DNA from: Candidatus Obscuribacterales bacterium
Lineage (GTDB): Bacteria; Cyanobacteriota; Vampirovibrionia; Obscuribacterales; Obscuribacteraceae
Direction: 5' to 3'
Assembly: GCA_965228855.1 (NCBI GenBank)
Contig: CBDDIJ010000003.1
Span: 1,856,001 to 1,920,000 of the forward strand
Length of the DNA: 64,000 nucleotides
Notes under the pieces: model-generated
Told to the model about the DNA's origin: nothing
The model's database searches: none
The model's input: the letters and a program-made list of their open reading frames with translations, nothing else
In this document: positions 1-64,000 of the stretch, in pieces
How positions within the stretch are numbered: the first letter of the stretch is position 1
Layout: the number at the start of each line of letters is the position of its first letter
Translations under genes and position numbers: made by a program

Positions 1-69
1 GCAATTTCCATCAGTTCAACTCAAAATTTTATTGCGGTTCAGTAGCCGCCACGCCATTAGTTCTCGCTT

Positions 70-396
70 CTAAACAGAAGCTTGATTAGCCATTCTCGCA
101 TCGTACTTTGCGACGAATGAAGCGTATAAAACATTGTCGGAATTAGAAGAAAGACCTCGCACTCCGTCAACGCAGGACTTTTGCACAGCTTCCGGCAAAC
201 CACCCAGAAGGGTGGCGTAGTGATTGGTAAGTTGTTCCGTGTACTGTTTGATGATTCTCTCGTTTGCTTGAATCAGATCCATAGCACTCGGTTTTTCATT
301 TGCTTCATAACCTTCTTGTACAACATGATCGCCAATCGACATATTGTTGGAGTCAGCCGCTTCCATATTGAATTCAAATCCATTTGGGGTGGGCAT
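70..396 (-). CDS. hypothetical protein (108 aa)
   Basis: ATG preceded by AAGGAGAG-like RBS on the minus strand; no recognisable motif. Confidence 0.55.
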   Translation of the reverse strand: MPTPNGFEFNMEAADSNNMSIGDHVVQEGYEANEKPSAMDLIQANERIIKQYTEQLTNHYATLLGGLPEAVQKSCVDGVRGLSSNSDNVLYASFVAKYDARMANQASV

Positions 397-623
397 TGTG
401 TCTCTCCTTAAAACCTAAAATTCAGAACCGCCGCATCGTGTGAATAGTTCTATCGCCGTTCGCCAATTGTTCGACAACACCTCTACGTGGAAACACCATG
501 CTTTCTGGAAAAATATCGAAAAAGTTTTTCCGGTATGAGTGGGAAAACCACAATCGCCACGTAAAGCCGTAAGTAGTAACTTAAGATAATCGCCGATCAG
601 GTGATGAACACAGAGGAAAGTGT

Positions 624-851
624 ATGAATTCAATCTCTCCAACTCTATCTACTCCAGAGTTGATGCGGATTGCAGCTGAGCACAGGGGCGGGGGCAGAAG
701 CCTGTCGCCTATCGACGAGCGGCTTCTTCTCGAAATGCTCAAAGAGCGCGGACGAGAAGAACTCGATTACGGGCAAGAGCTCATTGTAGACAGCGTCAAA
801 ATCATCCGGCGTGTTACGGGCAACGTGTCGGTATTCTTTGGAAAGATATAA
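624..851 (+). CDS. small hypothetical protein (75 aa), divergent from 70-396
   Basis: AGAGGA upstream of ATG; followed by a hairpin at 878-905. Confidence 0.5.
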   Translation: MNSISPTLSTPELMRIAAEHRGGGRSLSPIDERLLLEMLKERGREELDYGQELIVDSVKIIRRVTGNVSVFFGKI

Positions 852-877
852 CTAAACAGCTCGAATGGAAACACAAC

Positions 878-915
878 CGGCGCCTCTGTGGAAACACAGG
901 CGCCGTCATTGTTTT
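878..915 (+). terminator. putative intrinsic terminator (GAAA tetraloop hairpin)
   Basis: CGGCGC(CT)CTGTG-GAAA-CACAG-GCGCCG followed by a T-rich tract. Confidence 0.5.
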
Positions 916-1046
916 ACGCGAAGTTCTAAATCATATAGCTTCTGGATGCGCTGACTAACTAGACTTTCGATCTTCTCATAAGCGTCAAGACTGATATGAT
1001 GGGCGTTTGGACGAAGGTTACTAATATACAGAAGATATAAAACAGC

Positions 1047-1622
1047 ATGAGAAGACTAAACGCATTTGATACAGCAGTAATCGTAGTGGGCGTTTTTTGC
1101 GCAATGGGCTTTGGTCTCGCCAAAGCTGGCTATGCAGGAGTCGACAAGATTGTCGAAGGCAAAGCCAAGGTCGGAATCGATGTTTATCTGATCGGCTTGA
1201 AGACAACCGACGCTGATTTATTCACCGTCGGCGACAAATCCGCCATCACTATTAGAAACCGCCCGGTCGAGCCACCTATGGAAATCACAAAAGTGATTCA
1301 CTGGCCTCATAAAGCGTCCTTCCTCGCACAGGACGGCAAGTCAGCAGTGGCATTTACCGACCCGACCATGATGATTGAAGGGACCAATACTCCTATCGCA
1401 CACGATTTCCTGATCACAGTCACAGAAACTGCTGAGCGAACAAAAGATGGATACATCGTCAGCGGCAATAAGATAAAAATCGGCAACCAGGTTGAGCTGG
1501 AAGGCTTCAAATATAGAGCTCAGGGAGTTGTGGTCGATATAAAAGAAGTCGGAGCTGATGCGGCTGCATCAAGTGGAGCGCCAGTCAAAAACTCTGCCCC
1601 GAGTGAGGAATCAGAAAAGTGA
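1047..1622 (+). CDS. DUF4330-like membrane-anchored protein
   Basis: N-terminal 'LNAFD' plus TM helix and C-terminal 'GNKIKIGNQVELEGFKY' pattern typical of this family. Confidence 0.65.
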   Translation: MRRLNAFDTAVIVVGVFCAMGFGLAKAGYAGVDKIVEGKAKVGIDVYLIGLKTTDADLFTVGDKSAITIRNRPVEPPMEITKVIHWPHKASFLAQDGKSAVAFTDPTMMIEGTNTPIAHDFLITVTETAERTKDGYIVSGNKIKIGNQVELEGFKYRAQGVVVDIKEVGADAAASSGAPVKNSAPSEESEK

Positions 1623-3103
1623 GCTTCAGCGGTCTCTTAGATCGAACAGCCGAAAAGCTCTCACTGACATCCTTTGACCAATCCTGGTCGGATTCTCTGC
1701 GTAGCTCGATCTTTTTGAAACCTTTATTTGGTCTCTTTGAAGCGGTTCAACGAATGATGCCGCAGGACCTTGGTCGCATAGGCAGTATTCTGCAAAAGAT
1801 GGCGTTTGGCTTAAGTGTCCTTCTGTTCGGACTGATCGGGCTGCCACAGTTCGCAAGCGACAAATTCGCTCTGGCAATCGTCATAATTGCCGGACTTGGA
1901 CTATGGATTTTCGGACGATTACTGGGTGGCTCGGAGAGACGGGATTTCAGCGCTTATGATGCTATCGTGCTCGCTTACTTAGCTGCAAATGTCATCGCTA
2001 CATTTGCCTCGCACTACTTCACACCGAGCCTCAAAGGTTTAGGCAAAGTAGTCGTATATATAGGTAGCTATTTTCTATTCACCGCAGTTTTCGCGCACAA
2101 TATGAAGCGCAAGTTGATGGTACTGGGTATGGTGCTGGCCTGCGGCGTGGCACTTTCCTTGTACGGCTTCTATCAATATAAAATCGGCGTTGCGCCTCTG
2201 GCAACCTGGGAAGATCCTACGGTAGAAGGAGGAGGTGGTACGCGGATCTTCGCGACCTTAGGCAATCCAAATCTCCTCGCCGGATTACTGGTTCCGCTCG
2301 CCCCTCTGGCGATGGGACTGGGCTTGGGATTTCTCTTCGACTCCCGAAACAGACCGCTGTTGAAGGCCGGCGCGCTGATCGCAGTGGGCGCAAGCGGAAT
2401 TCTTGCACTGGCATCAGTTCTAACTCAAAGCAGAGGCGGATTCCTTGGATTGGCGGCCGGCTTTGGCGTCATCCTATATATAGGATGCGTATGGGTGTGG
2501 GTCAACCATAAGAAACTACGCACGGCAGTCATTGGCGGAGCAGTAGTATTGGTCGTATCGGCAGCAGCGGCAGTAGTTGTGATTCCATCCATCAACCAGC
2601 GAGTTTCATCAATATTCGCCGGCAGAGAACACAGCTCAAATTCTTATAGAATGAATGTCTACAGTTCGTCGCTCAAAATGTTCAAAGACAACTGGTGGAT
2701 CGGCACTGGTCCAGGGAACGAAACATTCCGGCTCGCCTACGGCTTATACATGGTGAGCAGTTACGACGCGTTGGGAACGTATTGCGTGCCACTCGAGGTC
2801 GCCGTTGAGACTGGAATCCCAGGTCTTCTGGCGTTCATCGCCATGCTCGCCTGCGCCGGAGCCAAGGCGCACGTCAAGTTCTGGGGTAAGGAGGAAGGCA
2901 CCCAGAGCTCGTCAATGACGTCCAGATGGGTCGCAGGCGGTTTAGCAGCCGCTCTGTTAGGGCTTATTGTACATGGAATGGTAGACACGGTCTTTTACCG
3001 GCCGCAAGTCCACTTTTTGTTCTGGTTGATAATTGCTTTACTAGTAACGAGTGATGAGCCGAAAAGCTCGACAGGTTCAGAAAATTCGATTAAAACGGCA
3101 TAA
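1619..3103 (+). CDS. IctB / O-antigen ligase (Wzy_C) family membrane protein
   Basis: many TM helices; 'TRIFATLGNPNLLAG', 'TQSRGG', 'SSNSYRMNVY..WWIGTGPGNETF', 'HGMVDTVFYRPQV'; 4-nt overlap with upstream gene. Confidence 0.85.
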   Translation: MSFSGLLDRTAEKLSLTSFDQSWSDSLRSSIFLKPLFGLFEAVQRMMPQDLGRIGSILQKMAFGLSVLLFGLIGLPQFASDKFALAIVIIAGLGLWIFGRLLGGSERRDFSAYDAIVLAYLAANVIATFASHYFTPSLKGLGKVVVYIGSYFLFTAVFAHNMKRKLMVLGMVLACGVALSLYGFYQYKIGVAPLATWEDPTVEGGGGTRIFATLGNPNLLAGLLVPLAPLAMGLGLGFLFDSRNRPLLKAGALIAVGASGILALASVLTQSRGGFLGLAAGFGVILYIGCVWVWVNHKKLRTAVIGGAVVLVVSAAAAVVVIPSINQRVSSIFAGREHSSNSYRMNVYSSSLKMFKDNWWIGTGPGNETFRLAYGLYMVSSYDALGTYCVPLEVAVETGIPGLLAFIAMLACAGAKAHVKFWGKEEGTQSSSMTSRWVAGGLAAALLGLIVHGMVDTVFYRPQVHFLFWLIIALLVTSDEPKSSTGSENSIKTA

Positions 3104-3242
3104 CATTAGCACCGCTTAATGAAATCCAGTTAATCTTAAATTCAAATCTTGCCCGAGCCTACTCTTTTGAAATCCACCCTATAGCCAATACAGTTGAGGC
3201 ATTCAAAGGATCGACTCAAAATAGTCTTAAAGGTTCCTAATC

Positions 3243-3271
3243 TTGACAGACTGTGAACATTAAGCGATACT
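3243..3271 (+). promoter_or_regulatory. putative sigma70-type promoter
   Basis: TTGACA-17 nt-GATACT upstream of the 3413 gene. Confidence 0.4.
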
Positions 3272-3412
3272 AATTTATATCTGTTTAATGCGGCCCCATT
3301 TTGGCATGGCTGCGAACGTAGAAAAGTTACTCAAGTTACTCTCTCGGATCCCCAAAGTTTGAATCGAAAACGGACCTTTATTCGGCTGAGACCACACGGA
3401 GGATGCAGCCAC

Positions 3413-5671
3413 ATGAAACTAAATCGACGGAGAGGGGCAACACTAGGTCTGGTGGCAGTATGCGTACTGGTCATCATCGTCCTGGGCGTTGGCTTCTTCA
3501 TCCTTTCTCAAATCCTCGGCGGCGGACGCGAAGTCGCGAACGCCACTGACGCAGGTGTGTTGAACGTAGCAAGAAGAGCTCTTTCACCAACACTTATTCA
3601 AGTCCCGTTGACCGGCGACTCGCCGGGTAACCCGACGGACGACTTCCTGGCTGTTGGTATCGACCCTGCCGGTAATGCCAACACTGGCACCGGTAACCTC
3701 GACTCTACGCACAGAAACATCTCGATGCTCGGTCTCAACCGTATCGTCGCCCAAGCAGTCATCGTTGCCTGCAACGCTCAAGAAATCAATACTACCGCCG
3801 CATCCGGTCACGCACAAAACGTAGCCGCAGCAGCAAAATCAGTTGCAACACAGCTGAAAAATATGGTCGAAGGTGGAACGAAACTTCCGCCGGAATTCAC
3901 CAACGTTGCTCATTCGAACAACACCAAGATGTTCCAGGGCAATAAAGTCACCCTGACGAGCCTCCAGACCGGATTCCTCCGTCCCGGCTTATCAACCAAC
4001 GTTTATATCTCGCCTGGTTTGACCTCGGCGATTAACGTTTCAATGCCGAGCAACTTGAAGTCGAACCATCACTTCCCGAATGCTCTAACGCATGACCTTT
4101 CCAGACAAGATCAGTACATGGCAGGATACATCAACTTCTCCGTACCGGCTGGACCGGGTGGACCCGTTGAAATTTCCGGCGTTCCGATCTTCCCGAAACA
4201 AAAACCTCACTTGGTCGACATCGGCGAATTCAACGCCGGTTCGAGCTCGCCATCGGGTGTCAACTACCTGCCACCTAACGCATTCCGCGCCAATAGCCAG
4301 ACCCAGGAGAATAATTCTTCCGGATTCGGTGGAGCGGTTGCATGCGCACTGGTTGGTGCTCTCGACCAGGACTTTGCCGCTTCGGTTCCAAGAGGATACA
4401 TCCGTATCAAGAACGGACCTGATGCAGGCGCAGCTCACTCATCGATTATTTCGAACCCGGTTGTCGACGGACAAAACGACGTGTTCAACAACGAACTGTG
4501 GCCACCGAACGGCGGCGGCGTCGATATCACCAACAATGGAATTTATGCTCTGAACTCGGAAACCGCAGCTCAGAACTACCTTTCACAGGTCCTCGCGTAC
4601 AATGCAGATAATACAAAACCGGAACCAGATTGGTTGAACCCTCCTTCGGCTCTTCAAATCCTCACCGGTACCGGCGGCGGACACAGAAGTCCAAACGAGC
4701 TTGAACTCAAAGCAGCCGGCACGTCCAAACAGCAGTGCGACGCTCTCACTCTGTGGGATGCACCTTGCAATCACTGGGCACCAGATCCGAACACCGGAGC
4801 AGTCCCTGGTGACAGCAGTATCGTCACCGCTCTTCAAGATCAGTATCACGCTAACAGCACTCAGAACAACCCCGGTTCAAACAATGGCTACACCGCAGTT
4901 GAAGTGCAAAAGCATGACCTGCTCTCACATCGCTACGGCGGTTCCAAGTGCTCGTCCGTCGTTGCCATCGGACGTGACGGCTCCACCAAGTACGGTATGA
5001 AGCAATTCGAGCCATCGGGTTGCTACGCGACACCGCACTCCAACGTCGCCTTCGGCGCACCTGGCTCGCCTCTGGCTTACCTCCAACAAATTGGTAACCA
5101 GGGATGGAAAGGATCGAGAGGCTCTACAGGTACCCTCCCGTCCGGTCCGTTCGCGTCGGCAAGCGCCGACAACCACTCCGGTTCGGCAGCATGCCAGGAT
5201 GACATCATCGACAGAATCTGGAAGAGAATGAGACAAGTCGATCCCAGTATTCCTAGAGATAAAGTTGAGTTGGCACTCTCGCAACAGCCTCTCGAATTGG
5301 GTGAAACCTTGTACCTCCATTGCCCTGGTCCTGGTACCGTAACCATGACCTCCGCAACACCAGCTGATTACTTCAGCTCCGGAGTGCCTAACGATGGCGC
5401 ATCGTCAGCGGCGATCTACAACTGCGAAAACCAGTACAACATCTCCAACACGATCGTCAACGCCAAGCATGGTAGTGGTTCACCGAACGTGAGCTGTCAC
5501 GCAACCGGTGATGCTAACTTCCACGACAGACCATACACCGAAGGTCCTGACTTCCTCCCTGGAATCGACCGCGCGGTATGGACGCCTTCAACAGGATGGA
5601 GAAACCTCCTCGGCGAAATCGAATTCCAAAACGAAGCCGGTGGAGCAGGTACATTCTGCAAACCTAACTAA
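3413..5671 (+). CDS. TadG-like pilus-associated pseudopilin/adhesin with large Gly/Asn/Cys-rich exported domain
   Basis: start moved to ATG 3413 (GGAGGA RBS); 'RRRG|ATLGLV' basic leader, TM helix and 'ATDAGVLNVA' Tad motif. Confidence 0.65.
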   Translation: MKLNRRRGATLGLVAVCVLVIIVLGVGFFILSQILGGGREVANATDAGVLNVARRALSPTLIQVPLTGDSPGNPTDDFLAVGIDPAGNANTGTGNLDSTHRNISMLGLNRIVAQAVIVACNAQEINTTAASGHAQNVAAAAKSVATQLKNMVEGGTKLPPEFTNVAHSNNTKMFQGNKVTLTSLQTGFLRPGLSTNVYISPGLTSAINVSMPSNLKSNHHFPNALTHDLSRQDQYMAGYINFSVPAGPGGPVEISGVPIFPKQKPHLVDIGEFNAGSSSPSGVNYLPPNAFRANSQTQENNSSGFGGAVACALVGALDQDFAASVPRGYIRIKNGPDAGAAHSSIISNPVVDGQNDVFNNELWPPNGGGVDITNNGIYALNSETAAQNYLSQVLAYNADNTKPEPDWLNPPSALQILTGTGGGHRSPNELELKAAGTSKQQCDALTLWDAPCNHWAPDPNTGAVPGDSSIVTALQDQYHANSTQNNPGSNNGYTAVEVQKHDLLSHRYGGSKCSSVVAIGRDGSTKYGMKQFEPSGCYATPHSNVAFGAPGSPLAYLQQIGNQGWKGSRGSTGTLPSGPFASASADNHSGSAACQDDIIDRIWKRMRQVDPSIPRDKVELALSQQPLELGETLYLHCPGPGTVTMTSATPADYFSSGVPNDGASSAAIYNCENQYNISNTIVNAKHGSGSPNVSCHATGDANFHDRPYTEGPDFLPGIDRAVWTPSTGWRNLLGEIEFQNEAGGAGTFCKPN

Positions 5672-5690
5672 TCAATCAACTGACCGAGAT

Positions 5691-5740
5691 GACGAGGACC
5701 CGCCTCCCCGCGATAGCAGAGAGGCGGGTTCTTCGTTTCA
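5691..5740 (+). terminator. intrinsic terminator
   Basis: GACCCGCCTC...GAGGCGGGTT stem followed by CTTCGTTTC. Confidence 0.65.
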
Positions 5741-5838
5741 ATCTTGGATCAGAACCTAGAAAAGTGGCACCAGTCCCGAAAGGCACATCTCCAATTGTGG
5801 TAAATTGAAATAAATCGCTCGACTACACGGGAGGACAA

Positions 5839-6369
5839 ATGAAGAGGTTTAGAATCGCGACTCAGATCGCCATGACGCTAGTCGTTGGATCACTCGGATT
5901 TTTCAGCACGATGGCTGACGCTCAAGCCCCAAAAACGCCGACGCAACAGTATAGACGCCAGCAGATGGCAAGAAATTACGGCGCTCCGGTTCGCCGAGAA
6001 CAACCAAGTGAGTACAAAGCGAATGTCCTTGATCGCGATGTAGTTCTACCAAATCTTCCCGGCTATACGGGAAAACAAGTTTTCGTATCCGGTTTGATCT
6101 ATCCAAACGCGCGCAACTCGCCAGGATACATGGTCACGTACAATACAGAACACACCAAGGATCAGGTAAAACAGTGGTGGATGAACGCACTGAATATGCC
6201 ACCATGGAAAGTGACTTTTACTGACTCCAGCTCGATTCAAGCGGTGTCAAAAGACGGTGCAAAAGTCACGGTTTCACCAGGCATTAGCGTGACGACCACG
6301 GCTGAGAAACGCAAAGGAATGCATGGAAGCTACATTGTGTATTACCACGACAATGGCAAGCCACGCTAA
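5839..6369 (+). CDS. secreted hypothetical protein
   Basis: GGAGGA RBS; signal peptide ending near 'ADA-QAP'. Confidence 0.7.
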   Translation: MKRFRIATQIAMTLVVGSLGFFSTMADAQAPKTPTQQYRRQQMARNYGAPVRREQPSEYKANVLDRDVVLPNLPGYTGKQVFVSGLIYPNARNSPGYMVTYNTEHTKDQVKQWWMNALNMPPWKVTFTDSSSIQAVSKDGAKVTVSPGISVTTTAEKRKGMHGSYIVYYHDNGKPR

Positions 6370-6405
6370 ACATCGGAAACGAACTTATCAGCTTGCGTAA
6401 AGCGT

Positions 6406-7314
6406 GTGCGTCAAAAACTTCGACGACTCTCAAGAATAACCGCGATGATCTTTCTGCTGAGCACAAGCTTGGTATCCCTTTCTTCGTGTCGTGCAAATGA
6501 ACTGATGTTGGGGAACCAGGCGAGATCCGGTGAGATGGATATCGCTTTGAATAAGGTTGCAAGCTTTAATTACCTTTCTCGCAGTCAGATTCTTGCAATA
6601 CGAAGCGCGCAGGTTTCAAAATTTGCGGATCTGCTGCAAAAACCATACGAGCCAAATCACTTTGTTTTCGATCAAATTGTCGACAACAAGCCGTGGTGGG
6701 GAATGCATGGTGCCTTCGTCTTCGGCGAAGGACAAAGAAGTATCGAAGGTCCATCGGAAGAATCACGCTTCGTTCTCAATCCATATCTATTAGTAGCGGC
6801 GTCATCCTGGTCAGCCGAAATCTGGAACAAAGAAAAGATTTCAGAGGAGGATCTGACACAGCCGGATTTTCCATTCTGCTGGAATCCCGTTTCCTTGCGC
6901 TTCTCGCCGAAGGAGAAAACTGTTTCCGCGACCTACGATGTATCATCCTTCAATCGCAGTTTGGAAAAATGGCAAGACAAGATTATAGATAGATCGCCGA
7001 TCGACGATTTCGGTTTAGTCGCATATAACGCGCGTGACTTCGGATTCAACTACATCTTCGTCCCTGTCGATCAATGCACTAACGTGAAAAATCTGAACAA
7101 TGCGCCCGGTCCCACCGACATCAAGCAATACATACACTGCGGAAACACCTGCAAATACTCAGGCGATTGCAATAACATGAGCCCAGCACAAGAGCCTATA
7201 GATCACTTCAAGTTCACAGCACTCCCGGCAGAAGTGAAAGTTCTTCTCTGGAAGGAAAAACCAAAGAGCACTCAAGCCTCGCCTGACATGACCGTTTTCA
7301 TCAAGCTACAGTAG
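6406..7314 (+). CDS. hypothetical exported protein/lipoprotein
   Basis: basic N-terminus, hydrophobic core, 'LSSC' lipobox-like motif; Cys cluster HCGNTCKYSGDC. Confidence 0.65.
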   Translation: MRQKLRRLSRITAMIFLLSTSLVSLSSCRANELMLGNQARSGEMDIALNKVASFNYLSRSQILAIRSAQVSKFADLLQKPYEPNHFVFDQIVDNKPWWGMHGAFVFGEGQRSIEGPSEESRFVLNPYLLVAASSWSAEIWNKEKISEEDLTQPDFPFCWNPVSLRFSPKEKTVSATYDVSSFNRSLEKWQDKIIDRSPIDDFGLVAYNARDFGFNYIFVPVDQCTNVKNLNNAPGPTDIKQYIHCGNTCKYSGDCNNMSPAQEPIDHFKFTALPAEVKVLLWKEKPKSTQASPDMTVFIKLQ

Positions 7315-7545
7315 CACCTCAGTCACCGCTCCAACGCAAACAACTCGTCTATCGCAATTGTGAGCTCATCACTTTTGCGGTCGGTCAACAACGCGCTTTG
7401 TCCTTATGGCACACGGAGAAGCAGCAGGGGCGGTCTTTGATCGACTTTTATGTGAATGTTATGTTGCGCAGGCAGAATCTAAATCACCAGCCACTAGCGA
7501 GCCACGAAGCGCTCCAGCTCACTATTTTTAACCGGAGATACAAAA

Positions 7546-8646
7546 ATGGGACAACAAGCAAACCACGAATCGATTGGCGACATCGCCCGCGACCCGCTCA
7601 AGGGCGGAGCTGATGGAGCTTATAAACAGTTACGCGCAGAAGTAATCGGCACCGACCCTTACGACACCGTCGCAGCGCACAATCGAATGTCGGAAGCTAC
7701 TCAAGATATGGTAGACCAGGGCGTTCTCCCACAAGTATCGGCAGCATGGCTGAAGAACGAATTCTCGAGAATCGACACAAGCGGAAATGGACTTATCGAA
7801 CGCGACGAAATCAAGGCCGCGAAAGAGCAAAGCACAAGATTCGGTGAGTTTGACGGAACTTTCGCCAATGAATTCGATAACAACCTTTTCGATAGATTGG
7901 CGTCATTGGATGAGCGAATCGGCGAAGAGAACATCTCGAAAGGCGATTTGAACCGCTTCTTGCGCCGCGATGATCGTGCTCATCGCAGAGAGAATAGACA
8001 AGAAGATGCACGAGATGAACTCGCACCTTTGTATCAAGGAGCAGACCCAGCGATCAACTATTTGAACACTGACGGCAATCGAAGAGTAAGCAGATCCGAG
8101 ATGAAAGCATTTATGCGCGACTATGAAAAGTTTCATGGAAGCGGTCCTTACACCGAAGAGAATGCAAAACTCGTAGATGACCTTCTACACGGCCGCGTCC
8201 TCTCGATTCATCACGGCGGTGCAGGCGGTTTCTCCGCAAGACACACTGCAAAGGCTATGGGAATGGATTCGGCGCATGGCAGAAAGCATAAAGATTTCTC
8301 ACTGGTAGTCGAGGACTACGACAAGGAGCGACCAACCAGATACGGTCAGGCAGACCCAAGTTCACCAGGAGAGGGAGAACGAAGCGATTCTGCTGTGGAA
8401 GTCAAACCGACGGCAGCGCCGGAAGTTTGCCCGGAGCCGGTGGAGAGCTATAAGGTCAAGAAAGGTGATTGCGTCTGGAACATCGCAAAAGATCACATGA
8501 CTTCGGACGAACACCGTCCAAGAAATCGCGAGGTGCACAGGTACGTGAAACAGATCTCCCGCGTCAATGATCTGGACAAAAACGGCAGATCTCCGGACCT
8601 CATCTATCCAGGTGAGAGCCTGCTGATTCCGCCTCTAGACAGATAA
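7546..8646 (+). CDS. EF-hand-like and C-terminal LysM domain protein
   Basis: DTSGNGLIERDE and NTDGNRRVSRSE loops; LysM 'YKVKKGDCVWNIA...PDLIYPGESLLIP'. Confidence 0.75.
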   Translation: MGQQANHESIGDIARDPLKGGADGAYKQLRAEVIGTDPYDTVAAHNRMSEATQDMVDQGVLPQVSAAWLKNEFSRIDTSGNGLIERDEIKAAKEQSTRFGEFDGTFANEFDNNLFDRLASLDERIGEENISKGDLNRFLRRDDRAHRRENRQEDARDELAPLYQGADPAINYLNTDGNRRVSRSEMKAFMRDYEKFHGSGPYTEENAKLVDDLLHGRVLSIHHGGAGGFSARHTAKAMGMDSAHGRKHKDFSLVVEDYDKERPTRYGQADPSSPGEGERSDSAVEVKPTAAPEVCPEPVESYKVKKGDCVWNIAKDHMTSDEHRPRNREVHRYVKQISRVNDLDKNGRSPDLIYPGESLLIPPLDR

Positions 8647-8701
8647 GCATTACATCAACCAGAGCAGGAGCATGAGCACCGCGCATGGTGGCGAAGAGAA
8701 G

Positions 8702-8726
8702 GCCCAGTATCGGAAACGAGCTGGGC
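8702..8726. terminator. hairpin between convergent genes
   Basis: GCCCAG-TA-TCG-GAAA-CGA-G-CTGGGC. Confidence 0.4.
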
Positions 8727-8733
8727 ACTCTCT

Positions 8734-10530
8734 TTAGAATTCCGGAGTCGAAAACGCATAAGCAGGCAGCGTAGTTAAGCGCGAGTCGTGAACGGCTTTT
8801 CCAAAGGTGAAGTTGTAGATCACTTCTTTTCCATCATCAAGAGCTAGATATTTGTTTATATCATCATCCACAAAGCAGCCTATCCCTGTGGCGTCATGAC
8901 CGAGGGCGCAAGCGGTCAAATAGAGCATTTGACCTATGTATCCGGCCTCATAATGCGCGAATCGGTAGCAGCGATCACCATACAGACGGTAGCCTTCCTG
9001 AAAATCTGCAATCATCGAAACAGAAAATGCGCCGTCACTAGCTATATCCTGGAAGCAGCTGGTTTCCTTCGCGCCCTCCCTCTGATCGCGCAAGAGGAGG
9101 GGAACGAGGTTGTTTTCAAACCGATCGAAGTAATAAAGACCTGGTGCGAGACCCTCCACTCGGTGAACGTAGAGATACAAATGAATAAGATGCTCGCGAG
9201 CAGATCGAGTCCAGTGACCATCGGTTACAACATCAACACCCTGAAAGTCAGCAGGGAAACCCATGGTAGAGGTACGCAGAATGTACGTCAGGTGCTTCAA
9301 CGGCATGCCGGTTTTACCATCCATGTCGACAGCAGACCGTCTCTTACGAATAGTTTGGTGAACCGACTTGTGCTGAGAGATCTCGCTTGCGTTCTCAAAA
9401 TCAAACTGCAGGTCTATTGCGTCGCCGGCAGCTTGGACGGGACCAGGTTTTGGTGCCGCCTTCGCAGCTCCCCCGGTAAAAAAATCTTTCTGTTTGCGAC
9501 GAACATCACGGCACGAATCTAAACCATATTTGGTCGCCTGGTAGACTCTCGAGATCTGAGGATAGTCGATAATTTGAGACGACAACTGATTCGGTTTTCC
9601 GATAAACGGGCCCAGAGCAGAAAGTGTCGTGGTCTCCGTTCCAGCCGGATCACCCGGTTGCGCCGCCCCCGCATGGAAAGAATCCAGCGAAAGCACAGAG
9701 TCGTGCGGAGCAAACAAATTAGCAGAACCAGGAGACAGCAGGACCAGAGCAAGCGGCTTCTCATCAGTCTGGTTTAAACCCAGATAGTCTGCAACCTCTT
9801 CGTCAGGGAAAATACCAACGATGCGCATCGACCAGCCCAATGCCGACGCCGACAGAGACAGCGAAGCAAGCGCATGTCCCATATCATGCTGACAGTAGCG
9901 GAATGCGCGCTCCCTGTATTTCCAGGCCTCTCGGAAAAATATCGAGGAGAGACATAGCACCACAGGAGGTGCATCGATCTGAATGCCGAGCCGCCGTAAA
10001 AGCGGAGTGACGGCATCACCGCGCACGCGCTGCTCGAGCTTATGCTCATTGACTTTATAGTGATACGCACCGGCGCCGAGACCGACGGAACCACGACTGA
10101 TGAGCACATGAGTATCAGTCGGATGAAGATTTCCTGATGACGCATTGACGCGAAGCGCCCATCGATTGTTTGTACCGACAACCTGTTTCCATGCACTTAT
10201 CGCCACGCCATAGAAGAGAAGGTTGGAGATGAACTTGAGAAGATCATCCGTTTCCGGCTTCTGTGCATCGCTGTCCCGTTGGCTAAAAACAATCCGAGCG
10301 TTTTCAACGTGTGAAACTGCCGCCTGAAAAAGATCCTGGCTGGAAACCGAGAACTCATGCGGCAGATCAATGAGCGGCGCGCCGTCGAAACGGAGAAACG
10401 GATCGGGCTGACTGTCCCAGGCAAGACGATGACCATACGAATACAGTTTCTGAATCGTGTGCTTGGTGGCGTGATGGTATTCGTAAAACGGGGATTGTTT
10501 CAAATCCGTTTCTGTGCGGCTGAATGGCAT
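8734..10530 (-). CDS. SagB/ThcOx-family dehydrogenase (tandem nitroreductase-like domains)
   Basis: 'YHHATKH', 'LRVNASSGNLHPT', 'REAWKYRERAFRYCQHDMGH', 'RKRRS', 'ATGIGCFVDD'; start placed at ATG 10530 (track extends to 10674). Confidence 0.85.
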   Translation of the reverse strand: MPFSRTETDLKQSPFYEYHHATKHTIQKLYSYGHRLAWDSQPDPFLRFDGAPLIDLPHEFSVSSQDLFQAAVSHVENARIVFSQRDSDAQKPETDDLLKFISNLLFYGVAISAWKQVVGTNNRWALRVNASSGNLHPTDTHVLISRGSVGLGAGAYHYKVNEHKLEQRVRGDAVTPLLRRLGIQIDAPPVVLCLSSIFFREAWKYRERAFRYCQHDMGHALASLSLSASALGWSMRIVGIFPDEEVADYLGLNQTDEKPLALVLLSPGSANLFAPHDSVLSLDSFHAGAAQPGDPAGTETTTLSALGPFIGKPNQLSSQIIDYPQISRVYQATKYGLDSCRDVRRKQKDFFTGGAAKAAPKPGPVQAAGDAIDLQFDFENASEISQHKSVHQTIRKRRSAVDMDGKTGMPLKHLTYILRTSTMGFPADFQGVDVVTDGHWTRSAREHLIHLYLYVHRVEGLAPGLYYFDRFENNLVPLLLRDQREGAKETSCFQDIASDGAFSVSMIADFQEGYRLYGDRCYRFAHYEAGYIGQMLYLTACALGHDATGIGCFVDDDINKYLALDDGKEVIYNFTFGKAVHDSRLTTLPAYAFSTPEF

Positions 10531-10898
10531 GAGCAGAGCGTTTCCCTTGATGCAGTCGCCGGCGTTCGAACATCTCCGGCGAGCGACCGTTTTTCCAATC
10601 TTTATCCGACCAGTATATATACGATCGGAAATTAGATGCTGCTTCAGCGACGGACTAGCCGACGTTGCCAACAAAAATTCATAGATGCCGTCGCAAACAA
10701 GAGCCAGAGCCAGAAATCATTGCTCGAAACCTTTGTTGTCATGAGACGTTTGAGATTGGGTTGGGTTTTCAACAGACGAAACTCAGGAAAAACCCTATGG
10801 TCTCCTGAAAAACCGGCAAACTATGCTGAGGTATACCAGCCGCTGGTTTTTCCCGCGTGTAGCCCGAGAAAGATTAACCATCGCCAGCGGTTGCTTAC

Positions 10899-10942
10899 AA
10901 AGACGTTAGAGGGAGGGAAGAGTGACCTTCCCTCGTCTTTTT
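10899..10942. terminator. hairpin, terminator-like
   Basis: GAGGGAAG-AGTGAC-CTTCCCTC with AAAGACG/CGTCTTT extension, downstream of the cyclase gene. Confidence 0.5.
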
Positions 10943-10992
10943 GGAGAGTTCTTCTCCGAGACGATCGAAAACGAAGGACGTTCCCTCCAGGT

Positions 10993-11787
10993 TCAGTCTT
11001 CGAGGAATGCCACCACTCTCGCCGGCGCCGCGCTGGCACCAACCAGTTTTATCGGGAAAAACGCGACTTTGAACCCGGAAGATGGAACGCTGTCCAGGTT
11101 GACTAACTGCTGAACAACGAAGAACTCCTTATCGCGATGAGCGAAGTGTGCATCCCAGATAAACTTCTTGTCTCTGGTTTTCTGATACTCAGCAATCATG
11201 ACGTGAAAGGGACGATCCCAACCAAGGGCGTCGGTGCCCCCGACCTTCGCTCCTTTATCAGCCAGCCACTGAGCCGATTCTCTTGTCATTCCCGGATAGT
11301 TGTAGCGCGCCGGATCGTTAATCGCGAACTTGTCGTGATCTGTTCTTATCAAGACAGCTTCACCGCCTGTGATATCACACCCGATCTTGTCCAGGGCCGA
11401 TTCCAGATCGGATACTGTAATTCCGCTGCCGGAGCCTCTTTTGTGTGTCATGTCCAGCACAATGGCAGGCAGATACAGATCGTGCAAATCGATTTCGTCA
11501 ACAGCTTTGGCCCTCTCTCCTCCGCAAGTGCTGCCGTAATGCAAGGGAGCATCCACGTGTGTTCCCATATGGCTCGACATTTTGAGATTGTCCTCGCCCC
11601 AGCCTTCGCCTTCTGGTAAGTCTTCTTTGCTGCAACCGAAAATCTCCATCATGATTTCGGCGCCTTTCTGATTGTCTATATATTCGATTTCTGGAGATAT
11701 TATTCTGAAGAGTGGCTTGATAATATCTGGAAAGCTAGCCTCATCCAGCGGCTTGAGAGCCCGCGTCAGGTCTACCAGTCGTGTCAT
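10993..11787 (-). CDS. cyclase family (kynurenine formamidase-like) metal-dependent hydrolase
   Basis: HxGTHxDAPxH motif 'HMGTHVDAPLH'; C-terminal 'PIKLVGASAAPARVVA'. Confidence 0.88.
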   Translation of the reverse strand: MTRLVDLTRALKPLDEASFPDIIKPLFRIISPEIEYIDNQKGAEIMMEIFGCSKEDLPEGEGWGEDNLKMSSHMGTHVDAPLHYGSTCGGERAKAVDEIDLHDLYLPAIVLDMTHKRGSGSGITVSDLESALDKIGCDITGGEAVLIRTDHDKFAINDPARYNYPGMTRESAQWLADKGAKVGGTDALGWDRPFHVMIAEYQKTRDKKFIWDAHFAHRDKEFFVVQQLVNLDSVPSSGFKVAFFPIKLVGASAAPARVVAFLED

Positions 11788-11879
11788 ATGTGGCTTCTCC
11801 GGTTTTATATGCTATGGACAATTTAGCCAATTCGGGTCATTTTAGATAGAGAACAGGTCTCTGTGATTACTGGAGTGTC

Positions 11880-12425
11880 ATGTTTCCAAAGTTCTTCACA
11901 TTGGAGGAAGCGAGGGCAGCATTGCCCGTCATCAAGGAATTTCTCCTTGCTGCCAATAGCGAGCTGGAAATACTCGCCGAGGACCTTATAGAAGCTAACG
12001 AGCGATTCGACCGCATTGAGAAGCGCCTGACCCACGCAAACATCATCAGCGTGGCGACCAGGGATAGCACGCTTGACTGGTCGAAAGCCGACGAGCTTTT
12101 CGAACGCGAAGTCAAACGCAGCGGTGCCTTGCATCATACTCCACACGAGGAAGATGAAGAGCGCTTCTCAGAAGCGGCTCATTCGCTTGCCGATTTGCAA
12201 AACAATTATTTGATCAGGTTGAACTACTGGCTCGACAAGATCAACGAGCAAGGCGTTATTCTGCGCGATTTGAGAACCGGATTGCTCGATTTTCCAGCCA
12301 GAGAAGGCTCGCTCGAATACTTTCTTTGCTGGAGACTTAGTGACTCGGATATAACTACCTGGCACCCGGTCAATGAAGGCTTTGCCGGACGGAAGCCTCT
12401 GTCAGTCCTTATCGAATACACTTAA
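11880..12425 (+). CDS. DUF2203 family protein
   Basis: 'FTLEEARAALP' start and 'RDLRTGLLDFPA...LCWR...WH....GFAGRKPL'. Confidence 0.85.
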   Translation: MFPKFFTLEEARAALPVIKEFLLAANSELEILAEDLIEANERFDRIEKRLTHANIISVATRDSTLDWSKADELFEREVKRSGALHHTPHEEDEERFSEAAHSLADLQNNYLIRLNYWLDKINEQGVILRDLRTGLLDFPAREGSLEYFLCWRLSDSDITTWHPVNEGFAGRKPLSVLIEYT

Positions 12426-12426
12426 A

Positions 12427-13173
12427 CTAACGAGAGTCCGGCACCGGCGCTTCCTCAATCGGTTTTTCGATTGATATCGCATATGGTGCACTACGAACAT
12501 TGTTCGTAGTTACAACGACTTCAGCTTCGCCGTTGCCGATGTGATCGGGAACTTTGACGGTGAGGGAATTGCGAGACGCATACAGCAATTGGGCGTCCCT
12601 TCCGCCGATGGAAACGTGGTTCTCGGACGGGTCGAGACTGAAACCTTTTCCTGAAAGGGTAAGGCGTCCACCTGCACGCGCAGTGGTGGGATTAATACCG
12701 GCGAATTCCGGAGTCAGTGGACCTTGCAGCACCCAACTCATGACCGCACCTTTGGGAGCTGTACCCTCAAGAATCAATGTGTTTATGCCCTGGAATACTT
12801 TGCCTGACAAATCGACATTCACCGTATGGCGCTCAATATAACTTTCGTCAAAAACCAGGTCTGCAGTAGGTTCCTCAGCGCCTTTGAGATTGGAGACGTT
12901 CATGTCACCGCCGATTAAAACTCGAATCCAGTTGAAACCGGCAGTTCCGCCGACACCGTTGTGGATAATCAGCGTCAGCGGTTTCATCACATCGGCTGCA
13001 TCAAGTTTGAACTGGCCAAAAAACCGCTGCATATGTTTCGAATTCGCGACAAAAGGACCTGCTGTTGCCACTTCTTCTACCGCGGTAGTGGAGACCTGAG
13101 CGAAACCAGGCGCTGGTGCAATGCCTAAGGCAAACGCCAAGATGAAAGCAATCAGTCGACGTTTCATTGTCAT
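12427..13173 (-). CDS. secreted IPT/TIG-domain protein
   Basis: signal peptide; 'INPTTARAGGRLTLSGKGFS...VSIGG...LTVKVP' IPT/TIG pattern. Confidence 0.75.
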   Translation of the reverse strand: MTMKRRLIAFILAFALGIAPAPGFAQVSTTAVEEVATAGPFVANSKHMQRFFGQFKLDAADVMKPLTLIIHNGVGGTAGFNWIRVLIGGDMNVSNLKGAEEPTADLVFDESYIERHTVNVDLSGKVFQGINTLILEGTAPKGAVMSWVLQGPLTPEFAGINPTTARAGGRLTLSGKGFSLDPSENHVSIGGRDAQLLYASRNSLTVKVPDHIGNGEAEVVVTTNNVRSAPYAISIEKPIEEAPVPDSR

Positions 13174-13211
13174 TCTCTGTCCAATTTTAGATTTTGAAAC
13201 CGTTTGCGAAT

Positions 13212-13334
13212 TTAGAACTCAGCGACGAGTCCGAACATCGCGATCAAAATGATAAAGCTGAAGTACAGGAGGAAGAACCACACCCAGCGGTTGATCAATT
13301 GAGTTTCGGTTAGTTTTACGTCTTTGCCGGCCAT
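13212..13334 (-). CDS. 40-aa single-TM microprotein (not in ORF track), last gene of the respiratory operon
   Basis: MAGKDVKLTETQLINRWVWFFLLYFSFIILIAMFGLVAEF; AAAGAGAG upstream of ATG. Confidence 0.6.
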   Translation of the reverse strand: MAGKDVKLTETQLINRWVWFFLLYFSFIILIAMFGLVAEF

Positions 13335-13376
13335 TTCAATCTCTCTTTATTTATCCACGCTTGTTCTGTGCAGAAC

Positions 13377-14018
13377 CTAGTCCTTCTTCTCTTCGGTCTT
13401 AGATTCTTCGGCTTTCTTTTCTTCTGCGGGCTTGTCACCGGAGGTGGTGGCAGCATCAACCTTAGCTTCAGCAGCCTTATCGGCATCTGCCGGGGTTGTT
13501 TCAGCAGTAGGTTTCGACTCTATAGCAGCCTTCGCATCTTCTTTCTTATCGTCACTCGGAGTAGCAGCTGGTGCAGCCGGCTTAGCGGCGGGCGCAGGTT
13601 TGGGTGCGGCTGCCGGAGCAGCGGCGAGCGGTTCCAAACCTTTGATGTAGGCGACGAACTCTTTTGCTTCAGCTTCAAACTTCCCGCGTTGCAGTCTGGA
13701 TAGCCAGAGCGCAAGTACACGTCGTCTTTCGACCGTCTTTTTCAAGCCGGGAGTACGCTCGCCTAAAAGTCTCTCGCGAATCATGCGATTGCCTTCGCGG
13801 TAATAGCAGTCGCCGATCTGGCAGCCGGTGACGATGACTCCGGAAGCGCCGGCTTTAAAGGCACCTTCGATCATCAGCGGTTGTACCATTCCGGAGCAAG
13901 GCAGTTTTACGACTTTCAGACCGGAAACGGTCGTGCAGTTACCTGCTTTGTCGCAGATGCCATCAACATCGGCGGCACGCTCGCATAAAAGTGTTATTAC
14001 TGTCTTCTGATCGGTCAT
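13377..14018 (-). CDS. MvhD/FlpD-like [2Fe-2S] subunit with Ala/Pro/Lys/Glu-rich tail
   Basis: 'LLCE...VVKLPCSGMV...GASGVIVTGCQIGDCYYREGN' MvhD Cys pattern. Confidence 0.85.
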   Translation of the reverse strand: MTDQKTVITLLCERAADVDGICDKAGNCTTVSGLKVVKLPCSGMVQPLMIEGAFKAGASGVIVTGCQIGDCYYREGNRMIRERLLGERTPGLKKTVERRRVLALWLSRLQRGKFEAEAKEFVAYIKGLEPLAAAPAAAPKPAPAAKPAAPAATPSDDKKEDAKAAIESKPTAETTPADADKAAEAKVDAATTSGDKPAEEKKAEESKTEEKKD

Positions 14019-14068
14019 TTCGGTTTACCTTCTGAACTCCGAATCGTGGTCACTGTATATGGTGCCGA

Positions 14069-15217
14069 TTAGGCAGATTGGCTGTTGGCCAATTGTTTGA
14101 TTTTCTCGTTAACATCCGAATCCAGGAGATTCGGCAAATCGATCGCATCGAATGCGCAAGCGCCGACGCAGACGCCGCATCCAGAGCAACGGTAAGGTTT
14201 GACCGTCGCCAACAATTTGAAACGAGAGCCGGCTGGAGCAGGCACCATCTCGATAGCCTGGAACGGGCAATCTTTGAAGCAGAACGAGCAACCTGTACAT
14301 TTCGAATCAACGACTTCCGCCGATTCCACCGGTTTCTTATTAGTGAACGGATACGGAATCAAACAGAGTGCAGCCGTGATCAAGATCATCGAGATCCAGA
14401 AGCCTGTCGTGCCAAGTGCACCGAGAACGGCATAGGGCAACAGGAAGAAAACGTCGATATCCATGCTGGTCGGTTGCGAATTCAAATCTGCAATCTTGGT
14501 TGCGGTGATCGGGAAGAAGTAGACAACCGCAAAGATGATGGTCATCAAAATGTAGTTGAGCGCAGGAGGCGGTGTGATGACCGGTCTCGACATACGCACG
14601 TAGTGGATCCACAGAGCGAAAAGTAGTGAGAACGAAAGTCCGATGTGGATAAACAGGAAGTTCGACAGGGTCAGGTTGGAAATTGTCCGACCGTTTAGGA
14701 ACCAGTTTCTAAGCGGTTCTCCAATAACCGGAACGACTTCGAGAGCCGATACGGTCATACGAGTAAGAAGGAGCGAGCGCTCGTCCCAGATCAGGTAATA
14801 ACCGGTTTGACCGATGAAAAGAACCATCAACAGCAGGACGATACCTGATTCCCACTGAACCCAGCGGTACTGGCGATATCTATCGGTAAACCACACACGC
14901 ACCATGTGAATCAAAATTGCAACGACCATCGCATCGCCGGCGTATCTGTGAACCGCGCGGATCACCGCGCCGAACGGAATATCGTTGGTGATGTATGCGA
15001 CCGAGGTATACGCATTAACGAGGTTCTTCGAGAAGTACGCGTTATCGATCGTCGGCACATAGTAGGCAAAAAGAAGCAGCCCACTTAAGAACAGGATATA
15101 CATGATGAACTGCGGCAAGGCGCCGTGGTAGTACAACGGGTTGTACTTGCTCGTCGATATCTTGTTGAGTAAATCTTCTGTTACCAGAAAAATTTGGGTC
15201 CAGATATTCGTTTTCAT
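14069..15217 (-). CDS. cytochrome b-like protein fused to a 2x[4Fe-4S] ferredoxin domain
   Basis: four heme His (HRYAGDAMVVAILIH; HIGLSFSLLFALWIH); CTGCSFCFKDCP and CSGCGVCVGACA. Confidence 0.88.
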   Translation of the reverse strand: MKTNIWTQIFLVTEDLLNKISTSKYNPLYYHGALPQFIMYILFLSGLLLFAYYVPTIDNAYFSKNLVNAYTSVAYITNDIPFGAVIRAVHRYAGDAMVVAILIHMVRVWFTDRYRQYRWVQWESGIVLLLMVLFIGQTGYYLIWDERSLLLTRMTVSALEVVPVIGEPLRNWFLNGRTISNLTLSNFLFIHIGLSFSLLFALWIHYVRMSRPVITPPPALNYILMTIIFAVVYFFPITATKIADLNSQPTSMDIDVFFLLPYAVLGALGTTGFWISMILITAALCLIPYPFTNKKPVESAEVVDSKCTGCSFCFKDCPFQAIEMVPAPAGSRFKLLATVKPYRCSGCGVCVGACAFDAIDLPNLLDSDVNEKIKQLANSQSA

Positions 15218-15268
15218 TAGTCCTGTCCTTCGGCTCCCCTCTTCAATTCACGAAATCAAATTTCAAAA

Positions 15269-15607
15269 CTACTTCTTCTCGGGCAACGTCATCTTCTCTT
15301 CGTCATCAGCGCTGCCGATAGCCGCAATCGCAATCGCAGCACCTAAAAGAGCCAAGCCGATAGCCAGGGAGTAAACATATTCGCCTTTTTTACCCTCTGC
15401 CTTTTGCGACTCCAGATGCGTTTTGTGTTTATCGGCCGAGCCGCCATAAATCTCGCCCAGGGCCTTTCCAACCGGCTCGAGGTGCAGGAGTTTAAAAGTG
15501 TGAGGCAAATTATCGACATTCATGTCCAACTCTGCCCACGGCATCATTGCGCTTGCCCAGAGACAAAGCCCAATCGCCGCCGCCATTAATCCAACTCGAA
15601 TAGCCAC
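15269..15607 (-). CDS. hypothetical 2-TM membrane protein of the respiratory operon
   Basis: two hydrophobic helices; tight operon spacing. Confidence 0.65.
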   Translation of the reverse strand: MAIRVGLMAAAIGLCLWASAMMPWAELDMNVDNLPHTFKLLHLEPVGKALGEIYGGSADKHKTHLESQKAEGKKGEYVYSLAIGLALLGAAIAIAAIGSADDEEKMTLPEKK

Positions 15608-15610
15608 TTC

Positions 15611-16012
15611 TCAGCTCTCTCCCTTTTCAGTTACCACGACCTTGTTGCCGCTTTTGGGCTGCAGGGCAAGGTTGATTCTCTCAAACAACTGGATACGTTT
15701 TTTCAAAGTGCCTTTTGCTTTTTCTTCGAAGTAGACCCAGTAGGCATGCACTCCGAGAAACAACAAGGTGAAGACGGTGCCTGCGACCAGAGTGACGGCG
15801 TTGGCCAAACTCAAGTCCTTACCGATCTCGCGCCAACCTTCGAAAAAAAGAGAAAGCGCGTAAGCAGCACAGCTGAAGTTGATCAGCTTGTAGATGAACT
15901 TCACCTTTTGATGCGGGACCGAAGCATGCTCGGCAGTGCCACCATGTTCGGTGCCACCGGCTGATGCCTGCATCTTGTCCTTATTCGTCATCGAAAGTTG
16001 AAGTACTCCCAT
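15611..16012 (-). CDS. hypothetical 2-TM membrane protein of the respiratory operon
   Basis: start moved to ATG 16012 to avoid overlap with cytochrome b; two TM helices. Confidence 0.6.
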   Translation of the reverse strand: MGVLQLSMTNKDKMQASAGGTEHGGTAEHASVPHQKVKFIYKLINFSCAAYALSLFFEGWREIGKDLSLANAVTLVAGTVFTLLFLGVHAYWVYFEEKAKGTLKKRIQLFERINLALQPKSGNKVVVTEKGES

Positions 16013-16014
16013 GT

Positions 16015-17805
16015 CTATTTCTTGGCGTCCACTTGAGCAGCGGATTTGCTGCGAGCCACGAAGAAGGTCACAATCGCTGCAAGAGTGGTCACGAAGCCAC
16101 CAATCATCCACCACCAATCCACTTCAGGTACGCTCATCGGGTAGACCTCGAACGGTTTCGGATTGAGATTGGACAGGTTCATACGATCGTGGAAGTTGAC
16201 GTAATCCCAGGCCCATTTGTTGGCGATCATGAAATCGACCGCGCCTTTGTAGACAGGGTTTTTCTCGTCGAAGGTCGGAATGAGCTGGAACAACCAGTCG
16301 ATACCGGTTGTGGTGTTCTTGAGTTCTTCCAACTTCGCGACGGCAACATCACCGCCTTGAATTTTCTGAATCCACGAATTCACGGCAACCGTGAAGTCGG
16401 TGTTGTAAGGCATTTCAGTTCCTTTCGGAACCAGCGTGCGAATTGTGGTCTCCAGTTCGTCTGCCTTTCCACCCCAGAACGGTCTGAAGAGTAGATAGGT
16501 AAAGCCCTGCGTCACCGGCGACATAAACATTTCGGTTCTTGCCATGTAGTAGTACAGCACAGCGAGAATCGATTGCAGTCCGCCGAGAACTGCCATGACG
16601 ATTGAAGGACGAACTCCTTTTGCCCATTCCTTCGCATCTTTAGATTGCCAGATCATGACGATTTGCCATAGCAAGCCGACATCGATAGCAAGATATGAAA
16701 GTGAACGCCAGAACGGAGGATCGTAGTGAATGTTCGCTACGTTGATAACGATCAGGTATGAGAAGACAATCCACGAGACTCCACCCATGATGGTCATCAT
16801 CAGGATGAACGGGCGCTTCATGATGTTCTTTTCCGGTCCGGCGATCCAGGTGTCGAGGAACGGCAAGAGAATAACCGTCACCGGAATGACCATAGTGATT
16901 TCGGTAGCCACGACCGGCTCCAGGTATTTGTACATCTGATACAAGCCCAGGAAGTACCAGTCAGAAAGAATCGGCAACGGCGTGACGTCCGGGTCGGAAC
17001 GTCGACCTTGAGCAGCCGGGAGAATTACAGCAGTAATCACGAGCATCATGATGACGGTAAAGCGCTTGATCCAGTTGAGCGGCATGCGCACGTAGTTGTT
17101 GTTGTAGAAATAGATTTCTACAAGAATCAAAGGGATCAAGGAGAAAGCCAGGTGAAGAGAGAAGAAGCGCGTAATCGTTTCTTGAGTGATTGCACCACCT
17201 GCGCCAAGAAGAACCTCGGCGGTGTTCCAACCCAAGTGCAACGACTTGACGAGAGGCTCGTAGTAATCGCCCATTACAGGGAACTGGTCCATGTAAGTCG
17301 GGAATGTGGCAAACACTTTTGTAGCCCAAAAAGCGCGCTGGTTCCAAATCAACAAATATCCGGTCAGACCGGAATACATTGACAGGAGAAGCATCACAAG
17401 ACCGATTGCGATGTTGAATTCTTTGCTCGGTTTATAGTCAGCAAGAATGAACATACGGAAAACTCGCATGGTAGCGGCGATAATCATCGCGTCCGCCCCA
17501 TACTTATGAACCCCTCGGACTATATTTCCGAAAGGCACGTGCCATTGAATTGCATAGATCGAGTCGTACGCTGCCGCTTTGGTAGGCACGTACCACATGA
17601 TGAGCATGAGTCCGGAAGCCATCGTAACGAACCAGACCAGATAGAAAATCGGTCCCAGCGCGTAGAACGGATTGGTCTTCGCTTCCAGCTGATGGTGCTC
17701 ATCGAATATGTCGATGTTTTTGAAGCGCGTTCCTAAGTAGTCCCAGAGGAACTGAACGCCTCCCCACACCTTATTTCCAGGTTTGTTTGCAGTGCTACTC
17801 GTCAT
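16015..17805 (-). CDS. cytochrome b of a cytochrome bc complex (long form, C-terminal membrane extension)
   Basis: 'GNIVRGVHKYGA', 'GLTGYLLIWNQRAFWA', 'TITRFFSLH', Qo-like 'ILSDWYFLGLYQ'. Confidence 0.88.
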   Translation of the reverse strand: MTSSTANKPGNKVWGGVQFLWDYLGTRFKNIDIFDEHHQLEAKTNPFYALGPIFYLVWFVTMASGLMLIMWYVPTKAAAYDSIYAIQWHVPFGNIVRGVHKYGADAMIIAATMRVFRMFILADYKPSKEFNIAIGLVMLLLSMYSGLTGYLLIWNQRAFWATKVFATFPTYMDQFPVMGDYYEPLVKSLHLGWNTAEVLLGAGGAITQETITRFFSLHLAFSLIPLILVEIYFYNNNYVRMPLNWIKRFTVIMMLVITAVILPAAQGRRSDPDVTPLPILSDWYFLGLYQMYKYLEPVVATEITMVIPVTVILLPFLDTWIAGPEKNIMKRPFILMMTIMGGVSWIVFSYLIVINVANIHYDPPFWRSLSYLAIDVGLLWQIVMIWQSKDAKEWAKGVRPSIVMAVLGGLQSILAVLYYYMARTEMFMSPVTQGFTYLLFRPFWGGKADELETTIRTLVPKGTEMPYNTDFTVAVNSWIQKIQGGDVAVAKLEELKNTTTGIDWLFQLIPTFDEKNPVYKGAVDFMIANKWAWDYVNFHDRMNLSNLNPKPFEVYPMSVPEVDWWWMIGGFVTTLAAIVTFFVARSKSAAQVDAKK

Positions 17806-18380
17806 GCGATCGAACCGGCCTCCAACGATGTTATTTCGATCTTTCCGCCATCCTTCTTGAGCTGGAATTTACGCGGCGGACGCGGCGCCGGACCGGAGAT
17901 AACCTTGCCGCCATGAGCAATGTCATAAACGGAGAGGTGGCACGGGCAGGCGAATACTGGACCAGCGGGTTTGTAGTTATAGCCTTTGGCGCACTCTTCA
18001 GGCTCTTTGACGAAGTTGAAGATGCAACCAAGGTGCGGACAGATGCGGCTGTACGCTTCTACGTCACCATTCGGCAATTTAACGATGAAACCAGGGATGG
18101 TACGAACTTCTTTGAGTTCAGGGTTGTACTCCAGGTATTTCTGGTTGAAAGTAAACGGAATGCAAGTCCAGGGCTCCGGGAAATCTGCATCCGTGAATGT
18201 TGGAATTGGTGGCTCTGCGAGCGGTTGGTCGGATTTACCGAGGATGTCCAACGGACCCAGAGTCGGGCGCAGGAAGCGCAAGAACGGCGAGACCAGCAGT
18301 CCGAAAGTCATTGCCAGCGGAACAGCTGCCACCGTCTTTAGTATCGTTCTTCTCTTAACACCATCACTCATGGCAGTCAC
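17802..18380 (-). CDS. Rieske [2Fe-2S] subunit of a cytochrome bc complex
   Basis: Tat-like 'KRRTILK' plus TM; CPHLGC and CPCHLSVY; GPAPRP. Confidence 0.92.
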   Translation of the reverse strand: MTAMSDGVKRRTILKTVAAVPLAMTFGLLVSPFLRFLRPTLGPLDILGKSDQPLAEPPIPTFTDADFPEPWTCIPFTFNQKYLEYNPELKEVRTIPGFIVKLPNGDVEAYSRICPHLGCIFNFVKEPEECAKGYNYKPAGPVFACPCHLSVYDIAHGGKVISGPAPRPPRKFQLKKDGGKIEITSLEAGSIA

Positions 18381-18384
18381 CTTC

Positions 18385-19377
18385 TTATTGAACAGATTCT
18401 TTTCTGTCGAGTTTTTCAGCTATGCGCGCCTTGTCAGCGGCCGCCTTATCTTTGATATTAGTTGAAATCGCGCTTGGCGACGCGGAATTGTTGCGCGATG
18501 CTTTCTTGCCTTCAAGAGCTGGCGCGCTGTCTTCGTGGAAGTTTCGAACGTACTGCGTCAGCTTCCAGATATAATCCGCGTCAAACGTGACTTTGTTTCC
18601 TCTGTCTTGTTTGCCGAGGAAGTTGGGCATACCCTCCCAGCGGATACCGTTGGCGATGTGGTCCCAGATTTGTTCGTCGGTTCTGTCGTAGAAACGATCG
18701 AACTGAGTGAAGTTGGCGGGAGCCGGCTGTAGAACCAGACCTTTGTTAAGCTGCCCGTCTCCTGCGCCTCGGCTTCCGTGACACACGGCGCAATTCGCAC
18801 CGAACACGGCTTTCATTGCCAATCGCTCTTCGTCAGAAAGTAACGGAACAGCAAGACTTCTCGTGTAGAAAATCAGGTCCCATCTCTGGCGCTTGCTCAG
18901 CTTATCGAGAAACGCTTCGTGCTTCATGACACGGGGCGCAGCCTCTTTGGTCTCCGTTTCGCTTCCTTCAGCAGTTCCAAGAGCGCTGGTCACAGGCGTA
19001 ATCTCTTCCTTGCCTTCGCCGAAAGAAATCAACTTATATTGATCGACCGGCTTGCGTTGTCTCATACGCTCGACATTGGTAAGGTCGATATCGCATTGAC
19101 CGGCTACGCCTTTGCCGTCGGCACCGTGACACGATGCGCAATTTTGCTGCTGCCAGTAGACACTTCCGTCATAGACAGAAGGTACTGCGTCCGGGAAAAG
19201 AACGACGTCCTTACCGGCAGTAGCATCTCTGTTAGCCAGTTCCGACTCCTTCTGTCCGACACTCACCTGAGATTGGCAAGCTGTCAGGGACACGGCAATC
19301 GGGATAGTAAGGAGCGCAAATCCAAGCAGATTGAATTTGCGAGTTAGTTTTTTCAATCGAGTGAGTTGAGGGTGCAT
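18385..19377 (-). CDS. diheme c-type cytochrome, probable lipoprotein
   Basis: CASCH and CAVCH; 'LTAC' lipobox; distal Met 'GMPNF'. Confidence 0.88.
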   Translation of the reverse strand: MHPQLTRLKKLTRKFNLLGFALLTIPIAVSLTACQSQVSVGQKESELANRDATAGKDVVLFPDAVPSVYDGSVYWQQQNCASCHGADGKGVAGQCDIDLTNVERMRQRKPVDQYKLISFGEGKEEITPVTSALGTAEGSETETKEAAPRVMKHEAFLDKLSKRQRWDLIFYTRSLAVPLLSDEERLAMKAVFGANCAVCHGSRGAGDGQLNKGLVLQPAPANFTQFDRFYDRTDEQIWDHIANGIRWEGMPNFLGKQDRGNKVTFDADYIWKLTQYVRNFHEDSAPALEGKKASRNNSASPSAISTNIKDKAAADKARIAEKLDRKESVQ

Positions 19378-19416
19378 TTCTATTTCAACTTTACTTGTGA
19401 TACCAGCGAGACGAAA

Positions 19417-19587
19417 TCAATAATTGAAGAACGGAATCCAGGAGACCGCTGCATACATGAAAATAAGCACGAACGCGACGACGAGAAACGGAGGAGGCGG
19501 ACCTTCTCCGATTCGGTATTCCGACACTACTTCGTAGTGCTCTTCGGCTGGTTCTTCTTTAGCTTTTGGATTGCTTGGGTTAGCCAT
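19417..19587 (-). CDS. 56-aa single-TM protein resembling the CcoP/FixP N-terminal anchor (not in ORF track)
   Basis: MANPSNPKAKEEPAEEHYEVVSEYRIGEGPPPPFLVVAFVLIFMYAAVSWIPFFNY; GAGGTGA RBS. Confidence 0.65.
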   Translation of the reverse strand: MANPSNPKAKEEPAEEHYEVVSEYRIGEGPPPPFLVVAFVLIFMYAAVSWIPFFNY

Positions 19588-19606
19588 TTCTCACCTCTAA
19601 CGAACA

Positions 19607-19858
19607 CTAGCTCTGCGACTTGAGGGCCGCGGCGGCTCTGGCGCGCTCGACCAGCGCTTTCGCCCGTTCCGATGCCGACGTGTCTTCGCCGTCATCGAGC
19701 ATGTCGAATTTGGAACCTTCCAGATCCTCGAACTCGCCATTACCGAATGCCCACCACATCGCGATGATGCCGACTACGAAGAATACGGCGCATACACCGA
19801 ATGCTACGTACAATCCCGCATCAAGCGGAGCCTGGTTAAGAATACAGTTGGGACACAT
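19607..19858 (-). CDS. ccoS: cbb3-type oxidase maturation protein CcoS-like
   Basis: TM helix followed by 'WWAFGNGEFEDLE..K..MLDD'. Confidence 0.75.
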   Translation of the reverse strand: MCPNCILNQAPLDAGLYVAFGVCAVFFVVGIIAMWWAFGNGEFEDLEGSKFDMLDDGEDTSASERAKALVERARAAAALKSQS

Positions 19859-20811
19859 TAGTGCTCATCGCCTCCTGAATGTGGCTCGTACTGCTGCTTC
19901 GTGAGCTTAGGCAAACGAATAGGTTCGAGTTTGTCGAGTTGATCGAGTTTGTCGATTGTTTGCTCGACATCTTGAGGAAGAGTCTTGAGGTACGCGACAA
20001 GGTACCAACGTTCTTCTTCCGTCAAAATCAGGTTGAAGCGCGGCATTCTTGTACCGACGACGCCTTCGGACACGCGATAGAACCACATTTCATCGTCGTA
20101 CTGTTTATAGAACGGTCTGGTGAAGTTTGCAGGTTTCTTCGTCAGAGAAATCGAGTTCGGTCCGTTGCCCTTCGCTTCCAATCCATGACAGGCAGCGCAG
20201 TTTTGCGTGTAGATCCCGCGTCCGGCGTTAGCCGAAGCATCGGAATTTGTGTCTACGTGTTTTCTCTCGTGCAGTGCGAATCCAACCGGCGTGCTGACCT
20301 GATATTCATCAGGCGCTGCAACGTAATGATTGACTGTACGCTTGTTTCCGAGAGTCTGGATATAGCAGACCAGGTCGTTCATATCTCTATCATTCAGGTA
20401 GCTGAAGCTCGGCATGATCGAACCGGGCTTAACAGCGCGAGGTTGAATCAAGTGAGCTTTCTGCCATTCCGAGGGAAATTTGTTTCCTTCGTTAGTCAGG
20501 TCGGGACCGGTTCTAGCGGTACCAAGTTGGTGAGGTGTTTCATACACGTAATCACCAGCCTTAACGAGCGGTCCGTATTCACGGTCCTGCAGACGCGTGA
20601 ACTGGGTGTGGCAGTAGAAGCAACCTTCTCTTACGTAGATTCTTCTTCCGCGAACCGGGTCGCCAACTTTGGCTTCAGCTTTGTAATCGTTTCTTGTGTC
20701 AGACGGGTCTGGTCTGAACAACACCATCGGCATCAACACTGTTGAGAAGATGATGATGAAGAACGTTGAGATGATACCAATGGCACCGAGTCGGTAGCCG
20801 TAGCCATTCAT
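19858..20811 (-). CDS. ccoO: cbb3-type cytochrome c oxidase subunit II fused to an extra cytochrome c domain
   Basis: 'GRRIYVREGCFYCHTQ', 'GTARTGPDL', 'PGSIMPSF'; second heme site CAACH. Confidence 0.9.
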   Translation of the reverse strand: MNGYGYRLGAIGIISTFFIIIFSTVLMPMVLFRPDPSDTRNDYKAEAKVGDPVRGRRIYVREGCFYCHTQFTRLQDREYGPLVKAGDYVYETPHQLGTARTGPDLTNEGNKFPSEWQKAHLIQPRAVKPGSIMPSFSYLNDRDMNDLVCYIQTLGNKRTVNHYVAAPDEYQVSTPVGFALHERKHVDTNSDASANAGRGIYTQNCAACHGLEAKGNGPNSISLTKKPANFTRPFYKQYDDEMWFYRVSEGVVGTRMPRFNLILTEEERWYLVAYLKTLPQDVEQTIDKLDQLDKLEPIRLPKLTKQQYEPHSGGDEH

Positions 20812-22202
20812 TAGACTTTGACCTCCCGTGTTTTGGCCGTGACTTCGACCGCTTTAGGCGTATAAATAGTGCGGAAGGCGTTGTAGCAAAACAGCGCTTG
20901 TCCCGTCACGATCATGATGCCGCTTATGGCGCGGACGAACCAGTATGGGTACAACGTGTTGGACCACTGGTCGACCGGGAAGCCCATAGCCCAACCTGCA
21001 GACTGAACCAGTCCGGCAACGGTGAGTGAGAAGTACATGATCAAGAAGCCGATGAATTTGAGCCAGTAGTGACCGCGAACCAGTCCCATGCTGTGCCATT
21101 CTCTGCCGGTCAATCTGGGCAGCATGTAATAAACAGCTGAAGTCAGAATGAAGGAGAAAGCACCGAGCAAGGCAGCGTGCGCGTGACCGACGACCCACTG
21201 AGTGAAGTGGATATACCAGTTGATCCAGCGCGTCGCCTGGAACGGTCCCTGCAAGCAAGTCATCAAATAGAAGAGTGCAGAGGTCATCGCAAATCTTAGC
21301 GGTAGATCATCAGCCCCCTGTCCCCACTTACCCTTCATGGTCATAAAGAAGTTGGTGAGAACTGTGAATACTGGAACCAACAAGAAGATCGACGAGATGA
21401 CCGCAATCGCCTTCAACCATTCCGGAACCGGTGATTGAAGAATATGGTGTGTTCCTGTCGGAGCATAAAACAGCGCAATCCCCCAGAATCCGAGCATTGA
21501 CAGTCCGTGGCTGTACAACGGAGCCTGAGTGTAGCGAGGTATCAAGTAGTACATGATGCCGACGCCTACCGTCGTGAACCACATACCCAGGATGTTGTGG
21601 CCGTAGAACCAACCGATGATGGCGTCGTTCAAACCAGGCAAGAACACGAAAGTTCTTTGACCGATGATGTAAACGAGGGGAAACCAGAACAACGAACCGA
21701 GGAAGTACCAGAGGCTGACGTAGAGTTTTTTAACTCTGCGGTGAGCCACTGTCATCAGGACGTTGAATGTGACCGTACACAGCGCGACTGCAGCCATGCA
21801 ATCGAGGATCGCGCCGAGTTCGGCATACTCACGACCTTCCGTGTTGCCGTTCAGGAGGGTGCAGAATGCACCAATCATCAACAGGTTCCAAGCCCACATA
21901 GTGAAGTTGCCGAGGCGCTCCGAAAACAGTTTGTTTTTGCAGAGGGTCGGAACCATGTGGAACATTGAAGCGATGTAACCCATCGAAAGCCAACCGATGG
22001 TCACAGCATTTACGTGCCACATTCTTAAGTGTGGCATTGAGAACTGAGGAATGTTATGGACCAAGTCCGGGTTATAGAACTCCATGGAGGCGAAAAGACC
22101 CGCCCCCATTCCGAACAGTGACCACCACATCGCCGAAACGAGAAAGTTACGGCTGGCGCTCCCTTCCTCGTTGCTCAGGAATTTGTCTAGCAAACCGCTC
22201 AC
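20811..22202 (-). CDS. ccoN: cbb3-type (C-family) heme-copper oxidase subunit I
   Basis: 'LRMWHVN', 'WFYGHN', 'FYAPTGTHH', 'WVVGHAH' ligand motifs; about 12 TM helices. Confidence 0.93.
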   Translation of the reverse strand: MSGLLDKFLSNEEGSASRNFLVSAMWWSLFGMGAGLFASMEFYNPDLVHNIPQFSMPHLRMWHVNAVTIGWLSMGYIASMFHMVPTLCKNKLFSERLGNFTMWAWNLLMIGAFCTLLNGNTEGREYAELGAILDCMAAVALCTVTFNVLMTVAHRRVKKLYVSLWYFLGSLFWFPLVYIIGQRTFVFLPGLNDAIIGWFYGHNILGMWFTTVGVGIMYYLIPRYTQAPLYSHGLSMLGFWGIALFYAPTGTHHILQSPVPEWLKAIAVISSIFLLVPVFTVLTNFFMTMKGKWGQGADDLPLRFAMTSALFYLMTCLQGPFQATRWINWYIHFTQWVVGHAHAALLGAFSFILTSAVYYMLPRLTGREWHSMGLVRGHYWLKFIGFLIMYFSLTVAGLVQSAGWAMGFPVDQWSNTLYPYWFVRAISGIMIVTGQALFCYNAFRTIYTPKAVEVTAKTREVKV

Positions 22203-22461
22203 AAGCTACGTACTCCTAAGGACTCCAAAATCTGGAACAGTAGTGATTCTAGGCTACTGACATCAGGGTAGTTAATCTATAGCCTTGTTTTTCAATGAAG
22301 AATTATTTCAGTCGCGTTACCACAATTCCGAAAGCCCCCAGCCATCGATACAAAGCTTAACTACTGACAGTCGTATTAATGTCCTGTAAGGTTAGCGCTT
22401 TGAAACCAAATCGGTCTGATCGTCAATTTCAAAGTGATACCAAATATGGTTCTCAACTGTT

Positions 22462-23346
22462 TCAAACTTCATCTTGGAAAGGCGAGAGCCATTTTTGCTC
22501 GATCAATTTTTTCCAGCGCTGCTCGTGCACACGATGGGTTTCCGCCAGTGCGCGGACACAAGTTGTTGAAAACAACTTTAATTCGTCAGCATCGATTCCT
22601 TTTACAGGCTTCTTATTAAGTACAGCGGCGAGAATTTCCGCCGCTTTGCAATGAACATTCCGTGAACTGAGCTTTTGTTGAAACTCATCAAGAGCTGCTT
22701 CCAGTTCACTAAGTGCCTCGGTCTCCTTTTCATTTGGAGGTCGCACCTTGGGTTTTGGCTCAACAGGATTTGCCAGATTGATGCCATTAAAGCGATTGGC
22801 TGTTTCAAGTCCTCCTGCCGAGATCCAGGAAGAAGCAGTGTCGGCAGCGAGCTTTAAACTTTTTTGATAGAGGTCGACGTCTTCAGGGGCGACGCGTGAC
22901 AACACATAAGCGGCGCGGCGCGCCCCGCCAGGATCGGGACCGACTCCGACCTTCAATCGATCGAAATTGTTCTTCCCACCCAGACATTCGATTATCGACT
23001 CGATGCCATGCTGACCGCCGGCGCCGCCGCCTTGCTGCAGGCGAACACGTCCAAGAATAAAGGACACGTCGTCGTGAATCACCAGTATGTTGGGAATCTC
23101 AATCTTAAGATAGGAAGCAATAGCGCGAACGGCTTCGCCAGAGAGATTCATGTAAGTATCCGGCTTGAGGAAAATTACATCTTCGTTTTTAAATCTTGTC
23201 TTACAAAAATAGCCTTTGTATTTGCCCTCGAACTTCAGGCTCGCACCAGCTTCGATGCAGAGAGCGTCCACTACTTGAAAGCCGACGTTATGGCGGGTCC
23301 ATTCATACTGTAGCCCGGGATTACCGAGACCTACGACCAGTTTCAT
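22462..23346 (-). CDS. pth: peptidyl-tRNA hydrolase with ~100-aa C-terminal extension
   Basis: 'MKLVVGLGNPG..YEWTRHNVGF', 'KPDTYMNLSG', 'IHDD', 'GGQHGIESI'; start moved to ATG 23346. Confidence 0.92.
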   Translation of the reverse strand: MKLVVGLGNPGLQYEWTRHNVGFQVVDALCIEAGASLKFEGKYKGYFCKTRFKNEDVIFLKPDTYMNLSGEAVRAIASYLKIEIPNILVIHDDVSFILGRVRLQQGGGAGGQHGIESIIECLGGKNNFDRLKVGVGPDPGGARRAAYVLSRVAPEDVDLYQKSLKLAADTASSWISAGGLETANRFNGINLANPVEPKPKVRPPNEKETEALSELEAALDEFQQKLSSRNVHCKAAEILAAVLNKKPVKGIDADELKLFSTTCVRALAETHRVHEQRWKKLIEQKWLSPFQDEV

Positions 23347-23627
23347 TTCACAAACCCTATAGCGGAGTGAGAGCAAGTTATCGAAAGGGCGAAAACAAGG
23401 CGGCGAGCCGTTTTGCTCCAGCAGAGTCAAGTTTCCGGCACGTCGGTTGCACTGCAAGTCTACTTCCTCGCATCGTACATTATTTATAAACGGATTTATC
23501 AACGCACGCTGTGATGATCTGATCTTAAGCGCTCAACAAGAGATAATATAGTCCGACGGTATTTTTCGCACTCGCCTTCAGGCGGCGCAATGATTTAGAT
23601 CGCTTCATTTTTTAGAGAGGCTCGGAA

Positions 23628-25079
23628 ATGACTCAGAACGAAAGTCCCCAGATCCCTTATCTGCCGCATACGAAAGGCGATCGAGAGGCAATGCTGGAAA
23701 CCATCGGCGCAAAGACTTTCGAAGACCTGGTCTCCCACATTCCGAAACAACTTCGCATCGAAGCGCTGAAAGTTCGAGAAGGACTTTCTGAACTCGAACT
23801 CGTCAAAGAGATTCAAGCGCTGGCAGCAAAGAACACGCCGGCTTCGCAACAACACTCCTTCCTGGGCGGTGGTTCATATCGACGTTACGTGCCATCAGTG
23901 GTTTCACAGGTGATATCACGTTCGGAATTCGCAACAGCATATACACCATACCAACCAGAAGTATCGCAAGGCAGCTTGCAGGTCATATACGAGTTCCAGA
24001 CAGCGATTTGCCTGTTAACTGGAATGGATGTAGCAAACGCCTCGATGTACGACGGTCCGACCGCTTGTGCTGAAGCGGGTCTGATGGCCGCGCGACTCAC
24101 CAACAGAAAAAAGATTGCGATACTCCGCTCGGTAAACCCAGAATACCGCATGGTGTCTCACGCTTACGCAAAAGCATGCGGTCTCGACTTTAACGTCATT
24201 GATACCGCCGACGGCATCGTGAAGACCGACGATCTCAAGCTCGATTCAGAAACAGCCGCGCTCATCGTCCAGTATCCTAACTTCTTTGGATGCTTCGAGG
24301 ACCTGGAAGCGGTTTCTAAAAAGGCAAAAGAAGCGGGCGCTTTGCTGGTTGTCGTTACCGATCCGATCGCTCTTTCGATTCTTACGCCACCAGGAGATCT
24401 GGGAGCGGACATTGTAGTCGGCGATGCTCAGCCCTGTGGAAACTTCCTGTCATTCGGCGGTCCATCAGCCGGATACATGGCTTGCAAAAAGGATTTCGTC
24501 AGACAGCTGCCCGGTCGACTTGCCGGCATCACAGTGGATAAGAACGGGAAACGCGCTTTCACACTGACGCTTCAAACTCGTGAGCAACACATCCGCCGCG
24601 CCCGAGCGACGTCCAACATCTGCACCAACCAGGCGTTAAACGCGCTCGCCATGCTGGTTTACCTCACCCTCCTCGGCAAGACCGGATTGCAGCAAATCGC
24701 CACAATCTCTTTGCAACGAACTCACTATTTGTTCGACCAGGTGACGAAACTCACTGGCGTCAAGCCTTTATATAAGCATCAGTTTTTCAATGAGTTTGTT
24801 TTGAAATTCGATGCAAACGTCGAACACGTTTTCGAAAAGATGCAAAGCAAAGGATATCTGCCGGGCATCACGTTAACACGCATGCTTCCGGAACTGGAGA
24901 ATTGTTTACTTGTTGCGGTCACCGAGATGAATTCGAAAGAAGAGCTCGACGGTTACGTCGCCGCCATGAAAGAGACTCTTGACGAAATTGCCAGAGGCGA
25001 CCTTGCCGGCACGAAAAATGACAATCTGAGAAAAAAAGAAGCTAAAGGCATGGCGTTAGCCGGCAAGCAAGAGTCTTAA
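23628..25079 (+). CDS. gcvPA: glycine dehydrogenase (decarboxylating) subunit 1
   Basis: 'YTPYQPEVSQG', 'ANASMYDG', 'LTLQTREQHIRRARATSNICTNQAL'. Confidence 0.95.
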   Translation: MTQNESPQIPYLPHTKGDREAMLETIGAKTFEDLVSHIPKQLRIEALKVREGLSELELVKEIQALAAKNTPASQQHSFLGGGSYRRYVPSVVSQVISRSEFATAYTPYQPEVSQGSLQVIYEFQTAICLLTGMDVANASMYDGPTACAEAGLMAARLTNRKKIAILRSVNPEYRMVSHAYAKACGLDFNVIDTADGIVKTDDLKLDSETAALIVQYPNFFGCFEDLEAVSKKAKEAGALLVVVTDPIALSILTPPGDLGADIVVGDAQPCGNFLSFGGPSAGYMACKKDFVRQLPGRLAGITVDKNGKRAFTLTLQTREQHIRRARATSNICTNQALNALAMLVYLTLLGKTGLQQIATISLQRTHYLFDQVTKLTGVKPLYKHQFFNEFVLKFDANVEHVFEKMQSKGYLPGITLTRMLPELENCLLVAVTEMNSKEELDGYVAAMKETLDEIARGDLAGTKNDNLRKKEAKGMALAGKQES

Positions 25080-25130
25080 CCCGAGAAAGAAATTGTTTGG
25101 GTTTGTATAATCGAACTCAGACATCAGCTG

Positions 25131-25982
25131 ATGCTGGGTCGAAAGACTCGAGGAATTTTTCGGATGCAATCAAATCATCGTCTTGAAGAAACCACTGCCC
25201 AGGATGGTTCGGAACAGTCACGAGACGAAAGAAATGGAAACACGACGGAGCCGGCAAGAAAATCGATGAACGTTGAGACTCAAAATTCGGACAAAGTCTC
25301 TATGGTGAAGGGGCTGTTCAGAGAAGGCATTGAGCTTGTCGTCGTTACTCTCATTCTCCTGATTGTGATCAGACTCTGCATCGGCGAAGCTCGATATATA
25401 CCTTCGGCATCCATGGAGCCGACTCTGCAGATCAACGACCGTTTAATCGTCGAAAAGATAACGAAAAACCTCGGTCACCCCATTCAACGGGGCGACATTT
25501 TGGTTTTCTATCCGCCGCCGGTTGAGATGGGCGGCGTGGATTTGAAAAACGATCCGCTTACGCTGCTGGGACGCTGGACCGGTCTGCCGTTCCTTCCCAA
25601 CGATGCGGCGTTCATTAAACGCGTGGTCGGGCTTCCCGGCGACCATATTCGCATTCAACAGGGCGCAGGAGTTCTCGTCAACGGTCAGCTGCTGGACGAA
25701 TCGGGTTACATAAAGGAAATTCCAAACTACGACCTCAACGTTCTGGGCGATATACAGGGGCGAAACACGCTCGGCGAGTTTATTCACCCTTACGACAAGC
25801 GCCCGAACGACCCAATCATCGTACCGGCTGGTCATCTTTTCATGATGGGCGACAACCGCAACAATAGCGAGGACAGCCATGTCTGGGGTTTCCTGGACGA
25901 AAAACGAGTTATTGGTCGAGCCTGGGTGCTGATCTGGCGCCGTTTAAACCCGCCGACATACCCGCCAATCTTGAGCGAATAG
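25131..25982 (+). CDS. lepB: signal peptidase I (start may be downstream)
   Basis: 'YIPSASMEPTL', 'FIKRVVGLPGD', 'MMGDNRNNSEDS'. Confidence 0.93.
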   Translation: MLGRKTRGIFRMQSNHRLEETTAQDGSEQSRDERNGNTTEPARKSMNVETQNSDKVSMVKGLFREGIELVVVTLILLIVIRLCIGEARYIPSASMEPTLQINDRLIVEKITKNLGHPIQRGDILVFYPPPVEMGGVDLKNDPLTLLGRWTGLPFLPNDAAFIKRVVGLPGDHIRIQQGAGVLVNGQLLDESGYIKEIPNYDLNVLGDIQGRNTLGEFIHPYDKRPNDPIIVPAGHLFMMGDNRNNSEDSHVWGFLDEKRVIGRAWVLIWRRLNPPTYPPILSE

Positions 25983-26055
25983 CCTCAGTTTGACGCCTGA
26001 CGGTAGAACTCTGTTCAGGGAGGCGGAACCGCAGCCGCGTGTGCGCCGCGCCAGG

Positions 26056-26084
26056 TTGACATTATCGCTGTAAACCTCAATACT
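26056..26084 (+). promoter_or_regulatory. putative sigma70-type promoter
   Basis: TTGACA-17 nt-AATACT upstream of the GAF/HD-GYP gene. Confidence 0.4.
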
Positions 26085-26213
26085 TCAATTTATCGCCGGT
26101 GCGCAGGGTCTCGAGCCTTGAAACTTGTTGTTTAGTTTCCCTTCGTCGCTTCAATTTTTGCCGGTGCGAATGGGTATATAAGATCGGTGTTTCGTATTAA
26201 GGGGATTGGTTAA

Positions 26214-27725
26214 ATGGCTAAGGCTTCTGGCTCCCACACTGCTTCTACAGGCAAAGCAGCCTCAGAAGAGGACAAGAAGGCGAAAAAACCTGCAAAGGAA
26301 GCTGATAAGCCGAAGAAGGGCGCAAAAGCGCCTGTATCCAAGAATGGTACGGCTAAAGACAAGTCCCCCGAACTTCACGCTTTCGAGGAAGAGCTAAATC
26401 GGCGCGAAGTATCGCTTATCGAGCGCGAAATCAAAACAATACGGATGCAGGAAGAGCTCGATCGACTTCGCCCTCTTTCAGGTCTTTATCGAGTGGTGAA
26501 GGCGATGGCTACCGAAAGGCGCCTCGATTCGTTGCTCGACACTATCACCAGGGAAACGCAGGCAATGCTCAAAGCAGACCGCTGTAGCGTTTTCGTGGTC
26601 GATTCCACTACGGACGAACTCTGGACACAAGTAGCGCAGGGACTGGAAGGGTTCCGGATGATTCGCATACCGGTTTCCGGCACAAGCATCGTGGCTTGGT
26701 GTGCGCGTTCCGGCGACATCATCAATATTCCGGACGCCTATGACGATGAGCGTTTCGACCCTGCCGTCGACAAAGCGACTGGTTACAGAACCAGAAGCGT
26801 TCTGTGTGTACCCATGCAGAACCGCAGTGGGCAAGTGATTGGTGTATTTCAGGTTTTAAACAAAAAAGACGGTCCGTTCACAAGCGAAGATGAAGACTGG
26901 CTTGAGGGCTTGGCGGCCGTCGCAGCTGGTTTGATCGAACAAGCGCAGGCCTACCAGGAAATCGAAAGTTTCGTAGACCAGACGCTGATGGTGCTGGCTC
27001 AAACGATTGATAAACGCGACCCTCTCACCGCCGGTCACTCAATCCGCGTGACCAAGTACAGTCTGTTGATCGGACAATCACTGATCATTCCTGACGAAGA
27101 CATAGATATTTTGCGGTATTCAGCGATGATGCACGATTATGGCAAAATCGGAGTACCGGAAGCCGTGCTCTGGAAGAACGGCAGACTGACGCCGGAAGAG
27201 TATGCCTGTGTTCAAACACACGCACGCATCACTTTCGACTTGCTCTCCAACTTGCCTTTCACCAAGCGGCTTGCGGCGGTTCCATTCGTCGCGTCCTGCC
27301 ACCATGAGAAGCTTGACGGTTCAGGCTACTACCGTGGACTCAAGGGAGAAGAAATTCCATTTCTTGCGAAGATTATCGCTGTGGCAGACGTGTTCGACGC
27401 ACTAACATCTGTTCGTCACTATCGTAATCGTATGCCTATAGACAAGGTTCACGAGATTCTCGAATCCGGTCGCAACAATCACTTTGAGAGCCGCTGCGTA
27501 GACGCATTTTTGCGCCTGCCGTGCCAGCAGGTGCTGAGCGTTATGGAGTCTGAGCGCGACAGGAACTCTAGCGAAGATCTCGAGCGTTTCGGCAGTATCA
27601 CCTGGGCTCGCCTCACCGAGCTTGTGTCCGGAGCAGAACCGAAAGGCGAAGAAGCCGGCATCGTAGAAATCTTCGAACGCATGTACAACTTTGGTTTGCC
27701 TGAAGGCTATAAGGCTCTAGACTAA
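26214..27725 (+). CDS. GAF plus HD-GYP cyclic-dinucleotide phosphodiesterase
   Basis: GAF 'NIPDAYDDERFDPAVDKATGYRTRSVLCVPM...NKK'; 'HDYGKIG', 'HHEKLDGSGYY', 'VADVFDAL'. Confidence 0.92.
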   Translation: MAKASGSHTASTGKAASEEDKKAKKPAKEADKPKKGAKAPVSKNGTAKDKSPELHAFEEELNRREVSLIEREIKTIRMQEELDRLRPLSGLYRVVKAMATERRLDSLLDTITRETQAMLKADRCSVFVVDSTTDELWTQVAQGLEGFRMIRIPVSGTSIVAWCARSGDIINIPDAYDDERFDPAVDKATGYRTRSVLCVPMQNRSGQVIGVFQVLNKKDGPFTSEDEDWLEGLAAVAAGLIEQAQAYQEIESFVDQTLMVLAQTIDKRDPLTAGHSIRVTKYSLLIGQSLIIPDEDIDILRYSAMMHDYGKIGVPEAVLWKNGRLTPEEYACVQTHARITFDLLSNLPFTKRLAAVPFVASCHHEKLDGSGYYRGLKGEEIPFLAKIIAVADVFDALTSVRHYRNRMPIDKVHEILESGRNNHFESRCVDAFLRLPCQQVLSVMESERDRNSSEDLERFGSITWARLTELVSGAEPKGEEAGIVEIFERMYNFGLPEGYKALD

Positions 27726-27995
27726 CTCTGAGGTCACTGAACCTCAGCTTGAGCATTCAGATGTTCAAATCTTCAGGCTAAGACTTTTCTTAGATTGACA
27801 CCATTTTCAAGCAGAGGTTGTCGAGACCGCTGCCGGTGAGCGTTGACGCACTCGCCCAAAAGCGTGACTGGCAACGGAACGCAACGGTGAGTAACTTATG
27901 AAATGCTTCCTCTTTAAAAGCTGCCTGAGTTATTTATAGAATCTATTTTGCCCGGCACATACTATTCGCCGGCTCGTCGCTCGGTTTGAAACTTA

Positions 27996-28973
27996 GTGAC
28001 CGCAATAGGAACTATGACAACGATAAAACTATTGAGCAAAGCATTTTTCTCCGCACTACTGGCGGTAGCATTCATCGCGGAATGCGGTCCGCAGGCGTCC
28101 GCACAAGCGCCCGGCGTCGGTCGTGGAAGAATGGCCGGAATGGCTTTTCAAAATCCCGGAAGAGCACTGGAGTATGGTCAAACCGACGACTATCTGAAGC
28201 TCGACAAAGAAGGCAAGCCAATCTATAAGCCCGGCAAGGAGCCTAAGGAAAGCAATAAAACAGTCACTGTCTATGAAGACGAAAACGATGAAGTCGCAGA
28301 TGCGGAGCCGGTGAAGGAAGGCGAAGTAACTATTGTCGCCACGGTAGCGGTTCCCCACATGAAGAAGAGTCTCACTCAGGTTACTGCTTATCCTTATCCG
28401 ATGAAGCCTCCGGCGATCAAACAGAAGATCAAGCTGTTGCCGGACAAAGACAAACAGCTCAAGCAGATGATGTTGTCGACCGGCTATTTCAGCCGCGCTT
28501 CGCTGGACGTACCGTATCCGCCAGGTGGCTGGCGTTGGCAATATGCTTTTTCAAAGGCGATCAAAAACAGCAAGATATCGCTTCCGCATTCCATATTCGA
28601 GCACTACCAGTGGGCAGATCGAATGGTGCCGTTCATGAAAGAACAAACCAAAATCTACAACAGGTTTGAACGTGAGCGCGTTGACGCCTATAACGCTGCC
28701 TTGGCCGAATACAACGACAACCGCACCGAAATCGAAGACGCCTCGATGCAACGCGGACTGCAGCCAGTACCGATGAAACGTGTGTACCTTAAGAGTGGCA
28801 AAGTAGGATTGCACTATGCCGGGAATTTGAAGTCCGGCAAATGGTGGATTATCGCGACGCATCGCGTGCCGGGCTTGAAATACTTCTGGCTTTTGCCGGC
28901 TGAAATCGGCGACAAGAAAGAGCGAATTATATTGAACGAAGGCAACGCCATATACGTCGAAGGCGGCTGGTAG
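27996..28973 (+). CDS. secreted hypothetical protein
   Basis: signal-peptide-like N-terminus; long ORF. Confidence 0.7.
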   Translation: MTAIGTMTTIKLLSKAFFSALLAVAFIAECGPQASAQAPGVGRGRMAGMAFQNPGRALEYGQTDDYLKLDKEGKPIYKPGKEPKESNKTVTVYEDENDEVADAEPVKEGEVTIVATVAVPHMKKSLTQVTAYPYPMKPPAIKQKIKLLPDKDKQLKQMMLSTGYFSRASLDVPYPPGGWRWQYAFSKAIKNSKISLPHSIFEHYQWADRMVPFMKEQTKIYNRFERERVDAYNAALAEYNDNRTEIEDASMQRGLQPVPMKRVYLKSGKVGLHYAGNLKSGKWWIIATHRVPGLKYFWLLPAEIGDKKERIILNEGNAIYVEGGW

Positions 28974-28982
28974 TCGGCGCTG

Positions 28983-30725
28983 CTAGTTCTTGAGTGGAAA
29001 CGACAGATCGTGAAGGACCACCTGAACAGTCGGTTTCGCGCTCATTTTCGCTCGCAGGAGTTTCATAACGGTCTCGCGCAGCGAAGACTTCAACGGACCA
29101 AGCTCCAGTCCATCCTCTTGACCGGGTAATTTATCAGCGAATCTCTTAACGGTGCTCACTATGGCCTCGTTGAGTTCGTCCCGGGTATCAAGCCATTCTC
29201 TAGACTTGATAAAGCCCGAGGCACCGGCCGTGATACTGGGTCCAGAGACGATCTCACCTGCATTATTCACCGCCAGTGATACCGTGACAACGCCTTCCAT
29301 GCTGAGCGCGCGGCGTTCTTGTACAGAGTAGGTCGTAACTCGTTCGCCCTGCTCGCGGTTGTAGAGGACCGATTGCGACTCCACTGTGCCAATCACCGAG
29401 GCGACGCCGTTTTTAACTTCCAGGATATCGCCATTTTTAATTGGAAACACGTTTTCTTCGTCCATGCCCCATTCGATAGCTAGCTGCGCATGGTGCATGA
29501 TATGGCGACCTTCGCCGACTGTCGGAATGAAATATCGCGGTCTGGTCATAGACAGCATAAGCTTGAGTTCCTCACGGCTTGCATGTTTACTCACATGCAC
29601 CGTAGGACCTTGAATTGTTTTAACTCCCAATGAAAGCAGTTGATCGAGCACTTGAGCCATGTGTCGCAATTTGCCCGGCACGATGTTTGCCGAGTAAATC
29701 ACGGTATCGCCGTCTTTCAACTTTGCATCGGGATTTCCGCCGAAGGCGAGCACGTCCAGAACCATCAGTGGTTCTTCATCTATGCCACTTGCAATTACGA
29801 GCACTTCTTCATCAGGAAGAGCGCGCAGCTGTTCGACAGTCGCTTCGATTTGGCGATCATATATAAGGTTGCCGGTTACTACTGCCGACAAAGCTGTTGC
29901 GACGAGTGATTCTCCACTGAGCACCACTTTGCGACCGGTTGCCAGCGCGACATCGAACAAAATTTGAAGGCGATGAGTGTTTGTGCCAGGGAAAACAACA
30001 AAGACGCGACCTTTCGCGTTATTCACGTGTTTGAGCAGTTCAGCTTTGACGCTGATTTCCGATGGAGTATATCCGCGGTTTTCAACGCCGGCCGAATCGC
30101 TTATCAATGCCAGGACGCCTTTATCTCCGCTACCCGCTAAACCGTTTATGTCCAAAAATCGCTTATCTACAGGCGTCTGATCCAGTTTGAAACTCGATGT
30201 ATAAACGACGATACCCTCAGGAGTGGTTATTCGAAGCGCGCAGGCATCAGCGATTGCATTATTGACATGCATCCACTCAACTTCGAACGGTCCAATCTGG
30301 TATGCCTTGCGAACCTCCACAGTGTCGAGAACCTCGGCCAGCAAGTTTTGCTCCGCGGTCCGCGTCGGCGAGGCGATATTCGACTGGCTGAGAAGTTGAG
30401 AAACGAACCGCGGCGCCATGACCTTTGGGATAGCGAGGTGCCGGAGAAGGTAGTTGACGGCACCACAGTGCTCTTCGTGACCATTTGTGAGCAAGAGGGC
30501 GAGAATGCGCTCTTGATTAGCCTCGAGAAAGTTAGTGTTCGGGAAAAGCAGATCGACGCCCGGCAGATCCTCAGCCGGATACGCAGCACCGGCATCGACA
30601 AGAATCATCTCGCCGCCGAATTGCAGAATCCAGAGCATCTGCCCGAGCTCATTTTGCCCACCCAGTGGGATGAGAGCGAGGCTGTCATATTGTATGTCGG
30701 CGGTACCGGTGGCGATGTGTGCCAT
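28983..30725 (-). CDS. rnj: ribonuclease J homologue with degenerate metal-binding motifs
   Basis: 'IPLGGQNELG', 'LPGVDLLFP', 'FKLDQTPVD', 'GYTPSE', 'HVSKHAS', C-terminal 'ERRALSMEG'. Confidence 0.88.
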   Translation of the reverse strand: MAHIATGTADIQYDSLALIPLGGQNELGQMLWILQFGGEMILVDAGAAYPAEDLPGVDLLFPNTNFLEANQERILALLLTNGHEEHCGAVNYLLRHLAIPKVMAPRFVSQLLSQSNIASPTRTAEQNLLAEVLDTVEVRKAYQIGPFEVEWMHVNNAIADACALRITTPEGIVVYTSSFKLDQTPVDKRFLDINGLAGSGDKGVLALISDSAGVENRGYTPSEISVKAELLKHVNNAKGRVFVVFPGTNTHRLQILFDVALATGRKVVLSGESLVATALSAVVTGNLIYDRQIEATVEQLRALPDEEVLVIASGIDEEPLMVLDVLAFGGNPDAKLKDGDTVIYSANIVPGKLRHMAQVLDQLLSLGVKTIQGPTVHVSKHASREELKLMLSMTRPRYFIPTVGEGRHIMHHAQLAIEWGMDEENVFPIKNGDILEVKNGVASVIGTVESQSVLYNREQGERVTTYSVQERRALSMEGVVTVSLAVNNAGEIVSGPSITAGASGFIKSREWLDTRDELNEAIVSTVKRFADKLPGQEDGLELGPLKSSLRETVMKLLRAKMSAKPTVQVVLHDLSFPLKN

Positions 30726-30826
30726 GAATCATTCACGTGTAAGCTATCAAACAATTGTATAGGTGTTCGCTTGTGGGATCTTCTAAAAACTCATAAGGCG
30801 TAAAATCTCATTATCGTAATTCGAGG

Positions 30827-32368
30827 TTGCAGCTCATGAAAACCACTCTCCCAACCGCCGAGGATTTGCTGTTTGGACCAGCGCTCTCGGATAAAAAACA
30901 TAAAGCGATCATCCAGGCGCTGAAGGATGACGAGGTTGAGGATAGTTACGAACAGTTTTACAGCCGCGTCGGCGGTTTCGAAAAATTTCTGCAAGACAAA
31001 GGCGTCAAGAAAGGCGACGTCCTCGTCTTCTTGAGCCCAAACACCATCGCCCTTGCAGTCGGAATCCTGGGCACCTGGCGCAACGAAGCCATGGCTGTCC
31101 CAATCGACTTCAAGATGACTGCCCCTGAAGTGGCGAATGTGGTGAAGAGCACCAGGGCAAAATACATCTTCATGTCCAAGCGTTTTCCAGAGAAAGATAA
31201 ACTGCGAACGCTTCTGGCGGACGATCAAGATAAGATTTTGGAACTCGAACTATCTGTTCCGGAGCCGAGCGAAGCGTTTGCTTATGAGCAGAAACCGTTC
31301 AAAGACGATTTCGATGCACTAATGATTTTAACTTCGGGAACCACCGGCGTTCCGAAAGGCGCTGTGCATACGTTTAAAACGTTGATAGCGAACCTCGTTG
31401 AACTCGGAGAAGTGGCTGCGCTCGATAACGATATCAAGTCGCTTTTGCCGCTTCCAGTGAGCCACATCTTCGGTCTTGAAGTACTCTCCGCCTGCTTGAT
31501 GCATGGTGCCACCACTATTTTTGCGGAACTGGAACCGACTAAATTTGTTCAGGCCATAAACGGTTATAAACCTGAAATCATTTCCGGTGTTCCGCTCATG
31601 TACGACGGACTGCTGCGCGCTCCGGCTTTAGCGGTGCATCTGGACAATGCAAAAATATTGCTCTGCGGAGGAGCACCACTGCCGGTGGCGTTAGCCGAGG
31701 ACTTCGAAAAGAGATATAAGAAACGGATCAACAATGGCTACGGCTCGACCGAATCGAAAATCATCGCTTTGAATTTAGACGGACCGAAAGAATCTATCGG
31801 CAAAGTCGTTCCGTCTTGCAAGATAAACATCATCTCCGAAGATGGGCAGAAGCAGCCGGAAGGCAAAGAGGGCGAGATCGTTATCGATAGCCCGCATCTT
31901 ATGAAAGAATACTTCGATCAACCGGAGAAAACGAAAGAAGTGCTCACCGCCGATGGATACAAAACCGGCGACGTGGGTTATTACAAAGATGGCTATTTGT
32001 TCATCTCCGGTCGTGCAAAAGACATGATCATCGTCGCGGGCAACAAAGTATTTCCCGGCGAAGTGGAAGGCGTACTGCTTAAGAGTAGACTCGTCAAAGA
32101 AGCAGCGGTCACGGGCAAAGAGCACAGCCGTCTCGGTCAGATAGTCAAAGCCACGCTCGTGATCTCAGACGATCGTCTGAGCAAATTCCTTGAGAGTCAT
32201 GATGAACAGGAGCGCAAAATCGCGCGCGAAGAAATTCTCAAAGAGTTGAAAGCGCATTGCGCCGAGAATCTGAAACGCGAATTACGCCCAATGGAATGGG
32301 TCCTGCGCCCGGCTTCCGAGCCGCTCCCCAAGACCCGCGCCGGCAAAGTCGATAAAAAGCTCTTATAG
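30827..32368 (+). CDS. AMP-binding enzyme (long-chain acyl-CoA ligase-like)
   Basis: 'LTSGTTGVPKG', 'GYGSTES', 'KTGDVG', 'GRAKDMI', 'LPKTRAGKVDK'. Confidence 0.92.
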   Translation: MQLMKTTLPTAEDLLFGPALSDKKHKAIIQALKDDEVEDSYEQFYSRVGGFEKFLQDKGVKKGDVLVFLSPNTIALAVGILGTWRNEAMAVPIDFKMTAPEVANVVKSTRAKYIFMSKRFPEKDKLRTLLADDQDKILELELSVPEPSEAFAYEQKPFKDDFDALMILTSGTTGVPKGAVHTFKTLIANLVELGEVAALDNDIKSLLPLPVSHIFGLEVLSACLMHGATTIFAELEPTKFVQAINGYKPEIISGVPLMYDGLLRAPALAVHLDNAKILLCGGAPLPVALAEDFEKRYKKRINNGYGSTESKIIALNLDGPKESIGKVVPSCKINIISEDGQKQPEGKEGEIVIDSPHLMKEYFDQPEKTKEVLTADGYKTGDVGYYKDGYLFISGRAKDMIIVAGNKVFPGEVEGVLLKSRLVKEAAVTGKEHSRLGQIVKATLVISDDRLSKFLESHDEQERKIAREEILKELKAHCAENLKRELRPMEWVLRPASEPLPKTRAGKVDKKLL

Positions 32369-33093
32369 CACACCGCCACCATGGACAGTGCGCAAATAAG
32401 AGCTTATCCAGCTATACCAGGGAAGCGCGCCGGAACCGTCTGCAAGTACCGAAGCCGTCCCTGTCTAGATTACCGCAACATAGCTGCGATTATCGCTGCA
32501 AAAATTGTCAGAATTAGCATGCTGACAATAAGCAACTGAAATGCAATAATGGATCTCATCTAAAGAGCGTCCTTATTTTTTGAGCAATCTCAAGAGCCGT
32601 TGTTCGAGCAACGACTCTTTTTGATTCAGGGCGTCCGGCCAATCGGCTTTGTAGATAAGCCGCCCGCCCCTGTAAGTTCCTTTTCGAGAAGGCTTTTCTA
32701 CGCCTACTTTGAAGTAGTTCATCCCAAACACCTAAAACAGAACCTCGGGCAATGCAGACGATTGATCCGAGGCTCACCCAGGTGGTTTGTTTTTGCTTTC
32801 CGTCTTGCACTGACTTTAAAACACACGAATTACTCTTCATAGATTAATTCTACAGTTTGTGAACAATTAAATCAATAATCCCTAAAGGCCCGCATAGAGA
32901 CCCTCTTGACAGATTCACCCTTTCTTGAACGGTTGAGAACTTATTTAATTTTGCTAATTTATAGACAGCCCGCAATTACTTGCGACCACCTCCCCCCTTT
33001 TAACACAACCACTGCGTGTATGCACACTTTGAAATCCAGCCAAAACTGGTTGTACGGTTGTGATAAAATCAACGTACAAGGAAGTGCACTATC

Positions 33094-36000
33094 TTGCGCA
33101 AATACAAAGAACTAGGCAATTTAATTGCGCAACTAAGGATTCGCGCCGGATATGCTCAGCAGTCAGATTTGGCGGCAATCATGAACCTGTCTCAACAGAC
33201 TGTTAGTCGTTGGGAACTCGGCGATACGCGACCTCAGCGCCAGCATCTGACATCACTAGCAAAAATTCTCAGGATAGACGAAAGTAAACTGGTTGGCGAA
33301 GCAGGATACGGCGCGGAAAACAGCCCATCAATCGCACTAGCGTCTTTTGACAATCTATTTCCAATTGATTCTCTGACCCCGGAAACTTTCGAGCGTTTCT
33401 GTCTCTATTTTTTGCAGGAGCTTTACCCTCAAGTCGCCTTTGAGAGAATGGGCAAAAGTGGCCACAGACAGGATGGCATTGACGTCTATGGACAATTCGA
33501 GGATGGCTCAAGATGGACTTTTCAGTGTAAACGCGTTGAGAAATTTGGTGCAGCGACAATCAAAAAAGTGGTTGAAGCACACAAGATGCATTCAAAACTG
33601 AACGTGCTGCTCCTGAGCAGAATAGCAAGCCCCGCTGCCCGCGAAGCGTTATCAAAGCACGCGAACTGGGAGCTCTGGGACAAAGAAAACATTACTTACA
33701 AGATTCGGCATAACCTTTCCAAACAGCAACAGTCTCGGCTTATTGACACCTTTTTCAAAGGTCAGCACATAGCTCTACTCGGGGAGCCCTACGATTCTGT
33801 CTGGCAATCAACTGAAGACTTCTATGCCCCATACGAGGACTTGAGGTCATCATTTAACCATTCATGGGAGCTAGTAGGAAGGAAAAACGATCTGGACAAG
33901 CTTCTCAACGCATTAGCACCAGAGAGAGCACCAAAGGTCATCTTGCTATCCGGCGCCGGTGGCGTCGGGAAAACTCGATTGATGAAGGAACTTGCAACAG
34001 AAATTGGAATCAAGTATCCGTCTTCGCAAATCTATTTTCTGTCAGTGTCAGAGGAGGCTAGCAGCTCTGATTTAATTACTTTGGGCGACGGAAGAAAAAT
34101 CATTTTTGTCGATGACGCTCACGACCATGAACTAACAGCCCTTTTTCACTTCGCCGCGACTTCATTAAACACGACCCTTCTCCTCTCTTGTCGCCCGTAC
34201 GCGTTGGACTCCGTTAGAGCGAAGTCCGCAGCCGCAGGTATATCTCATGAACTCATTTATGAGCATCAACTACAGCTTCTCGAATTGGAGAGTGCCGCCA
34301 AGTTATCGAAACAAGTTCTCCTCCTTCATAGCGGTCCTGTACATGCAGCCGATTCGATAGCTAGTCACACCATCGACTGCTCTTTAGCCACAGTATTAGC
34401 ATCATATGTGGTGGCAAAGGACATGCTACCGTTGGAACTCGTCAAGAACACGCGCCTCTTTCGCGACACAATGCGAGGCAAATTTATGTCCTCGCTCACC
34501 GGTGACGTAGGAACGAAAAGCGATGCACCGCTCATCAAAAAGCTTTTGACGGTCTTCGCACTAATTCAACCATTCGACGCGGGCGATGACTCTATCTCTG
34601 CACTGGTTGAAGAAGTTGAACGCATACCCATTCCCGACATTAACAGACTCACCCGAATCCTTATCACCTCTGGTTTGCTTCATAAACGAGGTAGGCAATA
34701 CCGACTCTCACCTGAGATGATTGCTGATTTTCTCATTGAAGAATCATGTGTGGGAGTCAATGGCGTCTCGACAGGATACGCGGAAAGGGTCTTTGACGCA
34801 GCAACCCGAGATTCGATTCTCGAAAACCTACTCTTTAACGTAGGGAAGCTGGACTGGAGAATGACCGACGGAAATACCTCGGACAGCAGGCTGCTAGATT
34901 ATCTATGGAAGAGATTGACTTCAAAGTATTCAGAGCCTCCGGTACGGGCGGTTACTACAGTCGCATTTTTCCAACCCCACAGAGCCGTCGAATTTGGAGA
35001 AAGTCTTCTCCGTCGCAAACGCTGTATTGAACAACTTCCCGCGTTATTTAGAAACGTAGGGCTAAACGTAAAATATCTGAGACGAGCATGCGAAGCGTTA
35101 TGGGAGATTGGAAAGAATGATGCTAGGGAGCTCAATCCACATCCGAACCATGCGATCAGAATTCTATCCGACTTAGCTTCAATTCAGTATTCATCAGACT
35201 TAAGGCTCACGAAATCGTTGGAATCAAACAGTATTGTCATAGATTTCGCTTTAGAGCTAATAGGTTCAGATTCGGCATTCGATGGTGAGTACACTCCATT
35301 CGATATTCTCCTTGGAGTGCTCAAAACAGAGGGAAGGTTCGCCACCAGCGATGGTGCCACTTGGGCGCTGACGCAATACACGGTAAATCCAACTCACACC
35401 ATCCTCTCTCTGAGAGACAAAGCCATTGACGCCGCGTTGGCGACACTTTCAGCCAGAAACTCGAAAAAAGCAATGTGTGCAGCTCGTTTTCTGCGTCACT
35501 CATTTAGACGTCCCGTTAATGGCGATTATTCTGAAGAGTGGAACCGCGATTTCGTCCGTACCTTGAACAAAATCAGCGAAGCCGTTAGTGCGAAAGTCCC
35601 CAGCCCCCAAGTATTCACTGAACTTTTGAACTCAGTACGCTGGTTCAGAGTTCACGGAAATCCTGAGCAGAAGGCGAGGGTAGAGAGTATCCACTCACTC
35701 TTTCCGGAAGCTTTGGATTATCGATGCGCGCGAGCCTTACTTTCTGGTTCAGACAACCTATTTGAAAGAAAGCAGGATGGAAACTACGGCTTGAGCTGCG
35801 GCACCCTTGCGCTTGTCGAAACGTTAAAGACTGAGTTTCCAGATGGCAATGAATTGAGAGAATTTTTGAGCGAGCAGATGAATCAGATTCGCAGAGCGCT
35901 CCCGACGAGGAGCAGCAGCGATCAGTTTTCCTTCGTTTCATCCGTCCTCAGTCGATCTGAAGGACTGGTCCGCGCCACACTAGAACATGCTCAAAGAAAT

Positions 36001-37119
36001 CATGACTTCTTCACTGAGCAGTTTGCGGGAGGGGCCTTGGCGCAGATGTTCGAGTTTGATCAAAACGCATTTCTGATTGCAAAAGCATTTGTGGAATCTG
36101 GTCGGAAAGATCTTATGTGCGCCGTGGGAGAAGCGTACACCTGGTCCAGAAACAAACGAGAGTTAGACATCCAGGATTTAGACCTATTGAAGACCCTACT
36201 TGAGACGAATGACAAAACCGTTGTTGGTACTGTTCTGAGCTGCATGCGTATGCGTGCCTTGAGTGGCGATCGAGTAGTCATCGACTTAGCCAAACATGTT
36301 GATATGAAAGAAATCGGAGATTTAGCAGCTAACTTGTTCGAAATCCTCGCAGACGAAAAGATCCTAACAAAATTCACCCCAGATGACTGCGATTACTTTC
36401 TAGAGGCCCTCTTAGAGGTTCCCGAGTTGAACAGTTATGGCGTCGAGCTGTTTTTATCATTCTTCTCTCAGCACGAAGCAGGGCGAGTTGCCAACTTCTT
36501 TATGGCTCGCGTAAACCGAGCTGTAACGGCTGAGGATTGGAACTACGACACTTGTTTCAATCCATTTACGGACAATGTGCAATTACACTTTCGCAAATCA
36601 GAAGACTTCTCTACGATAGTCCAAAAAGTTTTTGATTGGATCAAAAGCAGCCAAAATTCGATGTTCCAGTATAAGTCCGCTCAGCTTTTTGGAATGATGT
36701 TCAAACCGTTTGACGACGAGTTAGTACACTTTCTAAGTCAATGGACACTGACCAGCAAACCAGCAGATTTTCACCTTTTAGCTCAGATTCTCGCTGAAGC
36801 ACCGCGGCGGTTCGTGTTAGACAACGTGGATTTTGTAATTCAGTTTCTGGACAAGGCAAGCAGCTACGGGGAAAGTGTGGAAAAGATTGCTTTTCGATCT
36901 TTGTTTAAGTCGGCAATGAGTGGTCTTAAATCTGGAAAACTTGGAGAACCCTTTTCCAGTGACATAGAGCTGCATGTCAAAACGCAGTCTATTAGACAGC
37001 AAATTCCTAGATTCTCTTCGGCATACGAATTCTATGGCGATTTGCATAACTATGCAGCCAACGAAATCCAATCAAGTTGGAATAGAATTGACAATATCGT
37101 TTCCAGCCGAACCGACTAG
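33094..37119 (+). CDS. XRE-HTH + Mrr-like restriction endonuclease + STAND-type P-loop NTPase + helical C-terminal region; candidate defence protein
   Basis: HTH 'QSDLAAIMNLSQQTVSRWELG'; 'FERFC...QDGIDV...FQCKR'; Walker A GAGGVGKT; Walker B IIFVDDAH. Confidence 0.8.
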   Translation: MRKYKELGNLIAQLRIRAGYAQQSDLAAIMNLSQQTVSRWELGDTRPQRQHLTSLAKILRIDESKLVGEAGYGAENSPSIALASFDNLFPIDSLTPETFERFCLYFLQELYPQVAFERMGKSGHRQDGIDVYGQFEDGSRWTFQCKRVEKFGAATIKKVVEAHKMHSKLNVLLLSRIASPAAREALSKHANWELWDKENITYKIRHNLSKQQQSRLIDTFFKGQHIALLGEPYDSVWQSTEDFYAPYEDLRSSFNHSWELVGRKNDLDKLLNALAPERAPKVILLSGAGGVGKTRLMKELATEIGIKYPSSQIYFLSVSEEASSSDLITLGDGRKIIFVDDAHDHELTALFHFAATSLNTTLLLSCRPYALDSVRAKSAAAGISHELIYEHQLQLLELESAAKLSKQVLLLHSGPVHAADSIASHTIDCSLATVLASYVVAKDMLPLELVKNTRLFRDTMRGKFMSSLTGDVGTKSDAPLIKKLLTVFALIQPFDAGDDSISALVEEVERIPIPDINRLTRILITSGLLHKRGRQYRLSPEMIADFLIEESCVGVNGVSTGYAERVFDAATRDSILENLLFNVGKLDWRMTDGNTSDSRLLDYLWKRLTSKYSEPPVRAVTTVAFFQPHRAVEFGESLLRRKRCIEQLPALFRNVGLNVKYLRRACEALWEIGKNDARELNPHPNHAIRILSDLASIQYSSDLRLTKSLESNSIVIDFALELIGSDSAFDGEYTPFDILLGVLKTEGRFATSDGATWALTQYTVNPTHTILSLRDKAIDAALATLSARNSKKAMCAARFLRHSFRRPVNGDYSEEWNRDFVRTLNKISEAVSAKVPSPQVFTELLNSVRWFRVHGNPEQKARVESIHSLFPEALDYRCARALLSGSDNLFERKQDGNYGLSCGTLALVETLKTEFPDGNELREFLSEQMNQIRRALPTRSSSDQFSFVSSVLSRSEGLVRATLEHAQRNHDFFTEQFAGGALAQMFEFDQNAFLIAKAFVESGRKDLMCAVGEAYTWSRNKRELDIQDLDLLKTLLETNDKTVVGTVLSCMRMRALSGDRVVIDLAKHVDMKEIGDLAANLFEILADEKILTKFTPDDCDYFLEALLEVPELNSYGVELFLSFFSQHEAGRVANFFMARVNRAVTAEDWNYDTCFNPFTDNVQLHFRKSEDFSTIVQKVFDWIKSSQNSMFQYKSAQLFGMMFKPFDDELVHFLSQWTLTSKPADFHLLAQILAEAPRRFVLDNVDFVIQFLDKASSYGESVEKIAFRSLFKSAMSGLKSGKLGEPFSSDIELHVKTQSIRQQIPRFSSAYEFYGDLHNYAANEIQSSWNRIDNIVSSRTD

Positions 37120-38744
37120 AGAACAGCGTTCTCGCGGTAGGCGCCCCAGACGTCGCGCAGTGCGTTGCAGATTTCTCCGACGGTTGCATATGCTTCGACG
37201 CATTCGAGCAAATAGGGGAAGGTGTTCTTTCCTTCTTTGCCGGCGACCTTGAGTGCTTCCAGCGTGTTGGCGACCTTTTCGTTGTCGCGACGCGCTTTCA
37301 GTTCTTTCAGCCTCTTGGTTTGACGCTCTTCGTATTCTGAACCGATCTTCAAGATCTCAATTTGAGATCCGGGCGCCTCTTCTTTGAAGGAGGTCAAGCC
37401 GATGAAGTGACGATCTCCGGACATCATCTTGCGCTCGAAGGCATAGGCTGAATCGGCGATTTCTTTCATGAAGAAACCTTTTTCGATACCAGCGATGACA
37501 CCACCGATTTCTTCGATTTTCTTGAAGTATTCGTTCGCCTGACGTTCCAGTTCATCCGTGAGCCACTCGACGTAATATGAGCCGGCAAGCGGATCGGCGA
37601 CGTTGGCCACGCCCGTTTCGTAAGCAATGATTTGTTGAGTTCTCAATGCAACGTGCGCTGCTTTTTGAGTAGGCAATCCGAGAACTTCGTCCATCGAATT
37701 CGTATGCAGCGATTGTGTTCCACCGATTACACCGGCAAGGGCTTCGATAGCCGTTCTTACAATGTTGTTCTCAGGTTGCGGTGCGGTCAAGCTGCATCCG
37801 GCGGTTTGAGTATGGAAACGCAGCTTCCAGGATCGTTCGCTTTTTGCGCCGTAGTGATCGCGCATACGTTTCGCCCAGATGCGGCGTGCGGCACGATACT
37901 TGGCGATTTCTTCGAAGAAGTCGATGTGAGCGTTGAAGAAGAAAGATAGACGCGGTACGAAATCGTCTACATTGAGACCAGCTTCGATACCGGCATCGAC
38001 GTATGCGAAACCATCTGCAAGGGTGAAAGCCAGTTCTTGTGCGGCTGTCGCGCCGGCTTCACGGATGTGGTATCCGCTGATGGAGATCGTGTTCCAGCGC
38101 GGGACGTTTTCCGTACAGAAAACCATCATGTCTTGAATCAGTTTCAAAGCCGGTCTCGGCGGGATCAAGTAAGTTTTTTGAGCAATGTACTCTTTGAAGA
38201 TGTCGTTCTGCAGAGTGCCATCGAGCTTCTTCCAGTCGAATCCGCGCTTCTTGGCGTTCGCGAGGAACATGCAATAGATGATTGGCGCAGGACCGTTAAT
38301 GGTCATAGAGGTCGAAACTTTGTCGAGCGGCAGATCCTTGTATAGGATTTCGATGTCTTCGAGCGAGTCGATAGCAACGCCGCAGACGCCGACCTCACCG
38401 TGCGACTTCGGGTCATCGGAGTCATAGCCCATGAGGGTCGGGAGATCGAACGCGGTCGATAAGCCCGTTTGTCCTTGAGCCAATAGATATTTGAAGCGCT
38501 CATTGGTTTCTTCCGGACCGCCAAAACCTGCAAATTGGCGCATCGTCCAGAGCTTTCCGCGATACATTGTTTCATGAATACCGCGTGTGTAAGGGAATTG
38601 ACCCGGATCGGCAAGGTCTTTGTCGTAGTCGAGGTCCTTGATGTCTTCCTTGGTGTAGACGGGTTTCAAGGGAATACCGGAGAGCGTTTCATGCACCTTC
38701 TCGGATTTTTCCTTCGCTTTTGGCTTGGCTAATTCCTTGACCAT
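37116..38744 (-). CDS. B12-dependent acyl-CoA mutase large subunit, isobutyryl-CoA mutase (IcmA)-like
   Basis: 'PGQFPYTRG', 'WTMRQFAGFG', 'GLSTAFDLPT', 'QNDIFKEYIAQ', 'ISGYHIREAG'; no B12-binding domain. Confidence 0.9.
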   Translation of the reverse strand: MVKELAKPKAKEKSEKVHETLSGIPLKPVYTKEDIKDLDYDKDLADPGQFPYTRGIHETMYRGKLWTMRQFAGFGGPEETNERFKYLLAQGQTGLSTAFDLPTLMGYDSDDPKSHGEVGVCGVAIDSLEDIEILYKDLPLDKVSTSMTINGPAPIIYCMFLANAKKRGFDWKKLDGTLQNDIFKEYIAQKTYLIPPRPALKLIQDMMVFCTENVPRWNTISISGYHIREAGATAAQELAFTLADGFAYVDAGIEAGLNVDDFVPRLSFFFNAHIDFFEEIAKYRAARRIWAKRMRDHYGAKSERSWKLRFHTQTAGCSLTAPQPENNIVRTAIEALAGVIGGTQSLHTNSMDEVLGLPTQKAAHVALRTQQIIAYETGVANVADPLAGSYYVEWLTDELERQANEYFKKIEEIGGVIAGIEKGFFMKEIADSAYAFERKMMSGDRHFIGLTSFKEEAPGSQIEILKIGSEYEERQTKRLKELKARRDNEKVANTLEALKVAGKEGKNTFPYLLECVEAYATVGEICNALRDVWGAYRENAVL

Positions 38745-38907
38745 CGTTAACTCCCTTTTGATTCCGGGGGTGGCTGCGCCACGCCCAGATGATTAGCGAA
38801 CAGTTTAGATTACGAGGATCGCCTGCGCGATCAGATATGATCATCCATTACTTTTAAGAGTAATAGGTCTTTGTACTGAAATTATTTCATTATCGAGGAG
38901 CATTGTC

Positions 38908-40638
38908 ATGACTACAACGACAGGGACGAAGAATGCCGCTCAATTGGTCAAGGATATCTTGAGCAGCAAGGCGCCCATCACAGTCAAGGCACCGACAGGC
39001 ACTGAACTGGTCACGAAAGGCTGGATTCAGGAAGCGGCGCTTCGGATGCTGCTCAATAACCTGGACCCGGACGTGGCTGAACGTCCACAGGACCTGGTCG
39101 TCTACGGCGGCTCCGGTAAGGCTGCGCGGGATTGGGATTCACTAAAAGCGATCGTCAAATCACTTGTCAACCTCGAGAACGACGAGACATTACTGGTTCA
39201 ATCCGGCAAGCCGGTAGGCATCTTTAAAAGTCACGAAGACGCGCCTCGTGTTCTAATCGCTAATTCCAACCTGGTCGGGAAATGGGCGACTTGGGAGCAC
39301 TTCCGCGAACTCGAGCAAAAAGGCTTGATTATGTTCGGACAGATGACCGCTGGAAGCTGGATTTACATCGGCACCCAGGGCATCCTCCAGGGCACTTATG
39401 AAACTTTCGCTGCTCTGGCTCGCAAGAATTTCGGCGGCAGCCTAAAGGGCCGCATCGTTGTCACGGCAGGTCTTGGTGGTATGGGCGGTGCCCAACCTCT
39501 GGCTGTGACGATGAACGAGGGTATCGCCATTTGCATCGAGGTAGACCCCGAGCGTATCAAACGCAGACTTGAAACTAAATACCTCGACGTCGAAGCTGAC
39601 AATATGGAACATGCCATCAAACTGGCAAATGAAGCAAAGGCTGAAGGCAAGCCTCTATCCATCGGCGTCCTCGGCAATGCCGCCGACCTGCTTCCTAAAC
39701 TGGTCAAGATGGGCTTCACGCCGGACGCACTCACGGATCAAACATCTGCGCACGATCCTTTGAACGGATACGTTCCGCTCACTACGGATGGCGTGCCCAT
39801 GAGCCTCGCCGAGGCGGACAAGTTGCGCAAGGAAAACCCGGAGAAATACCTGGAGCTGTCGACGAGCGCGATCGCCAGACACGTGGAAGCTATGCTCGAC
39901 CTGCAGAAAGCAGGCGCCATCACCTTCGACTACGGCAACAACATCAGACAGGTTGCTTACGACAAGGGTGTGAAGAACGCATTCGATTTCCCCGGCTTCG
40001 TCCCCGCCTACATCAGACCCCTGTTCTGCGAAGGCAAAGGTCCGTTCCGCTGGGCAGCTCTGTCCGGCGACCCGGCAGATATCGACGTGATCGATAAAGC
40101 GATTCTGGAAAACTTCGGTCACGATGAAGGACTGAAACGCTGGATCGAAATGGCTTCGAAGAAGGTTAAATTCCAGGGCTTGCCGTGCCGTATCTGCTGG
40201 CTCGGCTACGGAGACCGAGCCAAAATGGGCTTGATTATGAACGACCTGGTTCGGAATAAGAAAGTTAAGGCGCCAATCGTGATCGGAAGAGACCACCTCG
40301 ACGCCGGTTCCGTAGCATCGCCTAACCGCGAGACCGAAGGCATGAAAGATGGCTCCGATGCAATCGCTGATTGGGTTTATCTCAACGCTATGATTAACGC
40401 GGTGGGCGGCGCCAGCTGGGTCTCGCTCCACCACGGCGGCGGTGTGGGCATCGGCTACTCTCTCCACTCAGGTCAGGTGATAGTTGCAGACGGCACAGAC
40501 GCCGCAGCGGCGCGCTTGCAACGAGTTCTTACGACCGATCCGGGCATGGGGGTTATCCGCCACGTCGATGCAGGGTATGATGAAGCTACCGAGTGCGCCA
40601 AGCGCACCGGCGTTCGGATTCCGATGTGGGAAATCTAG
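38908..40638 (+). CDS. hutU: urocanate hydratase
   Basis: 'NNLDPDVAE', '[23 protein letters not shown]', '[10 protein letters not shown]', 'GRDHLD'. Confidence 0.97.
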
Positions 40639-40858
40639 TTCGCTGCAACTGGAACTAAAACGGACTTCGAAAACTATCGAATAGATGGTCCTGGACTGTG
40701 CTCGTTTTTTTTTCTGAACGTCAGTCGCTGTGCGAATCAAACTCAACCTCAAACTTCAGTTTCGCAAGGCAACTCAGTTTCAGACTCGAAGTAAACTTGA
40801 ACTATTGAATCTAACTTCACTCCTGGAAGTTAAAAACACTGCTTAATAGGAATTCCCG

Positions 40859-41809
40859 ATGTATAAACGACTTAGCGCATTGTTTCTTTCAGGTCTAGTC
40901 ACCGTAGCTGGTGCTTCACTCTTTTCGCTTTTCAATGCCGGCACCGCATATGGCACCACGCTTTATGCCGGCATCGAGCATGCTGACTATCTCCAACCTG
41001 TTGAAGACCAACACGCAGAAACGATGAATCAGCACTATCAATCGCAAGCGTCTCAGTACAATTTGCGGGCGCAACAGCAACAAGCACCGCAGCCTCAGTT
41101 CGAGACACCACAGGAAGGACACTACGATCAATATCACGCAGTGCCGCGGCTGACCGGTGACGCTAAATATGTTCAGAACGTTGGACCGACCGTTGAGTGG
41201 TTCATGATTCCGAAGTGGATGGCCGGCGCCTGGCAAAAGCAAGGTGACTTGACCGTCAGCTATCGAGATCTGCGCACCGGCAGATTCACCAGCATGTCAG
41301 CCTGGACACCGAATGCCATGAAAACTACCTGGGGACACCAGGTCGACCGCATGGGCAACGTCTGGCACGCCGATATCCTTCCGCTGGAAAAGGACGGCTG
41401 GTCAAAGGGAAAGCTGGCAAGGTTCATGATGACGAATTTGAACTGCGAACATTCCGATCAACGACAACTTGTGACCAGAGCCCGCTACGTTGTAACGGAA
41501 ACCTACGGCGGAACCGCTCAAGTCGCGGATCTTTTTCAGCAAGAGTCACTCAACGATTACACGTTCATGGCCGACGGCGAACTAGAGAATATGTCCTCAA
41601 ACCGCATCTATTCATCTCAGGGACAGCCGCTTCGCGAAGGTGCGCTGGTCAGCAAACTTCAGAAGGTTGGTCAGTTCGAGCCCGTTCGCTATCAAAACAG
41701 CATCGACCTTGCTCAGTCTTTGAACACCTATCTAAACACTCATGGTCTGCAGCACCTGGCCGTCTCACCTCAGACGAGCAGCCTGCAGCAAACCAATGAC
41801 CTGGACTGA
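40859..41809 (+). CDS. secreted hypothetical protein
   Basis: signal peptide; Gln-rich linker; globular C-terminal part. Confidence 0.7.
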   Translation: MYKRLSALFLSGLVTVAGASLFSLFNAGTAYGTTLYAGIEHADYLQPVEDQHAETMNQHYQSQASQYNLRAQQQQAPQPQFETPQEGHYDQYHAVPRLTGDAKYVQNVGPTVEWFMIPKWMAGAWQKQGDLTVSYRDLRTGRFTSMSAWTPNAMKTTWGHQVDRMGNVWHADILPLEKDGWSKGKLARFMMTNLNCEHSDQRQLVTRARYVVTETYGGTAQVADLFQQESLNDYTFMADGELENMSSNRIYSSQGQPLREGALVSKLQKVGQFEPVRYQNSIDLAQSLNTYLNTHGLQHLAVSPQTSSLQQTNDLD

Positions 41810-42304
41810 AAGAACAATTGAGCGGTTCGGCCGACTTCATGAGACTGCGCCGGGCACGGGCGATTTTCTTCGACTAAATCGAGAGCGAACGTACTCGAAA
41901 TTGGTCCCTTTGGTCTTCCTTGAATCAGAGCAAGAGGTCCGGATGAGGCGAGACAATTTTAATTTTACGGAGTTATTTGGCGCCCTTTCGGTGCAAGACC
42001 TTCGACAGACAAGCGCTATAGCAATCAGAAGTAATGATACAAGCGCCTGACATCACTTTCCTTAAGGTTACGGAACAGTCCAGGTGATATTCTTTTCCTG
42101 CGCGTTCGGGTCGGTTTAAGACCTCAGCGACTCCTCCACTAGGGCGAGTCGACGAAAAGGTTTTCGGATACGTCTGGCAGCCGAAATGTCCAGACACTCT
42201 AGAAAAGCTTGCTCCATATAACATGCTGGTAGCCCTGCTGCAGTTGCAGCCGAGCTTCGTCATGGCGCGCCTATCGATGGTGTTTTAATTTCAGGAGCTT
42301 TTAT

Positions 42305-45300
42305 ATGAGCAAGAAGATTGTACGGGAAACCAGCTATTTCTCACGTCGCTGGTTTGCAGTGATCGCCGCTTCGTGCGCTGCACTGGCATCAATGCAATCC
42401 GCACAGGCGTCGGAACGGCGAGAAGCCTTCCGTGATTTTCGAGACAACAATCCCGGACTTGCTCGCAACGAAGCACGCAGACTGTTCAACGAGCAATCGG
42501 GCGGCGTATTTCGTCCAATGTCCATCGAAACAGGTAGAAACGCAAACCTTCGGCACGCTATCGTGAACGAGAGTCTATCGCTCCCTCAGCTCGCGGAGCG
42601 CAACAACCGACACAACATCGAAAGCACACGCGCATTGCGAATTTCCAATCAGTCTACCCAAACGGTGGGAGTCTCGACCGTTCGTCTAAACACCGGAATT
42701 AACCTCGACCTATCCTCCACTGAGAGAAACATAACGCTTGGTCAGAAACTGTTTGAGGGTGTCGGCTCCGTTCAAATCACCGTTGGCGGTGAAACCAAGA
42801 CAGTCCAAGCAGGCTCCCAGGTAAGCGCGGCAGAGTATGTTGCGGTCAAGCAAATCCTTGGCGGCGGGTCGCAGGAAATCGGTCTGGACAATGCCGGCCG
42901 GGCTAACGGCGGTCGGTTCGACCTCGCATCGATTACAAATCCTGGCGATAAAATGCGAGCATCCAATTTTGTCCTCCCGGAGAATGTCACCACATATGGT
43001 GACTTCTCGCGTGCATCAGATATTCGTTTGACAGGTGATCTCGATAACCACGGCTCCATTTATGCGATCGCGAGCGAGAAACGCGGCCACAGCGGAACAA
43101 TCCATGCGGATGATATAACGAACCACGAGGGCGCTTTGATTTCATCCAACATCCCTCGAGATCTGGGGCGCGATCTGGGCGCACACGCAAAGCGCGTTGA
43201 TCTAGGGCTGGACGCTTCCGGCGACCTGTTGAACTATGGAACAATTTCGTCGTCCGGCAGTCTCACCCTAACCGCCGGTAGTGGCAATATAACAAACACG
43301 GGTCACGTCGAATCAACGGGCGGCGATATCACTTTTAACGGTTCAGATGCAGTTTTGACCGTTAACAACACAGGTGGAACGGTCGTTGCAAACGGCGGCG
43401 CGATTGGAATTCGTGACGCCTCTTACACGGGTGCGGCTAGCACGTATGTGAGCGGTGGAGATTTTCTCAGCCGTCAATTCAACACAAACGCCGGTCAGGG
43501 AACTACGTACGTCGATGTTAACAGCATCTCCGGACTCGTCAATCAAATCGGAAACGCAGCTCATGTCGAAGTGGCCGGCGGCAACTTAACGATAGGAGAA
43601 GTATGCCTGACAGGCGATCCTACCTATCGAAATCAGACCGGCGCAATTCAAATCACAGGCAACATAAGCGTCGCCGAGGCGCTTACGATAATTGCTAGAA
43701 ACGACATCTTTATAGACAACAACGTCATTATTTCGGCCGGAAATGCTGCTCAGGGATTCAATGTCAATCTAATCGCAGGCGCAAACATCATCGCCACGCT
43801 CGGTGGCGCAGACAGCCTCGTGCTGCCTCCATTGCCGGCAAGTTCGCAGCTGGTAACCTTTGATGGGGCATCTGTTGATGGCGGCTCGATAATCTTCGGC
43901 AGCAACACGCAGATTAATACACGCAGTACTAACATAGGCAATACCAATGGCGGCAGCGTATTGCTCGCCGCTTTTGCCGGCACCAATGGCGGTGGTGGAT
44001 TCATCGATGCATCCTCAACGACAATTTTCACAGGTGGCCGCGGAACTGGCGCAAATGGTTATGTTGATGTCATCGCAGGCGCACAGAACGGCACTGCAAT
44101 TTCGATGGGAACAATAATATCGACTGGCTCAACTGGAGGCGGAGGCGGCGTCAATATCACGACCGCGCAGCCACGCAGTACAAATGGAGATCCAGTTTCG
44201 TACGGTATTAATGGACAGTTGCTTTCAACTGACTTCATAGTTCCCGGCTTGACCGTCACTCCAACAGCATCTGTAAACCTTAAAACTATGCAGGCTTACG
44301 AGTCGATCAGCGTGAAAGCCGGAAATCTGCTTAGCACCAGCCCAGCCACTACCTTGCAAAGCACGAACGGCTCTGTCGGTTTGCAGACAGGGAACTCGAT
44401 AAATCTAGGCAGCGACATCGTCGGTAACAATGTCGTGATGATAGCCGGCAGCGACATCAATATAGCAACTCAGGTCAGCACCAGTGGCGGTGCCGGGCTG
44501 GTATTGATTCAAGCTGGAGATCAACTTTCACTTAGTGGTGTAATATCAGCGCAAAATGATGTAAGCGCTATCGCCTCCTCTATTCAACTGAGCGGCACAG
44601 GCTCAGTGGGCTCTAACAACGGCGATATAACCCTCTCATCTACAAACACGATAATTGGCGGGCTCACTACCCTGGTCAGCGCGCCAAACGGCACGATAAC
44701 CATGTCCAGCGCAGCAGGCAACATTGGAGTCAACTCCGGATTGAAGATGCGCATAGACGGTCAATCATTAAATGCGACCGCTGTTGCCGGTTCAGTATTT
44801 ATTTCTGATATCGGGGGCATCGACGTAGCCAGCGCTACAGCCTCGAATAGAGTTGAAATCTTCTCAGTTGACGGTCTTTCGAACAGCGGTCTGATTTCCG
44901 GAGACATCGTCAATCTTCAATCAACAGCTGACGCGATTACGTTGAATGCCGACGTGGTGGCAGGAACAAGCGCCACATTGAAAGCAAACACTGATTTAGT
45001 CACAGCGGCACCAGCCAGAGTAACAGCTCCTCAGCTCTATTTGAGCGCCACATCCGCAGATATAGGAGGTGGAGGTTTCGCATTGCCCTTTAGAATCAAC
45101 GCTGACAACCTCGTGGTCAGCACACCGACCGGCGGAGCAATCATAAGTGACTCCGACTCCTTAAATTTCGGCGGAGGAAGCACCTTCGTCAACACGTCCC
45201 TGATCGCAATCGCAAACGACGTGATTTCAAACACGAGCATTATCACTGGGAACAGTGTGTCTCTAGCATCGCTTAATTCAACCGTTAATGTCACCAACAC

Positions 45301-46996
45301 CATCAACGGAACAACTTCGGTAACGCTTCAGGCCAACTCGACCATTACGAACTCGAACATTTCGGCGCCTGTCAATACCGAGTTCCTTTCACTCGGATCG
45401 ACCGCTGGTGATGTGGGAACGACGTCCGCGCCGTTCGTGAGCGGAGCCTCCAGAACAGCTGCAGTCGCCTTCAATGGTGATGTCTATCTATCGCTCACGA
45501 ACAACAACGCACGTGTTTCGGGTTCCGCTTTCGGAACATTTGATGCCACCGCCAACGGTTCTCTTCAAGCCCTGAATATCAGCGGCGTCGATGTTCGTCT
45601 GCAAGCAGACGGTGCACTCACGACAGGCACTGGCAATACTGTCACCGCTACGAATCTGCAACTGGTGACCACCGGCGACGTCGGCGAAAATCTCGCAAGC
45701 GACTTCGTTATGAACGCTCAGAACGTTGATATCGCTGCTGGTGCTGCAATATTCGTTGCAAACACAAGTGCAACGCCAGTCACACTGAACAGCGCAGTCT
45801 CGACAGATACGCTTGCTTTTGCGGCTCAGAATGCCAATCTAACGAGCTCCGCCAACTTCTCGCAGAATGAAATCTACCTGCAAACTGGCGGAGTGTTTAG
45901 CCTCTCCGGCAATCTGCAAAACAATGGGGTCATCTCACTCACGTCCGCAGGTGCAATGACGAACGCGCAATTCACCGGAGCAATCTCCACCGACCGCCTC
46001 GCTCTTGAATCAACGAACAGCACGATTGGAACCAACAGCGCATCACCATTTGTTATTGCTGATGGAACAGCCAACATTATCCGCGCGAACAGCCCTGGAT
46101 TAGGTGGAATCTTTATCCAATCTCTGACCACCGATGAAATTGCGTTGACCGAAAGCAGTTCAAATCTTGATGTAAGCTTCGCTGCAGCAGGACCGCTTCG
46201 CATCATTGGCGATATCACGTCAGCAAACGGCAATGTCAACTTGTCGAACCAATCAGGCACTCTGACCGTTTCCAACGGAGTGACTATCTCAGCATTCGAC
46301 CAAATCAATTTGATCAATTCCGGGACAAATAAGAAGACTTCCAAAATTGCAATCGAAGCAGATGCCAATATCGTGACGAACGCCAAAACTGCGGGTCAGG
46401 GCAACGTCACAATCCAATTAGGAGCGCCACAAACGAAGATAGTTTCTAAACCACCGAAGAATGTAGTCTTCGTGGAAAATAATGGCGGCACAGTTGAGGT
46501 CCGAGGCAAAGGTCTCAGGGCTGCAGCGCCTGTAAACACCCTGACCGCTGACGGTGCGACCGTGTTAATAAGCAATGGCATAAACTCTAAGAACCTCACT
46601 CTAGGCGGCAATGTGCAAATTACTGCCGACCCGCAAGTTTCAGTTCCAACACAAAATATAGTCATCGTCAACACCACCACCGGCGGTGACCTATCCGCTT
46701 CGACAGAGCCCTCAGGTTCGATTATTGTAATTGGATCATCCTCATATCTTTCTGATGCAGGTTCGATCATGATCACTTCTGGCGCAAGTTTTGACTTGTC
46801 TACTTCCGTGAACCTATCAATTTCGCCAGCAGCGACGACAATATCTGGAACGAACCTCACGGTAAGCTCTCCGTCAGTCTCAGTCAGCATGCCTGAACCA
46901 ACCACCATCAACTTCGGTGTCGGACCAATCGGGAAAAATGGTATCAAGCGCGGTCAACACGCAAGACACAACAAGAGCCCCAGAAATGGGAAATAG
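42305..46996 (+). CDS. large secreted beta-helix/filamentous-haemagglutinin-like repeat protein
   Basis: signal peptide; long Gly/Asn/Thr/Ser/Ile/Val-rich degenerate repeats (e.g. NxGxI, GxVxLxA). Confidence 0.75.
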   Translation: MSKKIVRETSYFSRRWFAVIAASCAALASMQSAQASERREAFRDFRDNNPGLARNEARRLFNEQSGGVFRPMSIETGRNANLRHAIVNESLSLPQLAERNNRHNIESTRALRISNQSTQTVGVSTVRLNTGINLDLSSTERNITLGQKLFEGVGSVQITVGGETKTVQAGSQVSAAEYVAVKQILGGGSQEIGLDNAGRANGGRFDLASITNPGDKMRASNFVLPENVTTYGDFSRASDIRLTGDLDNHGSIYAIASEKRGHSGTIHADDITNHEGALISSNIPRDLGRDLGAHAKRVDLGLDASGDLLNYGTISSSGSLTLTAGSGNITNTGHVESTGGDITFNGSDAVLTVNNTGGTVVANGGAIGIRDASYTGAASTYVSGGDFLSRQFNTNAGQGTTYVDVNSISGLVNQIGNAAHVEVAGGNLTIGEVCLTGDPTYRNQTGAIQITGNISVAEALTIIARNDIFIDNNVIISAGNAAQGFNVNLIAGANIIATLGGADSLVLPPLPASSQLVTFDGASVDGGSIIFGSNTQINTRSTNIGNTNGGSVLLAAFAGTNGGGGFIDASSTTIFTGGRGTGANGYVDVIAGAQNGTAISMGTIISTGSTGGGGGVNITTAQPRSTNGDPVSYGINGQLLSTDFIVPGLTVTPTASVNLKTMQAYESISVKAGNLLSTSPATTLQSTNGSVGLQTGNSINLGSDIVGNNVVMIAGSDINIATQVSTSGGAGLVLIQAGDQLSLSGVISAQNDVSAIASSIQLSGTGSVGSNNGDITLSSTNTIIGGLTTLVSAPNGTITMSSAAGNIGVNSGLKMRIDGQSLNATAVAGSVFISDIGGIDVASATASNRVEIFSVDGLSNSGLISGDIVNLQSTADAITLNADVVAGTSATLKANTDLVTAAPARVTAPQLYLSATSADIGGGGFALPFRINADNLVVSTPTGGAIISDSDSLNFGGGSTFVNTSLIAIANDVISNTSIITGNSVSLASLNSTVNVTNTINGTTSVTLQANSTITNSNISAPVNTEFLSLGSTAGDVGTTSAPFVSGASRTAAVAFNGDVYLSLTNNNARVSGSAFGTFDATANGSLQALNISGVDVRLQADGALTTGTGNTVTATNLQLVTTGDVGENLASDFVMNAQNVDIAAGAAIFVANTSATPVTLNSAVSTDTLAFAAQNANLTSSANFSQNEIYLQTGGVFSLSGNLQNNGVISLTSAGAMTNAQFTGAISTDRLALESTNSTIGTNSASPFVIADGTANIIRANSPGLGGIFIQSLTTDEIALTESSSNLDVSFAAAGPLRIIGDITSANGNVNLSNQSGTLTVSNGVTISAFDQINLINSGTNKKTSKIAIEADANIVTNAKTAGQGNVTIQLGAPQTKIVSKPPKNVVFVENNGGTVEVRGKGLRAAAPVNTLTADGATVLISNGINSKNLTLGGNVQITADPQVSVPTQNIVIVNTTTGGDLSASTEPSGSIIVIGSSSYLSDAGSIMITSGASFDLSTSVNLSISPAATTISGTNLTVSSPSVSVSMPEPTTINFGVGPIGKNGIKRGQHARHNKSPRNGK

Positions 46997-47059
46997 GTTT
47001 AAACGGGCACAAATCAACCTGATATATTAGATAGAGATGACTTAGAAGATGGAGCGCCT

Positions 47060-48277
47060 ATGCGAAAACGGTCACCTGGTCACCTTGCGACAGTTATAGC
47101 TTTGCTCGCAGCTTTCAGCTCCACCGCTCTATTACAGGCGGACGCGCGTCAACTTGTCACCGGCTCGCAAAACACCGAGCGCACTAATAAATTAACCGGC
47201 GAGATTCGCTGGCACCGTTCTGTCGGTCAGGCGCAGGAAGACGCCAGGCGGGAAAACAAACTCGTTTTCTGGGTCAATATGTTAGGCACGCTCTCAGGCG
47301 CCACTTGAAGCGCCGGCAATAGCCTGAGGGCCGTGAGCCTCTCACAAGAACCGGCATTCTCCTATTTGAAAAACTATTTTGTCTGTGGATTCACCGACAT
47401 AACCAATCAGGGATACGTGGGAACGTCCGGCAGGCACGAGCGCCAGGGACAGGCGACCGCCACCACGAATGGCGCCGGTCCTCACAACATTCAGATGTTC
47501 ATGCTCGCAAGCGATGGAACCGTTCTCCACTGCCTCCCCGGCTATTGGGACCCACGCGACCTCGCAAAAGAAATGCAGTTCGCATATCAACTTAACAAGG
47601 TCTACGCAGACACCACGTTGAGGCGAAGCGAGAAAGAGCAGCTGTTTAAACAGATGCAAATGAAGCATATCGAACAGCACCCTCCGCAAATGGTCAGACG
47701 CAGCCATATGCAGGGTTTCGATCAACAATACGAGGCGCATTATAAGCTAAACACATCCGACGCCATCCTCGACGCGGCGCTCGCCAAACAAGGAATGGCT
47801 GCCACCGGTCATCCGCCGGGTGAAGCGTTTAAAACCTGCGATGTGCTTATGCACGAGCGCATGGCAAAACGTCCTTTTGTCGCCTTCAGCAGATTCGACG
47901 TCGAGCGCTTCAGCGACTATGGGAAGCCGCATTACGACAAAAACGAGGACCAGATCGACGCATATTCCGGTCGCGAGGTTCGAGATCATCATGACGCTCC
48001 GACAATCGGCGACGCCAGCCAGGGTCGTCGCATGACGCAAGAGCATCAAGCGGCCAACGATGGACAGTCTCATTCAACGCAGTGGGGAGAGTCCGGTTCT
48101 TCAGCCAACGGCGGCTGGGGCGGCAATCAGACATCGCCGGCGGCAACCGGCTGGGGCGCTTCTTCCCGCGCAGCAAACACGACCTGGGGCAACAACACCA
48201 CCATGGCAGCGACTAAAGCGAAGAAACAACAGCAATCGTCTAATGTCAACACGAATTGGAACAAGAAAACTCGCTGA
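47060..48277 (+). CDS. candidate selenoprotein (thioredoxin-like/SelN-like), 405 aa with in-frame TGA at 47306-47308
   Basis: track ORFs 47060-47308 and 47333-48277 share one frame, separated only by TGA plus 8 sense codons; SECIS-like hairpin follows. Confidence 0.7.
47312..47355 (+). promoter_or_regulatory. putative bacterial SECIS element
   Basis: GCCGG/CCGGC basal stem; TGAG-GGC/GCC-T-CTCA upper stem with bulged U; apical loop CGUGA starting 24 nt after the UGA. Confidence 0.6.
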
Positions 48278-48527
48278 TGAGTTAAACGGGAGGCACCTTT
48301 CGTTTTATGCAGGATGCCACCATAAGCGGTATCGGTTTATTTAGAGAACCGAAAGCAGATTAACAAACATTCGTGAATAAGATATCCACTCGATTTAAAT
48401 CCTGCTGCCTATGGATAGTGCGGTATTACGTTTATGAGAATAGTTTTCCCCGGTACTTAACGAAGCCCTAACCCTTGACGGCTATGATTATGAGTGGAAA
48501 GAGCCCCTTCATTTACCACGGCATAAC

Positions 48528-49775
48528 ATGGGTCGATTAGTACAGAAATTTGGCGGCACCTCTCTTGCGGATGTGAGCAAGATCAAAAGCGCGGCAGAAA
48601 TCGCAGTTGCCGCAGCGAAAGAAGGGCACGAAGTCGCGACGGTTGTCTCTGCGATGGGTCATACGACCGACCATCTCATCGGTCTGGCGGACGAAATTAC
48701 GGACGCTCCGAATTCCAGAGAGATGGACATGCTCCTTACAACCGGAGAGCAGGTCTCGATCGCGCTCATGTCGATGGCGATTCAGTCAATGGGCTATCAA
48801 GCTCGTTCTTTCACCGGTTCTCAAGCGGGAATCATCACGGAAAGTAATCACGGCTCAGCCAAGATTCAACAAATTGCGCCACAAGCTGTGGAAGCGAGTT
48901 TGCAACGCGGTGAAATTGCCGTCATTGCAGGCTTCCAGGGTGTGACTTCCGGTAATGAACTGACGACGCTTGGACGCGGCGGTTCGGACACAACTGCGGT
49001 TGCGGTCGCCAGTGCCCTCAGCGCGGATCGATGTGACATCTATACTGATGTCAAAGGCGTCTACACGGCCGACCCCAGACTTCTCAATGAAGCTAGAAAG
49101 TTGAAAGCCGTCAGCTATGAAGAGATGCTGGAGTTGTCCGCCACCGGAGCGCAGGTCCTCGCGGCTCGATCGGTAGAACTGGCTATGGACGCGAATGTTC
49201 CATTGCGCGTTCGTTCGACATTCGAGCCGAAAGACGACGGCACGTTGATCGGTCATCGCATCAACGTTCCCGAATACACTGTTTGCAGCATCGCTTGCGA
49301 TATGACACAAGCAGCGATGACGCTGAAATCGAAGATGATCGATAAATCCAATTCTTCGCTGGACGGCATCGCATCGCTGTTTACACGACTGGAAGAGTTG
49401 AACATCGGCACCGACATGCTCATGCTCCTGGCGCATGAAGACGAGCCATCACAAGAGATGGCGTTCACGATCGATCGCAAGTCGCTTGGACGCGTTCAGA
49501 CGCTCATCGAGTCTTTGAGCCCCGCCCTCGGCAATCCGCGTGTGCATGTCGAAACCGACATTGCCCGCATCTCTGTAGTGGGACGCCGTCTCACTCAGCG
49601 TCCGGAAGTGGTCGCAAGCGTTTTCGAAGCGCTTCAATCAAGCGGAATTCCAGTCAACATGGTTGCGACCGGAGATATGCGCGTGAGCGTTTTGCTTCCG
49701 GCGAAATATGCGCGCGAAGCAGTCAAGCTCATTCACGACCGATTCCGATTGCAGGAAGATTGTTTTATCGCCTGA
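48528..49775 (+). CDS. lysC: aspartate kinase
   Basis: 'VQKFGGTS', 'VVSAMGHTTD', 'TTLGRGGSDTTA', 'YTDVKGVYTADP'; two ACT-like domains. Confidence 0.95.
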   Translation: MGRLVQKFGGTSLADVSKIKSAAEIAVAAAKEGHEVATVVSAMGHTTDHLIGLADEITDAPNSREMDMLLTTGEQVSIALMSMAIQSMGYQARSFTGSQAGIITESNHGSAKIQQIAPQAVEASLQRGEIAVIAGFQGVTSGNELTTLGRGGSDTTAVAVASALSADRCDIYTDVKGVYTADPRLLNEARKLKAVSYEEMLELSATGAQVLAARSVELAMDANVPLRVRSTFEPKDDGTLIGHRINVPEYTVCSIACDMTQAAMTLKSKMIDKSNSSLDGIASLFTRLEELNIGTDMLMLLAHEDEPSQEMAFTIDRKSLGRVQTLIESLSPALGNPRVHVETDIARISVVGRRLTQRPEVVASVFEALQSSGIPVNMVATGDMRVSVLLPAKYAREAVKLIHDRFRLQEDCFIA

Positions 49776-49940
49776 CCGGATCGCGACAAACGTTCAATTC
49801 AGCAGAAAAACAGTACATAAGCATCATCGACGTATATACTTCGCTTGAAGGCGTCGGGAAAAACTTTGCGCGACCGCTGTATATACGGTATTCTTAGTTT
49901 GGCGAGAAGAGCCCGTCACCCCGAGCTAGTGGAAAGAACA

Positions 49941-50318
49941 ATGGCCAAATTCGATAGCATCTTCGACAAAGTAAAATCAGCCGCCGGCAAGGTTGCGGAT
50001 CAAACCAATAAAGCCGCCAAACTCGGCAAGTTGAAGATGAATGTGGTGACGCTCAATACAGAGAAGAATAAACACCTTCAAGCAATCGGTTTGCGAGTGT
50101 ACACGCTGCTCGAGGAGAACAGCGCGATTGACGGCAATGTCATCAAAGAAAAGATCAAAGACGAGATGAGTTCCATAGAACGCATTGATGGAAAACTGAG
50201 AGACATTGAAGAAGAGATTGCTGACCTGCAAACCAACACTCAGCACGTAGATGTTGATGACGTCACGGATGACGAAGACGAAGATGAGGATGAAGACGAG
50301 GACGAAAAGCAAAGTTAA
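49941..50318 (+). CDS. coiled-coil hypothetical protein with Asp/Glu tail
   Basis: start moved to ATG 49941; helical pattern; poly-DE C-terminus. Confidence 0.65.
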   Translation: MAKFDSIFDKVKSAAGKVADQTNKAAKLGKLKMNVVTLNTEKNKHLQAIGLRVYTLLEENSAIDGNVIKEKIKDEMSSIERIDGKLRDIEEEIADLQTNTQHVDVDDVTDDEDEDEDEDEDEKQS

Positions 50319-50356
50319 TCGTCTTATCTGTCACGCCCTGCATTCGGATCAATTTT

Positions 50357-50917
50357 ATGCCTTATACAAACAAAAAACGATTAGCCGCTAACTTAGTTTT
50401 GGCTGCTGCCGCCACCGCATTTTTCGCAGAAGGGGCGCTTGCTGACTCAATTTCACCGAACATTAGCGATGCCGGAAAAGTCTATTCGACCGAGAAAGCG
50501 GACTCAGCGTATTTCGGGACCGGAACAGCATCGAAGCTCAGCGAAGCTTCGGCACTGCGGTTTCAAGCAGATCGACTCACCAGCGATGGCGAGATCGACA
50601 AGGCTATCAAAGTCCTGGCAAAAGCTGTTCAATTCGACCCGGAGGATCCATCCGGTCACATCATGCTGGCTCGCGCCATGACGCAGAAGATTCGCTCGAA
50701 TCGCAGCAAAGAAATCGACTGGGAAATGTATGGTCAGTGCATGGACGAATGGAATCTGATCGCCAAACATGATGCCGATCACACTGAGCAATTAGAAGCA
50801 CGCAATGCTATTACAGCGTTGAAAAAACTTGCCAAAGATCAAGTTCTCAAAGCAAAAGGCAAACAGCCTAAGCGCTCACGACTTGCTGCGTTGAACCCTC
50901 TCAACAGGTTTAAGTAA
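50357..50917 (+). CDS. secreted TPR-containing protein
   Basis: signal peptide; 'AIKVLAKAVQFDPEDPSGHIMLA' TPR. Confidence 0.75.
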   Translation: MPYTNKKRLAANLVLAAAATAFFAEGALADSISPNISDAGKVYSTEKADSAYFGTGTASKLSEASALRFQADRLTSDGEIDKAIKVLAKAVQFDPEDPSGHIMLARAMTQKIRSNRSKEIDWEMYGQCMDEWNLIAKHDADHTEQLEARNAITALKKLAKDQVLKAKGKQPKRSRLAALNPLNRFK

Positions 50918-50927
50918 ACCGAAAGTT

Positions 50928-52373
50928 ATGGCGGGCAACATCCAGCCGCGACTAAGCCTGGCGCAGAGCGCATGGATCATCGTCCTTGTACCTGCGCTAG
51001 TCGGAATCATTTTTGCCATCGGGCTCGGCAAACTCAGTTTGGATATCGAGAAAACAGTGCGCGAGCGCGCAAGCGTAGCGTACAAGGTCAACATGATCAA
51101 CCAGTTGATGGAGCTTCTTGCTGGTCAGATGGAAGCATACATCGATTGGCACACGCAAACTGAAGCCAAGCAAAAAAGATTAGACGACCTTTCTGAAGGC
51201 GTCATTCAGCAGCTGCACAAACTTAAGGCACTGGCCGCGGACGATCCTGAGCTGTTATCGATAACAGATAGCGGATTGAAGATTGCCAATCAACTCGCAA
51301 AAGAAAATCACCAACCGATCTCATCGAAGCGCGCTGCAAAAAAGCTTGCGCAAAGAGTCATCACTTTGCACACACCGATGCAGAGAGCGTTAAACCGGCT
51401 CTATGAAAGGATTACCGCGTCCACAGAAGTCGAGACTGAACAGCGAGAGAAGATGGCAATCATCACGATTGTCATAGGAATTCTTTTGAGTTCCGCAATT
51501 TCCGGTGTCATGTTCGCTCTGTTTTCGAGGCGTGTCGCAAAACGTTTAAACATCCTGAAAGAGAATGCTGCCGATCTTGCTGCCGGTATTCAAGTTGGCG
51601 CCAAGCTCTCCGGAAATGACGAATTGAATAAAGTCGAAGACGAACTGGTGTCACTATCTCAAGAGCTGCATGTTGCTCGTCAACGCAAGCAAGAATTTCT
51701 TTCTATGATCGGGCACGATCTTCGCTCGCCTTTAACCTCATTGCAGATGACCCTGGAGATGTACGCCAATGGCGTATACGGCGAACTCGACGAAGTTCTT
51801 CAGCACGATGTCGACAAACACCTTAGTGATATGAGACAGCTTGTCGTTTTCATAAGCGACTTGCTGGACCTGGAAAAATTGGAAGCAGGATCTATAGAAT
51901 TGAATCCAGGACCGCTTAAAATCAGCACTCTATTCGATAATGTGAAAGAGAACCTACCGGCGGGGATAGGACAAAACCCGGACAATTTTGAAGTAATCGA
52001 TTGGGAGAGGCCGATACAGACCTTCGGAGATCCTGATCGTCTAGAAATCGCTTTAAACAGGGTCGTGATGAGTTGCCTGCTGGACACACCAGGACCAGTG
52101 CGCATGCGCGCTTCGGATATTCCCGAGCAATCAAAAATTCTAGTCACTGTTGAGACGCGACCCGGACAAAACCGTTTATTCTCAGAAGGCGTGATCTTCG
52201 ATCGATTTGAAGTTGACGTCGGCAAACAGATTCTGTTCAAATCATTCAGGCACTCTCTGGCTCTAGCCCGCGAGTTGATTAGAATGCAGGGCGGCGACAT
52301 TGATGTGTCACATCAACCGAATTCCGTTCGCTTCAACATATCGCTGAAGCGCTGGCGGGAGGGCATGCAGTGA
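50928..52373 (+). CDS. membrane sensor histidine kinase-like protein: intact H-box, degenerate ATPase domain
   Basis: 2 TM plus HAMP; 'EFLSMIGHDLRSPL'; N, G1 and G2 boxes absent. Confidence 0.85.
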   Translation: MAGNIQPRLSLAQSAWIIVLVPALVGIIFAIGLGKLSLDIEKTVRERASVAYKVNMINQLMELLAGQMEAYIDWHTQTEAKQKRLDDLSEGVIQQLHKLKALAADDPELLSITDSGLKIANQLAKENHQPISSKRAAKKLAQRVITLHTPMQRALNRLYERITASTEVETEQREKMAIITIVIGILLSSAISGVMFALFSRRVAKRLNILKENAADLAAGIQVGAKLSGNDELNKVEDELVSLSQELHVARQRKQEFLSMIGHDLRSPLTSLQMTLEMYANGVYGELDEVLQHDVDKHLSDMRQLVVFISDLLDLEKLEAGSIELNPGPLKISTLFDNVKENLPAGIGQNPDNFEVIDWERPIQTFGDPDRLEIALNRVVMSCLLDTPGPVRMRASDIPEQSKILVTVETRPGQNRLFSEGVIFDRFEVDVGKQILFKSFRHSLALARELIRMQGGDIDVSHQPNSVRFNISLKRWREGMQ

Positions 52374-53803
52374 TGCGAGTCACGCTCTTCAAAAAAGGTC
52401 TGCTTCTTCTTCTAATACCAGTAATGGTGCAGTTCACCGCGATCTTTATCCTCGCAAGTAAATATGAGCAGGTGGTTCATGACCTCAAATATCAGTTAGC
52501 CGTTATAAACATAGGTAAGACATTCGCTGAAGCCGGCGAGATTACCATGCAAATGTCGGAGTATTTGCTGAAGGAGTCAAAAGATCCCAACATGCAAAGC
52601 TACGGTCCGGCGCTGGAGTCCTATGGAAGGCTCTCCGGCAAACTTGACGAGATGTGCAGCACGACCAGCGAATTCGAGGACATCGACAATTGCGCAAAAA
52701 AATTGGGTGAAATCACAAGGGAGCACATGGCGCGCTTCGGTGACAATATCATTGACTTTGGTGCCAAATCCAATGATTCATGGTACGTGAATACGCTGAA
52801 CAGTTTGTACAGCGAAATGGCACCTTATAAGAAATGGCTTTACGAGCGCCCCGCGAGCACGGCGCTGTCACAGTTCAACAGCTCCACAATTACGAATACC
52901 ATTCTAGTTTTAATAGCCGCAAATATCGCCACGTCCTTTTTACTCTGGTGGGTAATAAACGTTAGCATCGTCAGACAGGTTAATCACCTGAAAGAAAACT
53001 TCGAGAGACTGGCTCACAATGAGCCTCTGCTGAAACCGCTCGAAGGCTCCGACGAGGTAGCGGATTTCGATAGAGCCTTTCATGAGATAGGCAGCCGAGT
53101 CGAACGACTGAGAAAGGAACGGACGGAATATCTGGAGATCATGAACTCTACCATGCGAGAACCGCTCCAGAGGCTCCAGGGGACGTTGGAGTTGATTCAA
53201 GAACGCCCCGGCGAATCACTTTCGGAACGAGGTCGGTTGAAACTTGAAGCTTCTTCTCGCACAATAAACAGACTGATTACGATGTTGAACGAGCTCATAG
53301 ACTTCGAGCAAATCGACCAGGGGACTTTCAAGCTAAATGTACGCCAGGCGCCGGCAGCCAAGATAATCTCCGATGCCTTCGAATGCATTTTCGACAGAGC
53401 TTCTGGTGCCGGCATTACGATTAAGCAATCGGAAACGGAGCTGGTTGTCGATGCCGATCCTGATCGCCTTGTTCAGGTAATTGTAAATCTCTTAACCAAC
53501 GCGATAAAGTTTTCACCGCGTGGCACAACAGTCACCGTCGGCATCTACGAACTGGGACCGGACTTCGTTTTCTACGTGCAAGATCAAGGTCCGGGAATTC
53601 CAGTCGAGATGCAATCAAAGGTTTTTGAAAAGTTCGAACAAGTCGATCAGCAGCGAGATAGCATTTCAAAGAAAGGAACCGGTCTGGGACTGGCCATCTG
53701 CAAAACCATTGTGGAAGCACACGGTGGACGCATCTGGGTAGAGAGCACTCCAGGTGATGGCGCCACCTTTAAGTTTTCAATTCCAGTGGCTGCTGATACT
53801 TAA
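52370..53803 (+). CDS. membrane sensor histidine kinase-like protein: no phospho-His, intact ATPase domain
   Basis: 2 TM plus HAMP; H-box reads 'EYLEIMNSTMREPL'; 'NLLTNAIKF', 'DQGPGIP', 'FEKF', 'GTGLGLAI'. Confidence 0.88.
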   Translation: MMRVTLFKKGLLLLLIPVMVQFTAIFILASKYEQVVHDLKYQLAVINIGKTFAEAGEITMQMSEYLLKESKDPNMQSYGPALESYGRLSGKLDEMCSTTSEFEDIDNCAKKLGEITREHMARFGDNIIDFGAKSNDSWYVNTLNSLYSEMAPYKKWLYERPASTALSQFNSSTITNTILVLIAANIATSFLLWWVINVSIVRQVNHLKENFERLAHNEPLLKPLEGSDEVADFDRAFHEIGSRVERLRKERTEYLEIMNSTMREPLQRLQGTLELIQERPGESLSERGRLKLEASSRTINRLITMLNELIDFEQIDQGTFKLNVRQAPAAKIISDAFECIFDRASGAGITIKQSETELVVDADPDRLVQVIVNLLTNAIKFSPRGTTVTVGIYELGPDFVFYVQDQGPGIPVEMQSKVFEKFEQVDQQRDSISKKGTGLGLAICKTIVEAHGGRIWVESTPGDGATFKFSIPVAADT

Positions 53804-54656
53804 TACGGTGCTCCGCGGCAAGGGTCTTTTCATAATCGGTTAAACCGCCCTCTGCCAACGGGTGTTGAAACGCTGTCTCAAAGCCAGCTTTCATCGACTC
53901 CTGAAGACGTTCGATGGTGACCTTTTCACGCAGAATTTCGTACAGGTTTGCGTGCCGTTGATTCATGTTTTCCTCAGATTCACCCAGGGACGAATCCGTT
54001 CGCTCGGCATCAACGGAGAACTTCGTAGCGTCCGAAACTTCACCCCCGTCGGCAAATTTACTCGCCGAATCCCTGAGCAAAGTCCGCATCAAATCCTGCG
54101 GTTGGTCAAGCAGTATCGAGCCATGCTGAAGGACGGCTGTCTTACGTCTGAGTTGAGCGCTTCCGATCATCTTCTTTCCTTGATAGTGCAAATCGGCAGA
54201 TGTCGTAGCCAGAAAGCAATCGTGCGCGTTCCTATATTCTGCAGATGATGCTCCCAGACTCAGCTCCAATCCTAGCTCTTGGAAAGCCTGTATGAGCCCC
54301 TCACAAATTTGTTTGTAAGCCTTCACGACGCTCTCACTGAGAAATGCGTCTTCGTCGCTACCACCACTGGTGGCGGACCCGATGAACGAGTACGTCAACT
54401 CGTGCGAATGGAGAACAGCCCGTCCACCGGTCGCCCGACGAACGATGTCGAATCCGTGTGAGCGAATCCGTTCCTCAACCGGCGCTGACAGTTTTTGTCC
54501 ATAACCGATTGATACCGCGGGTGGTTTCCACCCGTAAAGTCTCAGCGTCGCTGGCGACTGTCCGGCGAGATGCGCGTCCAGTATGGCTTCGTCAATTGCC
54601 ATGTTATCCGCGGCATTGTGCACTGAGTATGGTATCAAGCGCCACGATTTTGACAT
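53769..54656 (-). CDS. lipoate-protein ligase A / LipM-family octanoyltransferase
   Basis: 'NMAIDEA', 'LRLYGW', 'VRRATGGRAVLH', 'KKMIGSAQ', 'LQHGSI'. Confidence 0.92.
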   Translation of the reverse strand: MSKSWRLIPYSVHNAADNMAIDEAILDAHLAGQSPATLRLYGWKPPAVSIGYGQKLSAPVEERIRSHGFDIVRRATGGRAVLHSHELTYSFIGSATSGGSDEDAFLSESVVKAYKQICEGLIQAFQELGLELSLGASSAEYRNAHDCFLATTSADLHYQGKKMIGSAQLRRKTAVLQHGSILLDQPQDLMRTLLRDSASKFADGGEVSDATKFSVDAERTDSSLGESEENMNQRHANLYEILREKVTIERLQESMKAGFETAFQHPLAEGGLTDYEKTLAAEHRIKYQQPLELKT

Positions 54657-55972
54657 TACGAAACGCTTGCCTTTACCAGAGGAGACTCGGGGACTTGCTT
54701 TGAGCTGAAGCGATAGGCGCTCAGCAGTTTTTCCTTAACCGAGTTGAATTGCTCTTCTGAAACCGCATAGACGGTTGCAAGTGAGTCGCCGCTTTTAACT
54801 TCTGTGCCGACCTTGGCTTTGAGAACGACGCCTACGCTCAAATCGATCGGATCACCTTTTCTGACTCGACCGGCGCCCATCAGTTTCAAGCCCTCGGCAA
54901 TCTGCCGTCCATCAAGATGCTCGACCCACTTCGAGCCGCCGCCGTTTGACTCGGCTTTCAGTTCGAATTCATGCTCAGCCGTCGGCATGATCGAGTAGTC
55001 ATCGACGACTTTTGCATCGCCACCCTGGGCGGTGACTAATTTTTTGAAATACTCCAGCGCGACTCCATCGTCGATCAACTTCTGCAGTTTCGCACGGGCG
55101 GACTTCTCATCCTTTTCCTTACCGGCAGAAACCAACGCCATTGCACCGAGCGACAGACAAAGTTCCTGCAGATCCTTCGGTCCTCTTCCTTTTAGTGTTT
55201 CAATCGCCTCGATTACCTCAACGGTGTGACCGACAGCATTCCCGAGAGGCTGCTCCATATCGGTGACCACGGCAGTGACCGGACGTCCGAGCGCCTTACC
55301 GACAGCGACCATGGTAGTCGCGAGTTCCTTCGCTTTTTCGACGGTGTCCATGAAAGCGCCTTTGCCAGCCTTGACGTCGAGGATAATCAGGTTGGCTCCG
55401 GCTGCCAGCTTCTTGGACATAATCGACGCGGCAATTAATGGAATTGACTCGACCGTTCCTGTCACGTCGCGCAGTGCGTAAATCTTCCCGTCTGCTGGAG
55501 CCAATTCAGCGGTTTGACCACCGATTGCCATAGACACTTCTTTGACTTGTTTTATAAATTCATCTTTTCCGAGACTGGTTTGAAATCCGGGTATAGCCTC
55601 GAGCTTATCGATTGTGCCACCAGTGTGACCGAGACCGCGGCCGGAAAGTTTCGCCATCGGTATTCCTGCCGCGGCCAAGAGCGGAACGAAAACGAGCGTG
55701 GTCTTATCTCCCACACCGCCCGTGCTGTGCTTGTCTCCTATCAAATCCGCGACCGAAGATAGGTCGAGCACATCGCCAGATTTACACATACCATCGGTGA
55801 GCCAGGCCGTCTCTTTATCCGTCAAGCCGCGCCAGCAGACAGCCATAAGCCAGGAGCTCAGTTGATAGTCGGGAATCGATCCCTGCATGATTCCATCAAT
55901 AATGAAATCGATCTCTTCCTTTGAATGCTCTTTACCGGCGCGTTTCGCCAGTATCACGTCAACCATTCTCAC
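54656..55972 (-). CDS. pdp: pyrimidine-nucleoside/thymidine phosphorylase
   Basis: 'DKHSTGGVGDK', 'SGRGLGHTGGTIDKLE', 'LAPADGKIYALRDVT'. Confidence 0.95.
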   Translation of the reverse strand: MRMVDVILAKRAGKEHSKEEIDFIIDGIMQGSIPDYQLSSWLMAVCWRGLTDKETAWLTDGMCKSGDVLDLSSVADLIGDKHSTGGVGDKTTLVFVPLLAAAGIPMAKLSGRGLGHTGGTIDKLEAIPGFQTSLGKDEFIKQVKEVSMAIGGQTAELAPADGKIYALRDVTGTVESIPLIAASIMSKKLAAGANLIILDVKAGKGAFMDTVEKAKELATTMVAVGKALGRPVTAVVTDMEQPLGNAVGHTVEVIEAIETLKGRGPKDLQELCLSLGAMALVSAGKEKDEKSARAKLQKLIDDGVALEYFKKLVTAQGGDAKVVDDYSIMPTAEHEFELKAESNGGGSKWVEHLDGRQIAEGLKLMGAGRVRKGDPIDLSVGVVLKAKVGTEVKSGDSLATVYAVSEEQFNSVKEKLLSAYRFSSKQVPESPLVKASVS

Positions 55973-56159
55973 GGGTGTACTCTCCTGTCAAATGCTAAAA
56001 CAGCAATCACTCATCCGCTGCACCGGTCTATCCACGGGCAGGGAGGCAAAAAATTTTCGGAAAATTTTCCACAAAGACAGTTTAAACTCTTGACTACTAC
56101 GATTAGACGTGAATAATAGTTTGTAGGGAGCGAGACCACGTTTATATATACTAAAAGGT

Positions 56160-57041
56160 TTGGTTCTCCTCCCATTTTTTTCGCCTATTCTTAAAACATT
56201 GAACAGCTCAGATTCCAAAGAAGGTCGGACCCAGCTGGATTTGCCACGGGTCGGACAGATCAATTTCAGTAATTGCCTTCCAATCAATTTGCCGATAGAG
56301 CTCGGAAGAGTCTCTCTGGACGCCACAATAGTGAATGGCACTCCGGCTGAGTTGAATAATATGATTGCCGCGGGTGACCTCGAGATCACGTCAGGAAGCT
56401 CATTTCTCTACCTCAGCCGCGACGATCTCGATTTGGTTCCGGACCTCTCGATATCCTGTTATGGACCGGTTGGAAGTGTTTTATTCTTTTCAAAATGTAA
56501 ACCGGAAGAGCTGGATGGTGCTGTCATAGCCGTTCCCAAGACATCGGCCACTTCCATCCGTTTAACCCAATTGATGTTGGATCTAGAGTACGGCGCGAAG
56601 CCGGAAGTCGTGGTGATGGATAAACCGGCAACTACCGATGCCAATGACAAGAGACATCAAGGGGCTCTCATAATCGGCGACGCAGCTTTGAAAGTCGACG
56701 ACGAGTGGTCGTCACAAAATCATCGCATCGATCTTGGAGAATGGTGGACGAAACGATTTAAACTTCCGATGGTATTTGGAGTATTTGTTGCACGGCAGAA
56801 ATTTGCAGAACATTTTCCGGATAGTTATCGTCATGTCAGTGAGAGCCTCCGATGCGCCAGAGAAATTGGCGAGTCTGAATTGCTCGAACAAGTCATCGAA
56901 AGAGCGGTTACCATGACCGGGCTCTCGCGGACACGGATGGAAACTTACTTCATCGACAATCTAAATTGGAATCTGGACGCAAAACACCGTGAGAGCCTGG
57001 ACCTGTTTGCGCGACTTCTTAAACAACATAATCTGCTATAA
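56160..57041 (+). CDS. mqnA: chorismate dehydratase, futalosine menaquinone pathway (start may be 56199 or later)
   Basis: 'RVGQINFSNCLPI', 'GPVGSVL', 'SATS', 'LIIGDAAL', 'DLGEWW...LPMVFG'. Confidence 0.85.
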   Translation: MVLLPFFSPILKTLNSSDSKEGRTQLDLPRVGQINFSNCLPINLPIELGRVSLDATIVNGTPAELNNMIAAGDLEITSGSSFLYLSRDDLDLVPDLSISCYGPVGSVLFFSKCKPEELDGAVIAVPKTSATSIRLTQLMLDLEYGAKPEVVVMDKPATTDANDKRHQGALIIGDAALKVDDEWSSQNHRIDLGEWWTKRFKLPMVFGVFVARQKFAEHFPDSYRHVSESLRCAREIGESELLEQVIERAVTMTGLSRTRMETYFIDNLNWNLDAKHRESLDLFARLLKQHNLL

Positions 57042-57066
57042 CTGCTCAATCCGAGCATCAATCAAA

Positions 57067-59373
57067 ATGAAATCTTGGCTGGAAAAACTAATAGTGATTG
57101 CCGCCGTGCTGACGCCTGGTGCTGGCTGGGCGGCGAACAGCAAGCCGGCGGATAAGCCGACTGCCAATAAAGAGGAAGTGATTCGCGTGCTGGTCGAAGC
57201 AGGCGATCGTTTTTCCGAGGGCGAATATGATTCTGCAGCAGCGTTGTATAAGCGACTGACTGCGATCGCCCCGACCAACAGAGAGGGCTTCCTTGGGCTT
57301 GGCAGGATTTCCCTTTTGCGCGGCAACAACAAAGAGGCGCTCAGTTACTTCAAGGAATCGGTCAGATTGTCTCCACAATCAGCACCCGCGCATTTCGAAC
57401 TGGGCTCGACTTATCTTAACCTCGGAAATCTGAACGATGCTCTTAAGGAACTGACACTAGCCCACGATCTAGACCCTAGCCGTCCAGAAATTCAATATAG
57501 ACTCTCACAGGCGCGTTCGCTCATAGAGTCATCGCGTCTTATGCCCGGCCAATCTTCGATAAAGTGGCCGATGAGGCGAAATTCGCCGCCCGGCGGGGCT
57601 CCAACGGTTCAAACGCCAGTGGTTGAAAAGGCAACAGGCGGATCGTCACAAAACGCGTCGCCATCGAGCGAAACGCCACCGGGCGCGACACCACCAGTCG
57701 CATCGGTTCCACCCGGGGCGAACGTCCCGGCTGAAACAGGCACGAAGAAGCCCGACTCGCAAACCGGCATTGGACCAATTATGCCGGTTAATATAGATCA
57801 AGTTTCAGAAGTCAGCCTTGTTTATCGCCTTATAACCAGCGGTAGAGTTGATGAAACAATCGCTCAGGGTCTGGCGGCGCTGAAGAAGCAACCAGACAAT
57901 GCCAGCCTGCGTTATCAGCTGGGATTGATGTACAAAGTCACAGGTGACATCGACAAAGCAATCGAGACTTTCGAAGAATCATTAAAGTATGAGCCGGACC
58001 ATACCCAATCGCTCGCACAGCTAACAGCGCTCTTCATCTCTCGCCATGATATGGAGAAAGCTAAGGACGCCGCAACCAGATGGGTAGAGGCAGACCCGGA
58101 CAATCCAAATGCGCAATTCAGCCTGGGATGGGTGTATATCGTCGAGCGAAATTTCACTGACGCACTGCCTCACTTAAAAACAGCAGCACAGCTTGATCCG
58201 CGCAACACAGATCTTTTAAACCATCTGGGTCTTGTCTTGAGAGAGATGGGAAACGATCGAGAGGCTGCCACATATTTTGAACGAGCAATCGCACTCACCC
58301 CGACTAGTCCGGCTCCCAGACTGAATATGGCGATGATTCGCTTATACGACCAGCGCAATGACGAGGCACGCGCGCTCATCGAGCCTCTTCTGGAAGCCAC
58401 CACAGTGACACCACAGATTCGTTCCGTCGAGGCGCTGATCGACGCTCGGGTAGGGCATCTTGATGAAGCCGAACAGAAAGCGACTGAAGCCTTGAAGACT
58501 TCACCTGCAAACCCAATAGCGTCACTGGCGATCGCACTGGTATCGATGGAGAACGGCAAGCTAGATGAAGCGGAAACTATCCTTCAAGCTTCTCTCACGG
58601 CTCATCCAAAAAATGCGCTCGTGATGCACGGTCTTGCTGAGCTTTATTTAGCAGAGGGAAAAATTGATAAGGCGGTGGACTTAGCGAAGAAGGCGCACGA
58701 AAAATCGCCCGCAAAATACCTGATTGCAAAGACATTAGCGCTGGCTCTTGCTCGCTCGAATAATACGGTGGTCGCGCTTGATACGCTTAAACAGATGCGT
58801 GACCTCGCAGACGATCCTGACAAATTATTTTTGCTTGAAGCAGACATTCTGGAAGTGGCCAGCGACCGCGAAAGCGCTCTTCAACACTATCTTGAGGGTC
58901 TGGCTAAATCTCCGGACAACAATGAGTTGGCGTTGCGAGTAGCGCATCTCTATTTCATCGACCGCAAATTCAAGAACGCGCAGACTATGGTCGAAGGAAT
59001 TTTGAGCCGCACTCCGGACAACTATCAAGCCAGGCTGCTCTATGCTTCGATACTGTACGAGCTCAAAGACTACAAAGGTAGTTTGAAACAAGCACAACAG
59101 ATTCCTAACGACGACGATTTGACCTACGAGACCAACTGCGTTTCGGCAAGAAGCAGTTTCAGACTGAAACGATACGATGAAGCCGCTCAGCTGTTTAAAT
59201 CGGCGAGAAACAAACAGCAACTAACCAGAGACGACCTCCTGATGCTGGCGCGAGCGCTGCGGGAGAGCGGCAAAGCTGACGAAGCCAACGAGATTCTGGC
59301 ACAGGTCAAACAAGGGAAGTTTCAAGCTAGAGAATTGAAAGCGGAAATACGCCGCCTGGGGCGAGCCCAGTGA
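57067..59373 (+). CDS. exported multi-TPR protein with Pro-rich linker
   Basis: signal peptide from ATG 57067; many 34-aa TPR units. Confidence 0.85.
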   Translation: MKSWLEKLIVIAAVLTPGAGWAANSKPADKPTANKEEVIRVLVEAGDRFSEGEYDSAAALYKRLTAIAPTNREGFLGLGRISLLRGNNKEALSYFKESVRLSPQSAPAHFELGSTYLNLGNLNDALKELTLAHDLDPSRPEIQYRLSQARSLIESSRLMPGQSSIKWPMRRNSPPGGAPTVQTPVVEKATGGSSQNASPSSETPPGATPPVASVPPGANVPAETGTKKPDSQTGIGPIMPVNIDQVSEVSLVYRLITSGRVDETIAQGLAALKKQPDNASLRYQLGLMYKVTGDIDKAIETFEESLKYEPDHTQSLAQLTALFISRHDMEKAKDAATRWVEADPDNPNAQFSLGWVYIVERNFTDALPHLKTAAQLDPRNTDLLNHLGLVLREMGNDREAATYFERAIALTPTSPAPRLNMAMIRLYDQRNDEARALIEPLLEATTVTPQIRSVEALIDARVGHLDEAEQKATEALKTSPANPIASLAIALVSMENGKLDEAETILQASLTAHPKNALVMHGLAELYLAEGKIDKAVDLAKKAHEKSPAKYLIAKTLALALARSNNTVVALDTLKQMRDLADDPDKLFLLEADILEVASDRESALQHYLEGLAKSPDNNELALRVAHLYFIDRKFKNAQTMVEGILSRTPDNYQARLLYASILYELKDYKGSLKQAQQIPNDDDLTYETNCVSARSSFRLKRYDEAAQLFKSARNKQQLTRDDLLMLARALRESGKADEANEILAQVKQGKFQARELKAEIRRLGRAQ

Positions 59374-59461
59374 GCAGACGCCAGCATTAATCCTGCGTGC
59401 TTATTAAATTAACTGTTGTTATACTGATACAGGATTTTCTTACTAAGCGTTTCTATCTCAA

Positions 59462-60649
59462 ATGAACTCAGCCAGCGGTCGAAAGAAAAACGAATTTCCT
59501 TACGTCCTGCGTGATCGTTGGGAAGTTGTACACAGGCTGGGTCAGGGCGGTATGGGCACCGTCTACATGGCACGAGACTTGAACCTGTCGACGCTAAGCG
59601 AGAAGAAAAAGGCGGCCGTCGTCAAAGAGTTACGCGATGACTTCATCCGCGGCGAGGATAAAGAGAAGGCAAAAGAGTTTTTCATGCGCGAAGTGCATGT
59701 ACTTGCCGACCTCGACCATCCTAATATCGTGCGCGTCCTTGACCAGTTCAGCGTCAGGGACCAACTCACCGGCGAAGAAAAGTATTACCTGGTCATGGAA
59801 TATGTGCAGGGACAAAACCTGCACGAGATGATCACCAAGAGACAAGAGCCCTTCGACGAAGAACTGGTTATCGATTGGGCAGTGCAGGTTTGCGATGTGC
59901 TCACCTATTTGCACACCCACAATCCACCGGTGATCTATCGAGACTTGAAGCCGAGCAACATCATGATTAATACCCACGATCAGGTAAAGCTCGTGGATTT
60001 CGGTATTGCGCGCCCGTTCGAGGATAGTGAGGACAACACCCATGTCGTCTCGCAGGGCTATTCACCACCTGAGCAGTACTGGGGTGCCGCCGATCCACGC
60101 TCTGATGTATACGCACTCGGTGCCACTATCCATTTCTTATTGACCGGTCAGGACCCGCTGGCGCTAACTGTTTCAACACCGCAATCGATAAATCCGGAAG
60201 TATCCGATCACATTAACGAGATTGTGAAACGCGCCACGCATCAAGATGCCGAAGGGCGCTATCAATGCGCAGCGGACATGAAGGATGCGCTTCGATACCG
60301 CCCGGTCATCGAACAACCGGAGAAAGCGAAGACACTGTATGTGGTGCTGGCTTCAATAGCAGTAATAGGATTTTTTCTTGGTGGTCTGGTGATACTTGGA
60401 AAGTTGCAAGATCAGCAAGAGACGTCCACCAAAGAGGTTCGAACACTCGAAGAACAAAGATTAGAAGCAAAAGCCAAAGAGTTGAGCGAGCAAGAAGAAA
60501 AATTGAAGAACTTCAAAAGACTATTGCGTCAGGAGATGGAAAACGCGCAAAAGACCGGTCCTTCAACTGCACTGACGCCCCCTGCGCCGGGCGCCGCCTG
60601 GGAATTGACGGAAGAATCCATTTTGACCGACCCTGAAGGTCTCAAGTAG
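59462..60649 (+). CDS. Hanks-type Ser/Thr protein kinase with TM helix and coiled coil
   Basis: 'LGQGGMGTVY', 'VVKE', 'YRDLKPSNIM', 'DFG', 'GYSPPEQ', 'SDVYALG'. Confidence 0.95.
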   Translation: MNSASGRKKNEFPYVLRDRWEVVHRLGQGGMGTVYMARDLNLSTLSEKKKAAVVKELRDDFIRGEDKEKAKEFFMREVHVLADLDHPNIVRVLDQFSVRDQLTGEEKYYLVMEYVQGQNLHEMITKRQEPFDEELVIDWAVQVCDVLTYLHTHNPPVIYRDLKPSNIMINTHDQVKLVDFGIARPFEDSEDNTHVVSQGYSPPEQYWGAADPRSDVYALGATIHFLLTGQDPLALTVSTPQSINPEVSDHINEIVKRATHQDAEGRYQCAADMKDALRYRPVIEQPEKAKTLYVVLASIAVIGFFLGGLVILGKLQDQQETSTKEVRTLEEQRLEAKAKELSEQEEKLKNFKRLLRQEMENAQKTGPSTALTPPAPGAAWELTEESILTDPEGLK

Positions 60650-60651
60650 GC

Positions 60652-61485
60652 TTAACCACCCCTGGTGGCAAGGTAAATGACGTAAGAGCCGAAGAGTACG
60701 CGGTAAACGACAAAGCCCCAGGTAGAGTGCTTCTGCAGGAAGCGAATCAGCCATGCAATAGAGGCCCAGCTGACAAGCCAGGAAACTAAAAGACCACAAG
60801 CCAGGTTTACGACGTCGCTTTGTTGAAAGCCAATCTCTATCAGTTCCTTCAACTCCAGCAAGCCGCTTAAAACAATGGCGGGTATGCCAAGGAGAAAACT
60901 GAATCGAGCAGCATCAGCCCGGTTCAAACCCAACAACATAGCGACGGTGAGAGTGGAACCGCTGCGAGAACATCCGGGAATCAGCGCTAGCGCCTGCCCT
61001 AGTCCAACCAGCAAGCCTTCTTTGATGCCCATCTCGTTGAGCACTTTCTTCTGACTGCCGAATTTTTCAGCAACCAGCAACATCAGCCCCATAATGATTG
61101 ATACTACACCGACCACCATCAACGAACGGATAGGACTGTCCGGACTTTCGAGAAGTTTTTTGATAGCCAATCCGATAACGCATATCGGAATGGTACCGAT
61201 GATGATGCCAGCGGCTATTTTAAAATCTACCGACTCGAAGTTCTTGTCTTTTACAGCCTTGATGGAACCGGTGGCAATTTCTACAAGCTGCTTGAAAAAG
61301 TAAGTTATGACAGCCAGCACCGACCCCAGTTGCAAAACGGCTGAATATGCGGCTCCCGGATCGTGCCAGCCTAGAGCAGCAGGCACGACTCGCAGGTGAG
61401 CGCTTGAACTTATTGGCAAAAACTCCGTGAGCCCCTGCACCGTGCCTAATACCACAGCTTCTAACAGACTTACTTCGTTTGCCAC
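60652..61485 (-). CDS. uppP: undecaprenyl-diphosphate phosphatase
   Basis: 'QGLTEFLPISSSAHL', 'PGCSRSGST', 'ARFSFLLGIP'. Confidence 0.95.
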   Translation of the reverse strand: MANEVSLLEAVVLGTVQGLTEFLPISSSAHLRVVPAALGWHDPGAAYSAVLQLGSVLAVITYFFKQLVEIATGSIKAVKDKNFESVDFKIAAGIIIGTIPICVIGLAIKKLLESPDSPIRSLMVVGVVSIIMGLMLLVAEKFGSQKKVLNEMGIKEGLLVGLGQALALIPGCSRSGSTLTVAMLLGLNRADAARFSFLLGIPAIVLSGLLELKELIEIGFQQSDVVNLACGLLVSWLVSWASIAWLIRFLQKHSTWGFVVYRVLFGSYVIYLATRGG

Positions 61486-61655
61486 TACCTACGGTTCCCT
61501 ATTCAATATGCCAGCATCACAGTGTGACCTGATTCACAGCGGAATGCAACAGTTTCAACGCGCGTTAAAATGCAATCGTTTTTAATCAAAACGAAGATAT
61601 CGATTCGATGTTCAGAAGCAGCATTTCGTTAATCGAAAAGGCGGGATGCCGACCG

Positions 61656-62474
61656 CTATTTTGTTTCTTCAGCATCCTCGACGACATAATCGCCTTCGGC
61701 AACAACACCGAATTCGTCCGAGGATTCGTTTAATTCCTGGTCGCCGAAAGAATCAGTCGCCGGCGTTTTCTTCACTTGTTTGATCCAGGAAGTCATACCT
61801 TCGCGACCAGCAGCGCCACCATGCTCTCGATCAAGCTCCGCGTCGCGCGGCTTGCCACCGATACGCACAAGAGCCTTATCGAGAATCGCTGACGATTCCT
61901 GAGATAGTGCAATAAATTCGAGAGCAAGAGTCGTTTTATTCGCGAGCCAATTGTGATCGACGCGCAATATTCGGGCTGTCAGAGTCACATCGCCTTCGCT
62001 GGTATGCAAAACCGCATTGATCTCTTTTCCGGATTCAACTTCCAGCTGATCGATACGCGTAGTCTCAATAGCTGAGCCCGATTTGCAAAGGTCGACGGTT
62101 CGAAACTCTTGCTTCTGGTGCCCATCAATATTCAGCGAAATCGTCACGGGCATCTCGACACTGACTCGCTGCGCGCGCCTTCTTTGAGACAATGGCTCGA
62201 GTTTCGGTGCGCTACAAACCAGGACGGTACGTCCCTTGGAGACTTGCGTTCCAAGCACATTGGCTGCCCACATGCCGTTGAAAGTTAGACGCGGCGAGTC
62301 GTTGACAAACCACACCCGCGTGCCTTTCGGCAAGATCTTGTTGGTTTCGCGACTTGTACGGACCTGTATAAGCAGCTGACTTCCGGTGCGATCAATAATC
62401 GTGGCGCGCCCAAATCCCATCTCTCCGGGACTCGTCTCCACCTTCACCTTCACGACCGTACCAGGCTGAAACAT
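61656..62474 (-). CDS. PilZ-domain (YcgR-like) c-di-GMP receptor
   Basis: 'QRRRAQRV' RxxxR and 'DLCKSG' D-x-(S/C)-x-x-G motifs. Confidence 0.8.
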   Translation of the reverse strand: MFQPGTVVKVKVETSPGEMGFGRATIIDRTGSQLLIQVRTSRETNKILPKGTRVWFVNDSPRLTFNGMWAANVLGTQVSKGRTVLVCSAPKLEPLSQRRRAQRVSVEMPVTISLNIDGHQKQEFRTVDLCKSGSAIETTRIDQLEVESGKEINAVLHTSEGDVTLTARILRVDHNWLANKTTLALEFIALSQESSAILDKALVRIGGKPRDAELDREHGGAAGREGMTSWIKQVKKTPATDSFGDQELNESSDEFGVVAEGDYVVEDAEETK

Positions 62475-62527
62475 CGCTACATCCTTGCAATTAACGCTAC
62501 GCCGCGGCGTCAGACCATTATGTCACT

Positions 62528-63388
62528 TCAGTCGCCGGAATTTGTGGCGTTCTCATTCTTAAGTCCAATTACGAGGTCATATGCCTCAGACTTACGCATG
62601 TCAAACTGTGCCACCAGTTCTGCCGTTATTTGCTTGGAAGAACAACCTTCATCCAGCCTATCGGTCGCAAACGCCCTTACGGTCTCAAGGTTAAAACCGC
62701 ATGCGCTTTTCGGTTCCGCTCCTTCGATAACCAGGGTGAATTCGCCCTTCAAATGTTCGTCAGACAAGCGATCTTCGAGCTCGCCGAGCCGAACTCGAAT
62801 GTATTCTTCGAACTTCTTGGTCAACTCTCTGGCAAGACAAACCCGCCTGTCACCAAGCACCTCATGCATAATTCGAACCGTCTTCTTCAAACCGTGCGGT
62901 GAAACGTAAAACACAAGGGTTCTTTCTTCGTCGATCAGCGAATTCAGTTTTTCCCTGATCAATGAATCTTTGTCAGGAAGGAAACCTTCAAACACAAAGC
63001 GTTCACAAGACAATCCGCTTCCGACCAGCGCCTGAACGAACGCAGTCGGTCCGGGAATGGCAATGACATCCATGCCAAGTTCTATAGCCAGGGAAACCAT
63101 TCGCTGTCCGGGGTCGGATATCAAGGGAGTCCCGGCGTCCGAAATCAGCGCGACTTTCTGCTGCTCGCGGCTCGCCGCCAAAAGCACGTCCCGGCGCGCC
63201 TCTTCGTTGAATTTATGGCAACTCACCATACGCTTGTTAATCCCAAGATGATTGAGCAGCTTGATTGTTACTCGTGTGTCCTCAACCAATAGAAAATCGG
63301 CCTCGGAAATGATCCTTTTAGTACGCTCCGAAATATCTTCGAGATTACCTATCGGAGTCGAAATTATGAACAGGGCTGCTGACAACAC
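62528..63388 (-). CDS. rsmI: 16S rRNA (cytidine1402-2'-O)-methyltransferase
   Basis: 'TPIGNLEDIS', 'EDTRVT', 'SDAGTPLISDPG', 'FEGFLP', 'RELTKKFEE'. Confidence 0.95.
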   Translation of the reverse strand: MLSAALFIISTPIGNLEDISERTKRIISEADFLLVEDTRVTIKLLNHLGINKRMVSCHKFNEEARRDVLLAASREQQKVALISDAGTPLISDPGQRMVSLAIELGMDVIAIPGPTAFVQALVGSGLSCERFVFEGFLPDKDSLIREKLNSLIDEERTLVFYVSPHGLKKTVRIMHEVLGDRRVCLARELTKKFEEYIRVRLGELEDRLSDEHLKGEFTLVIEGAEPKSACGFNLETVRAFATDRLDEGCSSKQITAELVAQFDMRKSEAYDLVIGLKNENATNSGD

Positions 63389-63457
63389 TTCACCTTTTGA
63401 ACAGTTCTGTCAAACTCTAGCGGTTTCAAGCCTGTTGGGGCTTTTGCCATTTGTGCA

Positions 63458-63716
63458 TGTAGAAAATAGCAGAAAAATAGCGGTCTTATATCGAGTTATG
63501 CACATGAGTTTTCTACAGGTTTTTGACAGATGTAGATATTTAATCTTACAGCTTAAGTGCTGCACCTTGTCGCTAGAGAGATATCGTGTGAGAGCCCACT
63601 CGTGGTGGTTTCAGCAACTCGCGTTTCTACTAAATGTAGAGTATCGTATCGGAAGATATCCATGGTTTCAGCGCGCTCAAACAGAAAGCTAGTCACCTTT
63701 GCCGCCGTTTTCTACA
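63458..63716. repeat. cluster of DnaA-box-like nonamers
   Basis: TTTTCTACA at 63509 and 63708, its reverse complement at 63458, TTATGCACA at 63496. Confidence 0.4.
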
Positions 63717-64000
63717 GACTCTCGAACCTTCAAAGCTTATCGGCTCGCGATCGCCTCGAACATACTCCGTAACAATGAACATCTAAACGCATTGCTAGCG
63801 GATATCGAATCGCAACAGCATATCATCGAGCTTTGCAACGCATATGCAATGCGATTGCTTTTGGTATGGCTTGGCACCAAATATGGTTGCTCGATATTTA
63901 CGTCGTCTATAAAAAGCGATAAACCACATGCGGTGCATGAGTCTGAGAGATTTTTTCTTTCCTGGGACATATACCCCTTCCAGGAAAGTGTGCGGTTGGC

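Follow-up and report, generated by a model that had tools for sequence, protein, structure and literature searches.

Reciprocal loss of haem-ligand and Qo-site features in two cytochromes b encoded by a respiratory operon of Vampirovibrionia

Two cytochromes b encoded in a single respiratory operon of a Candidatus Obscuribacterales bacterium lack opposite halves of the usual machinery: cytochrome b-1 has lost both histidines at the haem bH positions and keeps an intact Qo face, and cytochrome b-2 keeps all four haem-binding histidines, has a degenerate Qo site and carries a C-terminal iron-sulfur domain. This pattern, seen in a 64,000-nucleotide stretch of DNA (the window), is confirmed as class-wide in Vampirovibrionia. 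Our preferred explanation, to which we assign a probability of roughly 0.43, is an asymmetric b-1/b-2 dimer that exports a low-potential electron through an iron-sulfur chain.

The operon lies on the minus strand of the window, and the earlier open reading frames and coordinates for b-1, b-2 and the MvhD-like protein proved correct on re-checking. From its high-coordinate end, it encodes CcoN, subunit I of a C-family (cbb3-type) oxygen reductase (20811..22202; PF00115, with TIGR00780 as the best NCBIfam match, below its cut-off); CcoO fused to a second c-type haem domain (19858..20811; PF02433 and PF00034); the maturation protein CcoS (19607..19858; PF03597); a predicted 56-residue ORF with a single hydrophobic stretch (19417..19587); a dihaem cytochrome c (18385..19377; two stretches matching PF00034); a Rieske [2Fe-2S] protein (17802..18380; twin-arginine N-terminus, CPHLGC...CPCHLSVY, with the S-Y pair); cytochrome b-1 (16015..17805); orfA (15611..16012), a small conserved membrane protein, and orfB (15269..15607), a small membrane protein with two helices, both without a Pfam match; cytochrome b-2 (14069..15217); an MvhD/FlpD-like [2Fe-2S] protein with a low-complexity tail (13377..14018); and orfC, a 40-residue single-helix peptide (13212..13334). 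As expected of a canonical Rieske/cytochrome b system, a Rieske protein with both cluster boxes (from a single gene) and a c-type acceptor are both present, and the dihaem cytochrome c is likely the acceptor that links the Rieske protein to the oxidase. Promoter and terminator scans gave results at chance level, and Atlas searches with the b-1 tail and orfA returned no usable match.

Cytochrome b-1 (596 residues) carries H100 and H218, which line up with the residues that bind bL in cytochrome b6, and the bH positions, each 14 residues further on, are occupied by R114 and Y232, just as had been claimed from the first reading of helices B and D. No further histidine lies near these positions, the whole protein holds no cysteine, and the sequence check found no alternative bH ligand pair. 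Both substituted sites fall within helices (93-121 and 208-236) that are confidently placed in the monomer model. Among 60 aligned orthologues, position 114 is Arg in 51 and Lys in eight (one row being truncated there), and position 232 is Tyr in 59 and His in one. Across the wider family of 243 proteins, the second site of helix B is Arg (223) or Lys (20) and never His; in 30 members residue 232 is one of Arg, Met, Phe, His, Trp and Gln, and even there E230 is constant and position 114 is always Arg or Lys. Judging from these sequences, the substitutions are not chance, and their fixation across 243 proteins rules out pseudogene decay or a frameshift. The PEWY-like Qo motif reported earlier is present as SDWY at 281-284 (242 of 243 family members), the cd1 helix carries WATKVF, and the protein ends in a C-terminal extension.

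Cytochrome b-2 (382 residues) has all four histidines (H90, H104, H191 and H205), as had been stated, and these are kept in 60/60 aligned sequences. The C-terminal 2x[4Fe-4S] domain was likewise borne out by two CxxCxxCxxxC motifs (307-317 and 344-354), and the count of six predicted transmembrane helices would place it in the cytoplasm. The statement that b-2 has no PEWY-like motif needs qualification: an intact motif is absent, but an aligned remnant, I254-D-V-F, is present, and among 60 sequences Asp255 is found in 59, Trp256 in 36 and Pro254 in none. Position 151, matched to G158 of R. capsulatus through an equal-length span ending on H212, is Leu in 49 of the 60 and Ile in 11; Leu151 points more strongly to a dead Qo site than the degenerate motif does, and the sequence check found no intact Qo site. 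Position 210, equivalent to the bc1 Qi residue His217, is Ser, Thr, Gln or Asn and never His, and a b6f-type haem ci was rejected, as the CxGG motif is absent and YHGA and ALGP stand where b6f has CLGG. A Qi site of the usual kind appears to be absent from b-2; at the usual cavity, N18, N26, Y29 and Y30 are invariant and H31 is kept in 59/60, and these residues could form a non-standard quinone site. Fold searches with the monomer models matched cytochrome b only.

The MvhD-like [2Fe-2S] gene that had been noted after b-2 is also secure (PF02662, E=3e-19), and it is the only PF02662 match in the window's genome. Its four cysteines (12, 41, 66 and 71), kept in 59/59 sequences, are predicted to bind a [2Fe-2S] cluster. 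No Mvh-type partner was identified, because the NiFe large-subunit family gave weak matches only, in two of five genomes. In 58 of 63 loci the small orfC lies downstream of mvhD. Three distant proteins have it as a C-terminal fusion to b-1, and it stays with b-2-mvhD when the operon is broken up, as in one genome (G368).

Among 401 Vampirovibrionia genomes, b-1 occurs in 166, b-2 in 165 and both in 160. All 11 genomes with only one of the two are less than 90% complete or more than 5% contaminated, and no good-quality genome has b-1 without b-2. In three of five genomes checked, the pair are the sole cytochrome b genes, and in most of the sampled Vampirovibrionia that are not fermentative the complex forms the core of respiration. 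The window's own genome encodes two additional, canonical bc complexes, an observation that weighs against the preferred explanation. Conservation, compared as mean majority identity in a diverse subset (24 b-1 rows, 23 b-2 rows), is reciprocal: the Qo face is fixed in b-1 and drifting in b-2 (cd1 helix, 0.99 vs 0.56; ef loop, 0.98 vs 0.54), and the bH pocket is fixed in b-2 and lost in b-1 (helix-C Trp and Gly in 23/23 of b-2; Trp in 0/24 and Gly in 4/24 of b-1). The two proteins fall in two deeply separated clades of a quick tree, so that a recent duplication is rejected. A search of 151 genomes from the phylum to which genome G575 belongs found no b-1-clade protein; its four matches are of the four-His type at helix B.

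The operon and the b-2-type fusion have already been published; a reciprocal loss in paired cytochromes b was not found described in the literature searched. The melainabacterial (Vampirovibrionia) complex III-IV operon, with its C-family oxygen reductase, Rieske protein and two cytochrome b-type genes, is this operon; it was annotated as PetB/PetC or "two cytochrome bc", and the available portions of the two reports do not mention lost haem ligands, a blocked Qo site, an Fe-S domain or MvhD (PMC6349859; bioRxiv 10.1101/531145). The PDWF-FeS clade of Kao and Hunte 2014 consists of cytochromes b with 4Fe-4S and MvhD domains and, in the text at hand, is assigned no function (PMC4122944). Cytochrome b-2 and MvhD present the same domains in split form, but in that clade MvhD is fused and the cluster has no Rieske protein, whereas here MvhD is separate and both a Rieske protein and a bH-less partner are present; nor does IDVF, with Pro in 0/60, fit the clade's PDWF/PDWY motif. 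Anammox Rieske/cytochrome b complexes share a high-potential Rieske protein, menaquinone and a proposed export of low-potential electrons over Fe-S centres, but are portrayed in the excerpts available as modelled homodimers of split b6/subunit IV with haem cN and an NAD(P) oxidoreductase flavoprotein (PMC12954380, PMC5600118); the present operon encodes two different long cytochromes b without a haem-c motif and has neither a flavoprotein nor an NAD(P) oxidoreductase. The HdrA2 model is matched by the b-2 tail at 571-644 and, in the part that follows, by MvhD at 672-773. Unlike HdrA, this arrangement has no flavin domain, and a dihaem cytochrome b serves as the anchor of the Fe-S module. Cyanobacterial subfamily K, as excerpted, also replaces the helix-2 haem His, by Glu/Gln, but is short and has lost the helix-1 Gly (PMC5600118); b-1 was not placed there, being a long protein with Arg/Lys at this site, the Gly retained and the Qo face intact. 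Finally, canonical bc1 and b6f complexes have four His, a Qo motif and a cd1 helix in each cytochrome b, whereas b-1 has two His and b-2 four, and b-1 alone has the intact Qo elements.

Engineered bc1 dimers provide a useful parallel. According to the available text, G158W blocks the Qo site, cross-inactivated G158W/H212N dimers support growth in vivo, and bL-bL transfer is catalytically competent (PMC4152375) over a distance of 14 A (PMC4330944); b-2 and b-1 are disabled at these same positions, one in each subunit. These dimers differ in being artificial and ubiquinone-based, with a canonical Qi end and no Fe-S extension. The division of labour between b-1 and b-2 is well supported, because conservation is reciprocal, the genes co-occur and such knockout dimers work in vivo. 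This much of the earlier asymmetric-bc reading stands; the heterodimer itself is a step further, quite probable in our judgement, since opposite halves are missing and pairing is therefore likely. Co-occurrence could also stem from shared service to the oxidase, which counts against a heterodimer.

In the export mechanism, menaquinol would be oxidized at the Qo site of b-1, with one electron passing through the Rieske protein and cytochrome c to the cbb3 oxidase. The low-potential electron would travel from bL of b-1 to bL and then bH of b-2, if haem content follows the ligands, and would leave through a [4Fe-4S]-[4Fe-4S]-[2Fe-2S] chain, probably to a cytoplasmic carrier, putatively ferredoxin. 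A complex I lacking NuoEFG could then return it to menaquinone, giving more pumped protons per O2. Given a heterodimer, export is slightly favoured as the direction. The loss of bH in b-1 removes an easy electron sink, b-2 never has His at the Qi position, and complex I lacks NuoEFG (NuoF family in 0/5 genomes, NuoD in 5/5, and nuoABCDHIJKLMN encoded in G313), all of which count for export. So does a high-potential Rieske signature combined with menaquinone: the Rieske proteins carry S-Y in 47 and S-F in 11 of 58, S-Y being the predicted high-potential form under the rule excerpted from PMC4122944, and futalosine-pathway genes occur in 5/5 genomes. The same combination has served, in the portion of that work available, as an argument that bL in anammox complexes has a very low potential (PMC12954380). 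Computed from assumed potentials, export to ferredoxin is uphill by 30-170 meV at midpoint values and favourable only if the Rieske side is strongly oxidized, and is near equilibrium overall.

Whether electrons cross between complex III monomers in nature, a matter debated for two decades, has to our knowledge been tested and shown only in engineered mutants, and a natural enzyme confined to the inter-monomer route would open the question to direct test. Should electrons be exported through the Fe-S chain, this would represent an oxygen-driven, quinone-based bifurcation to ferredoxin and would raise the proton yield per O2 for microaerobes. The hosts are non-photosynthetic relatives of cyanobacteria, and the operon bears on the origin of aerobic respiration beside them; to take it for a b6f complex of the usual kind would be a mistake. 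A fuller version is more doubtful: an obligate natural heterodimeric complex III with inter-monomer bL-bL transfer as its only path, in which O2 at cbb3 would drive menaquinol electrons to ferredoxin, a ferredoxin-dependent complex I would recycle them, and an "extended Q cycle" would put a cytoplasmic loop in place of Qi, as the sole complex III in many cyanobacterial sister taxa.

The main rival to export, in our estimation rather unlikely, is import from ferredoxin: the same heterodimer with the wire reversed, b-2 holding a non-standard quinone-reduction site. Either one electron would cross the dimer and ferredoxin would supply the second through MvhD and then the two [4Fe-4S] clusters, as in Mitchell's original Q cycle, or both would cross and the Fe-S wire would be a side entry. 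In Hdr complexes electrons enter through MvhD, and 2-oxoacid:ferredoxin oxidoreductases, found in 5/5 genomes, supply reduced ferredoxin, so that import is downhill, which counts against export. The invariant residues at the b-2 Qi cavity, with H31, fit this rival, as do discussion of a b6f Q cycle with its second electron from ferredoxin (PMC7908018) and the completion of a Q cycle by engineered cross-inactivated dimers, in the text available. It has to contend with the missing His and CxGG motif in b-2, with the lack, on inspection of the window's b-2, of an evident acidic residue where helix E begins, and with the bypassing of proton pumping by complex I, and it leaves the need of b-1 to lose bH unexplained. 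The earlier claim that this is not a canonical Q cycle is accordingly probable and not certain, as the cycle may close across the dimer if b-2 has a non-standard Qi site.

It is decidedly unlikely, on the other hand, that two separate units serve one oxidase, b-2-MvhD as a stand-alone wire from the cytoplasm to the haem-copper oxidase and b-1 as a homodimer in which menaquinol is oxidized with no Q cycle and bL acts as a short-term store. This proposal draws on b-2-Fd-MvhD fusions from another phylum and a Defluviimonas plasmid, with which b-2 groups in the quick tree (SH-aLRT 100). All 14 have neither a Rieske protein nor b-1 in the surroundings examined, yet keep the bulky residue at 151; in five genomes with such fusions, the eight further cytochrome b genes examined all retain the bH His of helix B. 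Thus b-2 is able to exist without b-1, and bifurcation cannot drive export there, which counts against the preferred explanation. Haem-copper oxidase subunit I adjoins six of the 14, and COX1/COX2/SCO adjoin several, which may feed an oxidase likewise. The distant clades of b-1 and b-2 and the split operon also agree with separate units. Against them, a bH-less dimer would be a dead end for the second electron, the symmetric H212N dimer being inactive in the available account (PMC4152375); the b-1 Qo face is near-invariant, as in canonical bifurcation; orfC ties b-1 to the b-2-mvhD cassette; and b-1 is not found alone in good-quality genomes.

Very improbable is a self-sufficient b-1 with a second haem on non-histidine ligands, Tyr232 with Arg114 nearby: Tyr232 stands exactly at the ligand position in nearly all aligned orthologues and the helix-A Gly is retained, but the helix-C Trp and Gly are lost and residue 232 varies while Arg/Lys114 and E230 do not, and a buried Arg-Glu pair filling the bH pocket would be simpler than a Tyr-ligated haem.

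In the minus-strand operon of the window, two cytochrome b genes, b-1 (16015..17805, 596 aa) and b-2 (14069..15217, 382 aa, with a 2x[4Fe-4S] ferredoxin domain), represent a real and class-wide form of the Rieske/cytochrome b complex that apparently has not been described before; its architecture is strongly suggested by sequence. The gene order is ccoN, ccoO, ccoS, a 56-aa ORF, dihaem cytochrome c, Rieske, b-1, orfA, orfB, b-2, mvhD (encoding an MvhD-like [2Fe-2S] protein; 13377..14018) and orfC, an unannotated 40-aa single-helix ORF (13212-13334, minus strand). A search of genome contigs gave 53 b-2 loci, 39 of them near full-length matches, mainly titled as Obscuribacterales or Melainabacteria, with identical gene order as far as each contig extends. 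Six other families contribute 22 loci, all of which conserve the order as far as b-1, and in 21 of them b-2-mvhD comes next; in the one exception, b-2 and mvhD lie on another contig together with orfC. The metagenome contig L062 carries Rieske-b1-b2-mvhD in the same order at 33-39% identity. As a free ORF behind mvhD, orfC occurs in 58/63 loci (the misses being three truncated loci, one split operon and one fused form), and it forms the b-1 C-terminus in three distant proteins, P0127, P0133 and P0134/L062; its product is likely a small subunit of the complex. Upstream of the operon, ORFs at 23628-25079 and 22462-23502 resemble, by eye, glycine dehydrogenase subunit 1 and peptidyl-tRNA hydrolase, respectively.

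The earlier note held that b-1 keeps only the first His of helices B and D, with Arg and Tyr at the second positions, and a PEWY-like SDWY motif, and both points are borne out. Alignment with solved b6 and bc1 chains identifies H100 and H218 as bL ligands and places R114 and Y232 at the bH positions. The alignment of 60 orthologues comprises 35 Obscuribacterales-type loci, 22 loci of other families in the class, two metagenome contigs and the window; in it, position 114 is Arg in 51 and Lys in 8, with one row truncated, position 232 is Tyr in 59 and His in one, and E230 and SDWY are invariant. Protein searches, with fragments and canonical matches excluded, extended the family to 243 proteins (P0001-120, P0122-134, P0270-379), including some from Armatimonadota by source names. 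Here the helix-B bH site is Arg in 223 and Lys in 20, the helix-D site is Tyr in 213, Arg in 14, His in 6, Met in 5, Phe in 3, Trp in one and Gln in one, and SDWY is present in 242; a bis-His bH is impossible in all 243. A sister group with PDWY (P0139, P0143, P0147) also lacks both bH histidines. On the cytoplasmic side of b-1, at the would-be bH location, lies an invariant charged cluster (FDE at 34-36, R/K114, R117, E230, R240), which may act as a structural plug, conduct protons or offer a site for docking.

In b-2, all four His are present in 60/60 orthologues of a like set, as had been claimed, and the four Cys of MvhD in 59/59. The claim that b-2 has no PEWY-like motif holds in that the Pro is never present, but the motif Asp is retained in 59/60. 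Residues 86-205 of b-2 match R. capsulatus cytochrome b 93-212 at equal length, with H191 and H205 corresponding to H198 and H212 (numbering as in the part of PMC4330944 consulted), and L151 therefore corresponds to G158, whose replacement by Trp abolishes the Qo site (excerpt of PMC4152375). Position 151 is Leu in 49 and Ile in 11 of the 60, while its b-1 equivalent is Ala in 59/59, as in b6. Helix counting gives b-2 six membrane helices, which would place its ferredoxin domain on the cytoplasmic side.

In a diverse subset, conservation of the cd1 helix is 0.99 in b-1 versus 0.56 in b-2, and that of the ef loop 0.98 versus 0.54, whereas a helix-C Trp and Gly, which line bH, occur in 23/23 b-2 sequences but only 0/24 (Trp) and 4/24 (Gly) b-1 sequences. 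A dimer of b-1 alone would leave the second electron without an exit, and one of b-2 alone would have no Qo site. Combined, the two resemble the engineered G158W/H212N dimer, which sustains growth where the symmetric knockouts fail to (PMC4152375, in excerpt); the bL-bL separation is 14 Å (PMC4330944, in excerpt). A b-1/b-2 heterodimer is given a probability of about 0.7.

The literature was consulted in excerpts. The earlier note called for a search of the literature on melainabacterial complex III-IV operons; the operon is already in print (PMC6349859; bioRxiv 10.1101/531145), and so is the fused form of b-2 (PMC4122944). Also covered there are subfamily K (PMC5600118), the anammox complexes (PMC5600118; PMC12954380) and a Mitchell-type cycle for b6f (PMC7908018). 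The excerpts of PMC4040986 and PMC4451040 mention cbb3 alone, and that of PMC3578206 holds nothing relevant. Reciprocal loss or a natural heterodimer was not described in the excerpts searched; Soo 2017, Dibrova 2013, ten Brink 2013 and PMC4122944 supplement file 1 lay outside their scope, and the first three may bear on novelty.

As to the direction of electron flow, export, in which the low-potential electron would pass to b-2 and on to ferredoxin, is favoured tentatively, at somewhat under even odds. Futalosine-pathway genes occur in 5/5 genomes (one of two PF02621 genes lies at G000:C3:1912247-1913023, about 56250-57020 of the window), as do two matches per genome to 2-oxoacid:ferredoxin oxidoreductase; a NuoF-family gene was found in 0/5, and complex I in such genomes has 11 subunits. 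The Rieske signature is S-Y in 47/58 and S-F in 11/58, which indicates a high or mid-plus potential under the rule in the excerpt of PMC4122944, where low-potential Rieske proteins accompany xDWY-type motifs (PDWY). A high Rieske potential with menaquinone would in turn imply a very reducing bL, by a symmetry argument (PMC12954380, in excerpt). The bH loss in b-1 and the absent His217 in b-2 fit a design sparing the low-potential electron from quinone. Bookkeeping with assumed potentials makes export to ferredoxin an uphill step of 30-170 meV when midpoint values are used; it becomes favourable only if the Rieske side is kept near +400 mV or the pool is well reduced; the whole loop stays within the menaquinol-to-O2 span, barring the highest pmf and pumping values. 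Import from ferredoxin is downhill, but it needs a quinone (Qi) site in b-2, for which invariant residues are the candidate basis, and it is judged unlikely.

A little less probable still is that b-1 and b-2 act as separate units. Of the 401 genomes of the class, 166 carry b-1 and 165 carry b-2, with both in 160, b-1 only in six and b-2 only in five (two tables compared by hand); none of the 11 single-gene genomes is among the 299 of good quality, in which each gene is present in 84 and b-1 without b-2 was not found. One large family has neither (0/189). As kin are not independent, this co-occurrence is description, not a test. The two are the sole PF00033 genes in 3/5 genomes, and the window's genome has two additional canonical bc clusters, L059 (G000:C3 about 757400-761700; Rieske and PEWY cytochrome b between two membrane proteins) and L060 (G000:C3 1071500-1078700; PDWY cytochrome b-cytochrome c fusion, Rieske and A-family oxidase). 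In a quick tree, b-1 and b-2 types form separate clades (support 98 and 100). On the side of separate units, b-2 matched in 12/351 genomes of another phylum (that of genome G577), and 13 full-length loci of that phylum plus one Defluviimonas plasmid locus are all b-Fd-MvhD fusions (14/14); since neither Rieske nor b-1 was found within the 4.5-20 kb examined around them, b-2 is a module able to serve without b-1. An alternative, Tyr-ligated haem in b-1 is very improbable, because the helix-D Tyr varies among the 243 family proteins.

In the 14 fusions, position 151 is Ile, Val or Leu throughout, and the helix-B His is retained at all eight other cytochrome b loci of five fusion-bearing genomes. 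Haem-copper oxidase subunit I adjoins six fusions and an SCO gene eight. At five loci (L225, L226, L229, L231, L232) the fusions adjoin COX2/COX1/SCO genes, and the COX1 there has HPSQQ in helix VI and no cross-link Tyr four residues past the His, a type that may resemble NO-reducing superfamily members; a NosD-like gene is present at L229 as well. A protein of about 170-215 aa without a Pfam family, made up of a helix and a soluble domain, is fused behind MvhD in L220-L224 and is a separate ORF next to MvhD in L225-L228 and L230-L232, making this protein a candidate partner of the stand-alone b-2 form.

Follow-up and report, generated by a model that had tools for sequence, protein, structure and literature searches.

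An interrupted reading frame and its features

The window, which is the whole 64,000-nucleotide stretch of DNA that was analysed, contains at positions 47060-48277 a 405-codon frame whose translation is interrupted solely by an in-frame TGA at codon 83. The original prediction described an 82-residue ORF (47060-47308) and a 314-residue ORF (47333-48277) as sharing one frame, separated only by TGA 47306-47308 and eight sense codons. This arrangement was recovered: the eight codons specify SAGNSLRA, the joined translation matches, and the residues around the TGA read A-T-U-S-A-G-N, bearing out a T-U rather than a C-U motif (U, selenocysteine, Sec). Features of the gene are as follows.

47060-48277 (+): whole gene, 405 residues with TGA read as Sec; the true stop is TGA 48275-48277, and homologues are continuous across the internal TGA
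47051-47054 (+): Shine-Dalgarno-like sequence GGAG, 5 nt before ATG 47060
47060-47143 (+): predicted secretion signal peptide, with a basic start, a hydrophobic core and A-D-A before residue 29
47177-47608 (+): predicted thioredoxin-fold domain, residues ~40-183, Thioredoxin_7/DsbH/DsbD-gamma/AGR-like, spanning the UGA
47306-47308 (+): in-frame TGA, putative Sec83 within T-U-S-A-G, opening the helix that follows the first core strand
47325-47344 (+): SECIS-like element, the conserved upper half of the hairpin; its CGUGA loop (47332-47336) lies 23 nt beyond the UGA, and its energy is -7.6 kcal/mol
47333-47335 (+): GTG (Val92) in the hairpin loop, the probable false start of gene callers; GTG in 42/42 homologues
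47468-47488 (+): near-invariant NGAGPHN loop, preceding strand E116-121 of the predicted model
47606-47983 (+): conserved helical C-terminal domain, with 18 invariant columns in 34 sequences
47984-48274 (+): low-complexity tail made up of Gly, Ser, Thr and Asn, with WG occurring four times and NW at its end; missing from two close paralogues

The signal-peptide-like start claimed originally is present here and in most members of the family, a hydrophobic stretch following the Met in 39 of 42 homologues by our own heuristic, and on this sequence evidence export of the protein is highly probable. A second gene lies directly upstream (42305-46996, +), ending 63 nt before the first; it encodes a 1563-residue Gly/Ser/Thr/Asn-rich repeat protein, probably exported, with no Pfam match, and a homologue of it occurs near the family gene in only 7 of 85 loci. 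No conserved neighbourhood pointing to a substrate was found, the largest neighbour cluster covering 23 of the 85 loci.

Conservation of the TGA codon and of the downstream hairpin

Homologous loci were collected from genomes, metagenomes and protein databases. Among 69 genome loci examined, 66 cover the site and 65 carry TGA there; the 66th is a C-U paralogue in which the codon is offset by one. Removal of near-duplicates from the genome set left 42 non-redundant loci. In metagenomes, Thr-TGA was found in all of the best 80 of 312 loci, so that the T-U family as a whole has TGA in 145 of 145 loci covering the site, at protein identities as low as 42%; owing to kinship among the genomes and loci, these counts overstate independence. 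The frame downstream of the TGA is conserved at the protein level across the 42 homologues.

Fifteen full-length database proteins span the site, with 8 Cys, 3 Trp, 2 Ala, 1 Ser and 1 Pro. Homologues of both kinds sought, with Cys and with a conserved TGA, were recovered. The Cys homologues (for example P0015, P0134, P0173 and P0180) are single ORFs, and the clusters of two of them include members labelled Planctomycetota. Ser, Ala and Pro homologues show that the fold can be kept when no redox residue is present. A tree was built from 43 selected sequences; its deeper joins are uncertain because of long branches. Within it, a Cys homologue and a Ser homologue nest among T-U sequences, a modestly supported placement (87/92) that hints at Sec having been lost secondarily.

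Selection on the RNA is most apparent just after the TGA. Over codons +1 to +13 the excess in synonymous codon identity reaches 0.39, compared with 0.03 elsewhere (12 vs 87 columns, 42 sequences; Mann-Whitney P 5e-8, a value that treats columns as independent), with Ala+8 encoded by GCC and Val+9 by GTG in 42/42. The hairpin first proposed, at 47312-47355, stood in part: RNAfold returns its bulged U and CGUGA loop, but only the upper half (47325-47344) is conserved, and no helix matching the lower stem above 90% pairing was seen in the 42 non-redundant homologues. What is conserved is a stem of 6 pairs topped by a loop that starts with CGUG, 23 nt after the UGA. Over 54 distinct sequences from both subfamilies (T-U and C-U) the stem is 94.8% paired, vs 31-64% when the register is slid, and the present gene and six others (7/54) show a shifted register with a 5-nt loop. 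A G-C to A-U compensation occurs in 12 sequences, all of the C-U subfamily, and counts as one change between subfamilies, not 12 events; it is present although the T-U and C-U peptides differ. Fold energy alone is no better than chance, with z = -1.15, -0.99 and -0.69 in three windows and 22-43 of 200 shuffles folding as well.

Published bSECIS limits are a loop of 3-9 nt, G in its first two positions, a spacing of 16-37 nt and an energy <= -7.5 (legend of Fig. 2A in PMC13188914). Applied by our own script, these limits as worded in that legend (PMC13188914) include the present gene (-7.6, spacing 23, loop 5) and 34 of 42 homologues, vs 83 of 1337 true TGA stops. Scanning 18,410 TGA codons with open flanks across the whole genome returned 25 CGUG-loop hairpins. 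The four with a spacing of 23 come from the family's own four genes, a result that is partly circular because the pattern was derived from them, and a TlpA-like selenoprotein gene was found independently in the same scan, with a CGUG loop at spacing 26.

Selenocysteine machinery and related genes

SelA, SelB, SelD and tRNA-Sec are all encoded in the host genome above curated cut-offs (selA 520 bits, selB 267.5, selD 371.5, tRNA-Sec 73.5), and the sole TCA-anticodon tRNA among 74 was called SeC by ARAGORN. Across 61 genomes, which are kin, the family is present in 30, and all 30 have selA over the cut-off, with tRNA-Sec in 29 and selD in 29. It is present in 0 of 26 selA-negative genomes, 7 of these 26 being from the same taxonomic family (completeness 58-96%). 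Another five genomes have selA but not the family, one of them having the C-U form, and selA is found in 29 of 36 genomes of the same taxonomic family. The host's named relatives, sharing 79-99% protein identity with it, belong to the Obscuribacterales, which are non-photosynthetic members of the cyanobacterial phylum.

Three genomes are worth separate mention. G340 and G344 have selA over the cut-off and neither a selD match nor a family member, the tRNA-Sec match in G340 being marginal. In G333 (L053, L232, L233) the family gene is frameshifted with an altered SECIS region, selA lies in two frames around an N run, and both selA and selD run up to the end of a contig; Sec use may be decaying here together with the family gene, or the assembly may be poor.

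Six Sec genes were found in the host genome, four of them of the T-U/C-U family. G000:C3:3379891 (-, L023) and G000:C5:1052858 (-, L022) are intact T-U paralogues of 50-51% identity that retain T-TGA-SA(G/A)NSLRAVSLS. G000:C3:1338742 (-, L024/L169) is a distant paralogue of the C-U type, reading DDRFC-U-TNAR; its CGUG-loop hairpin is likewise at 23 nt, and it has many truncated database relatives, one labelled Planctomycetes. Within its subfamily, TGA occupies the site in 16 of 18 loci (16 loci in 15 genomes), and the remaining two represent a non-Sec paralogue that lacks the hairpin. The remaining two Sec genes belong to known families, MsrA (AAG-U-FWG; G000:C2:2345996, -, L200) and a TlpA/ResA-like U-x-x-C protein (WSMT-U-HSC; G000:C5:1078754, -, L201), which shares the CGUG loop; both have hydrophobic N-termini. 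A related thioredoxin-like gene with Cys and no UGA or hairpin (G000:C5:355043, -, L196) was used as a negative control. No Sec-type molybdopterin enzyme was found in the genome, the three family matches all being without an internal stop. Elsewhere in the genome, outside the window, 21 tRNA calls fall within 3.5 kb (G000:C3:724518-727973, -), unusual anticodons such as Ile-TAT and Cys-ACA included.

Decoding, predicted fold and possible relatives

Evidence on how the UGA is read can be weighed against several alternatives. The locus might hold two genes, a short exported peptide and a GTG-started protein, with GAGRG-CC-GUG serving as RBS and start and not as a SECIS. The GTG is indeed invariant and preceded by GAGAG or GAGGG, and 253 of 268 protein-database profile matches start after the UGA site, mostly at +6, +9 or +10, while 9 N-terminal fragments end on the Thr immediately before it; splitting of this kind by annotation had been foreseen. 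Several observations nevertheless argue against two genes. The GTG lies within the loop and is poorly served, as noted from the start, by a GAGG merely 3 nt upstream and inside the stem, compared with GGAG at 5 nt for ATG 47060. In the C-U subfamily GAGAAC precedes the CGUG loop, whose spacing is unchanged, and the eight codons between TGA and GTG vary synonymously (Ser AGC/AGT/TCA; Ala GCC/GCT/GCA/GCG) while still specifying the same amino acids. A cut at this point would part the first thioredoxin-core strand from its helix, and the Cys homologues run through it as single ORFs. Homologues encoded as two separate genes in variable frames had been named as grounds for rejecting the original prediction; the comparison came out in favour of one gene, and two genes are now very improbable.

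Still less probable, to the point of being negligible, is a pseudogene whose TGA replaced a Cys or Trp codon through a nonsense mutation or assembly error. Such a case does occur in this genome: a beta-carbonic anhydrase gene (G000:C5:1258618, +, L199) has TGA at the Cys codon of its HxxC motif, where 12/12 homologues, one of them 98% identical, have TGC or TGT, so that this TGA is a strain-specific nonsense change or an assembly error. For the present gene that explanation is refuted by conservation, given the 145 TGA loci, three paralogues in the same genome and the protein-level constraint downstream. Reading of the UGA as Trp or another standard residue, through code reassignment or leaky read-through, is scarcely more credible than two genes. 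It draws on the W at the site in three database proteins (P0014, P0057 and P0135), but loci L048 and L084, near-identical around the site to P0014 and P0057, carry TGA in the DNA, and those W are most likely gene calls made under another code; the DNA of P0135 was not checkable. Moreover, TGA is an ordinary stop in 1337 of 4460 genes of at least 200 residues (rough gene calls, this genome), consistent with the original view that there is no global code change, and the family tracks selA. The other grounds for rejection named originally, a lack of Sec machinery and homologues with Trp, Arg or Gly, likewise came out in favour of the prediction. SelB-dependent decoding of codon 83 as Sec is, on these sequence comparisons, very likely.

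The locus resembles bacterial Sec-UGA/bSECIS recoding, as outlined in the available text of PMC13188914, in its in-frame UGA, its 5-nt loop with G second and then U, its 23-nt spacing, its 7-pair stem of -7.6 kcal/mol and the full machinery. Nothing in the mechanism differs; the lineage is unusual in that no Sec-type molybdopterin enzyme was found in this genome. By every feature that could be tested on the sequence, the gene appears to work like a standard bacterial SECIS selenoprotein.

An AlphaFold2 model (pLDDT 94) has a thioredoxin fold running across the UGA, and, as originally proposed, the UGA falls at the redox position, Sec taking the place of the first Cys in the predicted model. 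The Sec column aligns weakly (E 0.05-0.1) with the first Cys of CHWC in 3ira and of CPHS in AGR2. The related domains Thioredoxin_7, Thioredox_DsbH, DsbD-gamma and AGR2-3 (PF13899, PF03190; PDB 3f9u, 3ira, 3ph9) have C-x-x-C or C-x-x-S, whereas the present protein has U-x-x-G, is 13-15% identical, carries a long insertion before NGAGPHN and has the extra C-terminal domain, for which no clear structural match was found in PDB. Dithiol thioredoxins (C-x-x-C or U-x-x-C) have a resolving Cys three residues on; that Cys is absent here, Gly being at +3 in 37 of 42 homologues and Ala in the others shown. By analogy with the general fold, the NGAGPHN loop may correspond to the cis-Pro loop of thioredoxin and would then face the active site.

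We favour a single gene for a likely exported 405-residue thioredoxin-fold protein in which UGA83 is very likely Sec and which would act as a single-selenol redox enzyme outside the cytoplasm, a reading with a probability of a little under 0.9. SelB and Sec-tRNA would bind the CGUG-loop hairpin 23 nt downstream of the UGA, leading to Sec insertion at the attacking-Cys position of the predicted fold. The selenolate would then attack an oxidised sulfur (disulfide or sulfenic acid) on a periplasmic or envelope client, chosen by the conserved C-terminal domain, and an external thiol would resolve the mixed selenenyl-sulfide, the partner Cys three residues on being absent. The TlpA-like protein could be the re-reducing partner. 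Taken by itself, single-selenol chemistry on an envelope client with external resolution is somewhat favoured on the model. Its main functional rival is a selenoprotein in which Sec is a metal ligand, sensor or binding residue and not a catalyst of thiol-disulfide exchange. The missing resolving Cys, the Ser, Ala and Pro variants and a C-terminal domain rich in conserved His, Asp, Glu and Arg would suit such a role, as would the presence of UAS and AGR domains among the close folds of the thioredoxin domain. UAS and AGR domains are largely non-catalytic binding modules. Against binding or sensing stand the canonical attacking position of Sec in the predicted model and the many selenoproteins that, in the sections available of PMC13188914, are homologous to thiol oxidoreductases or have redox motifs; we consider it the less likely role, at well under even odds.

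The family appears to be uncatalogued. It had no match among the Pfam and NCBIfam families tested. Table 1 of the 119-family 2026 inventory in PMC13188914 has no row fitting by name or domain, rows without a motif being set apart by name or domain alone, and its three UxxG rows were rejected as methyltransferase or rhodanese families (PMC13188914). The VPGUxxT thioredoxin-like (seleno)proteins NF041382 and NF041383 share a thioredoxin-like N-terminus, with weak similarity in a few homologues (E 0.005-0.07), but have another motif; homologues score 13-16 bits vs cut-offs of 275 and 350, and the present protein has no match at E 10. Literature searches returned no account of the family, nor any of Obscuribacterales using Sec.

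The original prediction went further and called the protein SelN-like, the UGA context resembling the SCUG region of selenoprotein N; a wider resemblance around the site is possible. SELENON, as described in the text available from PMC12839072 and PMC8967691, has an SCUG motif with Sec462 and Arg466 (+4), a membrane anchor and an EF-hand. Likenesses are a Sec-bearing thioredoxin domain that faces away from the cytosol, as predicted for the present protein, and a coding-region hairpin just after the UGA, called the SRE in SELENON (PMC12839072, PMC7474598, PMC8967691, within the portions available). The present protein differs in having T-U-S and not C-U-G, Asn and not Arg at +4, and a heuristically predicted cleavable signal instead of a membrane anchor; an EF-hand or other Pfam domain had no match at E 1. 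The SCUG motif is absent from the present protein, and the SelN-like label is not established. The distant C-U paralogue, which by the same descriptions shares Cys at -1 and Arg at +4 with SELENON, fits better and is, from sequence, the better candidate for a SelN relative. Eukaryotic SelN is absent among the matches listed in the homology searches (one list holding the best 120 of 352). That the T-U family and its C-U sister subfamily form a bacterial branch of the selenoprotein N lineage is a tentative proposal, which we regard as doubtful.

The cyanobacterial phylum was listed as without Sec in an early survey, according to the part available of a review (PMC9312934), and 0 of 18 Vampirovibrionia entries are named as Obscuribacter in the portion available of the BSepDB genome table (PMC13326102). 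The present data indicate wide use of Sec in Obscuribacterales, and the family, often in 2-5 copies per genome, brings with it a motif (T-U-S-A-G) and a combination of domains that are both new. Hundreds of truncated 'hypothetical protein' database entries are corrected as a result, and the predicted solubility of the protein, together with natural Cys versions, makes both the redox question and the SelN link directly testable. If kinship with SelN were true, several exported enzymes related to SelN (4 of 6 Sec genes here) would be the main reason for these non-photosynthetic relatives of cyanobacteria to retain Sec machinery, the post-UGA coding-region hairpin of animal SELENON could descend from a bacterial SECIS as a relic, and the family would offer a soluble model for a muscle-disease protein of poorly known chemistry.
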